64,000 nt of DNA from Mytilus californianus. Its lineage: Eukaryota. The notes under the pieces were generated by a model. It saw only the letters and a list, made by a program, of their open reading frames with translations, did not search any database and had not been told where the DNA came from. The position numbers and the translations under genes are program-made. Where the stretch lies: contig NW_026262668.1 of the NCBI RefSeq assembly GCF_021869535.1, positions 118,544,001 through 118,608,000 of the forward strand, given 5' to 3'. The first letter of the stretch is position 1. The number at the start of each line of letters is the position of its first letter. Positions 1-64,000 of the stretch are shown in pieces.

Positions 1-349
1 TCAAATACTACAGTGCTATTCATTGAGGATATATGTCTACGCAGTCTCTGATGTAATAATTTCACTTTCGTCCCCTGTTAAATTTTATAGTTGTATCAGG
101 TCATATCGCACATTACATTACCTTTCTTTTGAATGCATATCTATGCAGTCTCTGTTGTAAATACTTAACCTTCGTCAACTTTGAAATTTTAGAATTATAC
201 ACGCGTGGTTTGGTTTTTAATTTGTATAACATTAAGGATTGTTTTAGTAAGGTCAAAATAGATTGATATGATTAATTTTACATCATCATTATCATACTGA
301 TGAAGGATATCTGTTCTCCGAAATATTTATTGATACTTGTATTTAATGT

Positions 350-1102
350 TGCCAAAAGGCCAAGTGCAACTACTGGGCCAAATTTGCCTATTATTTTGAA
401 AACTGCTTTATATAGAGAAATTCTGACAAGAACAAAAAAGTTCAGAATGCTAAGCTCTACCTATTGTCTATTTTATCCAACCTGTCAGACGACTTCTTAT
501 ATCTTATAGGAGTAATTGCTCTTAAATGACAAATTTTACCATTTTTACATTTTTTCCTATTACCACAAAAATTATAACAGATAGACAGAAACTTAAAAAA
601 GCAAAATAATCAGCAAGACAAGATCTACAAATAAGTCAACAAGTCCGAAATCGTCAGACAACTCCTTATTGGAGTTATTGCCCTTTAATGACGATTTTTA
701 CCATTATTGTCTTTTATTATCATTTATTATCTTGAAAAATGTAATAGATAGCTAGAAACTTTAAATAGCACAAATGATCAGCAATACAAGATCTACAAAT
801 GAGCCATAATGGCCGAAATCTTCAGTCAACTTGTTTTTGGAGTTACGACCCTTTAATGATATTGTTTTACATTTTTTGCATTTTTTGCCTTTGATCTTAA
901 AAACTATAATAGATAAATAGAAACTTTAAAAAAGAAAACAAAAATATATCAGCAGGATAAGATCTACAAATATGTAAACATTACTGAAATTGTCAGTTAA
1001 CTCTTAATAGAGTTGGTCGCTATAATGCAGATTCTTACTTTTAAGTGGCCATTGTTGAAGATGCAGGTGAGCGACACAGGCTCTATAGAGCCGCCTCTAG
1101 TT
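350..1102 (+). mobile_element. Non-autonomous Helentron/HINE-like element with internal ~170-bp degenerate repeats
   Basis: 3' end aggtgagcg, hairpin ggctct-at-agagcc and ctagt; repeat anchors g(t)agtt..gccc near 507, 671, 840 and 1010; 5' end internally deleted. Confidence 0.7.
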
Positions 1103-1194
1103 TAATGTTGGTGCTGTTTTGTACACTTTTTAGGCGACTAGGTGTATATATTATTTTCTATTGTGTACAGTATTGTATCTCTAAAAACGCTTTC

Positions 1195-1460
1195 GGGGCC
1201 TCGGTGGCCGAGTGGTCTAAGTAGTTACTACTGCAATCACTAGCCAGTCAACACTGAGGTTGTGAGTTCGAACCCCGCTCGTGCGGGTGCACTCGACTCC
1301 ACTCTTAATTGACTAGGATTGTCAGTTTTCCTATCAAAGGTCGGTGGTTTTCTCCGGGCACTCCAGCTTCCTCCACCAATAAGAACTGGCCGCCACGAAA
1401 TAGCCTAAATGTGACGCTTAAAAGTGGCGTTAAAACACCAACAATCAATCAATCAATCAA
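1195..1460 (+). mobile_element. tRNA-derived SINE with V/Meta-like core and (TCAA)n tail
   Basis: A box TGGCCGAGTGG, B box GTTCGAACC, core ggtcggtggttttctccgggcactccagcttcctcc, 11-bp TSD aaaaacgcttt at 1183-1193 and 1459-1469. Confidence 0.9.
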
Positions 1461-1999
1461 AAACGCTTTTTTTAATAACAGGACTAATTGTTTACTAAAA
1501 CATTTTCATTATTAATTTTGTAAATATTTTTCAGTATTTTTTAGGTTTGTAGTTCCTCCAATTACCAACGTGTTTGGTGTTGATTATAGGAATTTGTAAG
1601 TAACATCTGATTCCTTATTTATTCAACTATTGCACTTAAATATAAGGAACAAGTACTAATATCAGGCAGCAGAGTCTCATTAAACCTTTGCACGTTTTTC
1701 TTTTTTTTTCTTCACTTATTTGACTGCCAAACTTTAGTACATATAGTTAAAAGGCGAATATCTAAAAATTAAGACAAAATGAAGCACAGATGAAAAAGAA
1801 ATATTATATAAAGAAAACATATTGTCATATAAAAATATAGCTGTTTGTGACGAAGAATATAGAAAAATATAACAAAGAAATAACATTTCAATTGAAAATG
1901 AATGAGCACATGACAAATTATGAGACTTCTGCCCTCAGTTGTAATGACTGTCTTCAGTTGTAATGACTGTTTTATAAAGAACTCATAAAACTTTTACAT

Positions 2000-2760
2000 G
2001 TTCTATAGTAGAAGGTTGGGATTTCTAAACTCTTGGTTATTTAGTGGGAGACATAAAATTATCGGTAGGTAAACATTATCCAATAAACTTTCTCTCAGAT
2101 TTTCGTTGATTTTACATTCGAGGAGGAAGTGTTCTTTATCCTCAAGTAAGTTGCACAGTTAATGTAGTCAATCTTTTCAAGGAATGTTATAATAGCGGCC
2201 ATTCTCTATTTCAAGAGTATGATAACTAATTCTTAGTTTTGTAAAGTATTTTGTTATAAAGCAGTCATGAAAAGCCTAAAAAATTCTCTATCCAAGCTAA
2301 GTTTGATTTTTTATACAGTACATGTAACGTTACAGTTTACTATTTTTATCATAACTATTACTACTTTTTTCAAATATATTTTAAATGTTTCTATTATTGC
2401 ATTTTTAATTCATGGGCTTTAAAGACTTTTCTTCCTTCAAGTTTTTACAATTTGTAAATTCATCTGAAAAGTATGAGTTTGGCGGAATATTCTTAACATA
2501 TGTATACCAAGAATATGCGAGTAAAGCAGCTTTGACAATATGAATACTTTTTTAAGTTGAGGATTTATATTTTCAGTATTCAGTCTTGCTAAGTAAGATG
2601 CAGACTGTGAACAAAATTGAATGTTCCAAAGGCATTCCTCCTAGTTCCGCTTTGATGCTGTTTTTCCTGTCTACAGAGTTTTATAATACAGGAAATTTGG
2701 TCAAAATTTTTGTTTACCTCGATACAGGTGATATCTGAATTGTAAGTTAAAACTGGCGGT
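2000..2760 (-). pseudogene. RTEX/CR1-like LINE ORF2 C-terminal fragment
   Basis: Hand translation: IKAELGGMPL; FTKLRISYHTLEIENGRYYNIP*..EDKEHFLLEC. Confidence 0.6.
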
Positions 2761-2802
2761 ATCAATAATTATATGAGCATCAAAGTTAAGAAATGGAACT
2801 AC

Positions 2803-2925
2803 ACCATTAGGGACTGCTGACCCCTCCGGAGCACCTTTGTTCACCATCGGGTTTTGGTGGGTTCATGTTGCTCAATCTTGAGGTTTCTTTGTAGTGTTTT
2901 GTAGACTTGTTCATCTTTTCGTTTT
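2803..2925 (+). repeat. Isolated copy of the PLE-associated terminal motif; a further copy lies at 36452-36682
   Basis: ccc(t)tccggagcacct..gggttc(a/g)tgttgctca shared with 18320-18380 and 36495-36555. Confidence 0.65.
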
Positions 2926-3069
2926 TAATCAGTTTCCCCCTTGGCTTGTTTAGGTTTAATGTTTTTATTTTGCACCGATAAATAACTCTTTTTATGTCAC
3001 TTTCCTAGTCATTCCTGATATCATCCACATTTTGTGAGGTTCATGTTGCTCAATCCTTAGTTTAGTCAA

Positions 3070-3335
3070 GAACCTGATGTTCAGTGGTTGTCGTTTGTTG
3101 ATGTGGTTCATAAGTGTTTCTCGTTTCTCGTTTTTTATATAGATTAGACCTTTTGTTTTCCTGTTTAAATGGTTTTACACTACTAGTAGTCATTTTTGGG
3201 GCCCTTTAAAGCATGCTGTTTGGTGTGAGTCAAGACTCCGTGTTGAAGGCCGTATTTTGACCTATAATGGTTTACTTTTACAAATTGTGACTTGGATGGA
3301 GAGTTGTCTCATTTGCAATCATACCACATCTTCTT
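3070..3335 (+). repeat. Interspersed repeat; partial copies near 31120-31230, 45730-45790, 50040-50200, 55520-55640, 57040-57150 and 62830-62930
   Basis: Shared gttgaaggccgta..gacctata..gttgtctcattggcaatcataccacatct. Confidence 0.75.
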
Positions 3336-4890
3336 ATATCTATTCTATGTATTTTTTGGTAGGCTTGTTTGCCTGTTTGCCGTCTTTTGGTTTTGTTTTG
3401 CCATAGAGTTTGCAGTTTCTCTTTGCCATATGAGCTTTGAAAGTCATCTTGATATTTTCATTTATTTGTTTCAGCAAAAATGTTCTTTGTATTGTCTAAT
3501 CTGTTGTTACGTGTCATCAGCTATAAGTCGATCGACATTAAAGGGGGAAAATATTTGTTTTGCCTATTACGCCTCTCTTTGTGTCGCTGCATTCGTGCTC
3601 ATTAGCTTCTTCCTTTACTTCCTTGTTTATAATCACTGGTGGTTGCTTAGAATGTAATCTTTTGGAAAAGAAATTTAAAAATAACTTCTGTCGTGTCATT
3701 TACATTTCGCATGCAGTAAAATGTTGACACTAGTGTGTCATTATGGGATTTGATTTGTTTTATTAGGTAACACTACATAAACCGTATTGTACCTCCATAC
3801 AATGGTTTAACAAGGTTATCAATTTCCATTCATATAGTAGTATTTTGGTCTTATAATGTGTATATTACATTCCTTAAATGCTGTTATGTATTGGAAAATA
3901 TAAATTAATACAAACAAATTTTCATTCCAGGAAATTCTAGATTTGGATATAAGGAAACACTTGAAGCATATTTCATCACAAGAAAATGGACATATACGTG
4001 TCAAGAAATAAGTAAAACAATGATTGAAATATATGACAGCATTTGTTTTCAAGGAATTATTGATCTAGAACAAGCATATATATATATTTGTTATATCAGC
4101 ACTTTAATTCCATTATGGGTTGATTTCTCTAGATGCATACGATTAACACCAAATCGTAGTGACTTCTAACACAACTTAAAGTGATGATTTGCTTTATTTT
4201 TGACTTATGTGACTTGTCATTTTAAGAAATGTAAGAATAAATTGAGTTATTGTTCCTTCCTAGCAATCATATTCATACACAGATACTCTATATGCCGTAG
4301 ATACATATATTCTGGTGACCAAACACCGACTTATTTAGCTTTTAAACTAAGTGGTACATGTAGACCTCGGACATTTTCAAAGTTCTTTTCATTTCCTCAT
4401 AACGACATCATTTGTCTTACAATTTATTTATTATCTAATTCTAGCTCCTTGTCCAAAATCATAAACATGATTGCTATTTACCTTTCTTGTTGACTTGATT
4501 TGCCTTTCACACCGATTATTGAGATTTGAACATCGGTAAAATAATGTTGATTTATAACGATGGTACAAAAAAATTGCCTTTTCCCGAGAGAGGAACCATA
4601 TTTAAATAGGATTGTTTTTAATTTTCAGTACAATCTCCATTCTACGAAGACATGAATTTAAAATGCACCCGTCCATTCTGGTTATCGTGTTGTTTAAGAG
4701 AAATTAAAAACATTCAGACAAATTTACATATAAAAAATTACAAACATTCAGATAAAAAAAAGAATCTAGCCCTTATTATAATCTTTACAATGAATCCAGG
4801 GAGTAATCAGGTTTTTGTGTTACCTGGATTTGTCTCTTTGAAATCGAGTTACGAGATTTGACCATCAATAAAAATCAATCAATTTTGAAG

Positions 4891-5045
4891 ACAATAACAT
4901 TAACGGTACAAATTTTCTACACCAGATGCGCATTTCGACAATAAATGTCTCTTCAGTGATGCCTGACGCCAAAATATCTGAAAATCCAAAGCTTATTAAA
5001 AAGACGATGAGCTGAAAACAAAAAACGACAAAAAAGTATAGTCAG
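4891..5045 (-). mobile_element. Truncated retrozyme-like repeat carrying the 4919-4962 hammerhead
   Basis: Homologous to 55834-55985. Confidence 0.75.
4919..4962 (-). ncRNA. Minimal type I hammerhead ribozyme with intact core
   Basis: - strand: GCAUCA CUGAAGA GAC auuuauu GUC GAAA UGCGCA UC^UGGUGU. Confidence 0.86.
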
Positions 5046-6959
5046 AGCAACGATAACCAGAATTGATGGGTGTATTTTAAATTGATATTGGGAAAGTATA
5101 AAATTCAAGGGAAAAAAAAAACGGAGGGTAAGTCTAAAAGAGGCGTGGTCGAGTGCGTCGACAGGGTGAGCTTTTCTGCTAAATATGCATCACCCGACAT
5201 AAGAGTCCACACTCCGTCAAAGTTACACTATCAGGGGAAAAAAGTACCAACCGAAATTTAAAAATACCGGTAATGGCTCTAATAAACTTTAAAACATCTT
5301 CCTTTGACTTTTGTAAAAGAGATTGAAGCTTTCAATTAATACATGCAAATACAGCTTTTTTAATAGCAGAAATTACTGCATAAACTTATTATCAAAATCT
5401 TTTTTTTACATGCATAAAATTGAGAATGGATGCATATTGATTTAGAAACCTGGTTTATTATTTGTGGACGTAAAATTGCTTTGAAAATTATAGAAAAAAA
5501 CCCCGCAAAAGTGACAATTTATCTTTAAAAGGGTTTATAAAATCTTGATATTGGGAAAGTATCCTACCGTAGTCTATAATCGGTCATAACGTTGGTTCGT
5601 TCGGATTTTGTTATTGTACTTATCATACGGGAAAACTCCGCATTGACGTCACTACGCTAATACCAGCGTATAAAATTAATGCAGAATACATTTTTTCTAC
5701 ACTTCTAAATAAAATGATATTTCTAAAGATATGTTTTCATTATTATTTTTAAGTATTGTACAAAAATGCAGATTTTCTAATGGCCATTTCAAACCTGACT
5801 TCCGAATGCCTAAAAACATTTCAGAACTTAAGAAAACCCCTCTTCCGGCCTCCATTGCTTTGTTTACATTTCATTGAGCGTCATCAATCTTAATGGCAGA
5901 CCAAACAGGCCAAGCAAATCGTATTTTTAAGAATTTCAAAATGGCATGCACCTTACGTCTTGCGCGATTTTCCCGCGAAAAAAACCCCATCCAAATTGAA
6001 AGAAATACTTTGGGAAACAAACGATAATCATGCCATATTTTTGTTCAGGAATAAAGAGTATATTAAAATACATATATTTTTCATAAAAAAAAATTTGGTT
6101 CAATATAAAGAGATCGATATTCTGACCATAAGTAAATATTCATATAAAATTCCATTGGTGTCAAATGTCATGGCTAATAATGAGGTTTCCTATTGAATAA
6201 ACCCCCAATTTATTGCAAACTATTTCAAAGCAATATCATACAAACAAATAATATAATTGCCTTGTATTAAAAAATCACCTAATTGACAGTAGAGCTATTT
6301 GATTGGTTATAACGATTCAATGTGTCACGTGGTTTTGAAGCCTTTGGAATTTGAATGTAAACAAACCGGGTCAGCTGCTCTAGTATGGAACAACATCGTA
6401 CATTCGGTGACTGAGAAACAATTATGAGTAACCAAGCTTGACAATACACAGTAATAAAAAACAAAACTAAGTTTACAGAAAAATAAAATAAAAAATGGCC
6501 TTAAGTGCACGACTTACCACCATTGCGGGATATAAAATATATATCGCAAACTTGAATTGCCTCTAAACAGACACTTTGTATACACCAGATATTGATAGTC
6601 GTTACGGATACAGATAGATGATTTCGGTATAAGGGTGAAAATGTGCCATCATTTATGGGCTCAATTGGATCTATATTTGCATGCTAACAAACAACGAATG
6701 TGTATTTAAAACAAACTGAACATAATTTTCTCATTATCACTGTGTGTGAGCAGTAACCCTCTATTGATAGCAAAGTTTTAGCTGGGAAATATATACTTCA
6801 TATGCAGGAGATCTGGTCTCACATTTGGAAAACTGAGATTATCTCTTTTGTCGTAAACCCTCTTTTTAAATTTCTAGAGGTTAGTCAAGATCTGAGGCAA
6901 ACATTACTATAACTGGGGTATCCTTTATTATTGTGTATCCTGTTATACATTTGCGTTCA

Positions 6960-7340
6960 ACACATTCACCATACTTTGAACTATTCAGTGACGAGACATC
7001 ATGTACAAAGTGGAACCTGAAGATAAAATATTGAAGCTTCATTTCCTTTTTCTCTGGATTCTCTTATAGGACGTTTGCCTGCCTCATAGGAACTACGAAA
7101 CAAGTCGACTGAAAGGGACGTAGTTGGTTCCCATGAGAATGACAATTGTTTGTTGAAAACACGTCTTCCAAACGTAATGCATATGCTGTCAATAAGATAA
7201 TCAAGCATTTTGATGTTGTCAGTTACAGTTAACTTCTTTTTCGACACCGGGGCATAACAAACGTATGATTTATCTCTTCTACAAACAAAATAATTTTATC
7301 TGCGGTGAACATTCTGTTTTATGAAGCAAAGTTGGACTAT
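6960..7340 (-). pseudogene. Penelope-like element RT fragment
   Basis: IKMLDYLIDSICITFGRRVF..DLFRSSYE aligns with the IDNIxVxFGxxVxQQ..DLFLYxYE region seen at 25909..26247. Confidence 0.65.
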
Positions 7341-8249
7341 ATTTTTCAATTTGTCTTCACGTTTAAAATGAGAAATGCTAGCGAAAATAGTAGAAAAGTT
7401 TTTATACTATTGCATGACGAGAAGGACTTTGAATTTAAGCACTCTAACAAATTTATTAATATTTGAGTATCCACATCTGATTCACACCAGCCCTATAGTG
7501 GGTAGTTTCAAAGTTATTTTGAAGCTTAGTTTTGATTGCTGATAAATTGAATGTTAATAATTTCGAAAGCGGTTTCATAAAGCATTTGGCAGACCCAGCA
7601 ACATAACGTTGTTTGAAAGGAAACTTACAGATTTTGGTATCGCGGTTTTTCGGCCCTTTAGCTCACACCTACAGAGTGTAAAGGGTCTATAATCAACTAC
7701 TCGTATAAAATCCAAAAGATCGCCTTGTTTTATCAGAGGTTGGGAAATCTTAGGAAAATGGCAAATTAAGATCAGAAAAGCCTCAACTTATACTTGTCAT
7801 GTATTTTGCTTGATGGAGATGAAGAAAAACCTGTTATTGTCTGCAAAAATGGATGAGAGGTGTCAAAGAAAAAGACGTATTGGTGGCATCATCGTCAGTA
7901 TGTTTGACACTCAATCAAAAAACTGAAATTTGAAATCTTTGATAGTCACTTTTCCTGGGAATAGGCCCTCAAGTCTCCCCAAAGAAGCAATGTCAATAAA
8001 TAATTCAAAATGAAAACAATCTCTAGTGGTCATGATTGTCATCTAATTCTAAATTAATTGGAACGTTTCATCCTCCCTACACTTTGTATTAAGGATTTTG
8101 TTTAATTAATGACTGGACCTTTCGTTGTTGTGATATATATATATCACTGAAAACCAATATATACTGTCCTGAGCTAAGCATTGCCAGCTTGACAGTGTTC
8201 CGACGTTTTGCAACCTCATACTGTCTGTTTTTCTTTAATTGTGTTTAGC

Positions 8250-9067
8250 AAGGAAATAAGGTTGTTCCTTTTGGAGTTCATGCGATTCATTAAGTTTTTT
8301 TGCAGACAATATGTTGCACAGATAAGAAATAGAAGAATACTTGATTATAACAACTGTTTTATATTCATATAAAGGAAGTATTAAAATAGCTTATACATGT
8401 AACAATTCAGTTTTATGTTTGGAGAAAAGCTACAATATATCTTTTTCGATATCATATCTGAGTAATTGAAGTCACTTTAAGATCCTTGATCCACTTTTGT
8501 AAAATAACGTATTTAAACAAAGGTAACAGTAGTATACCGCTGTTCAAAAGTCATAAATCGATTGAGAGAAAACAAATCCGGGTTACAAACTAAAACCGAG
8601 GGAAACACATCAACTATAAGAGGAAAACAACGAAATAACAGAACACAGAAGTGCAACAAAAACAAACAACAATGCAACATTCATAGAAACGAACTATTAA
8701 ATAACAACTAAGAAGTGAAATAACAAAAATACCGAACTCAAAGGGAAATTCAAAACGGAAAATCCTTTATACAATGGCAAAATCAAAAGCTCACCCACAT
8801 CAAAGGAATGGAAAACAATTGTCATATTCCTGACTTGGAACAGTATTTCCTTATGTAGAAATTGGTGGATTAAACCTGGTTTTATAGCTAGCTAAACCTC
8901 TCACTTGTATGACAGTCGCATATAATACCATTATATTGACAATAATGTGTGAGCAAAACAACAGAATTCACCTATTATATTTTGAGGGGTATTCTGTTTT
9001 TTTTTTATAAAACAAACCTCTTTACTTGCAAAATATATACTTTGATAAAAAGTATAAATATACACAC
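8250..9067 (+). repeat. Left copy of long direct duplication flanking the LINE
   Basis: Collinear with 14375-15140 from aaggaa(a/g)taaggttgttcc to tatacacac; carries a private insert at about 8513-8710. Confidence 0.9.
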
Positions 9068-9273
9068 TTTTGGCAAATTTAAGCTGGTTTTTATAGGAAT
9101 TAATTTATGGAAATTATATTATGATGTTTGGAAATTGATGAACTTTACAGAAATATGATTTTCTTCACATTTTGTTGAAAGAAGGATTTACTATAGTGGA
9201 AATATATATTTTGGATTAGAAAAGATTTTGTGATTTATGGATTTTTCTGAGTAGTGTTGTCTATATTACAACT

Positions 9274-10100
9274 ATGCCTGGGGACAATAGAGGTGTAAAA
9301 ACTATACAAACAATGTTAGAAGCTAGAAAGCCTGAGAGCAATGATTCTTCTAAAGACTCTGCAAAGGAAAAACCATCAAAGCAGAACAAGCGATCTCATT
9401 CAGATGTGGCAAATGAGAGTGTAGAAGGGATTGATTTGACTGGTATTCAAAATAATTTAAGTGAAATAAAACAATCTCATCAGGGTACAGTTACAGAGAC
9501 TGACCATAATTTGGTACAACAAAAGGACTTAGAAAGTTTAGTTAGTGACATTGTCCAGAAATTATTAGATCATTTTGAAGAGAAGATCACCAGTAAGTTT
9601 GAGACTAAAGTAAGGGAGGCAACTGGAAAACTACATGATAAGTTATATACATTGATCATAGAGAATGAGGATCTAAGGGAAAGAATCAGGGCGAAAGATA
9701 AAGTAATTGATAACCTATTGGAAAAGGTTGGTGACAATAATAAAAAATCTATTGATGCATTGAAGTTAACCAATTATAATGAGCAATACAGTCGACAACA
9801 TAATATAAGAATGCTAAACCTTTCTGAAAAAAGCCTTTGGTGAACTAGTAAATAGTGACCTAAATGTAGATATTGAACCCAGTGATGTGCTAGCCATCCA
9901 CAGAATACCTGGAAAAGAAGGTTATCAGAAGCCTTTTATTGTGAAGGTTAGGAACACTGACACTAAAATACAGATAATGCAACAAAAAAAATCCTTGAAA
10001 AATGAAGTTAAATTTCACGATGATATAACACAACGCAATATTCGACTTATGGCAAGACTTAAGAACACTGAAAAGTTATCATTTGAGTCAGTTACATCAG
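9274..10100 (+). pseudogene. LINE ORF1 (coiled coil plus NEQYSRxxNIR RRM-type region), frameshifted near 9830
   Basis: ORFs 9274..9843 and 9887..10144; LAIHRIPGK..KPFIVK and FHDDIT segments typical of LINE ORF1p. Confidence 0.8.
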
Positions 10101-10316
10101 TTAATTTAATTTTTCGGATAATGTACAGCTTTTTATTAATTTAAATACATGTTTGTTGTAGATAGATATAAATGTAAAAGATAATTGCTGTAATTCACGA
10201 CTGATATAAAACACTTTTTACTTCAGCAATTTTCTTTTACATTTATATCTATCTATAACAAACTGGTATTTAAATTAATAAAAAGCTGTACATTATCCAA
10301 AAAATTAAATTAGCTG

Positions 10317-13300
10317 ATGGATAATAATGTAAAGATATTATCAATGAATGTAAGGGGTCTTTTCTCAAATTCCAAAACGAGGGCAGATGTATTTGATTGG
10401 GCTAGGAGTAAAAATACTTCAATAGTGTGTTTCCAGGAAACTTATAGTAATAAAGACATTGAAAAAAAAACTGGGAGGATGAATGGGGAAATACATGTTT
10501 TTTCAGTCTTAAAGATAGTAAAAGTGCAGGTGTCTCTGTTATGTTTAAAAAAGGTCTGGATTTTGTGGTGCATAATTCTGTTATTGATGATGATGGTCGT
10601 TTCATTGTTTTAGATATAACAATTTTTTCACAAAGATTGAGCTTTGACTGTTTGTATGGTCATATTACAGATGAACCATCATTTTTTGATACAATAATGC
10701 AGAACATTTTATACTTTAAAAACAAAAGTGTTTTATTATGTGGTGACTGGAATGTTGTATTAGATGAATTTATGGATACCTATAATATCAAACATAATAG
10801 AAACCCTAAAAAAATTGATGAAATCATTGATGTTTTTGAACTACTTGATTCTTGGCGTACATGCTGTCCAGAAGATAGGAAATATACATGGCGTCAGCCC
10901 TCACCCATAAAGCAAAGTCGTCTTGATTATTTTTTAATTTCAGAAGACCTTTTTTCACTTATGAAAAATACTAAATTTATTCCAGATTATAGAACTGACC
11001 ACTCGGCAATTATTTTCACCTTCTCAGCTACTTTAGAGAAAGAGGGCAAACGTTACTGGAAATTTAACTCTCAGTTACTTAGAGATCCAGATTATACACA
11101 AAGGGTTAAACCATGCATTAAGGATACTACTTTGGAATATCATCTGTCAGGTGATATGGAAGATCTTCTTTCTGTGGAGTTGTCATTTAATGATCAAACA
11201 TTTTTTGAAATATTGAAAATAAAGATTAGATCTTTGTCCATAAATTACAGCATAAATAAATTCAAGGTAAAAAAACTTCACCCTCAAACTTGAAAATGAT
11301 ATTTTATATTTAGAAAGTATTATGAACCATTCCGCAAATGATGAGGTTCAAAAATCTTTACTTGAAAAAAAAACTTGAACTAGAAAATTGTCGACAAAAG
11401 CAGGTTGATGATTTACTGCTTAGATCCCGTTCTAACTGGCATTAGAATCGTGAAAAGTGTTAAAATTATTTTTGTAAATTTGAAAAGAAAAATTTTATAA
11501 AGAAAACAATAACAGAATTAACAGATGATAAAGGTCAACATATATCAGAGCAATCAAAAATTCTAACGGAACAAAAAAATATTTATATAACTCAAGCAGA
11601 AAATTAGATTGGGATGATTCATCATTTTTTAATCATAACATTAAGCTCACAGAAGATCAAAGAGATTTTTGTGATAGAAATTCAACTTTTAAAGAATGTG
11701 CTGATTCGTTAAAATTTATCACAAATGGTAAAAGTCCAGGTTCTGATGAGTACACAGTAGACTTTTATAAATTATTTTGGAAAGATATTGGTCCTTTCGT
11801 CTTTCGGTCTCTTCATTTTGGATACAAGGTTAGAAAATTTTCTGATTTTCAGTATCAAAGTGTAATAACTTGCATTTCTGAAGAGGGGAAAGACAGGCAG
11901 TATATGAAGTTTCAAACCATTTACATTCTGAAGGCCCAAAATTAAAGCTTTTTAAAGAATTTTTAAAAAATAACCACTCTAAGGAATCAAAAGCCTTTTC
12001 AAAATCAACAAGTAATAGGACCTGTTTTATAATTTCCCTCAAGATAGTGAACAAATCATATAAAAGGCGTGTGTTCTCACCCATAAATCTATCTTTGATG
12101 AAACCTTTTTGTGTATTGCTTATGATAAATGGTAAAACTGGTTTAAGTCTATTAGCCATAACAGCAGAATCTATTTTCATATCAGTATTCAAAAGACTAA
12201 TAGGACGCCAGTTACTTATACTCAGGGGCATCAAGTTGTGTTATAAATAATGGACACACGTCTAAGTTTTTTTCATTTGGAAAGAGGCTACAGACAAGGA
12301 GATACTCTTTCTCCCTATTTATTTATAATTGGTGTTAAATTACTATCTTTGAAATTAAAAGGGAATCCTGATATAAGGGGAATTACTGTCAATGATAATG
12401 AATCACTTTTAAGCATGTATGCAGATGACACATTCGTTATGTTAAATGGAAGGGAAATATCATTGAGGGAAACACTATCATATTTTGAATCTTTTTATAG
12501 AATTTTAGGTTTAAGAATAAATGCTTCAAAGACAAAAGCACTATGGGTCGGAAACAAAAAGTATTCAGATCTGATTCTTTGTCCTGACTTAAAACTTCAT
12601 TGGTCACATTCAAATTTTAAACTTTAGGGGATTGAATTTTCCTTGGATTTGAAATGTATCACAGAAATTAATTTTGCCAAGACGATTAAAGAGGTCTCTG
12701 CAAGCCTGAAGAGCTGGCAACATCGTAAACTCACGTTATTGGGAAAAATTACAGTAATTAATTAACTTTCTCTTTCGAAATTAGTACACTTAATGACTGC
12801 ATTGCCAAACCTATCACAATCCAGGTTAACAGAGCTCACTTCACTGTTTTATGATTTTATATGGAGTGGAAAACCAGATAGAATTATGCGAAACACACGT
12901 ATTGGTGATATATCACAAGGTAGACTTAATATGGTACATCTTCATTCCTTTAATATCTATTTGAAAATTAGTTGGATAAAAAGACTGCTGTCAAACACTA
13001 GCGGTGGCTGGCACCAGTTGTTACTGACAGACCTTATACAGTATAGAGGTGAAAGGGTTTTACATCTTCAGAAAGAAAAGCTGATTGAGATTTCTAAAAG
13101 ATGTAAAAATTCTTTCTGAAAGGATGTTTTACTTTGCTTTTCTATTGCAAAACCTAATACTGAGAATTCTGTCAGTAACATTTTATCCTTAGATATTTTG
13201 AACGTTTCTTCTTTGGATGATTTCCCATATTATATTCAATGGAAACAAGGAGGTGTGCAGTCATTAATAATCAAGAAAATATGATTTTTTTTATAAATTT

Positions 13301-14014
13301 GAGCAATTTCAAGAAAGAGTAAAAATCAACAATTTTATCAAATATTATGGTCTGATTTCAAAAATCTCTAACACTATGAAAAATGCCTTAAAGAGAATGT
13401 TTAAAGCAAGATTTGGATAAGCCTGATAGTGGTGATACTTTCTGAAAGAGAATTATAGGTAATGTGAAAGCCAAATATGAAATGGGAAGAACTGTTGGTT
13501 ATTGATACAACAGAATGGTCAGAATATTTAATGATAACCAAAAAACCCTGTAGAGATGTTTATATAAGAACCTTTCAATACAATTTTTTGCATAGAATCA
13601 TAGCAACTAATACCTTTTTATACAAAATTAAATTAAAAGATACCAAGTTATGTACTTTTTGTAAACTTGGCGAAGAAACCATTGAACACCTTTTTTTGAA
13701 TGCCCAATAACTTTTCAATTGTGGCAGTCTTTTTCAAATATATTAAAACTTTTTTTTTGTTAACTTTGTTCTAAACAAAGAGAATGTGTTTCTTGGTTGC
13801 AAACTTGCAAGTTTATTACTGAATCTGTTAGTCATAATTACAAAGAATTATATATATATATAAATGTAAATTAAATGAAACAAAACCAAATATGATTGAG
13901 TTAAAGAATAGAATAGAGAAATGCCAATTTCTTGAATATCATATTGCAAAGAAAAATAATAAAGTCCAAGTGTGTGAACAATTTTGGTCTCCTTTACATG
14001 TAATATTTAATTAA
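10317..14014 (+). pseudogene. LINE ORF2 (APE endonuclease and reverse transcriptase), many frameshifts and stops, RT partly inverted
   Basis: KILSMNVRGL, FQET, CGDWN, YTW, SRLDYF, TDH; GKSPGSD; RGYRQGDTLSPYLF; YADD at 12418-12429; CTFC..EETIEHLF(FEC); final TAA at 14012-14014. Confidence 0.92.
11911..12213 (-). other. Inverted segment of the LINE RT (NWRPISLLNTD to VDFEKAFDSLEW..CKWFE)
   Basis: These RT motifs read on the - strand while both flanks read on +; breakpoints carry the inverted 4-mer aagt (11907-11910) / actt (12214-12217). Confidence 0.92.
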
Positions 14015-14162
14015 TTATTGTTTCATATTAGTGAAAATAAAATATTTATGTACTAAGAGCAAAATTATCCTTATCTTTGCAATATTTTGTTTTAAAAAGT
14101 AAGTCAAGATACATATTGTAGCAAAACAGATGAGTGAAGAGTATTTGTATTGTATGAGAGAT

Positions 14163-14198
<36 letters not shown>

Positions 14199-14374
14199 TA
14201 ATCAAATAAAATTTATGTGTAACCTTAAATACTATAATTTTGAAAATCTGTTTGTCAGTTATATATGTTGTATACTGAATTATTTTCTATATTTAACCCC
14301 CTGATACCCCTGTCAGATGTTAGTATAGGGGTATGTAAAATCCTGACTATTGAAAAACAAATAAAAGATAAAAA

Positions 14375-15140
14375 AAGGAAGTAAGGTTGTTCCTTTTGTT
14401 GTTCATGCGATTCATTAAGTTTTTTGCAGACAATATGTTGCACAGATAAGAAATAGAAGAATGCTTGATTATAACAACTGATTTATATTCATAGAAAGGA
14501 AGTATGAAAATAGCTTATACATGTAGCAATTCAACTTTATGTTTGGAGAAAAGCTACTGTACTTATCACATCAAATAAAGTCGAGTATGCGGTTAGAATT
14601 ATGCGTATCTTTATTCATCAAAATTACATTTCGCAGTATATCGTAACAACCGATTCTCGATTATAAATGTAGCAATTCAACTTTATGTTTGGAGAAAAGC
14701 TACAATAAATCTTTTCAGATATCATATCTGAGTAATTGCAGTCACTTTAAGATTCTTGATCCACTTTTGTAAAATAACGTATGTAAGTAGTAAAATAACA
14801 AAAATACCGAACTCAAAGGGAAATTCAAAACGGAAAATCCTTTATACAATGGCTAAATCAAAAGCTCACCCACATCAAAGGAATGGAAAACAATTGTCAT
14901 ACTCCTGACTTGGTACAGTATTTCCTTATGTAGAAAATGGTGGATTAAACCTGGTTTTATAGCTAGCTAAACCTCTCACTTGTATGACAGTCGCATATAA
15001 TACCATTATATTGACAACAATGTGTGAGAAAAACAACAGCATTCACCTATTATATTTTGAGGGGTATTCTGTTTATTTTTATAAAACAAACCTCTTTACT
15101 TGCAAAATATATATTTTGATGAAAATATAAATATACACAC
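14375..15140 (+). repeat. Right copy of long direct duplication flanking the LINE
   Basis: Begins directly after the LINE A-rich tail; carries a private insert at 14558-14666. Confidence 0.9.
15072..15077 (-). promoter_or_regulatory. Candidate polyadenylation signal AATAAA of the protease gene
   Basis: tttatt on the + strand, about 220 nt after the stop; an ATTAAA variant also lies at 15234-15239. Confidence 0.45.
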
Positions 15141-15295
15141 ATGACATGGATTTACTTATCTACATCTGCAAGTGCAGATAATAAATTATCAATGTTAAAT
15201 ACAAACTAATGTGATTATATTGGTCTATTATGTTTTAATAAGTCTTTGTTTTCGTATTAGATATATTTCAGTCTTTTGCCTTTCTGTAATCAAAT

Positions 15296-15324
15296 CTATT
15301 TCAGATCTGAGTCTGTATATGGAC
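15296..15324 (-). CDS. Terminal coding exon (C)PYTDSDLK-stop
   Basis: ctctctttcag|GT CCA TAT ACA GAC TCA GAT CTG AAA TAG; strong polypyrimidine acceptor and phase match; mirrors the T|GT junction after MAM2. Confidence 0.75.
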
Positions 15325-18300
15325 CTGAAAGAGAGATGATACTATTTATTTTACGAAATGGATTCCGCCTCCAGAAGAATACTTAATCATAACAACATAT
15401 TTATATTTGTATTAAGGAAGTATGAAAATAGCTAATGTATAGCAATTACATTTAATGTTTGGAGAAAGTTGCATAACATTGTACTTGTAGAAGTCATTTT
15501 GTCTTTTACCTAAACTTCTATTCCTATAATACTTGTACTTTTTTATCGATAACATTAACATTGTAGACTATTTTTGTGTAACAAATTATAAGCCTGGTAT
15601 CTTTGGTGAGTATTTTTTTTTAATTGATGATGTACAGTAACTAGATTTTAACTAAATGAATATTTCTTCTATATAAATATAGTTGGCTTGAAAATATGTA
15701 TTTTATTACGCCAATAAATCAAAGATAATGTTATCTGTAAAACAAATTTGTTCTGTTTTTTTATCAATTTAATATGGAATACAAAATGCAATGTGATCAT
15801 GTTCAAATATGTAGAAAGAGATATAAACCGTCAAAGGTTGTGCTCGAGGAGACAAATCATTTAAGGTTATTACAATTATTTGACAGTTAAAAGTAGAAAG
15901 CTTACATGTACATGCACCAGTGGACAACTGAATGTCATCAAGTGCTATGTCCCCTTTGTTTTTCTTTTTGGTTTGTCCTCCTTTGTTTGCTTCTATTTCA
16001 ATCTGAATACAGAAATGATGAAATATAATTACATTTTCTTGACGTTGTTTGGAAATAAAGAAACAAGCTTAAAAGGTCAAGTAATAATTAATAGTTTCTA
16101 ATAACTTTTTTTACTGAAACTAAGAATTTCCTCCTCACAATATAGTAAGTTTCGACGAAATAACCCAAACAAACTGATATAGGACACGGAGTACATAAAA
16201 ATTAAGAACATGGGTCATAGTAAATTTTCAATATGACATATGGCCATTAAAAGAGGGACGAAAGATACCAGAGGGACAGTCAAACTCATAGATCGAAAAC
16301 AAACTGATAGTGATATTACTTACATGTAGATTATGTTTGTTTGTTTTTGTTTTAAAAAAATGTTTTTGATCAGTGACAAAAATATCATTATCTTGCTTTA
16401 ACATGTTATGAAATCTTAATGATTTAGTTTACGATGAAACTGAAAGGAGTTATTCGAGTCAAAAAGTCCGACTGCTTTTTTTTGTGATAAAAAAAACCGC
16501 GCACTGGTAAATCAATGCGTTTTTCGCATCAACCTACAGTAATTCGTTATATACAATTTCAAATGATATGTTTCTTTCGATGCCAAATTACTCATTTTGC
16601 AAACCAAAAAGAAAGTAAGAACTTTATAACACCAATTGACACATATGCTTAATATATATGTACCGTGATGTCATTGGGATACGATAAATTCAAGCAGGCA
16701 TGGTTCCAACGATTTCCTTGATCTCCATCCTTTGTAAACACGATTTCCGATGATTCTGAACCATTTTCTTCTATATAAACTACAAGATTTCCTATATGAG
16801 CTCCGTACATATGGTAGTGAAACTGAAGGCAATATTCGGAGGCTGAAATAAATTAAGATGTTTAAATCTTGTTAACTTCTGCACCGATTTACTCTGAAAA
16901 TTTAAATTGACTTGCTATTTTATTGATTAATTTATACTTCAAATTTTATGATATATCTATATCGTATAATCTCATTTTAAGCATATAGTATTTGAGGAAA
17001 TATCAGTAGGAAAAGGAGAAAATGATAATAATTAGTGGCTTCATATTTTACATCGTATGTTCGGTAATATATTTTGAAGAGTGTGGACAATTAGAATATA
17101 CAAAATGTTGTTACTGGAAACGAGCAATACAATTGTCCGATACGTGAATAAAGTTATACAAAGGCACCTATATTTATTTCCAATTCACTTTTTTACCGCT
17201 GAATAAACGAGAAATACGACTTCCTTTAAGCTTTTCACATTCGTAAAATAAATCTTGCAAACATATTGATAAACATGATCAAAATGATTATAGGTAGTGA
17301 CTAAAGGATAATAGCGAAAAAATGCAATGCAAATACCTGCTAACACTGTCCCGTCTGTTGATAAAATTGCAGCTTCTCCCGTTTTTTTTCCATTTACTTC
17401 AATATAAGCATACTGATTGCCGGAATATGCAGAAGAGGGTCCAGTCTTTGGTGTCGGTGTTTGCTAATATACGAAAATATGTATTGTATTAGTATAAAAT
17501 CGCAGTTATATTGTGTTACAAACAATTACCGTTTACCATTCCAGCCTTTTCGAATTTTGCTCCTCTTTTTGAAAGTTTTTGATAATTTTTGCTTGTGTGT
17601 ATCTTAATGTATTTGTGGTTTTTGTTAATGTTTATTTGTGTGTACCTTAATGTTTTTGTGGTTTTTGCTATTGTTTATTTGTGTGTATCTTAATGTATTT
17701 GTGGTTTTTGCTAATGTTTATTTGTGTATATCTTAATGTATTTGTGGTTTTTGCTAATGTTTATTTGTGTGTATCATAATGTATTTGTGGTTTTTCCTAA
17801 TTTTCATATATGTGTATCTCAAAGGATACAATAGATACGGTTAAGTCTGCCTCATATCTTGACTTACATCTAGAAATTGACAATGATAGTTGAAACCTAA
17901 ACTTAACGACAAAAGAGATGATTTCAGCTTCCAAAGTGTGAACTTTCCATTTCTATGTAGCAACATTCCAGCAGTGCCTTCATACGGAGTTTATATTTCA
18001 CAGTTGATACGATATTCCATGGCTTGTATTACCTATCATAATTTCCTTGATAAAGGGTTGCTGCTCACAAGGAAGCTATTAAACTAAGAGTTTCAAGTGG
18101 TGAAGTTGAAATCATCCCTTCATAAATTTTACGGACGCCAACACGAGTTGGTTGACCGTTATGGAGTATCCGTTTCACAGATGACAACGGATATGTTCCA
18201 AATGCCGTAACGACAATCCCGTTCCCTTTTCCCCGAATGTGACCTACCGAATTACACTTATCGCCGTCTTGTATTAACAATGAACAACATGACGAGTTCC

Positions 18301-21300
18301 ACAAGTGGATCAGGATCTGCTTACCCTTCCGGAGCACCTGGGATCACCCCCAGTTTTTGGTGGGGTTCGTATTGCTCAGTCTTTGGTATTCTATGTTATG
18401 ATTTGTGTACTGTTGTTTGTCTGTTTGTCGTTTTCTTTTTAGGCATGACGTTGTCAGTTTATTTTCGACTTTTGAGTTTTAATGTCCATTTGGTATCCTT
18501 CGCCTCTTTTTATGTATTTGTGGGTTTTACTTTCTTCCTTGTTGACGATACATAAAAATAAGCATTACAATGCGAGTTGGTCAAATATAAAATCAGGAAA
18601 TACATATATTTGTAGTTTTTTTAAAGGCATAACCAAACATTCGTTCTGAATATTCATGAAAAAGTTGTCACTTGACGTGGAGCAACAGCAATCATTTAAT
18701 CGTGACCAAACACAAACACGTACATATTAACTTGACTTATATTGTTTATATACTTGCACACATTGTAATAATATTCAATGTGTACTTGAAAGAATCAAAC
18801 AACAGTACACAAAACATCAGAGTATTTTTCCCCAGCGACAATCAAGTTATGGAATAAACTACATTTAAATGTTAGAAAATGTGAATCTATTTTAAGATCG
18901 CTTAAGGATGAACTCGAGTTCATTAAATTCTTATCTATTTCTTCGGAATTTAGTAGACTCTCCAAACTGTCGTTGTGGTGACTTGGAAGCAAATTCTCAT
19001 TTCCTATTATCCTGTCCAATATATACCAATTTAAGGCAGGAACTTCTGGCTTCAATTTCAGATTTTCTAGTTCAATTTGACATTAATACCTTGCAATTGG
19101 TTCAACCGTACTCTTGGACGAGCAAAACAGCCTTTTATTTATTTTAGTACAGAAAATATATAATAAAAACCAAACGATTCAATCCTTGAGGCAAATGCTC
19201 GATCATTTATAAGACCTAAGCATTTCCTTCTGCACACAACACTATACTATTTACCACGTTTATTCGGTTTTTTTTAATGAAACTTCAATATCTTACATTC
19301 AGAACATGCCATACTTACATTATTATGACCATATAAGACATTTATTTATATACTAGGTGACAGATTAATTAATGCAATTTTTGGTTGTTTCTGAATCCTA
19401 TTTATTTCATGTATTAGAATTGTATACTATGTATTGATTTATTTGAATAAAATATTGTTTAAACTAAAGAAACACACTATCTAAATCGGTTAATGGGAAA
19501 AACCTTTATTACTGTACTAACCGATTGACCAAGTTTCCAATCAAAATCGTCATTGCCTTTGTTTCTAAATATGCAGGTTTCATCTGATGACTCAAATCCA
19601 CAAACAAATCGATCACCTGTCAACACATTTTTCAGATATATACTTTTTTTATTGCATGAGCAGCTACATCCAAAACCAAACACTGACGTTAACATTAATC
19701 TTACCTTACTTTAAAACTAGCAGCATGTTAGGAAAATCATAAATTATACGAATCAAATGAATAGTACAAACGACAGATAATTAAATTCTTAACAATTGTA
19801 TCATAAGGATAATAGAAATGTATTCCGTAAATTCGTTCTTAATATTTATGCGAATTTGACCTTTCCCAAATATGACGATGACACTGTCCATTGTGGAAGA
19901 TCATCCTTATATAGATGACTTTAGAAAGAATGTAATTTATAACAACAAAAAATCGCCTAAAATTTCTTATGTAATAGAATTAAGAAGGATTTCTTTACTT
20001 TGTGTTTTCCTTATAAAAAATTTAAAAGTACTCTGACGAAGTTTATAAACAAATGATTCATTGGGATAAACCCTTGACTTGCATCGTATTTATAAAAACT
20101 AATAGATCATCAACTGCTGCTCATTAAAAATATGTTTCTATAAGAATTTCAAACACAAAATGCAGTTCTGTCCTTGTTTAGATAAAGACTTATTCTTGAA
20201 GAAAATCACAAATGTTGATGAAAATGATCCGATGTAGAAATTAAACAGCGTATTTATTCTGCTGGCCGATTTGGTCGGATCATAAACGCAGCAGCAACAA
20301 TTCAAACCTACTTAAAACGAAAGAAAAATTTCCAATTAAATCATTAACTTCACTTTTACATTGACATGATGTTCTTTTTTCGAATTTTCATTTTTATTGT
20401 GGTCAATTATATTTCAAATTCCTTCAAATTAAGTATAAAACAAAGACATTACTATCTTGCAGGGATAGAACCTTTTCATCTTTATCAGCTGAATGCATTT
20501 TAGGAAAAAATCTCTTGTCCTCCATTTGCAGTGATATGGTCGCTTACTTTAGGACAATATTTGTTAAGATTATTTGTGGATTAGATGTTCTAAAAGATAT
20601 TGTTATTTTACGATGGTTCCTTGAATACTCCATAAGATGTTTTATCAAATAGTGGATTTAGAGAAAGAAAAGAAGAATAATTTTGACGGCGTTGTATATT
20701 CCTTCCTGTCTTAATTTTTATACTTCCATTCAAATTAATCAGACAAGTTAACATTCCCTGCATTTCTGTTTTTATATTATGTTATTGTTGAAAGATTGCT
20801 ATTAAAGTCTACTATTGAACTCTCCTGGAAGTGTAAGATAGACATTATATTTTATTATCTCATCTGATTTACTATATACACAAGCAAATTAATGTCTTTT
20901 CCTAAGGAACACTTATACAAATATGCTAAGAGACTGTCTTATTAGATTCTAATCATACTAATTTATATAAAAGCCGAAGAAACTTACAAGTACATGCTCC
21001 AGTCGATAAAAGAATTGCGTCAATTGCGATGTCACCTTTATTGCCCTTTTTGTCTGCCTCAATCTCAATCTATATGAATATATGTAAAAATATTTCATCG
21101 ATAAACAATTGTATCTCGATCAGACGAATCACCAGTTCTAAGGAAAACGCACCTTCAAAATTAGTTCAGACAAAGCCATTAACTTAATTATATCGAATAA
21201 ATAATGATAGAAACAAAAGAACAAACGGAATACTATATAACAATGATAACAAAATACAGTCCATTGCAGAATTGACTCTTCTTTTGCTATATATTATTTT

Positions 21301-24300
21301 TTCATTTTTTTGTTGTAAATATTCTTTAATATCTTAATTTATATTCATTCTTGTAATGTGTTCTGATTCTTATTCATACGATTTTACGATTTCAGTTGTT
21401 CATATATAATGCCCCTATATTCAAACGATTTTAATACAAGAAGGAAATAAAGTTGGTAAAATGATATCATGCTTGAAACTGTTAATGTTTTTAAGCTAGG
21501 GTGGAGTTGTTGAGACAAAGCTTACGTCGACTGAAAGAAAGACATCCCTGCCTCAAATGTTTTCATTGGTATGCATGATTCCATGAGATTATATAAATGG
21601 CTTACAATTAAGACAGTATACAAAGATGAAAAAAATAAACATATGTCCATACATATAGAAGAGCCGAATATTGAATAATGATTCATTATCAGCAGTCAGT
21701 TTGCTTCAATTTTGTCAAAATAAGCCCAAAATTCATTGATACTGGCAATTCAATAATTGGTTTTCAATTCGATCCATATGTATGCGACCTTTTATTTCAC
21801 CTCAGTTGAAGGTTTTGCATGTGCTCAACCAGTTCATTTAATATGTATGATACGAAAAGAAACGGAAAATCGTCATTTTACTTTACACGTGCTATTAATG
21901 AATAAGTCTTAATATTTATCTATTTATAATTATATCAGGGTCAATTGCCTATATCAACTACCCTCGGAGGTGTTGTCGATTGTTAATATAAGTGGCGTCA
22001 ACTCGCAAAATGTTAATACATTTTTACGCTTTTATCCATTGTTTATTGTCTCATACGAAACTTTTGCTATTCTAATATGTTTGTTTGTAGGTTATATATC
22101 GAATTTGAGAGATTGATTTAATTCGCTGAAAAGTTATTTGGCAACTGATGCCTTTAAATGGACACCTAATTATTGTTAGAGTTTTCGACCAATGAACTTC
22201 AATGGTATTAATATTAAGTAGATTTTCACTATATTTGCCATGCACTGAGATTGATAACAATACGGAAACAACTTCATAATTAGTGCAAATGATATTTAAC
22301 TGTCGATCTCGGCTTATTTCCAGCATTAAAAAAATATAAGAAAGGAAAACGGATGGCGTTAACCATTATATTGCATCTAATTACTCTGCAATTTCTAGAA
22401 GTAATAGAGTCTGTAGTTTATGTAAGTATGATATTGACGATGAGATACATTTCATTTTAAAATGTCTTTGTATTTATTTATTATAGGGTATGTATTTGTC
22501 TAATACCCTTATCCCCTTAATAAAATTAATATCAAATATACATACAACAAGATCGTTATGATATGGAATATTAATGGATGCGTACAACCAGCGATCTCCT
22601 TGATTTCCATCTGCTTTAAACACTTTGTCCCAACCTGATTTATATTCCTGCACCCACACTTTGAGTGACCCACTGCCAGCACCTCTCATATGATAGTGGA
22701 ACTGCAGACAATATTTCGAAGCTGAAAAAATTACATAAATGTAAAATGAATTATATCGTGTCTCTGTTAATGATTTTGTAGTTATTTAAATGTTGTATTC
22801 AACGTTAAGTAATATGCAATGACCCCTTTGGATTTATTGCCCCTTGAACGTTTGTACTAGGTTTTCAAATATGTTGGCACCATAAAAGAAACATGAATTG
22901 TCGAAATGCTTATCTAGTACTATAAAATTGTTACCGTTAATGTTAGTAAACAAATAAATAAAGAGCTTCAGGAAATACTAATGACATTGTTAAAATCAAC
23001 TTGATGAATATATTTGAAGTGTTTCTTTAACATATTTACATGCATGAAACGCAATAACCTTAACCAGCTGATAATATCAAAGAATTAAAGACTATCTCCT
23101 TTTATTCCTATGGTGTACACAATAGCATCGTGTGTAAACTAGAGGCTCTAAAGAGCCTGTGTCGCTCACCTGATTATTCAATAATGACATAAAAATGAGC
23201 ATTAAACTTTAAAGGGGAACAACTCTATTAAGCGTTAACAGACAATTTCAGTAATGTTGACCTTTTTGTAGATCTCATCCATGCTGATAATTTTTCCTTT
23301 TCAAAGTTTCTATTTATTTATTATAGTTTTCAAGATAATAGGCAAAAAATGCAAAAAAAATGTAAAAATTATCATTTGAGGGCAATAACTCTAAAACGAG
23401 TCTACTTCAGATTTCGGACATTTTGGCTCATTTGTAGATCTTGTCTTGCTGATCATTTGTGTTATTTTAGAAGGCAGGGGTCATCGGACACATTTTTCAA
23501 ACTAGATACACCAAAGATGATTGTGGCAAAGTTTGGTTAAATTTGTCCCAGTAGTTTCAGAGGAGGAGATTTTTTGTAAAAGTTTACAGACAAAACGGAC
23601 GACGGACGCCAAGTGATGAGAAAAGCTCACTTGGCCTTTTAGGCCGGGTGAGCTAAAAGTGCACTAACATTCAATGGCATTTATATGTATCAAAGAAAAC
23701 AATTCCACAGCAATAACACAATGTGGATTTAATAACGAATTTTAGTGCTGTCACTGAATTAGCAGTATAAAAAGAGGAATAACATTTACTTATGAAACGT
23801 GAATAATTCATTTATATTTCATCTTTTATGTAAATAACTATAAAATACCTTCTAGAACTGTGTTGAATGTTGATAAAATTGCGATCTTATTTTTCTTTTT
23901 CTTAGTAACCTCAATATATGCATACTGATCACCAGAATATGCATTTGCAGGACCAGTTCCTGATGTAGGTGTTCCTCCCTGTGTGAATAAATAAATTCAT
24001 TTGTTTACAAAACTGTTATTAAGCATAGTTCAAGTTTTTGTTGTACATGTACCCTTCTTTAACAAAGAAGAAAGTATAATAAGGTAAAGTTTTAACCCTT
24101 TGAACTAAAAAATCCAAATTTTTTATAATGATATCCAATAAAGTCACTCATATTTTAACAAGAATTAAGGCTGTCATATATAGTTAGGTTTAAAAATAAA
24201 AATCTTAAATATTTAAAGGGGTACACGTATTAGCTACATATTAGACAAAAAAATAAATGATTTTTGTTTGTTTCAAATATCTATAAAAGTGGAATCGTTA

Positions 24301-27300
24301 AATAAAATTTCTTTATTAACAGTCAAGTTGGTCTAATTTGGTCAAAATAAGCTCAAAAATCATCGCTGATGTAAAATAGACTTGCAATTCAACCTCATTT
24401 GAAACAGTATTCATGTGACCTTTAATTTGAACCTTAACACAAAATGGTTTACGCATTTCGTTGTGCGAATCTTATAATGATGTATTTCCATTTGTTAATA
24501 GTGGTAAACATTTTAATTAAAGTTTAAAAGAGCAATATCATAAATATTTGACCGAGACAAAAACAAGTTAAACAGGAATCGAATTTACGTACATGAAGAG
24601 TAACTCTTTGTTCGATTGTTTTTTAATAGACAAGAAACTTAGATAGAAAAACATCCCTTTTTAGGAGATAGAACATTTCTCTACAAACAGTTTAGTTATA
24701 GAAATTTATCCCTATAGTTCCATTGAAGTTATATCATGGATTTTTCAACTGTGTATTATCCCTAATTCTGTTCTGTTGGATTTGCTGAGAAATGGTCATA
24801 GAGATTGAGTTCAAACCGTCCAAACCATTTAATCATAGTACTGCTTACATAATTTTGATAACAATTATTCAACAGGAATCGAATTTACGTACATGAAGAG
24901 TAACTCTTTGTTCGATTGTTTTTTAATAGACAAGAAACTTAGATAGAAAAAGCATCCCTTTTTAGGAGATAGAACATTTCTCTACAAACAATTTAGTTAT
25001 AGAAATTTATCCCTATAGTTCCATTGAAGTTATATCATGGATTTTTCAACTGTGTATTATCCCTAATTCTGTTCTGTTGGATTTGCTGAGAAATGGTCAT
25101 AGAGATTGAGTTCAAACCGTCCAAACCATTTAATCATAGTACTGCTTACATAATTTTGATAACAATTATTCAACATAAAAAGTACATGAGAAATAGTGGC
25201 GATACAATACTATAAAAATGGTTTCTCTGAACTAACTAAATGAAAAAGCCATTATAATCCAATGGGAGTGTGGAGATAGAACATTGCAGTTCTGAAAAAA
25301 CTCGTATAGAGTGTAGAAATCTCGTATTGTAGTTGTATAGGGAGATAAACCATTGCACTTGGATCTCAAATATATAGCTACATAATAAACAATAAGTGAT
25401 AAAAACAATATTCAAAGATTTAATTAGAGTGTTGAATTGGTAACCTTTTAGAATAAGTTATTTAAAGGATTGATAAGTTTATCCGGACCGTTTCTAAATT
25501 TCCGGGCTCGGTTAACAACATCACCGTAAAATTTAGGATGTGCTATTCCGTTTGAAATAAGTTTTTTTACATGTACAGCCAAAATCTTTGTATCTATAGA
25601 AGAATTTATTAAAGGTTTTAAGTAATGTGTGGTAACGAAATCCCTGACTCAATAATTTACCAATAATACATAGATTACGCTCATTGAAATCCAAAACGTC
25701 ACCACAGACACGGGCATAGCGAACGAGTTGGATAAATAAACACCGCAAGACGGCGCCAAAGGAACATCACCGTCCAAAAAAGGAAAAATAATATTAGAGA
25801 AAGAAAAATCATCCCTTTTGTCGTAAATTTTTGTGTAGAGTTTCTGGTGTAACACTGACATATCTAAATCTAGGAGAGGACAGTTATTGCTGTTACTGTT
25901 TGATTTATTTAAAGTAAGTTCCTTTGGTAAATTTCAGCAGTATATTTAGAGAATTTTTGATTATCTAACGGAAAAATATCATCAAGATAACAGTTAGTGT
26001 TGTTGAATTTATCAATTAAATGGAATTTAGACGGTTCTTTACTAAGTTTGGGAATAAACTGTGATTTATAACAGTATAAGAACAAGTCTGCTATTAAAGG
26101 GGCACTATTGGTGCCCATATGAATACCTACAACCTGTTGATAAACTTTATTGGCGAAACGTACATAAATGTTGTCAAGGAGAATCTCAATTTTTATCAAA
26201 CGTGGACATATAACACTATAAATTTCAAACGACGATTTGTTAACCATGTCTAGCTATCAAAATATCTGTGACATGAAACCAAAAAGACCTAGATAATTGT
26301 CAAACTACGATTACACGTGCTTGTCTGTATATTTATATTGATATTTATTTTTACTTCAGGTCAGTTGGTCATCGGAATTCTTCGGAGGTCATGTCGATGG
26401 TTAATCAGATGGCGTCTAGTCGTAAAGACAGACGAAATACTGATCTATGCATTGTTAACTGTTTCTATAGTATATTTTGTCGTTTGGATGTATTTTAAGT
26501 TCGCTATAAATCAAAAATGAGAATTAGAGTACATTCGGTGACCATGAGCTAATGCCCTTAAAATTAGGACTTCAAATTTTTTTAATTTTATCTGAATTGG
26601 TCAAATCTTTAAAAAAAAAAATCACTTTTTGTCTTACTCAAAAAGATATCTTGCTGCACTATTAAATGCCCTAACTATTTCAACCTGTTCATTTATCAGT
26701 ACACAAAAATAACATAATTTTTAAAGACCTAAATTAAAAAATGTCCAAGTAATAACACTTATCATATCCTGTAGATTAAAAAAAGTTCCATGTGTATTCA
26801 TCTATTCAACTAGAAATATTTAACTTAATTTTTAAGATAATTAATGTAATTTTTAACTAATAAAGACTAATGCTTTTCTTTATTAGTTCATGACCAAATT
26901 TCGAACATCAATCTTATGTAAGATAAGTAGAAGCATATGTTGCGTAAACGTCAATGAGACAACAAACATACGATTTAGAAAAAAAGGTAAACATACGGCC
27001 ATCAACCACAGTCATATGTTTATACACATCTATAGGTAAACATACGGCCATCAACAACAGTCATTTGTTTATACACATCTATAGGTAAACATACGGCCAT
27101 CAACCACAGGCATATGATTATACACATCAATAGGTAAACATACGGCCATCAACCACAGGCATATGTTTATACACACCTATAGGTAAACATACGGCCATCA
27201 ACCACAAGCATATGTTTATACACACCTATAGGTAAACATACGGCCATCAACCACAGGCACATGTTTATACACACCTATAGGTAAACATACGGCCATCAAC

Positions 27301-30300
27301 GACAGGCATATGTTCATACAATACGTAAAGCTCCATATTATTCAAAGTCTAATTTATGCAACAATTTAGTCTTTTCAAAATATCTGTCATCATTGACAAG
27401 AATAAGGTCCCGTTAAGGGCGAAATTGGACACATGATTAAACGAGTCAGAACTGTTTTTGATAAACCAGGTCAATTTTGAATATACTGTAATATAGCGTT
27501 GCGGTTGCAGTTAAAATTTTACCCTTTCTATTGAGGATAAAATCAGTAAATTCAGTAAAGTTGCAACATTACACAAACTATTGACTTTTTGCCTAATACA
27601 AGCTTAGAAATAATATATTGCACAAACCTCATTCCAAACTAGCGCGTATTGAACCACTTTGACAAAATGAACACCCATAGAGAGAAAACTGAGATTAACC
27701 AACAAAGAATGAAAAATTAAGTATCGAAAAGATAAAGTTTTCCTGTTTTTCATAGATGATTGTTTGAAGATTACTATGAGTTATTTTTTAATATCAAGGT
27801 CTAAAAAAGGAAAACAATCACCTTTGTTATCATTAAAACCTGTGAATTGAGGCACACTTAATCTATGTGTTCTTCTTTGAGGTTAAGAGGTAGTGGCACC
27901 TTTACCTGCTACTTATGAGGAAATAAAAACGGTCTAATAAAAAAAATAAAAAAATCTTATAAACTTGAGCATACTACTAGCAAACGTTGGCAATGAGGCT
28001 TTGTGACTTCAGGCTTCCAATAAGTGTTAAATAACTTTATGGCAACATAAATGATTTAATCCACCAGTTTCTACATAAGGAAATGCCTGTACCAAGTCAG
28101 GAATATGACAGTTGTTTTCCATTCGTTTGATGTGTTTGAGCTTTTGATTTTGCCGTTTGATAAGGGACTCTCCGTTTTGAATTTCCTTGGAGTTCGGTAT
28201 TTTTGTTATGTTTACTTTTTACAGATAAACATGGTAACAAACATAACTTCATGAGTAAAAATGGAAAATTCTTGAAAAATATAAAATCTAATATTCAAGG
28301 GTCAATAGTTAAGAAACCTGTACATTGGTTATTGACTTACGAAAAAGAAGACCCTATATCCGCTATAAATCGTTACAATAGCTATTGTCATCGGTATGAT
28401 GTACAATTTTACAAAAGGAGAAAAGTGATAATTTTAATGCCAAAAAAGAAATATATGTAGGTTTTGTTAAACATTTGTCTCTCATGGTTGTGGCTTGTTA
28501 TCTATTTCCCGCATGCAGAGATATGTTTCATATCACACTGAACGGAATGAATAATTGATACAAAAAGTGCATTAATTTGGTTGGCCTAAACTGCATAAAA
28601 TGGTAAAAAATAATTTTTTTCTTCAAAATTGCGACCTTTTCATTTGCTATTCTCGTTAGGTAAATGATGATCTTCAAAGATCACAACGTACCCTTGGCAA
28701 CGGAGATTTGTGACTTCTTCAATAATGTACACAACACTCACAGGTTTCACATAAACATATTGTTTTTGTCAAAATTGATTCCATCCCTAATAACTTGAAG
28801 ATAACAAAAACGACTCGTTTATTATTATACTTAATTAAATAACTCGTGTTGATTTAAGCGATACCCAATTTCCACTCGTTATTAAACCATAAATACAACG
28901 CATTTACACTAGGTTCGAGATACTGAATTTCCAATACCTCTTTTCTAGTTCATGTCTGAAACTAAACGTCAATAATAGATTAACAAAACTGCCAGTTCAC
29001 AATAGTAATCACATTTTTCTGGTAAAATCACTATTATTTCCTATGCATTAAAATCACTAGTATTTGCTATGATTTAAGCAACATTTTTACATCAGATGAC
29101 AGCAAGGGCATTTCGGTGTATTGTTGCCACAGACATTTCTACCAACGTGACTTTCGTTTTTGACTGATAACCGAACGCAAAATAACATTCCTTATCGCTT
29201 GTTATATATCAATTTCCTCAATAAATATTCATGCAATTTTTTTTTAAGAACATAGATAAAGGATATGAAAATGTTTTGTCGTGAGAAATATATATCTCAA
29301 TAACAAATCAAGAATACCGAAAATTTGTGTTAACGCATGCGGAAGAATATCTCAAGAACGTTTTGCGGGAAAAATTGAATGCCTACTCAACTTCTATCTG
29401 TTAGAAAAATCGAATTATTACAGAAGAGTGTCGACCATGCACTTACACTGCACTATTATTAGAATAGTAGAATACAATGATATACAAATGAATGAACATT
29501 ACATATACATGTAACTGTTATATACAATATAATATATAACAACAAACCAGAGTATACTGATTTGTATCACTACAATGTAATAGTTATGACGGTGATTTTC
29601 AATTCCCTGTCATTTATTCATCATACACGAACGAATTTGTCTCAGAAAAAAATATATATATGGACCTTAACCTCACTTTTAGGTATAGAGATGCGATTTT
29701 TTTTCTGAGACCATCCACAAGAACTTGCGGTTATCCGATGTTCAGTACTTCAGTACTTTGATTTAAATATTAGTAAGGAAAGGAAATACCTGCTAATATC
29801 TACAAAACTCAAGATAAACTGTTGACAAAGAGATATGTTTACCTGTGATTTATTTTGATAGAATTATTCAAACGTCAAACTAAAATGGCAGCATTTTACT
29901 TGCTGTATGACAATATGTGCACTTAGAAAATGAAATAGTCTTCCAATATACCGGTTAATAAAGTAAAACTAAAATACATTTTATTTCCTCGGAAAGGAAT
30001 TTTTAGTATTTCGTGAGCAAAAAAACAGTATACATGCATCAAGATAAATTAACCTCTTCACAAATTTTATCATATTAAACTATGCAAGAGCTTCAAAGTG
30101 TCATGAACCATGCTTGCGGGAACTGGTGTCAAATAACCTCAGTGGAAATGACAATGCCAAAATAAAAAGGAAAATATTATAAATCAAGAAAAAAATCTTT
30201 TATATAAAATCACATATAAAAAAAAACAATGACTATTAGCAAAGCTTAATTGTATACTTACCGAATGACCAAGCGTCCAATCAAAGTCGTCAATGATTGA

Positions 30301-33162
30301 GTTTTCAAATATGCATTTTCCATCTGATGACTCAAATCCACACGAATATGAAACTAATAAAATAAAGTTTGCTATTTTAATAGATTTAGAATTATTAAGA
30401 TGATATTTTAAATGCATTTCTTCTACAGAATCACAGAAGTATCGCAAAATCAATTTTTTTTTAAAACCCAAAACAAATTTAACATGGAATTCAAATCATG
30501 TAAGAATCACGTTTCATGTCGTTGCTGTTTTTCAATGTGTTAAAACATGCAGGTCTGGTATATCTTAAGATCATTTCATTTCAGACTTTCCTGTTATTAT
30601 ACATATCATTGGCATCTTCTCAATTTTGTCTTCTGTGAATTACAATATAAACGTGTACCGGGCTAAGTCTTGTCATTTACATGTTGTCCTTCAGAAGGCA
30701 CTATAAGTTATTTATCTTGACTTTTCAATATTCGGTAGACATTAGCTTGTAGTTTTTATCTGTACTTGTAAAAAAATAACCGTGGTGATGTAGAACCTTA
30801 TCTTTAAGGTAATTGGAGAGCAGATACACAGAGGAAAACCAACACTTATATACAAACCGACAAAAGATATAAATCGGCACATATCCAATCTGAGTGAAAA
30901 TTATGTTGTTCTTGTGTTGTTCTGTATACCAATATCCCAAGTAAGGGAGTGCTCAGTTCTCATAAAATGTTAAACAAGCCACATTCTTTTGTGTGTCCGA
31001 AGCAAGGTTCGTGTATTTTAGTGATTGGCGTCGTTGGTTGCTGTCTATCACAACTGTTTTTCTTTATTCTTTTAGTTTATATTTGAACAGTGCTTTTCTC
31101 TTTTGAGTTCTTTTACATTTTGAAAACCATGCAACATTTATAGCTTACTATACAGTATGATAATTTGTCATTGCTGAAGACTGAACGATAAAATGCAGCT
31201 TTTTGAAGGATATTTGTCTCATTGGCAATCATACCATCAAAAACTAAATATTGAGCAGCGGAATGCAACAATCATCAAATAAATATTCGAAGATTTATGA
31301 CTTCAAATTTTTATATACAATCTAAGTTGTTAAACAGTTTACCTGACGGCGAAGTACCTTCAGGCGTTGTTGTAGTCGATTCCATGGTTGTCGTTTTTGG
31401 GGTAGTTGTTGATACGCTGGAAGTTGTTTTTACTGTGGGGGTTGTTTTTTGTGTTACTTTTATGGTTGGTGTTGTTTTTAGTGCCGTTGTCACGCTTGGT
31501 GTTGTTTTTTGTGTTGTTGTTACGATTGGTGTTGTTTTTTGTGTTGTTGCTACGCTTGATGTTGTTTTTTGTGTTGTTGTCGAGCTTGGTGTTAATTTTT
31601 GTGTTGTTGTCACGCTTGGTGTTGTTTTTTGTGTTGTTGCTACGCTTGGTGTTGTTTTTTGTGTTGTTGTCGTGCTTGGTGTTAATTTTTGTGTTGTTGT
31701 CGAGCTTGGTGTTGTTTTTTGTGTTGTTGCTACGCTTGGTGTTGTTTTTTGTGTTGTTGCTACGCTTGGTGTTGTTTTTTGTGTTGTTGTCACGCTTGGT
31801 GTTGTTTTTTGTGTTGTTGCTACGCTTGGTGTTGTTTTTTGTGTTGTTGCTACGCTTGGTGTTGTTTTTTGTGTTGTTGTCGTGCTTGGTGTTAATTTTT
31901 GTGTTGTTGTCGAGCTTGGTGTTGTTTTTTGTGTTGTTGCTACGCTTGGTGTTGTTTTTTGTGTTGTTGTCACGCTTGGTGTTGTTTTTTGTGTTGTTGT
32001 CGAGCTTGGTGTTGTTTTTTGTGTAGTTGTTACGCTTGGTGTTGTGCTTGTTAAAGGACTTCCTGTCAAAAAAGTAATACACAGTTATTCATGGTAGTAT
32101 CACATTTATAATACATGCTTTACTGTCATTGATTATTTTATGTATTGATTCTAATAAGATCAAATGCAGAACCGACTCAAAGACAAAGTTCTTTAATTTC
32201 ACCTTTAGACATACAGATGATGTCCTGTCACTCAATAACTCACATTTCTGTGAATGCTTACATCTCATGTATCCCAGTTGATTTGAAATTAAGGATACTA
32301 TCGAGAGTAGAAGGCCTTTTTCGTATCTTGATCAATGTTTTACGGTATTGACACAAATGGACGACTTCAAACTAGAGTCTATGACAAATATGATGAATTA
32401 AACTTTCTTACTGTCAGCTTCCCATCAGGAAATACTTGACCAAAACGAGGTGTCGGTGTCTTAACTCACCAGCGACATGTTTTTGCAGTCTTAGATCTTT
32501 AGACCAGTAAAGTCGCCTGATCTGTAATTTTACGGATTGTGCCCTATTCCCGATTGTGACATTTTTACTGTTTATGAATTCGCATAGCGCTAACCTTGTC
32601 GACGCAACCGGTGTCGCTCCCGCAGTTCATGCGATTCTCTTTGTTTCTGTTTGTTACTTTGATTTGTCTCTTCCTAATCGATTTACGAAAATTGAATATC
32701 GGTAAACTACTGTCGCTTTAATTTATACATGTATCTAAATTTCATATTGCTTTTAAAAAGGGTAAAACATTTAAGAGAAATCTACTTTTAATAAATTATG
32801 ACTGTACGAAAAATTACACATTTAAAAAACATTATTTTGTTATCTCTCAAATGTTTGCATTTAAGTTTGTAAGTGGTTAGTGTCGTCTTTTGTCCTATAT
32901 TTTTTGTGAACTCTGTTGTTCTTGCAATGTACAATTAGCTTCATTTGTTTGTACACCTTGATGTGTCAATCGCGTACGTAAATTGGGATAACGCTTAGTT
33001 TCAGTGATTCATTCTTGCATTCCATTGAATCAAAACCGTTTTTGCCTGTGTTTGTCTTTTATTCATGATGCATGATGAGAATATCGAAGTTCTTTTGTTT
33101 ATATCTATGATCGACTTTAAAGAATGTTTACAATGTATTTAACTATTTACAATAACAGTAGT

Positions 33163-33200
<38 letters not shown>

Positions 33201-36200
33201 CCCTCCCTTGAAAACAAATAAGCACTGTTAAAGTCGACGTTCAATTTGAATTGTAACTGTTAAAGTTGAGTATGATTGTATCGAACCCCCTTTGGTAATT
33301 CCTTGCAACGGGCCTGGTAGTTTTCAAATAATACAAACCGCAGGTTCCAGGGATCAACCAAATATCATCAACCGCCATATACGACATCCATCCGTTTCTA
33401 ATGCCTACGAATGACACCTATGTAGAAAATAATATTTCTTTATAAAAAAAACACATTCATTTTATAAAGAGATGAGTACTATATAAGCAGATTGGAAATG
33501 ACTAATGTGGAGCACACACAAATAGGAACATAAAAAAAGAAAGAACCCAAACAAAAACCCTGCCAATACATTTAACAAAGAGATGAGTAAAAACCGATCC
33601 TTTGTTTCTTCAACATATAAATCATATAAATAAAAGCATAAACAGAATATATGTCCATGGTAAAAAGTAGAATTACAAAAATACCGAAATCCGAGGAAAA
33701 TTCTAAACGGAAAGTCTCTAAGTAAATGGCAAATTCAAAAGCTCAAACACATCAAACGAATGGATAACAACTGTCATATACCTACCTTAAATCAAAAGTT
33801 TAACCTAACAATATACTGATTCAAAATATGTCTTTGAATTTTCAGAAACTGCGAAAACTCTGTCAAATTCTTAATTAAGCATATATTTAAAAATGTTCAC
33901 ATTAAAATAGATAAATGTACTAAGTTTCAAGTTGATGTATCCACAACTTCATGGAAAACTAGCTTGATTCAAAACTTTAACCTGAAACTTGATGGACGGA
34001 GAAAATAAGTGACGAACGGACGCACAGACGGGAAAACATAAAGCCCAACTATTTATGCAGGTAGGGCAAACAGTTTATGCATAATAGTTATTTGATACAT
34101 GAACGGAAATTATCAACTAGATAAAAACAGGGTTTACTTCTCATTCTACTTATATAAAGAATGCCTCTTTCATACATACATAATAGACAAGATTTTGATA
34201 TAATGCAGACTGAAGCATACAAAATATAAGAAGATATTTTAATGCTGCTACAGTTTCAAATTTAAAAATACAGTTATCTAGAACAAAGTTTTCAAAAATA
34301 TGGTTCACTTTTGAGTGTTAATGTCATCATCATCAAAACGAAATGATATAAATTCATTTAGTGATTATTACCCTGTTGAATAAATACCACACTATTGTTT
34401 ATAGTATAGGGTCGAAACCGCTAATTGGTGGAACATTAGCCCATGATAGTATCATCAGCTTCGTTGTCTGTACTTTGGTATTGACATGATTCGTAACAAC
34501 CATACGAGCATTTAATGGCCCCATATCAATCGGACATAGATGTATTTATACATCCAAAAAGGGTGTTCCTCTTAAACAAGGGTATTACTGCCGGACGGTG
34601 ATGTTTAGGGAAACAATACTGTTGTACACTAGTCAAGCTTTGTGGTTTTTATTTAAATGACACGCACTCATTATGTTTCACATGAATTTATATGAAGGTA
34701 TTTGATACATGGACATATCAATATTTTAAATTATTCAATGCATGAATAATTACAGACTTTTTAACATATATCTTAATGATGTTTGCCACTCTGTTTCAAA
34801 ATAACAAGGTTTTTAAAAGACAGTTATACGTTGATAGTATATAAATAAAGAAACTAAAAAAGCAGAATAAAATGAAGGGTCCGTGTGCTTGTTTTTGAAA
34901 TATAAGCAATTTAGAATTTGGTGGGAAATGATTCTCTCTATATTTTTTATACACTTAACATTGGCACCTTTTTGCTTTCAAAACTATGAAAAAATAATAT
35001 GTAGTAAAATTATGAAAAGAAAAGCAAGGGTAAGCGAACAAAATTTGTCAAGGCACTTTATGGATAACCCAGAGGCTTCCGAATATCTGGCAAAAATTCA
35101 AAAACAAGAGGAGCGAACATCATTAAGGTATGAATGGTCTCTTAATTCCACATCTTAGTTTTCTCATATGCATTTGGTTTTCATGTGAAGGCGTGCTCAA
35201 CTCTTTTAATTTCAAAGAGTGATACCTATGCTTACAATACAATAATCAAGCTTATATTTCCATCGATTATAATAACTCTGCCTTGATTGAAAAAACCGAT
35301 TACCGACATATGCCACTGCCTGAAGTTCTTCGTAATCTTCCAAAAAAAAAAAAATTGGATCAGAACGGTATTATCTCAACGTCTCCTACTATTTATAAAA
35401 ATGAACTGGAAAAAAAGAATTTTAGATTCGTTGACGCCTGTGAGTACCATTTCAAAAACTATCTGAAATATGCATCAAAACTATACAAACCTTCAAATTT
35501 TCTACTGCTGGAATATCTATTTCCTCATACAACCATGTCTTGCCTTGATTAGCCGTTTTGAAAAACTCTGATATATTTTTACCAGTTGAATCACTCACAA
35601 ACACATTCAGAGAACCCATGGACGATGGAGTGTAGCTATACATATGATACCAGAATGACAGACACCGTTCTACCTCTAGTGATTGAAAATAAAAAATAAT
35701 AATAATGGTTAAAAGAAAAGAACAAAAAAAAGTATGAGTAGAGCTTACAAATTCACATCCTGCTCTGCAATTCGGTTAACTAAACAAAAAACGTAACTTA
35801 AAGATAAAAAACAATACGTCCATATTTCAGGGAGGGAGCGGTACAGTTGTACTGTCTTTATTATATCCGATCATATGATCTGTTAACTGGGAATGCACTA
35901 TGTTCTCTAACAATTCTCTTTATATGCTTCAATTTATAGTCTGAAGGCAAAATAAGGAGATGTTCGCATAGAAAAATGAATTTAAGATATATATGCTGTA
36001 ATTGGGGAGAAACCAAACGTCAAAAAAAATTAAAAGACTTTAAAGGTAAAATATGTCTTCAACAATAAAAAAAAATCCCAACTGTACACCCTATCAAAAA
36101 CTGATAATCATAGAACTCTATTTAAATCATTACGTAAAACCAAATACTTCTGTGTTATAAATCATTTGCCATATTAACAGGGATTCAATTACTCCAACTG

Positions 36201-39200
36201 TTATCAAGAATTTGCTATAAATATATTGTTCCTCATAAAGCTTTAGCTCGTTGTGCAATTTCTTACTTGGAAATTCCATTTCCGTTGACATGACAGCCTT
36301 GTCGCCACTCTTAGTCTTTCCGGATGAATGTAGGTACAGATATACAAAACCTTCTTTGGCCCTTCTAGGACCTGAATATACGTAAGGTGCTTTCTGAAAT
36401 ATATATTAATGATTTGATTCAATCCTTTAAAAGTTTGATGTTTGTACTTACATGAGCATCACGATGGATGCCACGTTTGGAGCAGGATCTGCTTACCCTT
36501 CCGGAGCACCTGATAACCCCTGTGATATTTGGTGAGATTCGTGTTGCTCAGTCTTTAGTTTTTCATGTTGTGTTCTGTATACTGTTATTTGTCTTTTTAT
36601 GTTTTTTTCTTTTCTTACTATGGCATATTGTTTGTTTTCGACTAATGAGTTTGATTATCCTTTTGGTATCTTCGTCTCTCTTTAGAAAAAATATGTTTTC
36701 AGCAGACCATTACTTTATTCTACAAACGGCTTAAATCATACAATTGTTGGACAATGAATTTTTCAAGGGGTTTTATATAGACATGCTTCTGTGACCATCT
36801 GCTTTTAAATATAGAATTTCGGTAAAACATTTGTCAGGATTCTAATAGCATTTAATCAGTTTTTCGAAAGTGTCAAATAGAACAAATTCAAATACAAATA
36901 TTTTGGATTACATTATTTTGTTTCCACAATAAAGGGCACAGGTAAATAAAAGAAAAAGTTGATAGTAATCGTGTTTTCATGATCATAGCAAAAAAAAAAT
37001 AATTTTAAGTATTGAATGCTTCTTTTAGTAATTTCATAGGGTTGTAAAAGCATTGACCGTGCGTACATTTTTAGAATGAAGCGCTTCCGCGCTTCATACA
37101 AAATGTACTTCGGTCAACGCTTTTACACCCCAATGAATTTACAAATAGAAGCATTCAATTCTTAATTGAAGGTAAAAGGTATAACATCTTCCTACTTTAA
37201 TTGAATTGATATAAAACGTAAATAAAAAGACATGTAATTGTTACTTCATTTATTAAATATTGAATTACGTTGAGTGACTATACATTTTAAGAATTAATGA
37301 TTACATTTTGATATTATCATTGTTTTATATATATGTTGATTTCCAATAGATAACAGTTTTTCCCTTAATTAAGTTAGACAATTTCAGTTTCAATCTATTT
37401 CAGTTATGGTTAGTATTTATAATTTTTCTATCATAGCCAAACTTTTTGATATTTTGATTCTCCATGCTCTTTAACTTTAAGTCTTATTCTTAAAGTGATG
37501 CTCGAGGTCAAAATATATAAAAGTACAAACGTCAGATAACGTCAGAGTGATTTTGTTACAAAGTATGACTTATCTCCTCAAGAAACAAGAACTTTGTATC
37601 TACGTTTGCTATTCGTTTTTACAAAACAAAGATGTTGGACTATTTCTTTCAATCTGTCTTTAACATTTAAATGGTATATACGAGTGTAAACGGTTTAGAA
37701 TTCAAATGCTTTTATACTTTTGCAAGAGAAAAGAGCTTAACATTAACAGATTTTTTTAAATTTTTTTAGGTTTTCACGTTTGATTTTACGCCACTTTATA
37801 TAGTAGGTAGTTTCAATGTAACTCTAAGTTCGGCTTTGATTGCCGAAAACAATATTAGCGGTACCAATAGTACTGCACCTGGTGCGCATTTCGATAGTTC
37901 ATGTTTTATCAATGATGCTCGAGGCCATAATATAGAAAATTCAAATTTCTAATGAAAACGTTGTAAAGCTAGAAACAAAATCCATAAAGAACCTAAAGTA
38001 TAATCAAATCCGGACAATGAATCGGAGTTCTGCATGAGGGAGATAGATACTTAATTTCAAATAATATCTAAAAATTTTAACAAAACAGGAACTTTCTATC
38101 ATACAATATTCGTATTTTCGTTCTAGTACCAAAATACAGGCTACTGGGCTGGTGATATTCTGTGCACTAACTGTCCACCAGCAGAGGTATCGACCCTGTG
38201 GTAGTAATAACATTAGTGGTACCAATTTTGCTGCACCAAATGCTCATTTCGGAAATCAATGTTTTCTTAGTTATGCTCGAGGCCTACATATTTGAAAATT
38301 CTGATAATATTTGTGTTGATAGTTTGACAAGAAGTGTCGTGGAGCACTTAGCAGACCCAGCAGTATAATTTTGATATCCATTATGGCGATAGAAGATCCA
38401 GCTCTTCATTTTTATTTAGGAACATAGAATATAACTATGATTTTTCAGGATTTCCTCTTTGTAAGTGTCGTTGATGTAAATGTTGAGTTTTAGAGTGATC
38501 TGCGCGGAGTTTAATAAGCAAAGACAACAACATATTTCTTATGGAGGTAGGTCTGGTGCCAAACAACATTTTGGCCTTTGAAGAAAGGTGTAGCATGAGG
38601 GTTCATATATTCATTCAGTTTGTTTTAAATCACTCAGTGTATCAACGACATCATAGCCTTAATCTATTCGGAAAGAGTATCAATGTCTTTTTTTCGCGTT
38701 CAGCACAGTATGAATTAGTATTTTACAGTTGTGTTTCCAGATCATTAATTTAGGCTTATGGTATTTCAGTTCTTTAGTTGAAACATTTTGTAGAAATGCG
38801 TTCTGGACTTTGTTTAGGTCACTAGGTATCATGAGGCCAGTCGGATTACATATGAATAGGAAACTAGCAATTAAGAGGTTTTGATTTGAAGTCATCAATA
38901 ATGAGATCTTGCGTCAAGTGTTTATAATGGAATATTTCGTCGTAATAAGTATGCTATATATATTAAATGATAGGAACAGACGGATCTTTAAAGTAAAGAT
39001 TCTATGTTTAAGGATATTGCATAAATTAGTGACATCAATGCCAACCGGTCTGAAAAGTCTGTGATAAGCAATACCAAAGGTGATAGCTGTATGTTTGTAT
39101 TTGTTTGAATTGGGATTTTCTTGGAATTGGTTACCAAGCATCAGTTGTACAGATAGTAAAGTTTCAAAGGAGTGAGGAGTACGTGATGTCTACTGCGCTG

Positions 39201-42200
39201 ATCACAGCTGCGTCAACGTCGAGGAGAGTAATTCATTCTATTCACTGTGCTGCAAGAATGACTATACCATTATTTACGTCATTGTAACAAAAGGGTGTCG
39301 CAATTCGCAGTTCTCAAATCAGGAAGTCGTCCTTTTGTCTACAGAAAGATGTTGCAAGATCAGGATTGTTAGTTCTGTGGTATATTTTTTCGATGATACG
39401 AACCCGCAAAGACAGGATTGAATGATTAAGCTTTCCAACTTTTGCTTCGGTACTTACTGATGAGTCTAATTTCGACAAAACGTGCGTCTGGCGTGCTAAA
39501 TAATACCCCTAGTATCATTGATAGCATTGGTGGGTTTATAGCAATGTCCAAAAAGGATAACTCTTGACTACTTTAAATTAAGAAATTTATGCGAGGTTTT
39601 TATCTATACGAATAATGCAACATGGTTGTTATCGCAATAATTTCCGAATTTACAGTAATCAGATTCCAATTTCCACTTGGCTGAGCATTACCATTTACAT
39701 TCAAACAACCTTGACTGTGTCAAGATGTATATGGCATCTTGAAAAATAAGCACACTTTGGCAGATACTTCAATGGTCTATCAAGAAAGATTAGTATCGAA
39801 TATATATAATGGGAAAAGATTCTCTAATCTACAGGTATACAGTTTTTTCAAAGAGTAGTTAAACCTACCGATCCTGTGTCCCAGTTCATTTGGTCTGTTG
39901 TTGGTTCTGGTTCCTGCTTAAATATACAGTATTCACCCACTTCTGCAGTGCAACCAATAGGTGCATATACTGAAATAAAGGCATTAATAAAAGACATGAT
40001 GAACAGAAAAAGGTCCAATATTCCTCAAGTCGTTTCTCGCCAAAATACAAACACCTCACGTGATTTATCTTTTCAATATGACTTTTAAGGATTTACACTA
40101 AATGAAATCGATGTACATTTGAATTAAAAAGTTACAAATATTAGATTTGCTGTTGTTTAGTTTTTTGTTTTAGCTTTGAAGTTTATAAACCTACTTAAAC
40201 AACAGATCTGATGTATTTGGTCATTGGATACAATTGTATTAATATAATTCCAAAACGACTTCGGTTTTTAATTTATTATCCTGCACGTTGTTTGCAATGA
40301 TGTAATTGGAAAATATGTTTTTCGTCGAACATTTGAATTCATACTTGTCTTATATCCATATCAATAAAAGGAGTACAGGAGTTTTACTGTACGTACTGTT
40401 GTGCGTTTGTTTTTTCTACATTGGCTAGGGGTATAGGGGGAGGGTTGAGATCTCAAAAACATGTTTAACCCCGCCGCATTTGTGCGCCTGTCCCAAGTCA
40501 GGAGCCTCTGGCCTTTGTTAGTCTTGTATCATTTTTAATTTTAGTTTTCTGTGTATAATTTGGAGTTTAGTATGACGTCCATTATCACTGAACTAGTATA
40601 CATATTTGTTTAGGGGCCAGCTGAAGGACACCTTCGGGTGCGGGAGTTTCTCGCTGTATTGAAGACCCATTGGTGGCCTACGGCTGTTGTCTGCTCTGTA
40701 GTCGGGTTGTTGTCTCTTTGACACATTCCCCATTTCCATTCTCAATTTTACTCCACGTAATAATGAATTCACATTATATTGTAAAATGATTTAAACTTCT
40801 ATTACAAGTAAGATTGACACTACGGTTCGATTACAATTTATTTCGAATCAATAAGGTAGTCGTTGACATTGATATGTGTTACCTGAAAGTTCAGAGCAGT
40901 TTTTGCCTGTGAATCCACGATCACAAGTACATACGTAGCTTTCAGTGTTAATTGGACTGTCACAAGATCCAAATTTGCATGGATTACCCAAGCATCCTGT
41001 AGAGAAAAAAAAAACTGTCATGAAAGAATACTGGTTCGATATAAATCAGACTTTCCAAGTGAGCATAAACGTTGTCGAATAAAAGTAATTGGAGTCAATT
41101 AATTTTCTCATACACATGATATAAAATATGCGATAGTCACATTTAAATGATTTTGCTAGTTCTACATTGTAAAGTCTAATACTGGAAGTTTGGAGAAGTA
41201 GTGTGTGTGTCCTATTTCTTGTTATTTAGTCGCTCAAACCGTAGGTCTGCAGAGTAATTTAAGTTATTGTTTTTGTCCCGTTTCTGCATGTTCCTCTCAT
41301 TATAGTTCTTATAAAATTAAGAGTTTAAACTTTACATTTGTATGGTTTTAGGTCAGCATCCCTAGGTCTGCACTGGTAGTTTTGTTTTCAAACAAAGGGC
41401 CAATTGGTATATTTTGGGCCTAAAGAGAGTGGGGTCTTTTTTGTATTTATTTATTAGATAGCTTCTTATAGAAGAAGATTCATGCTTTAAATAATACATG
41501 AAGCTCATGCTTGGCTATGCATCCAATAATCATTTCAACTATTGGTTTACTTGTATTGTTGAAGAAACTTTTTAACACATTATACATTATATTTAATAAG
41601 ATATTCTACTTTGTTTCATGTCGCCCAATTATGAGTTATATAAAATTAATGTTTTTTCATGATAATTATTCCCTGTTTTGTTTTAAACCCGAAGTCCACT
41701 GGCCCATATTATCTTTATAATAATTATTAACCCTCAACTTGTTCGGACATTTTCTTGTGACCGGTAAAGGACGAAAACTTTATATTTGGGATGATTCTAG
41801 GTTAGTATTTTTTTTAACCCAGAGAACTACTATTTTTTTAGAGGCATAAAGAGGTGTAAGGTAAGAGGTTAAAGATTTCTGTAATTTCAAAGGATAGCAA
41901 CATGTCCTAGAAAAGGTAGAACGCTCGTGTTTTTTATGATTTAAGAAAGCCATGTTTGAAGGGTACGTAATTACTTTATTCCAACAACATGTGCACTTAC
42001 ATAGTTAATAAGGTTTAGTTGGGAATTTTACTTGTTATCTAAGAACCATGTACAGTTATATTTTAAATTGCTTTTTTAACAAAATGCCAATTTGCACAGT
42101 AGTAAAGGCTCTGTAGAGATTGCTATATATATTGTTTGTACAAACACTTCAAAACTATTGGGATTAATTTTTTTTACTTTAACCTGATGCGTTCAAGATT

Positions 42201-45200
42201 ATTTGTTTCCGACAGAATCATTGTTTGGTTTGGGCGACTTTTTTGTTAGTATCATAAAAAAGTAGTACTTTTTTACATTGTTTTGATATGACGAAGAAAA
42301 CCACAGCGATGCAATTTGGAAATAATAACATTTCAAAATATATACAATTAGTTAATAATAGAATGATGTGTATATGTAAGTATATTTTAGAAGGTTTCAG
42401 ATAGTCAACGACTGTAACTGAACAGATAGTCTACGACTTTAACTGAACAGATAGTCCACGACTGTAACTGAAACGTGTCCTTCAAAGAGGGTTGAAACTC
42501 GTAACTAAACCGTTAACTAATATTAACAAGTACACAATAATGTCATCAAACTTCTCACCCTTTCCAATGGAAACAAAATTCATCTTAAATCCGTTTCCTG
42601 CCGGTTTATCACTGCCTACATAGCTGTTTAGAATGATGATCATTGTATTCATCTCCTCGTCAACAGTGGAATCCCACACCTCATGTTTTGTAGAACCACA
42701 ACGTCTGTCAAGAAACATATTTTATAGATTGTATTATTAACTCGTATGCATTGTGATTTGACTCGTGTGTTTCATTCTTCCTATTTGCATGTTCTAAACA
42801 TGCCAACCTCATTAGCCTTAAAAAAACGAAAGGCCTCTATTGTAGAAGTTCCATACTATAACGATGAAGGTTCTCGCATTCTTTATACTTGAATTATAAT
42901 ATTTTGCATAAATGACTTATGTTCATAAAAATAAAATTTAAGAAGAGCACTCGGCTAAGGAAAGTTTAAAAGCCATTTTAATAATAAAAGTTGAAGAGCA
43001 TAGGCAATCAAACATGCACCAATATTGTGCCAAATCCCGATAAGGTCAAAAACATTCCTAAACATATTTTATCAAAGACGAGTTACAATCTATTAACATT
43101 CCTAAACATATTTTATCAAAGACGAGTTACAATCTATAAACATTCCTAAACATATTTTATCAAAGACGAGTTACAATCTATAAACATTCCTTAACATATT
43201 TTATCAAAGACGTTTGAAATTTATTCGTACTTTTTAAAAATTATTATGCAAAGCGACATGACGTCAACTATATCGTAAAATTGTTTTAAAACATATGTCT
43301 TCGCGTACAAGCTAGAATTAGCACTGTTTTCCTCTAATCCATTCAATAAAAGACAATCAAAGCTACATCTGACCAAAGCTAAAATATGTTCATATTCCAT
43401 TACTAAATACCTGACTTCATGGAGAACCCGTTACCCATACCACTATGTCTCTAGAGTTCATTAATACATACTCTGGCCCTTTTTGTCCCATCAAGTTGTA
43501 TCTTATCTCCATCCAATGATAACAGGCATAGTCGTTATTACTGATATCCATGTCAACAACTGTTCCTCGTAGTATATTGTTTTCTACCCCCTAGTTGTAT
43601 ATAAATATTTTGAATATTAAGTACATACATATACATAACTTTTTGTCGAATAATTACGAATGTTGCATTTGATATCCGAAAACGATAAAGAGTCAAATAA
43701 GTAGCTGGAGACCCTAAAGAGTCTGTATCGCTCACCTAGGTCGATGTGATAATTTGCATCTTCAACAATGGTCACTCTCCAACATTGTAGACTAGAATAT
43801 AATTAATGACTTAAATCTCATTTCTAATCTTGTCTTGTTTATCATTGTTTTCTGTTTACAATTCCTCTTTAACTCCTATAATGTTTTGCCCAAAACACAA
43901 AAAAAGGTTGTAATTGTCATTTACGGGTAATGACTCCCATAAGAAAACAAACTGACAATTTCATCTATGCTGACTTAATTTCAGATCTTGTTTTGCTAAT
44001 CATTTTTGCACTAAAAGTTTCTATCTTTCTATTATAGTTTAACAAAAACGCCATAAAATAGTAAAAATGGCCAATTAAAAGCACTAACTCCTATGAGGAG
44101 TTGACCAAATATTTCGGCAGTAACAAATTATTTGTAGATCTTGCCTTGTACATCAGTTTTGCTATTAGAAGTTTCACTATATCTATTATAGTTTCAAACA
44201 TAATAGGCAATTAAACGAAAAAGTGGTAAAAAACATCTCATATATAAAATGTCGACTGACGATTTATACTATGTTGGCTTTTTTTGCAGATTTTGTCTTG
44301 CTTATATTTTTTGCTACTTGTAGTGTCTAGCTATCAATTATAGATTTCAAGAAAAAAGGCAAAAACGCAAAAAAAAAAAATAAATAAATGGTAAACACTG
44401 TCACTAAAGAGCAGTAAATCTAATGAATAGTAGACTGACAATCTCAGACATGCTGAACTATTTGTCTTGCTGATCAGATCTAAAGTTTCTCTCTATCAAT
44501 AATGGTTTCAGTATAATAGGCAAAAAAACATAACATTGGTAAAATATGTCATTTAAGGACAAAACCTTCTATAAGAAGACGTCTGACAGTTCTGATTTTA
44601 ATAAATAAAATGTAAATCTCAACATTCTGAACATTTCCGCACCTGTCAGATTTTCTATAGCAGTTTTCAAGATTATAGTCAAACTTTCATTTTAGCCTTA
44701 TGTTCTATTATTAGCCATGTCTGCCAACTTGGCCTGGGTCATTGGACACATTTTAAAACTTTATATCCCAATAATGATTGTGGGCAAGTTTGATTAAATT
44801 TGGCACAGTAGTTTCAAAGGAGAAGATTTTGATAAAAGGGACGACGAAGACAGACGACGGACACTAAGTGATTGGAAAATCTCACGTTGTTCATTTAGAC
44901 TAGGTGAGCTTAAAACATGTTTATTGTTAGATTAATAAAACATGTGTTAGATTAAAATCACTATGTGCCAGACATCATACACGTATATATACGCGGGTTA
45001 ATAAATAATTCATGCAAGCCATAGATTTGTTATCATTTTGATGTGAAAATTTCCAACAAATCTTTGGCTTGCATGAATTATTTCTTAAACAACGTGTGAA
45101 CTCATTCATTGCATCGATCCTGACTATGCTAAGAAGACGTAATTATAAACAAAATCAAAGGCGTAATTATTTAAAGCGACATAAACAAGATTTGTATGTA

Positions 45201-48200
45201 CTCAGTTTCCATAAAATAAAAGTGTTTCGAATTATTCCCTGTTAATCCTTTCAGGTACCGACCCGTTTTAACTACTGATGCCTAAAACATAACGTGCAAC
45301 CATCAACATTGTCACGAGCAATCTCACTTTGAATGAATGTTGCAGCAGCGTGAAAATAGTAGAAAATAGCAGAAAATAGTAAAAATCAAGAAATATTGTG
45401 TTTCTTTGTTTGTTTTTTGTCTCTTGAGAATCTAAAGTTGAATAATGATAGTATAAAAATGCCCTTGATAACGTCACCGTTAGGTATTTGTCTGACAGCA
45501 AATCATCAATTAGATTTTACTTTTTATTACCTTTATAATCCACGTGCAAATCAATCCTGTTGAATAAGGACTAGGATAATTAGGAGATGTAAGTGTTACT
45601 TCTGTCCCCATCTCTACGTTGATTGTACCTCCACAAGTATCTGTATAGAAAAAAACTCTATTAGTGATTTTTTGCAGACCAACAACGTGTTGCATGCCGT
45701 ACGAAGACCTGTAATTGTTCACAACGTTGTCCTTTGTCGTCTATGGATACTTGTCTCATTGGCAATCATACCACATCTCCTTATTTTTATATTGCAATAA
45801 AATAAAACTGCATGAAAGTTTAATTAGCAATATAACATATAGTACAGTTGATTTCCGCACATTTAATTAAACAACTTAGAAGAACCAATATACTTTTACA
45901 GAAAACAGTTTGATGTTAATTTATGATTAGATGAACGGATACTTAACGTCAAGTGGAAAATATATTATGCAAATTCAGAACGATAGCATGTCACTGAGAT
46001 ATGATAATTCCATGCCTTTACAAGACCGACAAGTGGGACGGTTTTTAATATCTAGTATACAAGTCAATAGTCCACAGGAAGTCATATCAATATACTAAAA
46101 CATATAACTTTGATTTGAGACAAACCGGTCTTATATCTCGCTCTTTAATGATGCATGTTTTGCAGAGAAGTAGCAAATACCAAGTTTAAAGTAATTTTGT
46201 TTGACTAAGCCGGTGACCGAATCCTAGACATGCTGCACCAAGACGAGCATATTACCACATTATCAGTTCAATAGGTTGACGTGTTTGCAAAAAAAAAAAA
46301 GAATATTGTCAAACCGTTCATTGAAATAATGTTTAAAAAAAGAACATTAGAAAATCTATATTTCCTGGTAATTCTTGGGCAATCAGTTTGCCATAGTGTT
46401 TGAAAAATCATTTCTCTAATCTGATGATTATTTGCACAACTGTGTGCTTTCATAATTTAATGACATAGATTGGTTGTATAAGATATGAATGTACGTCGGA
46501 TTATGTACAGTCAAGTCAAATTATGAGGAGGAAGAAGGAGACATTTTATTAAATTGTAATTGCTTAAAATTTATTTTATTCCTGAAAACGATTTTCAAGT
46601 AATAGTATATAAAATGAAAATTAAAAGACATTTACAAAATATTGCAGGTTACAATTTGTTGTGTTATATATTTCTGATTGATTTAAGATTTATATTTACA
46701 ATATAATTAAGTATAAATAGACTGCTTTTATTTGGCATACCAGTATTTGAAATTGGTTGTTCACACAGATCACCGGTCAACACATCTGGACAGTAACAGG
46801 TACAGTTCATAATAGTAAATCCACCGTTTTTGCATGCAAGACTTGGACAATTAGCTAGAAAATTAAGTAAAAATGTAAGGCAAAGCAGTTCTTTAATTTT
46901 ACACTAAATTTGTACATGATTACATGTATTTCTTCTAGAAATACCATAGGACGAAAATCTTCGGTATTTGTTGTTTTCATTGGTGTATGTCGATTTCCAT
47001 TCTCTTCCGATGATGAACGAAAATTTAGTATGTATACATCTATGAACTATAGTAAGATGGAATAAAAAAAAGCATACATTCATAATTAAAGTATATATAT
47101 ATATTCAAAATCTCTCAAACATATGTATTGTACGCTCTTCAAAAACTTTTGCTTACTGATTAATGTTTATAAACAATTTCATGTGTTTTTGTTTGTTATC
47201 TAAATCGTGTTTATGCATTGAAGACTAGCACTCAATGAATAGTACCAATTAGCTGTAAAAACAACCGTGACCAAATCTGCGAATGGTTTTTATCGTCATG
47301 AATAATTATAACATTAATGTATCAAGAACTTCGTAGTAGCAAACATTGTAGTGTAGAAAATCATTTTCCCTGCCACAATTTCAAAGCTTTGTACATGTAC
47401 CATAAGCAATATTTACAATTGAGTAAGATCTACTTTGTAGCGACATAAGCTCACCTGAACATTCGTAGGTACTGGTTACTTCAACTACATCATAAAACAT
47501 AAGATCATTACCGACGTTTGCAAGAAATTTCAGACGCCAGTCTTTAACCAAAATGGTCTCCATTCCGTTTCGAGAAAAACTCTAAAACATTATAATGAAA
47601 CGGATACAATGTACCGCGACGATAACCAGTAAATATATTAATAAATGTTCAAAATCAAATGATATTCAAAAGAAAAACTCTTTGTTTTCAATAGTTTTAA
47701 AGCAGAGTATTTATTTATTTTTGGTTTAGTTTTATAGTACTAAGATAATTTTGCAAATCATAACATAATGATTAATTTCCTAATACAACTTATTTAGGAA
47801 AGCATTTGCATTACTATGAACAAATAATATATTACCTATTATGTCGATCGCACATTGTTGTCAATATAATGGAATTCTATGCGACTGTCATACAAGTGAG
47901 AGGTTAAGCTAACTATAAAACCAGGTTTAATTCATCATTTTCTACATAAGGAAATGCCTGTACCAAGTCAGGAATATGACAGTTGTTTTCCATTCGTTGC
48001 ATGTGTTTGAGCTTTTAATTTTGTCATTTGATAAAGGACTTTCCGTTTTGAATTTTCCTTGGAGTTCTGTATTTTTAAAATTTTTCTTTATATTATTGTC
48101 GCTCATAACAATCACGAAAATTGATTTTTTTAATAATTCTATTATATTCTGTTTATTACATAATATTTTGTAGAATATTTACATCATATTATTATTTATA

Positions 48201-51200
48201 CTGCAACTGTGCTATTTGCACTGACCGTCAAATACCAATTGACGGGGCAACTCTTCAACTACAGTATTGTTATTCCTATTCTAATGCATTACATAAAGAA
48301 ATTGTACATTAAAGCCTGTAAAAATGTATAAAATACAATTTTGCGAAATTTCATGAATGAATTTGACGCAGAAACATCATGACAAAACATAATGCTGGAT
48401 ACAACTGAAAACTTTTAAACAGAAGGTTATTTCATTACTTTAACGATTCGGATAAAACGTTGTAAGGGCTGCAATATAAAGAGAATAACCAAACACTGCC
48501 TCCATTCTACTCGTTTCTAGGCCTTGTACAAATATCTTTAATATTTCGAGAAAAAGTATGGTTATTTTATAAGTATAATGTACAAGGATTGTTTTCTTGT
48601 AGCTTGATAGATAAAAAACTACAGAAGAAACAATGCAATATTATCCGTCAATTTCTATTGCGTTGGACGCACATGTAAAAGTAATTGTTGCACAACACAA
48701 ATATAAAAGAACTACTTAGGTACACATGACAAGATATTCAAAATTCATCTGAGTTGCATATTGTAAACTATTGTAAATTGCGCAATCCTAAACTCAAAGC
48801 GTATGAAGTAAATTATTTCCGTCATTTCATAGTCGATAGTCAATAGCTTAACTGCGTAATCTTAGCTCAAAGCGTAAGAAGTAAATTATTCCATAGTCAA
48901 TAGCTTAACTGAGTAATTTTAGCTCAAAGCGTATGAAGTAAATTATTTCATAGTCGATAGCTTAACTGCGCATAATCTTAGTTCAAAGAGCAAGAAGTGA
49001 ATTATTTCATAGTCGATAGCTTAACTATGTAATCTTAGCTCAAAGCGTAAGAAGTAAATCATTTCATAGTCGATAGCTTAACTGCGTAATCTTAGCTCAA
49101 AGCGTGAGAAGTAACACATGACAAGACATTCAAAATTCATCTGAGTTGCATATTGTAAACTATTGTAAATTGCGCAATCCTAAACTCAAATAGTATGAAG
49201 TAAATTATTTCCGTCATTTCATAGTCAATAGCTAAACTGCGTAATCTTAGCTCAAAGCGTAAGAAGTAACACATGACAAGACATTCAAAATTCATCTGAG
49301 TTGCATATTGTAAACTATTGTAAATTGCGCAATCCTAAACTCAAATAGTATGAAGTAAATTATTTCCGTCATTTCATAGTCGATAGCTTAACTGTGTATA
49401 ATCTTAGCTCAAAAAGTAAGAAGTGAATTATTTCATAGTCGATAGTTTAACTGCATAATATTACAAAAATCGTATGAAGTTAATATTTCATAGTCGATAG
49501 CTTAAAATTGCTCAATCCTAAGCTCAAAGCGTATGAAGTAAATTATTTCGAGTCTAGCTGAGATGAGATGTTTTCCAAAACAAAATTAGAGTTTGATTTA
49601 TTATTTACCTTCGGCCTTATACTTACTCTTGTACCGTACTGTAAAACTGAAGACATATCATAGGGATAAGTAGTAGACACTGAATTTGTGATCTCAAAGT
49701 TATTTCGCCCACTGCTTATCCTGTCCCACATGATTTGTACATAGTTATCTCTGTCAGGACGACTCATTTCATGTAATGCACCAAGGGCGTGCATCATTTC
49801 GTGTATAATAGTACCATGCTAAAACCGGAAAAACATAATATTAATATAATATATATATAGTTTGTATGATTTGAAAATTTAATCAGTGATTCAGAGATTA
49901 AGACTATGGTAGCGAATGTACAACGTTTCATGGTATTGTTTAAAATATAATTATGTCAAGGAATGACGTTGTTTTTTTTTAGAAACAAATGTTATAGAGT
50001 TAACCGGAGATGAGCTTATATTTGTTTTTCGTTTATTGTTTTGTACATAAGTTTAAATTGTTTTACATTCGTCATTTCGGGGCATTTCATAGCTTGCTCT
50101 GCAGCATGAGTTTTGCTTATTGTTGAAAGCCGTACGGTGACCTAATAGTTGTTAACCTCAATTGATCTTTTGATTTGTCACATTGGCAGTCATGCCACAT
50201 CCTGTAATTTTATGTTTACATGTGAATAGAAATTACATTTCATTAAATGGTTAAGATTATATTGTAGTTTGCAAAAATGAGAGCGGTAATAAATATACAT
50301 GTAAATATAGATTTTGATGAAATATACATATATAGATATAACAGCTTAATTAAACTGATTTCATGTTATATTGACCATACATAACTGTCGCTCAACAGAA
50401 TCGCAATTGCATTGTCTTTCTCTGATAGCGCAACCCATGGTTGTTGCATGTAACAAAATATTCAAAAAGCTACTTTTTTCTTCCAGTATAAATGAATAAA
50501 AAGAGAAACATTTAAATAAATTTTGGTTCTATATTTACCACATAACTATGACAGCTTAGTCTGAATATTGTCATTTGAATTTCACATTAGAAAATAAGTT
50601 GAAATGTTTTAGAGTGTAGTTGTCGCAAACTCATATCCATTCATATATCATTGTTACACTCTATTTCCTTTTTGAAAATAGAGTGCGGCTGCAATGCATT
50701 AAATACACGTCTGTTTGTATGCTGAGATGATAATTTTAATGTTGCCAGTTCATGGTAGTGATTCAAAGCCAGTCTATAGAAATTGAGAGTACACATGTTG
50801 TACTGAATATAGTTTTACAAAATTATGCTCCATAACATAATAATTCTTGTGATTGGTACAACATATATATTACTCACAGTGACACAATTCTGTTGAATCG
50901 ACAGGCTTATTGTCTGTGGAAAGCGACCAACCCTTCCAATATAAGACGTGCATCCTCTATTCAAACATAAAACCTGTATGTTATTCCAATTTCACAATCA
51001 GTTTAATACTTGATGCACAAACAGAAATACATAAAACATCTAACAAAGAGTCATGTTCGATGACTTTTTATGCAAAAGTTTAACTATCCAATCATTTAGA
51101 CAGATTAGAAACATTGATACTTAAATTACAAACGTTTGTCCGAAAACATAGTTAACGGAATTGGATTAAAATTTCGTCGTTATATTGATTAACGTTATAT

Positions 51201-54200
51201 AAACTTACGATTTCTTATATGAAACAAAAATAAAACAAAGAAGCTTTACTGTTTTGCTAAGTACTTAAATATTTACAATCAGGTCGGTACATAAAATCGG
51301 AACCACGTCAGAATATTCAATAGATAGAACATCGAATTTCTGGACTATAAATTGAAATATTTCGCAGTTTATCCGAGAAAAAAAATGAAATACTAGTCTT
51401 ATTGTAAAAATAACGAAACAATTGTAGGGAAAGATTTAAGCTAAAAGGTTAAAGAACATATTCCCTTCTGGGATGTCTTCTGAGCTTACACGAGCTACAA
51501 GTAAATCTAAAGAGAAAGATTGAGTAATTATAACCCCAAACGATAAATACTAATACATATACATTTCACGTTCTCAGGAACATGAACATTTGTACAATTT
51601 TACTTAAGAAATTTTCAATTTGATAACAAAATTACCATTGCATAACAAACTCATATTTTAAATTGGCCTTGTGTCGCCATTAATATCATCTGATATATAT
51701 ATATACTTTGCATTTGTATTTTTATACAATATACAATAAAACTAAAACTAAAACTTTTTCAATTTTATCATAATGTGTCTGTTTTAACATACAAAGTTGC
51801 GTTCTGCTATCGTGAGTCAGAACATAACAGAGCGCTGGCGTATGATCTTTTTAAAAATAGTATTCCTCTGAAAAATAAGTTTTAATATGTTGGTCTTTAA
51901 GTACTATATTGAGATTTTTCTAAAATGAGCTTAATCATAAACATATCACAGATAATCTTATATGAGAACTATATTACATCGCATTTGGAAGTAAAAAAGA
52001 ATCAACAAGCAAAGATAAACTTTTAACGGAAACTGGTCAAACAGAAACAAGAGTGCAGAAGCACAATCTCAAAATTCAAATTACATTCATAGTTTGAAAC
52101 GTTGGTGAAGTAATTAAAACCCCCATAATAAAGCGTACAAACATACTAAGTACGCTCATTTGTTAACATTAACTTTAAGTTTCTCAGTTTTTTAGTTTAA
52201 TTTCGTGTGGTAGCTGCCAAACTTGCACATTCATTACCACATTCATTTATAAATGTACGCCTCCGTTTTTGACACCTTTGGTTTTATATAAAAAAAATTG
52301 CTTATATTTTCACTATTCAATAAAAACCATTTTAATCGTTAACATCAGAAATGTCTAATTTATTACATTAAAATGGTAATTTTGTTATGATATAAGCCTA
52401 TTTTTAGATATTATCCTTGCTTTTTAAGTATAGTTCGGTTATTTAGCTTGTGCTATTTCATGTATTGTTCAAGTGCACTTCATTAATTGTTCTGTTGTAT
52501 TTCAGGTATTAACAATAAATTGGTACACGACGGGTACCAGAAAATAGCTACCGAACAGAGTTTGAAACAGACGGGTAACAACAATAGCTACCGAACAGAG
52601 TTTGAAACAGACGGGTAACAACAATAGCTACAAAACAGAGTTTAAAACAGACGGGTACAAACAATAGCTACCGAACAGATTTTGAAACAGACGGGTAACA
52701 ACAATATATACCGAACAGAGTTTGAAACAGACGGGTAACAACAATAGCTACCGAATAGAGTTTGAAACAGACGGGTAACAACAATAGCTACCGAACAGAG
52801 TTTGAAACAGACGGGTAACAACAATAGCTACCGAACAGAGTTTGAAACAGACGGGAAATAACAATAGCTACCGAACAGAGTTTGAAACAGACGGGTAACA
52901 ACAAAAGCTACCGAACAGAGTTTGAAACAGACGGGTAACAACAATAGCTACCGAATAGAGTTTGAAACAGACGGGTAACAACAATAGCTACCCAATAGAG
53001 TTTGAAACAGACGGTAACAACAATAGCTACCAAACAGAGTTTGAAACAGACGGGTAACAACAATGGCTACCGAACAGAGTTTGAACAAGATTTTAATTGA
53101 CTAAAGGAGAAAAAACTGCTTTTCATTGAATATGTCTACAGAATTACTTATTATGACGTGTTTATGTATTATTCGGTCTTTTGATCAGTTCATATCAAAA
53201 TGGTTGTTTCAGTTTAAAATCATTTAAAAAAGTACACATTTGTTTGCGTCATATTTGTTTATTTGTTTGTATTCAACATTCCGTAAAAGAGGGGAGAAAG
53301 AACCAAGGGTAAATATCTAGTTTCAAATAGAGAAAATTAGCACATGACATCCTTCAAAGTCCCCTTAATTCCGGAACACCAATATTAAAATCATTCAGAT
53401 TGAAAAGATGTTTGTAACATAGAACTGATCATTGTATATAAATGTTTAAAAACTCAAACTGGATATTTCAAAGACATGGATCCAATCGTCAAATGCTTAA
53501 GGATTAACAAAAGAATTACAAATCTAAAAAAATCATCAAAATCAACAATGAGCTTATTATCATTGTATAAATTATGATTAAGATCCAAACAAGCGTATAA
53601 CATCGTGTAAACTTTCTTGGATTAAAACATTCTGGCTGCATATCCCTTCATTCTAAATAATGACGACATGGAACAGGGAGAGAAATCTTAAGGATGTTCG
53701 CTCCTCTTATTTTTTGAATTTTTGTTAGATATCTCCTCTGGTTTTATCCATGTAGTGCCATTCAAATTTTTGCCGTTAACCCCTTTCTTTTTTTTCATAA
53801 TTTTATTAAATATAGTTTAAAAAAGCCATATTTGAAAATCTTATAAGATCCTTGTAATTTATTCATTGTTTTTGAAATAACAAATTGCCAATGTTAAATG
53901 TAAGAAAATTCTAGAGAGAAATCATTTCCCGCCAATTTTTAATGGCTTATTTTCTCGTAATGAACATCAACACAGAGAGACTGCCTGTCATATTTGTAGA
54001 AGGGAAACAACTGGATACAATAGACACTTTTAATAACTCAGGAAGTTGTATAACAACAGAAGGTGGTGCTGAAAGAGATATAAAGGTCAGAACAGGAAAG
54101 CTAGATCCGCATTTATTAGATTAGGCAACATCTGGAAAACAACAGCTTTTTCAAAGAAGACCAAGCTTAGACTTTATAACGGTTGTGTTCTATCTGTGCG

Positions 54201-57200
54201 GCTCAGAGTGCTGGAGAAAACTTGTCTAGCTTGCCTTATGTGCCAACAGGCATAGCAAGGACCTAGTTAGTAAGTAAGTATGTCTCGTAAAGCAAGGACA
54301 CGGACCCTTCATTTTCTTTTTCTGCTTTTTTCAGTTCCATTATTGATGTACATGTACTATCAATTTATAACAGTCTTTTAAAAAGATTGTTATTTTGAAA
54401 CAATGTAGCGAACATCCTTAAATCGCTTCTATTATGTTTAGGGCGTGGTCTCCAAAATAACCAAAGATCACAAGGTAATCGTACATGTATCAATTAAAAC
54501 AAACGAAGGCATCATTTGTTACAAGTCTAGAAGGATAATTTAACTGTCTTGAAGCGGGTAGGATTGGGAACTCAAAAATAGTATTTCTCAATCATATGTT
54601 TATTTGCCTTATCCGAGCCAGGAACTTCGTCCGTCAGGTTTTAGCTTCATGTTATTAATTTATTCACAGAATATTTTGTTTCGGGCAGATATTTAATAAA
54701 ATTTGTTCAATGCATGCACGACTTTTCTGGACTCTGGATTGGGTGGGGGTAGTGCTTGAAATATGAAGTCTTTCATTGGAGGCTGCATGTTAGAAAAATC
54801 AATACAAAAGTTTTTATTTGAATTGTAACATCATTGAACGCAAGAAGACATATAATCATCTATTTGAAATAGTGTCTATTATCAAAACTGTACCTTTATC
54901 TTAGAAGTTAGTACACATATATCGTATTTGCTGTAAAACCCATTTACTCAGATTTAGCTAGCTATAAAACCAGGTTTAATCCACCATTTTCTACATATGG
55001 AAATACTTATACCAAATCAGGAATATGACAGTTGTTTTCCATTCGTTTGATGTGTTTCAGCTTTTGATTTTGCCATTTGATAAGGAACTTTCCGTTTTGA
55101 ATTTTCCTTTAAGTGCGGTATTTTTTTTATTTTATTTTTTACAACATTTAAAATAGACATTTTTCTAAATAACGGAGACCAGCTAGATAACAGTAAAAAA
55201 AATAACATCAGTACTGACATTTTGACTGTTCCATAAATTCTTATTTTTCAATTACTCACGTTCCGTCGACAAAAGAAACATAGTTTTCATGTCCAAGATT
55301 CATGGCCTTAGTATCTTCAAATGGAATCCATTGTATACATGTCAAGGAACGAAATTCTTCAATAGCTTGAAGGATTTTGCCTGTATGAGTTGCATCTAAA
55401 AATAATATTTTTAAAAACATAAGTCTTGACCTTCAAAATTGTAGATTTATAAAATGCTTTTATTAGTTGTAGCCAGTTATATTTTTCATCTGTTTTTCAA
55501 TAAGTTGGTTCAGATTAATTATACGGAATGGGTTTTGCTCATTGTTGATGGTCGTACATTGCCCCTATAGTTGTTTCCATACACGTTCTGTGGTATCAGT
55601 TGGACAGTTATTTCATTGGCAATCACCTTATTTCTGCATACCGGATTTGTTCTTTTGCAGGAAAAACAACTTAAAATACCAAGTAAAAAAAACCCAATTA
55701 ACTGGAAAGTTAAATGTCCGTTTTTATAACTCGGCATGCAAAACACAAACTGTCACTGTCTGATAGAAGACCATAGAAATAGTGCAAATGAATTTATTTG
55801 TTAAAGGTGATCAATCCATATTAATGTTTGTTAATAATAACATAAACGGTACCAATTTTTCTGCACCAGATGCGCATTTCGACAATCAATGTCTCTTCAG
55901 TGATGCTCGAGGTCAAAATATTTGAAAATCGAAAGCTTATTAAAAAGATGAAGAGCTATAAACCAAAAAGGACTAAAATGTAAAGCCAAAGCAGGGCAAG
56001 GACTCAGAGCTTTGCATGAGGGAGATAGATATACCTTCGGGGACTATCAGTCCACCAGCAGAGGCATCGACCCAGTTTGTAATAACATAAACGGTACCAA
56101 TTTCTCTGCACCAGATGCGCATTTCGACAATTAATGTTAAATGAGACAGTATAGAAAACATGTTCAACTGCAAAATAATGTGAAGGGATATCTAAATGAC
56201 GTATCTGACCACAAGAACACTGAAAAATAAACAATGAAAATTGGGATATGGGATAAGAAGTCTTTCTTGTGTCGTGAAAATGGTCTTGTTTGCACAGTAA
56301 AATTTGCATTGTCTCTAGAACATATGTTATACATGGGTAAAGAACGGAATTAGAATGGATGAACATGAGACACAAAGTCTTGTCAAATACTTAAAACATG
56401 CGAGGTGGAGAAGTCTTATGCATGTGAAGGGTCGAGCTCTTCGCACCAATTGTTCATCAATAAACACATTGTTTACCAATATACAAGGTGAAATTTAAAA
56501 TAACGTTTACCATCTCTGAAACAAACAAATGGAAACAATTCTTGATATTCGATGAATATACTTTCCGACTTAAATATAGACTTTTAAAATGGAGACATTT
56601 AATTTCCTGGAGATGCACTATCAACGCCAATGAACAGAAAGCGACGAAGGTATTCCCTTGAAATAACCTTTTTAGACAGGCATTGTTTCGAAAATAAGCA
56701 CCATGTTGGCTTAACTAATGAGTACAAAGATAAGTCAACTGAAATAGAAAAGTTTTTTTTTTGTAATTTTTTCCACAGGAGGAAGTTGAGGATATATGGA
56801 TTATAAAATGCAGACGAAAGATGCAACAAAATTGCCGACTACTTTGTTTAAATTCCGTCACCAAATGAATTCGCAAAACGTATCAACGATGGACACGTCT
56901 TTTAACAGAAATTACAACAAACAATTTTATTCAACTCATCCTCCAATGATAGCAATACCCAGTTCTTATGAAACTATGGGGTTCAAATAACAGGCACGGA
57001 CTGACTTATAGATTGTTTCTGTCGACCATTTCCCTTGAATTGTTTCAAATTTTGTGATGACAGGGCCTTTTATAGCTGACTATACGATATGTGTTTTGCT
57101 CATTGTTGAAGGCTATACAGTAAGTAAACTATAGTTGCTGAAATCCACGTCATATGGACCATCAAAGATTTGCAACTAACACTAAATTTCCAAGAGGACA

Positions 57201-57949
57201 CGAATATTTCCATGTGTTCTCAGACTTGATCATTTAAATACACTATTCCAATTGAAACAGTTAATATTTACTATCCCTTCATCCTTAATTTCATCAAGGC
57301 TGCTAAGATCCAAAATTTAAATATCGTACAACTGCTCGCATCTAATACGTTTATACACAATATCGTTATTACATTTTATAAACTTACATATGTGTAATAA
57401 TATATATTAAAAAAGACTAAGTGATGTTTGTGCATAAACGAACATATAAAAATATTTCTGATTTTCACCCATCTGTCGCTTAATATATCTTCAAGTTCAT
57501 TTCAAATAACAAAACGTTCGAAAGGTTTCCCGGTATTTCATAGGCGGCAAAATTTAGAAAAAAATGGGGAAACCTTTCGAACCATATAACTTTTGATAAA
57601 GGACTTTCCGTTTTGAATTTTCCTTGGAGTTCGGTATTTTTGTTATTCTACTTTTTTTTAAAGTCTTTGCACGGGGAGTCGAACTTTACTTCTTCCAGGT
57701 ACTTCTTTCGTCAGAAATGAACTTGAAGAAAATTAAAACAATTGGGGAGTGAAATCTGAATTTTCTGAAATTGTTCACCAAAAAGCTTTAATTTTCAATT
57801 GTCTATTTAAATTTTTTTGATTTTTACTCAGAAATGCAGCATACAAATGTTATATTATACTTACTAAATACTGAATCGATAACATACGGAACTATACCAT
57901 TTGGCCACAGTAAATTAGTCTTCGTGTAAAAGTTTCTCTTTCTGGAGTC
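15296..57949 (-). CDS. Spliced astacin-family (M12A) zinc metalloprotease, astacin-EGF-CUB-EGF-MAM-Thr-rich-MAM-MAM; 24 coding exons listed below; N-terminal signal/pro exons unresolved
   Basis: Manual exon chain with GT-AG at every intron and consistent phases. Lengths 85,136,79,192,127,114,110,119,146,114,101,127,185,79,720,92,130,176,82,95,127,179,97,29 sum to 3441 nt, open to TAG at 15298-15296. Motifs: RKR-NF activation site, [27 protein letters not shown], two 6-Cys EGF, CUB CGG..SPNYP, three MAM CxF..DW..GP..YxY..CLxFxYHM..GDIAxDD. Confidence 0.93.
15906..16002 (-). CDS. Exon: MAM3 part 4 IEIEANKGGQTKKKNKGDIALDDIQLSTGACT
   Basis: tattcag|ATT...ACAT|gtaagc; 97 nt, phase 0-1; GDIALDDI. 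Confidence 0.93.
16664..16842 (-). CDS. Exon: MAM3 part 3 (A)SEYCLQFHYHMYGAHIGNLVVYI...GDQGNRWNHACLNLSYPNDIT
   Basis: atttcag|CC...ACG|gtacat; 179 nt, phase 1-0. Confidence 0.94.
17337..17463 (-). CDS. Exon: MAM3 part 2 QTPTPKTGPSSAYSGNQYAYIEVNGKKTGEAAILSTDGTVLA
   Basis: atattag|CAA...GCAG|gtattt; 127 nt, phase 0-1. Confidence 0.93.
17593..17800. repeat. Minisatellite, 43-bp unit, about 5 copies
   Basis: ttgtgtgtatcttaatgtatttgtggtttttgctaatgtttat. Confidence 0.95.
17815..18513 (+). mobile_element. Penelope-like element 3' fragment (RT thumb plus terminal repeat region)
   Basis: SASYLDLHLEID, DKRDDFSF..VNFPFLCSNIP..YGVYISQLIRY, followed by ccttccggagcacctg..ggggttcgt terminal motif. Confidence 0.8.
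18860..19475 (+). mobile_element. CR1/L2-clade LINE 3' fragment
   Basis: RLRMNSSSLNSYLF..DSPNCRCG..HFLLSCP..R; KYIIKTKRF end; 3' UTR ending aataaaatattgtttaaact. Confidence 0.75.
19522..19616 (-). CDS. Exon: MAM3 part 1 (C)DRFVCGFESSDETCIFRNKGNDDFDWKLGQS
   Basis: ttgacag|GT...TCG|gttagt; 95 nt, phase 1-0. Confidence 0.93.
20400..20900 (-). pseudogene. Possible decayed LINE APE endonuclease fragment
   Basis: Only a GEFNSR motif and an LINLNG segment were recognisable. Confidence 0.3.
20988..21069 (-). CDS. Exon: MAM2 part 4 IEIEADKKGNKGDIAIDAILLSTGACT
   Basis: catatag|ATT...ACTT|gtaagt; 82 nt, phase 0-1; GDIAID. Confidence 0.92.
22330..22465 (+). pseudogene. LINE C-terminal zinc-knuckle fragment
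   Basis: SRSNRVCSLCKYDIDDEIHFILKC. Confidence 0.55.
22546..22721 (-). CDS. Exon: MAM2 part 3 (A)SKYCLQFHYHMRGAGSGSLKVWV...GNQGDRWLYASINIPYHNDLV
   Basis: ttttcag|CT...GTT|gtatgt; 176 nt, phase 1-0. Confidence 0.94.
23138..23658 (-). mobile_element. Non-autonomous Helentron/HINE-like element with both ends
   Basis: - strand starts ttttagctcacccggcc..ggccaagtgagct (5' stem-loop) and ends aggtgagcgacacaggctct-tt-agagcctctagt. Confidence 0.78.
23849..23978 (-). CDS. Exon: MAM2 part 2 GGTPTSGTGPANAYSGDQYAYIEVTKKKKNKIAILSTFNTVLE
   Basis: cacacag|GGA...GAAG|gtattt; 130 nt, phase 0-1; TPxxxTGP, YxYIE. Confidence 0.93.
24571..25171. repeat. Near-perfect 300-bp tandem duplication
   Basis: 24571-24870 vs 24871-25171; one substitution and one 1-bp indel seen. 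Confidence 0.95.
25480..26250 (-). pseudogene. Penelope-like element RT fragment
   Basis: LLDNIYVRFANKVYQQVVGIHMGTNSAPLIADLFLYCY, YLDD, IYDKRDDFSF..FPFLDGDVP, LLSQGFRYHTL. Confidence 0.85.
26985..27319. repeat. Minisatellite, 49-bp unit, about 7 copies
   Basis: aggtaaacatacggccatcaaccacaggcatatgtttatacacacctat. Confidence 0.95.
30262..30353 (-). CDS. Exon: MAM2 part 1 (V)SYSCGFESSDGKCIFENSIIDDFDWTLGHS
   Basis: tttattag|TT...TCG|gtaagt; 92 nt, phase 1-0; CGFE..C..DDFDW. Confidence 0.94.
31343..32062 (-). CDS. Exon: Thr-rich mucin-like linker with about 20 copies of a 10-aa unit (SVATTQKTTP-like)
   Basis: ttgacag|GA...TCAG|gtaaac; 720 nt, phase 1-1; 30-nt coding tandem repeat. Confidence 0.88.
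32150..32725 (+). mobile_element. Penelope-like RT fragment followed by a terminal-repeat-like segment
   Basis: SLNFTF..DDVLSLNN..YP..LEIKDT..YDK pattern across frames; its 3' end is the reverse complement of the start of the 8513-8710 insert. Confidence 0.65.
33163..33316. mobile_element. Short MITE with ca..cccgtagccagggggg/ttcg-type terminal inverted repeats
   Basis: cacacccgtagccagggg..ttcga and tcgaacccc..ccttgcaacgggcctg; gtagt duplicated at 33158-33162 and 33317-33321. Confidence 0.65.
33339..33417 (-). CDS. Exon: MAM1 part 4 VSFVGIRNGWMSYMAVDDIWLIPGTC
   Basis: ctacatag|GTG...TGCG|gtttgt; 79 nt, phase 0-1; AVDDI..C MAM end. Confidence 0.9.
35491..35675 (-). CDS. Exon: MAM1 part 3 (K)VERCLSFWYHMYSYTPSSMGSLNVFV...NQGKTWLYEEIDIPAVENLK
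   Basis: cactag|AG...AAG|gtttgt; 185 nt, phase 1-0; CLSFWYHM, GSLNV, NQGxxW. Confidence 0.93.
36267..36393 (-). CDS. Exon: MAM1 part 2 KAPYVYSGPRRAKEGFVYLYLHSSGKTKSGDKAVMSTEMEFP
   Basis: atttcag|AAA...CCAA|gtaaga; 127 nt, phase 0-1; GP..A..G..YxY pattern. Confidence 0.85.
37005..37165. mobile_element. Fold-back MITE with TTAA ends
   Basis: The whole 161 bp is an imperfect palindrome centred on atgaagcgc-ttcc-gcgcttcat, with ttaa at both ends. Confidence 0.8.
37850..38310 (-). mobile_element. Decayed retrozyme-like repeat; 358-nt monomer bounded by two mutated hammerheads (37875-37918, 38233-38276)
   Basis: Same 44-nt frame as the intact copies, but the cores read UUGAUAA and CUAAGAA; body homologous to 55834-56137. 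Confidence 0.78.
39449..39496 (+). ncRNA. Degenerate type I hammerhead of a second family
   Basis: CUGAUGA GUC uaauuuc GAC AAAA CGUGCG UC UGGCGU; the conserved GAAA reads AAAA and stem I is weak. Confidence 0.6.
39869..39969 (-). CDS. Exon: MAM1 part 1 (V)YAPIGCTAEVGEYCIFKQEPEPTTDQMNWDTGS
   Basis: atttcag|TA...TCG|gtaggt; 101 nt, phase 1-0. Confidence 0.85.
40395..40750 (+). repeat. ~350-bp interspersed repeat; other copies at 59975-60350 (-) and 62330-62642 (+, decayed)
   Basis: Three alignable copies sharing gggagggttgagatctc..ccccgcc..ggggccagctgaag..ttgacacattccccatttccattctc. Confidence 0.85.
40883..40996 (-). CDS. Exon: EGF-like domain 2 (G)CLGNPCKFGSCDSPINTESYVCTCDRGFTGKNCSELS
   Basis: ctctacag|GA...TCAG|gtaaca; 114 nt, phase 1-1; canonical 6-Cys EGF. 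Confidence 0.93.
42398..42472. repeat. 25-bp unit, 3 copies
   Basis: cagatagtcNacgactgtaactgaa. Confidence 0.9.
42559..42704 (-). CDS. Exon: CUB part 3 RCGSTKHEVWDSTVDEEMNTMIIILNSYVGSDKPAGNGFKMNFVSIGK
   Basis: ttgacag|A...AAGG|gtgaga; 146 nt, phase 2-1; RxCG and GFxxxF CUB motifs. Confidence 0.9.
43050..43212. repeat. 44-bp unit, about 3.7 copies
   Basis: aacattcctaaacatattttatcaaagacgagttacaatctat(a/t). Confidence 0.95.
43472..43590 (-). CDS. Exon: CUB part 2 GVENNILRGTVVDMDISNNDYACYHWMEIRYNLMGQKGP(E)
   Basis: caactag|GGG...CCAGA|gtatgt; 119 nt, phase 0-2; CYHWxEIRY segment. Confidence 0.88.
43703..44915 (-). mobile_element. Longer, more decayed copy of the same HINE-like family
   Basis: Termini gctcacct / aggtgagct and several internal gatct..tgct degenerate repeats shared with the other two copies. 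Confidence 0.7.
45004..45082. repeat. 28-bp inverted repeat (1 mismatch) around a 23-nt spacer
   Basis: aataattcatgcaagccatagatttgtt / aacaaatctttggcttgcatgaattatt. Confidence 0.85.
45531..45640 (-). CDS. Exon: CUB part 1 (D)TCGGTINVEMGTEVTLTSPNYPSPYSTGLICTWIIK
   Basis: tatacag|AT...AAG|gtaata; 110 nt, phase 1-0; CGG, SPNYP, CxWxI. Confidence 0.94.
46741..46854 (-). CDS. Exon: EGF-like domain 1 (A)NCPSLACKNGGFTIMNCTCYCPDVLTGDLCEQPISNT
   Basis: ttttctag|CT...ACTG|gtatgc; 114 nt, phase 1-1; six Cys with CxNGG and CxC. Confidence 0.9.
47455..47581 (-). CDS. Exon: end of astacin domain SFSRNGMETILVKDW...DVVEVTSTYECS
   Basis: gttttag|AGT...TCAG|gtgagc; 127 nt, phase 0-1; FSxNGxxTI and terminal YxC motifs. 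Confidence 0.92.
47838..48075 (-). repeat. ~230-bp interspersed repeat; other copies at about 8714-8946, 14770-15020, 33663-33785 (+) and 28046-28212, 54957-55140, 57597-57660 (-)
   Basis: Shared aaaaataccgaactc..ggaaaattcaaaacggaaagtcc..caactgtcatattcctgacttggtacag. Confidence 0.85.
48722..49550. repeat. Compound satellite: ~105-bp A block and ~57-bp B unit arranged A-B5-A-B1-A-B3
   Basis: A starts at 48722, 49114 and 49269; B = tcatagtcgatagcttaactgcgtaatcttagctcaaagcgtaagaagtaaattatt. Confidence 0.9.
49627..49818 (-). CDS. Exon: zinc-binding site [27 protein letters not shown]...YPYDMSSVLQYGTR
   Basis: ttttag|CAT...AGA|gtaagt; 192 nt, phase 0-0; HExxHxxGxxHExxRxDR signature. Confidence 0.96.
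50878..50956 (-). CDS. Exon: astacin domain GCTSYIGRVGRFPQTISLSIQQNCVT
   Basis: gaatag|AGGATGC...ACT|gtgagt; 79 nt, phase 2-0; GCxSxIG motif. Confidence 0.92.
52543..53087. repeat. Minisatellite, 40-bp unit, about 13.5 copies
   Basis: aatagctaccgaacagagtttgaaacagacgggtaacaac. Confidence 0.96.
53960..54280 (+). mobile_element. RTE-clade LINE 3' fragment with terminal hairpin and (TAAG)n tail
   Basis: GSCITTEGGAERDIKVR, ARSAFIRLGNIWK, KTKLRLYN; hairpin cttgccttatgtgcc-aaca-ggcatagcaag at 54230-54259; tail tagttagtaagtaagta. Confidence 0.78.
55260..55395 (-). CDS. Exon: astacin domain (N)ATHTGKILQAIEEFRSLTCIQWIPFEDTKAMNLGHENYVSFVDG(T)
   Basis: tttttag|AT...GGAAC|gtgagt; 136 nt, phase 1-2; matches the astacin TCI-F/W segment. 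Not in the ORF track. Confidence 0.9.
55834..56137 (-). mobile_element. Retrozyme-like repeat, about 1.2 units (245-nt internally deleted monomer), with one full and one 3'-half hammerhead (56108-56137)
   Basis: taataacataaacggtaccaatt..gcaccagatgcgcatttcgacaa repeats at a 245-nt period. Confidence 0.8.
55863..55906 (-). ncRNA. Minimal type I hammerhead ribozyme with intact core, intronic and sense to the protease pre-mRNA
   Basis: - strand: GCAUCA CUGAAGA GAC auugauu GUC GAAA UGCGCA UC^UGGUGC; 6-bp stem I, 3-bp stem II, palindromic stem III AUGCGCAU. Confidence 0.88.
57865..57949 (-). CDS. Exon: propeptide end and start of catalytic domain [28 protein letters not shown]
   Basis: ctgcag|GAC...TTTA|gtaagt; 85 nt, phase 0-1; astacin WPxGxVPY motif. 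Confidence 0.92.
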
Positions 57950-58119
57950 CTGCAGATATTTGTATTTTATATTTATATTTAGAATAAGTAGATTAGGTAT
58001 GATTGACAATGCGACCACTATCCAACATATTGCAAATGAATATAATGTTGGATATAAATATATAGTGTTTAATATGTTAACATATTAGAAATAAATAAGG
58101 GAAAAGCAATGCATAAGAC

Positions 58120-58403
58120 CTTTGGATACACAGTTGGTTTAAATAACTCTTGATAAGAATCAAACTTAATTTCGCTCCTCACATATGATTTTAAGTCTAG
58201 GTCAATATAAGCAAGGCTTGAGTCTTATTAATGAATATCCGATATTAAGTTAATTAAGGTCTTAAAGCCATGAATTACTTACTACCTTCTGTATATCAAT
58301 GTGCTGCTGTAAGTTAAATGTAGTAAGATAATATAATTGAAAAACGGTAGATTTTTTTATACCTAAGACTAGCAACAATGTAGTTGCACAATGTAAAATA
58401 TTT
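58120..58403 (-). CDS. Tentative signal/propeptide exons: 58403-58363 (NILHCATTLLLVL) and 58196-58132 or 58120 (LKSYVRSEIKFDSYQELFKPT(VYPK))
   Basis: AG/GT-bounded and phase-compatible with exon 57949; the first has a hydrophobic stretch. Donors of the second are weak and no initiating ATG was found. Confidence 0.3.
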
Positions 58404-59325
58404 CTAAAAAAATAATAAAAAGTATTTGTCACCGACAGGTCTGGCAAAATTGTTCAATTTTGTTACAATCATATATGGAAATAGAACAATTATTATTTGT
58501 TCAGAAGAAGAAAAATTAAAAACATATTCAAGAATTGAGATGCAATATGAAAAACATTTTTTTTTAAATACTTTCACAAAAAAATGAGATCTCCGTAATC
58601 CCATCCTACTACAGAACAAAACAGATGAAATTGCAGTACAAATCAAAATGACAACTATTCGCGAATGGAGAGGTCCTTTCTTGTCATATTGTAAATTATC
58701 GCTATTTTACGAAAATTTCCTTTGATCTTACTGACTGATAATTTCCTTTCTCAGTGGAGTCGAGTGATATGAAAATTATCGCTAGAAACTAAGGGGGTAC
58801 GTGCCGTTGCTAATGAAATTGCCATGAAATTGACAACGTCGTCATAGGTATAATAGCGAATTAAAGATCATTGGTGAATATCATAGGTATATACGACTTA
58901 CGGTTTCTGAGTTTTAGTGGCCAACAGACATTTGCAGATAACTTTCTAAGGGCATAACCCTACCAAGTAAAACACCTTGGTTCAAATGTATCGAAGAATC
59001 AGAGTAAGGTCCTGAACAAATTCTATTCTGCAGTATATGTCGACCTATTACAGTTACAGTGTTTATCTACTAACAATGTTTTTCGGTTTAGGGCGAAAAC
59101 TCTATACCGACATAACTTTACGACTTACAAGGTTTGTTATGGACAGGTACTTATGACACTTATACAACATATGAATCTGATTGCGACATGTTATACGGTT
59201 TCTGCGTTGGCGGAGCTTAATGAATAATTATCAAAATCAAAAAAAAAAAAAAAAAATACAGAAAGGCATTTCTCTTTTGTAAACCTCGGGAAAAGCCTTA
59301 ATTATTTAAAAGTAAATCATCAATA

Positions 59326-59410
59326 TTAAAGGGGCATTAGCTACGAGATATAATTTTTTTTTTCAAAATATGATTTTTATTTGTTCAATGATTAATGAAA
59401 GTGAAATAGC
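59326..59410. mobile_element. TTAA-GGGGCATTAGCT terminus of a probable Kolobok-type MITE; related termini at 24213 and, inverted, at 26547-26561
   Basis: Shared terminal motif only; no transposase seen. Confidence 0.4.
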
Positions 59411-62400
59411 ACCCCGTATAACCCATACAAATGAATCCGGACGTTGACGCGTTCAAATTGAACACACCGTGTACCACGGAGTTCAGCTAGAGAATAATAA
59501 ATAATTTTAAGAAATTTCAATATTTATTCTTCGGATATTTTGCGTCAATATATTCTTTGCTGTATTGCTCATCTCTTACTGCAAGGTTTTTAAAATATTT
59601 TATATCTTCGTAAGCAAATATCTAAAAACGCGCGAACTTGACACTAATAAACGCATGCTCACAATTTTTAATGGTTATAAATTTCAAGTTTCCCGTGCCT
59701 CATATCTTTTAAAACATACATGTTTGATAATATTATAGTTAAGACTTATATAACTTGTAAAGACTGTAGGTTTTTGTGTTATCTAGAAAACAAAACAAAA
59801 GCATGTTTTTACATGTCTTTATTTTCAAATTGTGTACGCTTCGTTATATGTACACTTTTTTATACTATACGATTCGTCGCAAAACAATTGTATTTGTCAT
59901 ATGAATTTTGCATGTACTAAAACATGTTGTCATATGTAGATAACAATATACATGTTAAAAAATGTTTTACCATCATAATTAAATTGAGAATGGAAATGGG
60001 GAATGTGTCAAAGAGACAACAACCCGACCAAAGTGCAGAAAACAGCCGAAGGCCACAAATGGTTCTTCAACACAGCGAGAAAATCCCGCACCGGGAGGCA
60101 GGCTTCAACTGGCCCCTAAACAAAAATGTGTACTAGTTCAGTGAAAATGGACGTCATACTAAATTCCAAAACATATAAATGAACTAAAATTAAAAAAACA
60201 TACAAGACTAACAAAGGCTAGAGGTTCCTGACTTGGGACAGGCGCAAAAATGTGGCGGGGTTAAACATGTTTTGTGAGATTTCAACCCTCCCCTATACCT
60301 CTAGCCAATGTAGAATAAGCAAACACACAGCAATACGCACAGTAAAACGCATTTGAAAAGAAGTCCGAGTCCGATGTCAGAATAGGTAACAAAAGAAACT
60401 AAGCAAAATGACAATGATACATAAATTAACAAAGGACTACTAGCAATTACTGACATGCCAGCTCCAGACAACAATTAAACGACATATAATCTCCGTTGCA
60501 TAGTTGAAATGCACTTGGAAGCATTTGAGTTGTTTTGTACATGTACATGTAAGAAGTGTCATTGTAAATATGAAAAGTGTAAATTGATTAGACAATACAA
60601 TCGCTCAACAATTTACAGATATCACTGGCTGAGCGTACGGATAGACGCGTGCGACTTCCTATTTCATAACATATTTTTAAATAAACGTTTACCGAACGAC
60701 ATTCAACCATAAACACGCCTGGTAAACCATCAAATCTCAACCAAATGGTTAAGCGAATAAAAGTTTACTGGCACTTCCTGTTGAGCTTTTTTGGTATAAA
60801 TTATCAAAAATATAGATAGGGTAGGTCGACATTTCATCAATTTATTGTTAATTTGTGAATATTTTGTTAAATAGGAGAATGTCATGCCATAGATAACTAA
60901 AGGAGATTTTGTTTCAGTTACTACTAATACAAATATAATCTAAAATGACACCTGAATCACTTTTTTTCCGTATGTAAGTGCGGCCAGCTCAGTGAGTTTG
61001 TTGACAAAATGACAGTGAGCTCATCAATAAAGCTAACGTATATTTCAGTATATTAGTGTTTTTCTTAATCAATATAAACTTATAATAACAGTTTTACCTA
61101 TTTCTTTACGAATATGATTTTATCAAGCTGACTTTGTTATAAAATATGTCAGGTTGAGTTTGTCTGGTATCGGTTGTGATATTCTGGAACAATGTTGAGA
61201 GCTTCGGTAGAATAAAACTTTCAACTAGCAAATTGTCAATCGGATTCGTCAAAATTCCAGAACCTTCTATGTAGTGGTTGTCATTTTAATTTGAATTTAG
61301 TATTGACACTGGTTATGTCTGATCGAGTCCTGTTGGTCAAATACCGATACTAAAGAGTAGTGATTTTTAAAGTCTAGAAAACGAGATGGAACGTCCAGCG
61401 CTGAGTGTGAAGATTTAAGGTCTATAGCTAAAGATATAATGTCTAGCGCTGGAAAAGTCTTGTGTCCAAAATTTAAAGTCTAGTGCTCAAGATGTGAAAT
61501 AGAAAAACAACTGATATGGGGTATCTATTCATGAAACAAAATCCGTACATGCACAGCAAAAACACAAAAAGCAAAGGAACAGCTTTTTTATTGCTGTTCT
61601 TCATCTCAAAGTTACAGTGAGGCCTTTCACTTGAGCAAAAGAACTCTCACCACCTAATCGGGCCAGGTTAAAAAGAACATGCTGGAAAGTAGTACATATT
61701 TAAAACAAAGAATTTGGACAAAATTTTGAGGACATTTGTGACATGTTCATCCCCTTTTTGCAAATAATTTGTATCAAACAAATGCAGATTGTTGCCATGC
61801 TTACACCAAAAAGAGATTATATTTCACCATTTTAACCTATTGAAGATGTTGTTTTTATACATATGCATATTTTTAATAGTGAACATTATTTGTTAGAAAG
61901 ATAGGAAGTGTTTAAAAATTATGAGTGTCAATTTTGATTTGTTTTCCTAACCGTGTATTGCTACCTAAAGTCAAACGCTGGGTATATAAAGTCCAGCGCC
62001 AAAGAAGCAAGTCCAGCGCTGGAGAAGCAAGGTCAAGCGATGGAGATGTAAAGCCTATCTCTGTAGTTCTAAAGTCAAGCCCTGGAGACATGTAAAACCC
62101 AGCGATATAGTCCAGTGGACAGTAATAGTGGACGACTAAATTTGTCTAATGTTATCAATTTTAAACATATCTTATCATTTTGAATATACATTTTCCATAT
62201 TGAATTCTCAAAAAAAATATATCAAGTGATCAAGAGAAATCCCGTTAGCTCTTAAGACATACATGAAACTTTATTGCGACATACGGTGGCCTATAAAAAT
62301 CTAATTCAACTGTGTGTTTGTTTATTCCACATTGTCTAGAGTTTTAGGGGAAGGTTGAGATCTCACAAAATATGTTAAACCACGCCCGTCACATTTTTGC

Positions 62401-63647
62401 GAACATCTAGCCTGTGTTAGTGTTGTGTGTTTTTTTAGTTTTGGTTCATTTGTATGTTTCGGACTTTAGTGTGGCTTTCATTTCGCTGAACTAGAATACA
62501 TTGTTGTCAAGGGGCCAGCTGAAGCCGCCTCAAGGTGCGAGATTTTCTCACTGCGTTTAAGACTCGTTGGTGGCCTTGGGCTGTGTTCTGCTCTATAATC
62601 GGGTTGCTTTCTCTTTGACACATTCCCTGTTTCCATTCTCTTTCCAAATTGCGAATATTGTATTCTGTTTTCAAATTTTACTGAATATAGATTTAGTCAT
62701 TGTGTGAAGTTGCGTCAACGCACATCTTAAATAATATGAATATATATGAACGATGGATTTTCTTTCCATATCGACAGAGAACACGTTTGTCCTGCCTTTG
62801 AAATTCTTTGAGTGCCTGTCCAAAGCCAGAAGCCTGTAGTATAGTGGTTGTCGTTGTCATATATATGGTTTTTCGTAAATTAGTTTGTAATAAATGAGGC
62901 CGTTATTTTTCTCGTTTGAATTGTTTTACATTTTTCAGTAAAACCAACATTACCACATGTGGACTGCCACTGGAAAATGAAATTTAGCCTTGCAAAATGC
63001 CACCTATAGAACCCTCCAAAAGTTGTTGCAAGGGTTCTTACCGTTCAGAGCGCGTAGCACTCTCTAATCGAGCAATCGAATTTCCGTTCGAAAAAAGACA
63101 AAGGTATGACCATTTTCCTATAACCCAGTCAACCCTTTTGTTTTGCATTATGTTTACACTAAGAAATTCATAGGCTCGTTTACGCTATTGCTCGCAGCCA
63201 TCAAAGAAAAATTAAATCTACATCAATTTTGTAGCTTGTGGGTTACAATTTTGTTGCTACCTTCATGCCCTGTATTAAGAAAAAGAAAAATGAAACGTTT
63301 AGAAATTTAGTATTAGTGACACTCCCCTGAAAAATGTATGGGTCCGCCCTGTCAATGATACCGGTAAATAATGCGGCGGGGTTAAAACATGTTTGCAAGT
63401 CAATACTATACTACCCAACCTGAGACGGTGGTATAAAAACACAAGATAAGGATTGACTATAAAACAGTTGGAAAGGACTTGGCTCGTCATCTAATGCATT
63501 CGGCAATGTTCAACAAGCTCATCTGATTGTTTTCGTTTAGGCGAACTTGGACCAACATCTGCATTTGAGAGAGGCTCAAAATCGTGAAAGTAAGAGATAT
63601 TATAGTTTTATTGGCTGTAATATATATATTTTTAACTTTATATTTCA

Positions 63648-64000
63648 TCTGGAATAACGTGGAAATTCCTAGTCTTCAATAAAAAAATTGCCTTCAGATG
63701 TGCGCTGGATAAAAAATTTCAATTATGTCTTTGGATGACTGATAATTTCATGGTTGACTACTTCGACAAGAGTTACAGATGCAAATTTACAATATAACAC
63801 AGAAAAAGGTGCTGCTGCCATCACAAATACATTAAAAAAAACAGGGATTTGTGACGGTTTTTGTCAACGAATTGTACAGTGATTATTTTAAAGAGAGTAA
63901 CGAAATTGACATATTTGGTAAAACGAACGATACAGTATTTCTTCTGGAACAACGTTGAAATTCCTAGACTTCAATAAAAAATTGCCTTCAGATGTGCGCT
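63648..64000. repeat. ~60-bp segment repeated at a ~295-bp distance, cut by the window edge
   Basis: tctggaa(t/c)aacgt(g/t)gaaattcctag..ttgccttcagatgtgcgct at 63648-63707 and 63943-64000. Confidence 0.75.

What the first reader, a model, noticed from the sequence alone, without database searches (positions are those of the whole stretch)
55834..56137. Intact self-cleaving hammerhead plus a matching substrate half in an intron, sense to the protease pre-mRNA
Seen: on the - strand (the transcribed strand of the gene), 55906-55863 is a perfect minimal type I hammerhead (CUGAAGA, GAC/GUC stem II, GAAA, AUC^ site, GCAUCA/UGGUGC stem I). 245 nt upstream in the same RNA, 56137-56108 holds only the 3' half (GUC GAAA UGCGCA UC UGGUGC). 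Established: hammerheads with a palindromic stem III and a 2-nt loop (here AUGCGCAU), as in Penelope-like elements and metazoan retrozymes, fold poorly as monomers and cleave as dimers. Inference: the complete copy could use the half copy as partner, forming an 8-bp stem III and cutting the intron between the first two catalytic-domain exons, about 0.5-0.7 kb upstream of the 55395 acceptor. A retroelement relic could thus throttle expression or affect splicing, or release a ~245-nt RNA.
Basis: partly seen in the sequence, partly recalled or inferred. Interest (0 to 1): 0.75.

Follow-up and report, generated by a model that had tools for sequence, protein, structure and literature searches.

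The report
Mussel hammerhead retrozyme copy in intron
The hammerhead self-cutting RNA motif is real, but it is one worn, shortened copy of a small mussel jumping element present in over a thousand copies that landed in a protease gene's intron, and nothing found here shows that it affects that gene.

Summary
On the - strand, 55906-55863 is a complete type I hammerhead. Rfam RF00163 gives 31.2 bits (curated cut-off 34, E 6e-6, full model). 56137-56108 repeats only its 3' part.

Both pieces belong to one insertion, 56137-55836. It is 1.16 head-to-tail units of a 350-nt repeat family and carries a private ~103-nt deletion. The family's ribozyme core occurs 1,451 times in this 1.65-Gb Mytilus-type genome, often in 350-bp tandem arrays. 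Insertions share a fixed 3' end and start anywhere, so the "half copy" is just the 5'-truncated end.

The family is a sister of the published mussel retrozyme Mg353, which cleaves in vitro and forms RNA circles. Its hammerhead differs from Mg353's by one compensatory pair change in each of the three stems.

The host is an astacin/CUB protease gene on the same strand. Folding favours the proposed 8-bp pairing between the two copies. That fold completes only one catalytic site, which would cut at the half copy.

The one raw RNA run showed no host-gene transcription and no read ends at the predicted sites, so an effect on the host remains speculative.

This is a new family of a known kind and an ordinary insertion. 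The scan has already reported retrozymes elsewhere in this genome.

The parts
55863..55906 (-). Complete type I hammerhead. Stem I 5' strand 55906-55901, core CUGAAGA 55900-55894, stem II GAC 55893-55891 / loop 55890-55884 / GUC 55883-55881, GAA 55880-55878, palindromic stem III AUGCGCAU 55877-55870, C17 55869, stem I 3' strand 55868-55863. Predicted cut at 55869|55868.
   Evidence: (RF00163, 31.2 bits, E 6e-6, model 1-45)
56108..56137 (-). 5'-truncated hammerhead (the 'half copy'). Loop II remnant 56137-56129, GUC 56128-56126, GAA 56125-56123, AUGCGCAU 56122-56115, C17 56114, UGGUGC 56113-56108. It has no core and no stem I 5' strand. This is the substrate strand of the predicted split hammerhead, with the cut at 56114|56113.
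55836..56137 (-). The whole retrozyme insertion: unit positions 327-350, then one unit, then positions 1-33 of the 350-nt family unit, 94% identical to an array unit. The 57-nt overlap between its two ends is 55/57 identical.
56031..56037 (-). Junction of a private ~103-nt internal deletion (unit positions ~86-183 are missing). This makes the spacing 245 nt instead of 350. The junction sequence is unique in the genome.
56040..56077 (-). Remaining part of the block shared with the published Mg353 retrozyme family (unit positions 37-99, 86% identical between families). It is the least variable part of the unit. Family insertions end just before it.
55396..57864 (-). Host intron (GTAAGT ... AG) between two astacin-domain exons. 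It holds the insertion plus other high-copy repeats.
57865..57949 (-). Putative upstream exon (..LWPNGIVPYVIDSVF). It joins in frame to the exon at 55395. The joined protein was not searched.
   Evidence: inference from the astacin N-terminal motif
55260..55395 (-). Downstream exon (..ILQAIEEFRSLTCIQWIPF..). Weak Pfam Astacin match to profile positions 17-48.

Best explanation
This is an old, slightly decayed insertion of a non-autonomous, hammerhead-carrying retroelement: a metazoan non-LTR 'retrozyme' of the kind thought to be copied by Penelope-like elements. It lies in an intron of an astacin/CUB protease gene of a Mytilus-type mussel.

The family unit is 350 nt and non-coding, and each unit carries one type I hammerhead. 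By the published model for its sister family, multimeric transcripts cut themselves at each hammerhead. The 350-nt monomers are then closed into circles by a tRNA ligase, and a reverse transcriptase copies circles or multimers back into DNA. Copying starts at a fixed point 33 nt past the cleavage site and stops anywhere. This gives tandem arrays and '1.x-unit' insertions whose upstream end is a truncated repeat.

If the intron is transcribed, the two copies are predicted to pair through their 8-nt palindromes into a split hammerhead that could cut once, at 56114|56113. The expected effect on the host mRNA is small. The downstream exon is transcribed within seconds of the ribozyme being completed, whereas the sister ribozyme's half-life is about 7 min.

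Shown here: the motif, the family, the insertion anatomy, homology to Mg353, the compensatory changes and the host gene. Inferred: circle formation for this family, the copying enzyme, and cleavage at this locus.
For: Motif.

Family size and arrays: there were 2,592 first-look candidates, with arrays of ~350-bp period. The family's 32-nt ribozyme core occurs 1,451 times at up to 1 mismatch, with 0 in the reversed-pattern control. Hammerheads are spaced 347-355 nt apart in the loci.

Insertion anatomy: 27 of the 32 elements listed end at unit position 29-34 (21 of them at 32-34), while their starts are scattered over the unit and their lengths run from 0.5 to more than 6 units.

The window copy is 94% identical to an array unit and has a deletion junction found nowhere else in the genome.

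Kinship with the biochemically validated element: the Mg353 construct is printed in the supplement of PMC7229834. Its ribozyme core occurs 5,550 times in this genome. The two families share an 86%-identical block and a ~79%-identical ribozyme region.

Covariation between the two families: stem I G-C to A-U, stem II U-A to A-U, stem III C-G to U-A. The catalytic core is kept.

Literature: mussel retrozymes of 350-390 bp cleave at about 0.1 per min and accumulate as circles in gonad and mantle. Penelope-like element insertions show 5' truncation, partial tandems and a 30-40-bp tail. About 43% of Xenopus retrozyme copies lie in introns.

Composition: unit GC is 0.39, and the longest stop-free stretch in a trimer of the unit is 77 codons.
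Against: The Rfam score is just under the curated cut-off (31.2 against 34).

No target-site duplication could be shown. The longest flank match averaged 5.33 nt against 5.27 nt in mismatched controls.

The one raw RNA run gave only low, two-directional coverage of the element, no enrichment of read ends at the cleavage sites, and no circle-specific joint. The 'goes back 242' joint is also present in DNA contigs. So self-cleavage and circle formation are not shown for this family.

The sample of loci is biased towards the best matches to the query.
Confidence: 0.88

Rival explanations
1. Co-opted regulator. The intronic full-plus-half pair works as a split, cis-acting hammerhead that cuts the nascent astacin pre-mRNA before the intron is spliced. 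This would lower mRNA output or change splicing, as the CPEB3 intronic ribozyme does in mammals.
For: The element is sense to the gene and lies 0.47-0.72 kb upstream of the acceptor. The 8-bp inter-copy helix is in the predicted ground state, and the full split-hammerhead fold is only 3.4 kcal/mol above it. The ribozyme is undamaged although the copy as a whole is ~6% diverged. There is a precedent for an intronic ribozyme tuning its host gene (PMC10919898).
Against: The insertion is one of more than a thousand copies with the same anatomy, so the arrangement is a by-product of copying. Zero changes in 44 nt at 6% divergence is expected by chance in about 7% of cases, and this is my estimate. 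The sister ribozyme is slow, about 0.1 per min, compared with the seconds polymerase needs to reach the next exon. From my own knowledge, experiments with hammerheads placed in introns (Dye et al. 2006; Fong et al. 2009) found splicing little affected unless cleavage was fast. There was no host transcription and no read ends at the sites in the RNA run. Deep conservation of the insertion was not shown.
Confidence: 0.05
2. Source locus for a small RNA. Host-gene transcription of the intron lets the element cut at both sites and release a 245-nt RNA that is circularised. This would be a deleted retrozyme circle riding on the protease gene's promoter.
For: Both cleavage sites are intact and 245 nt apart. 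Single-copy cleavage is documented for the sister ribozyme.
Against: The second cut needs the monomer fold, predicted about 10 kcal/mol above the ground state in this context. The copy has lost ~103 nt of the unit. The only 'goes back 242' joint was seen in 2 RNA reads and also in DNA contigs, so it reflects tandem DNA copies elsewhere. The deletion junction is unique to this locus and no RNA reads covered the unique flanks.
Confidence: 0.05
3. Dead relic. The motif looks intact but neither site is cut at this locus in vivo, because of misfolding in the intron context, slow chemistry or fast splicing.
For: The monomer hammerhead fold of the isolated 44-mer is -1.6 kcal/mol against an MFE of -7.8. 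In the split fold, stem I has a pair probability of only ~0.001. No read ends were seen at the sites.
Against: Energy models ignore the tertiary contacts and co-transcriptional folding that drive hammerheads. The RNA run did not sample this gene at all, so it cannot show inactivity.
Confidence: 0.35

Closest known systems
Mytilus galloprovincialis non-LTR retrozyme Mg353 (Cervera & de la Pena 2020, PMC7229834)
   Same: Unit size is the same (350 against 353-390 nt). Both are low in GC and non-coding, form tandem arrays plus dispersed copies, and have one type I hammerhead per unit with a 2-bp stem III capped by GCGC, which gives an 8-nt palindrome. They share an 86%-identical block right after the insertion 3' end and a ~79%-identical ribozyme region. 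Both occur in thousands of copies in the same genome.
   Different: The rest of the unit is not alignable by BLAST. The core is CUGAAGA rather than CUGAUGA, and one base pair is swapped in each of stems I, II and III. The paper describes its two ribozyme variants as differing only in loops 1 and 2 and the upper part of helix I, so this third variant was not found described. Cleavage and circles are shown for Mg353 and not for this family.
Penelope-like element pseudo-LTRs with minimal hammerheads (PMC8557442)
   Same: [quoted passage not shown] The hammerhead sits in the repeated part, and there is a short extension beyond the unit end (here 33 nt past the cleavage site; PLE tails are 30-40 bp).
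   Different: There is no reverse transcriptase or endonuclease ORF. The element is 350 nt against 3-4 kb. The link to a particular autonomous partner was not tested here.
Double hammerheads of newt satellite 2, axolotl retrozymes and ASBVd (dimer-dependent cleavage)
   Same: A weak stem III that becomes a long helix when two copies pair. The predicted minimum-energy dimer of two copies is a double hammerhead.
   Different: Here only one of the two copies is complete, so only one of the two active sites can form. Single copies of mussel ribozymes of this type do cleave.
Discontinuous hammerhead in mammalian CLEC2 3' UTRs (Martick et al. 2008, cited; details from my own knowledge)
   Same: The substrate strand and the enzyme strand lie in the same RNA, separated by a few hundred nucleotides that form the 'loop' of stem I.
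   Different: The CLEC2 ribozyme is a conserved, single-copy feature of a mature mRNA. This one is an accidental product of a truncated repeat in an intron.
Intronic self-cleaving ribozymes: CPEB3 HDV-like ribozyme (PMC10919898) and amniote HH9/HH10 hammerheads
   Same: A self-cleaving motif in an intron, sense to the pre-mRNA, which in principle competes with splicing.
   Different: Those are single-copy, conserved across species and, for CPEB3, shown to act on expression. This copy belongs to a high-copy mobile family and has no evidence of conservation or effect.

Membership tests
Hammerhead ribozyme, type I (Rfam RF00163) | Catalytic core CUGANGA ... GAAA ... and a cleavable UH site (here AUC) | tested here: met
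   Direct reading, parsed. The pattern is expected 0.00 times by chance.
Hammerhead ribozyme, type I (Rfam RF00163) | Three helices around the core, with helix I open | tested here: met
   Stem I 6 bp (one G-U), stem II 3 bp, stem III 2 bp plus tetraloop, or 8 bp as a dimer.
Hammerhead ribozyme, type I (Rfam RF00163) | Score at or above Rfam's gathering cut-off (34 bits) | tested here: not met
   31.2 bits, E 6e-6, full-length model match. No hit at gathering level in the whole window. Mg353-type copies in the same genome score 34-45 bits.
Hammerhead ribozyme, type I (Rfam RF00163) | Helices supported by compensatory changes | tested here: met
   Against the Mg353-type ribozymes of this genome there is one double change in each of stems I, II and III. 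These are only two lineages, so the number of events is small.
Hammerhead ribozyme, type I (Rfam RF00163) | Mg-dependent self-cleavage | not testable with these tools
   Needs in vitro transcription. No read-end signal.
Metazoan non-LTR retrozyme | Short (about 170-400 bp) low-GC non-coding unit in head-to-tail arrays, with one type I hammerhead per unit | tested here: met
   350-nt period. GC is 0.39 and the longest stop-free stretch is 77 codons.
Metazoan non-LTR retrozyme | Sequence kinship with an experimentally characterised retrozyme | tested here: met
   Two shared blocks with Mg353-type units of this genome. Mg353 sequence from the supplement of PMC7229834.
Metazoan non-LTR retrozyme | Expressed as linear and circular monomer RNAs | tested here: inconclusive
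   The RNA run shows low coverage in both directions, no ends at the sites and no RNA-only back-joint. The run is ordinary paired RNA-seq cDNA and only ~6% of it was read.
Penelope-like-element-mobilised insertion | Variable 5' truncation with a fixed 3' end, and partial tandems | tested here: met
   Compared with the description in PMC8557442.
Penelope-like-element-mobilised insertion | Target-site duplication, or an identified autonomous partner sharing the 3' end | tested here: inconclusive
   No flank-repeat signal above control. The partner element was not searched for.
Regulatory intronic ribozyme (CPEB3-type, HH9/HH10-type) | Single-copy, conserved at the orthologous position, with an effect on host mRNA | tested here: not met
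   The family has at least 1,451 copies. The insert was seen only in closely related DNA runs. No expression data are available for the host gene.

The most novel reading that the evidence does not exclude
A truncated retrozyme insertion has by accident built a split hammerhead, with the substrate strand 245 nt upstream of the enzyme strand and an 8-bp stem III. This split ribozyme cuts the astacin pre-mRNA inside its intron and measurably lowers or re-routes expression of the gene. If so, the hundreds of similar '1.x-unit' sense-strand intronic insertions in mussel genomes would form a pool of ribozyme-based expression variants.
Probability: 0.05. Interest if true: 0.6.

Novelty: new member of a known kind. 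Interest (0 to 1): 0.25.

Why it matters
For this locus it matters little: this is an ordinary mobile-element insertion. Two family-level points are useful.

First, the CUGAAGA-core 350-nt family is a sister of the only biochemically studied mussel retrozyme. It differs from it by one compensatory swap in each helix. That is natural covariation evidence for the hammerhead fold in these elements, and it offers a ready-made set of natural stem variants for cleavage kinetics.

Second, the insertion anatomy has three features that recur in both families: a fixed 3' end 33 nt past the cleavage site, directly before the only block conserved between the families, and free 5' ends. This marks where reverse transcription probably starts on the circular or multimeric RNA, so the block is a candidate recognition element for the copying enzyme.

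Truncated copies such as this one also show that split hammerheads arise routinely as by-products. This is a caution against reading function into each one.

Tried and rejected
1. The Rfam scan of 4 kb around the site and the gathering-threshold scan of the whole window gave no hammerhead. Only the 421-nt scan with lax filters found it. A blank at large scale is therefore a filter and threshold effect and does not show that the motif is absent.

2. I looked for the published mussel ribozyme as exact strings in the paper's supplement and found none for our core. Reading the supplement showed that the published element is a sister family and is different from this one.

3. Target-site duplications: the longest common substring between 30-nt flanks of 24 insertions was no better than in mismatched pairs. 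The AACATTA match near the window copy's ends is therefore treated as chance.

4. tRNA-likeness of the conserved block (a box A / box B resemblance recalled from memory): ARAGORN found nothing in an array locus, so I dropped the idea.

5. RNA evidence. No indexed RNA run holds the stretch. The one raw RNA run gave zero depth on the unique intron and exon sequence, reads only on repeats, and no start or end pile-ups. The run therefore gave no information on this locus, and family-level circles are not shown.

6. Selection on the ribozyme within the family: the mismatch rate is 3.8% in the hammerhead against 5.4% elsewhere. That difference is too small, and the sample too biased, to claim purifying selection.

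7. The subfamily idea for the 245-nt spacing was rejected, because the deletion junction occurs once in the genome.

8. The joined two-exon protein was not searched. Exons were scanned one by one.
Full report
WHAT IS THERE

Read on the - strand, 55906-55863 spells GCAUCA / CUGAAGA / GAC-(7 nt)-GUC / GAA / AUGCGCAU / C / UGGUGC. This is a complete type I hammerhead with the cut predicted between 55869 and 55868. Rfam's Hammerhead_1 model aligns end to end (model 1-45) at 31.2 bits, E 6e-6, when only 421 nt are scanned. That is 3 bits under the curated cut-off, and the hit is lost by the filters in larger scans.

The 21-mer from stem II's 3' strand to the end of stem I recurs exactly at 56128-56108. 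It lies within a 63-nt direct repeat of 94% identity with 245-nt spacing. Nothing resembling the core or the stem I 5' strand precedes this second copy. A pattern for this hammerhead is expected 0.00 times in shuffled windows and is found twice. The other copy is at 4925-4956.

WHAT IT BELONGS TO

Searching the window's own genome (1.65 Gb, 175 contigs) with the 315-nt stretch gave 2,592 first-look candidates. Of the scored matches, many stand head to tail with a ~350-bp period. Hammerheads in the fetched loci are 347-355 nt apart. One array (L017) gave a clean 350-nt unit. The 32-nt core of this ribozyme occurs 1,451 times at up to 1 mismatch, against 0 for the reversed pattern.

The window element, 56137-55836, is 94% identical to that unit. 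It covers unit positions 327-350, then a whole unit, then positions 1-33. About 103 nt (positions ~86-183) are missing, and the deletion junction occurs nowhere else in the genome. So the 245-nt spacing is a private accident of this copy and does not mark a subfamily.

WHY THERE IS A 'HALF COPY'

Of the 32 elements found in 30 fetched loci, 27 end at unit position 29-34, and 21 of those end at 32-34 (...GGTACCGTTTATGTTATT). That is 33 nt past the cleavage site. Their starts fall anywhere in the unit, and their lengths run from 0.5 to more than 6 units.

This is the anatomy described for Penelope-like elements: strong 5' truncation, partial tandems in which a full copy is preceded by a truncated one, and a 30-40-bp tail (PMC8557442). 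It is what copying of a circular or multimeric RNA from a fixed start would give. The 'matching substrate half' is simply where copying stopped. Other insertions stop within the same ribozyme region, for example L004, L014, L025 and L029. I could not show target-site duplications.

KINSHIP WITH A STUDIED ELEMENT

Cervera and de la Pena (PMC7229834) described about 5,000 type I hammerheads in Mytilus galloprovincialis inside 350-390-bp repeats. A cloned repeat (Mg353) cleaved at about 0.1 per min, and abundant circular RNAs were found in gonad and mantle. The Mg353 construct is printed in their supplement.

Its ribozyme core occurs 5,550 times in this genome, so the genome is a Mytilus-type mussel. 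Earlier notes of this scan said the same.

Units of that type share two stretches with our family: unit positions 37-99 at 86% identity and the ribozyme region at ~79%. The rest does not align.

The two ribozymes differ by one double, pair-preserving change in each helix. In stem I, G-C becomes A-U. In stem II, U-A becomes A-U. In stem III, C-G becomes U-A. Position N7 of the core also differs (A instead of U). The paper says its two ribozyme variants differ only in loops 1 and 2 and in upper helix I. I found no description of this third variant, including in a search for retrozyme plus Mytilus. I therefore rate it a new family of a known kind.

Within the family, the shared block at positions 51-75 is the least variable part (1.3% mismatches). 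The ribozyme is only slightly better kept than the rest, 3.8% against 5.4%, in a biased sample.

HOST GENE

Pieces on the - strand match Pfam Astacin (49797-49546, E 7.4e-14, profile positions 86-146) and CUB (45722-45513, E 8.5e-5). The exon at 55395-55260 matches Astacin profile positions 17-48 weakly. An exon ending at 57865 carries the LWPNG..PY motif. GTAAGT at 57864 and AG at 55396 bound a 2,469-nt intron, and the two exons join in frame.

HOW IT COULD ACT HERE

I folded the 361-nt - strand RNA around the element. The 8-bp helix between the two AUGCGCAU palindromes is in the minimum-energy structure (-74.2 kcal/mol), with pair probabilities of 0.73-0.999. Three structures can be compared:

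| Structure | Best energy (kcal/mol) |
|---|---|
| Minimum-energy structure | -74.2 |
| Best structure holding the split hammerhead (inter-copy stem III, stem I between the full copy's 5' strand and the half copy's 3' strand, stem II) | -70.8 |
| Best structure holding the monomer hammerhead of the full copy | -64.2 |

Two isolated copies give a textbook double hammerhead as their best dimer, at -27.3 kcal/mol against 2 x -7.8 for two monomers.

Topology matters, however. In a double hammerhead each active site takes its enzyme strand from one copy and its substrate strand from the other. With one copy truncated, only one site is complete, and it cuts at the half copy (56114|56113). The architecture is then a discontinuous hammerhead with a 233-nt 'loop' in stem I.

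Releasing a 245-nt RNA would need a second cut by the disfavoured monomer fold. Single-copy cleavage is documented for Mg353, so this is possible but slow.

On timing, which is my own inference: the acceptor is about 475 nt past the ribozyme's end, a few seconds of transcription away, whereas the half-life implied by 0.1 per min is about 7 min. Only a minority of transcripts would be cut before the downstream exon exists. From my own knowledge, hammerheads placed in introns disturb splicing little unless they are fast. The CPEB3 ribozyme shows that tuning of this kind can occur when the rates match (PMC10919898).

RNA AND DNA READS

No indexed RNA run holds the stretch. In the one raw RNA run (about 6% of it read), depth is zero on all unique intron and exon sequence. 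So the gene is not sampled in that run, and the locus-level question stays open.

Reads lie only on repeats: this element and three others in the intron. They run in both directions. There is no pile-up of starts or ends anywhere. The only back-joint (56076 to 55835) is also present in DNA contigs, so it reflects tandem DNA copies.

DNA contigs of the probable source organism bridge both ends of the insert. A second organism label has the 5' junction, but with only 29 nt inside the element.

VERDICT

The functional reading has no support, and this arrangement is the routine by-product of how the family inserts.

Intronic retrozyme copies are common. In Xenopus about 43% of copies are intronic, although that is a modest depletion (bioRxiv 10.64898/2026.07.22.740005). 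The scan has already reported other retrozyme families elsewhere in this genome. Interest is low to moderate.

Noticed in passing
window 4880-5045 (- strand): A second copy of the same 350-nt family with an intact hammerhead (core at 4925-4956; the stem I 3' strand reads UGGUGU, giving a G-U closing pair). It ends at the same family 3' end and looks 5'-truncated to under one unit.
   Followed up: partly
window 37840-38200 (- strand): A third, degenerate copy of the family. Its catalytic core is mutated (CATTGATAA in place of CTGAAGAGA), and its stems III and I are changed. It keeps the ~103-nt segment that the intronic copy has lost.
   Followed up: no
unit positions 37-99 of the family (window about 56077-56031; loci L017, L032): This is the only block outside the ribozyme shared with the published Mg353 family (86%), and it is the least variable part of the unit. 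Insertions of both families end just upstream of it, so it may be what the copying enzyme recognises. A perfect 8-bp hairpin with a UUCG loop (GCCAGUAC UUCG GUACUGGC) lies just after it in the canonical unit and is deleted in the window copy.
   Followed up: partly
window 55491-55587, 57043-57139, 57528-57721: Three other very high-copy repeats lie in the same intron. Their DNA word depth is 10^5-10^6, and they draw RNA reads in both directions at a depth similar to or higher than the retrozyme's. They were not identified.
   Followed up: no
window 52500-53090: A tandem array with a ~40-bp period, seen as a ladder of near-identical 38-aa ORFs on the - strand. It lies in another intron of the same protease gene.
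   Followed up: no
G000 genome-wide: The loose first look for Rfam Hammerhead_1 reported about 217,000 candidate places (a rough count). The Mg353-type core alone has 5,550 near-exact copies. So hammerheads are a major repeat component of this genome.
   Followed up: partly
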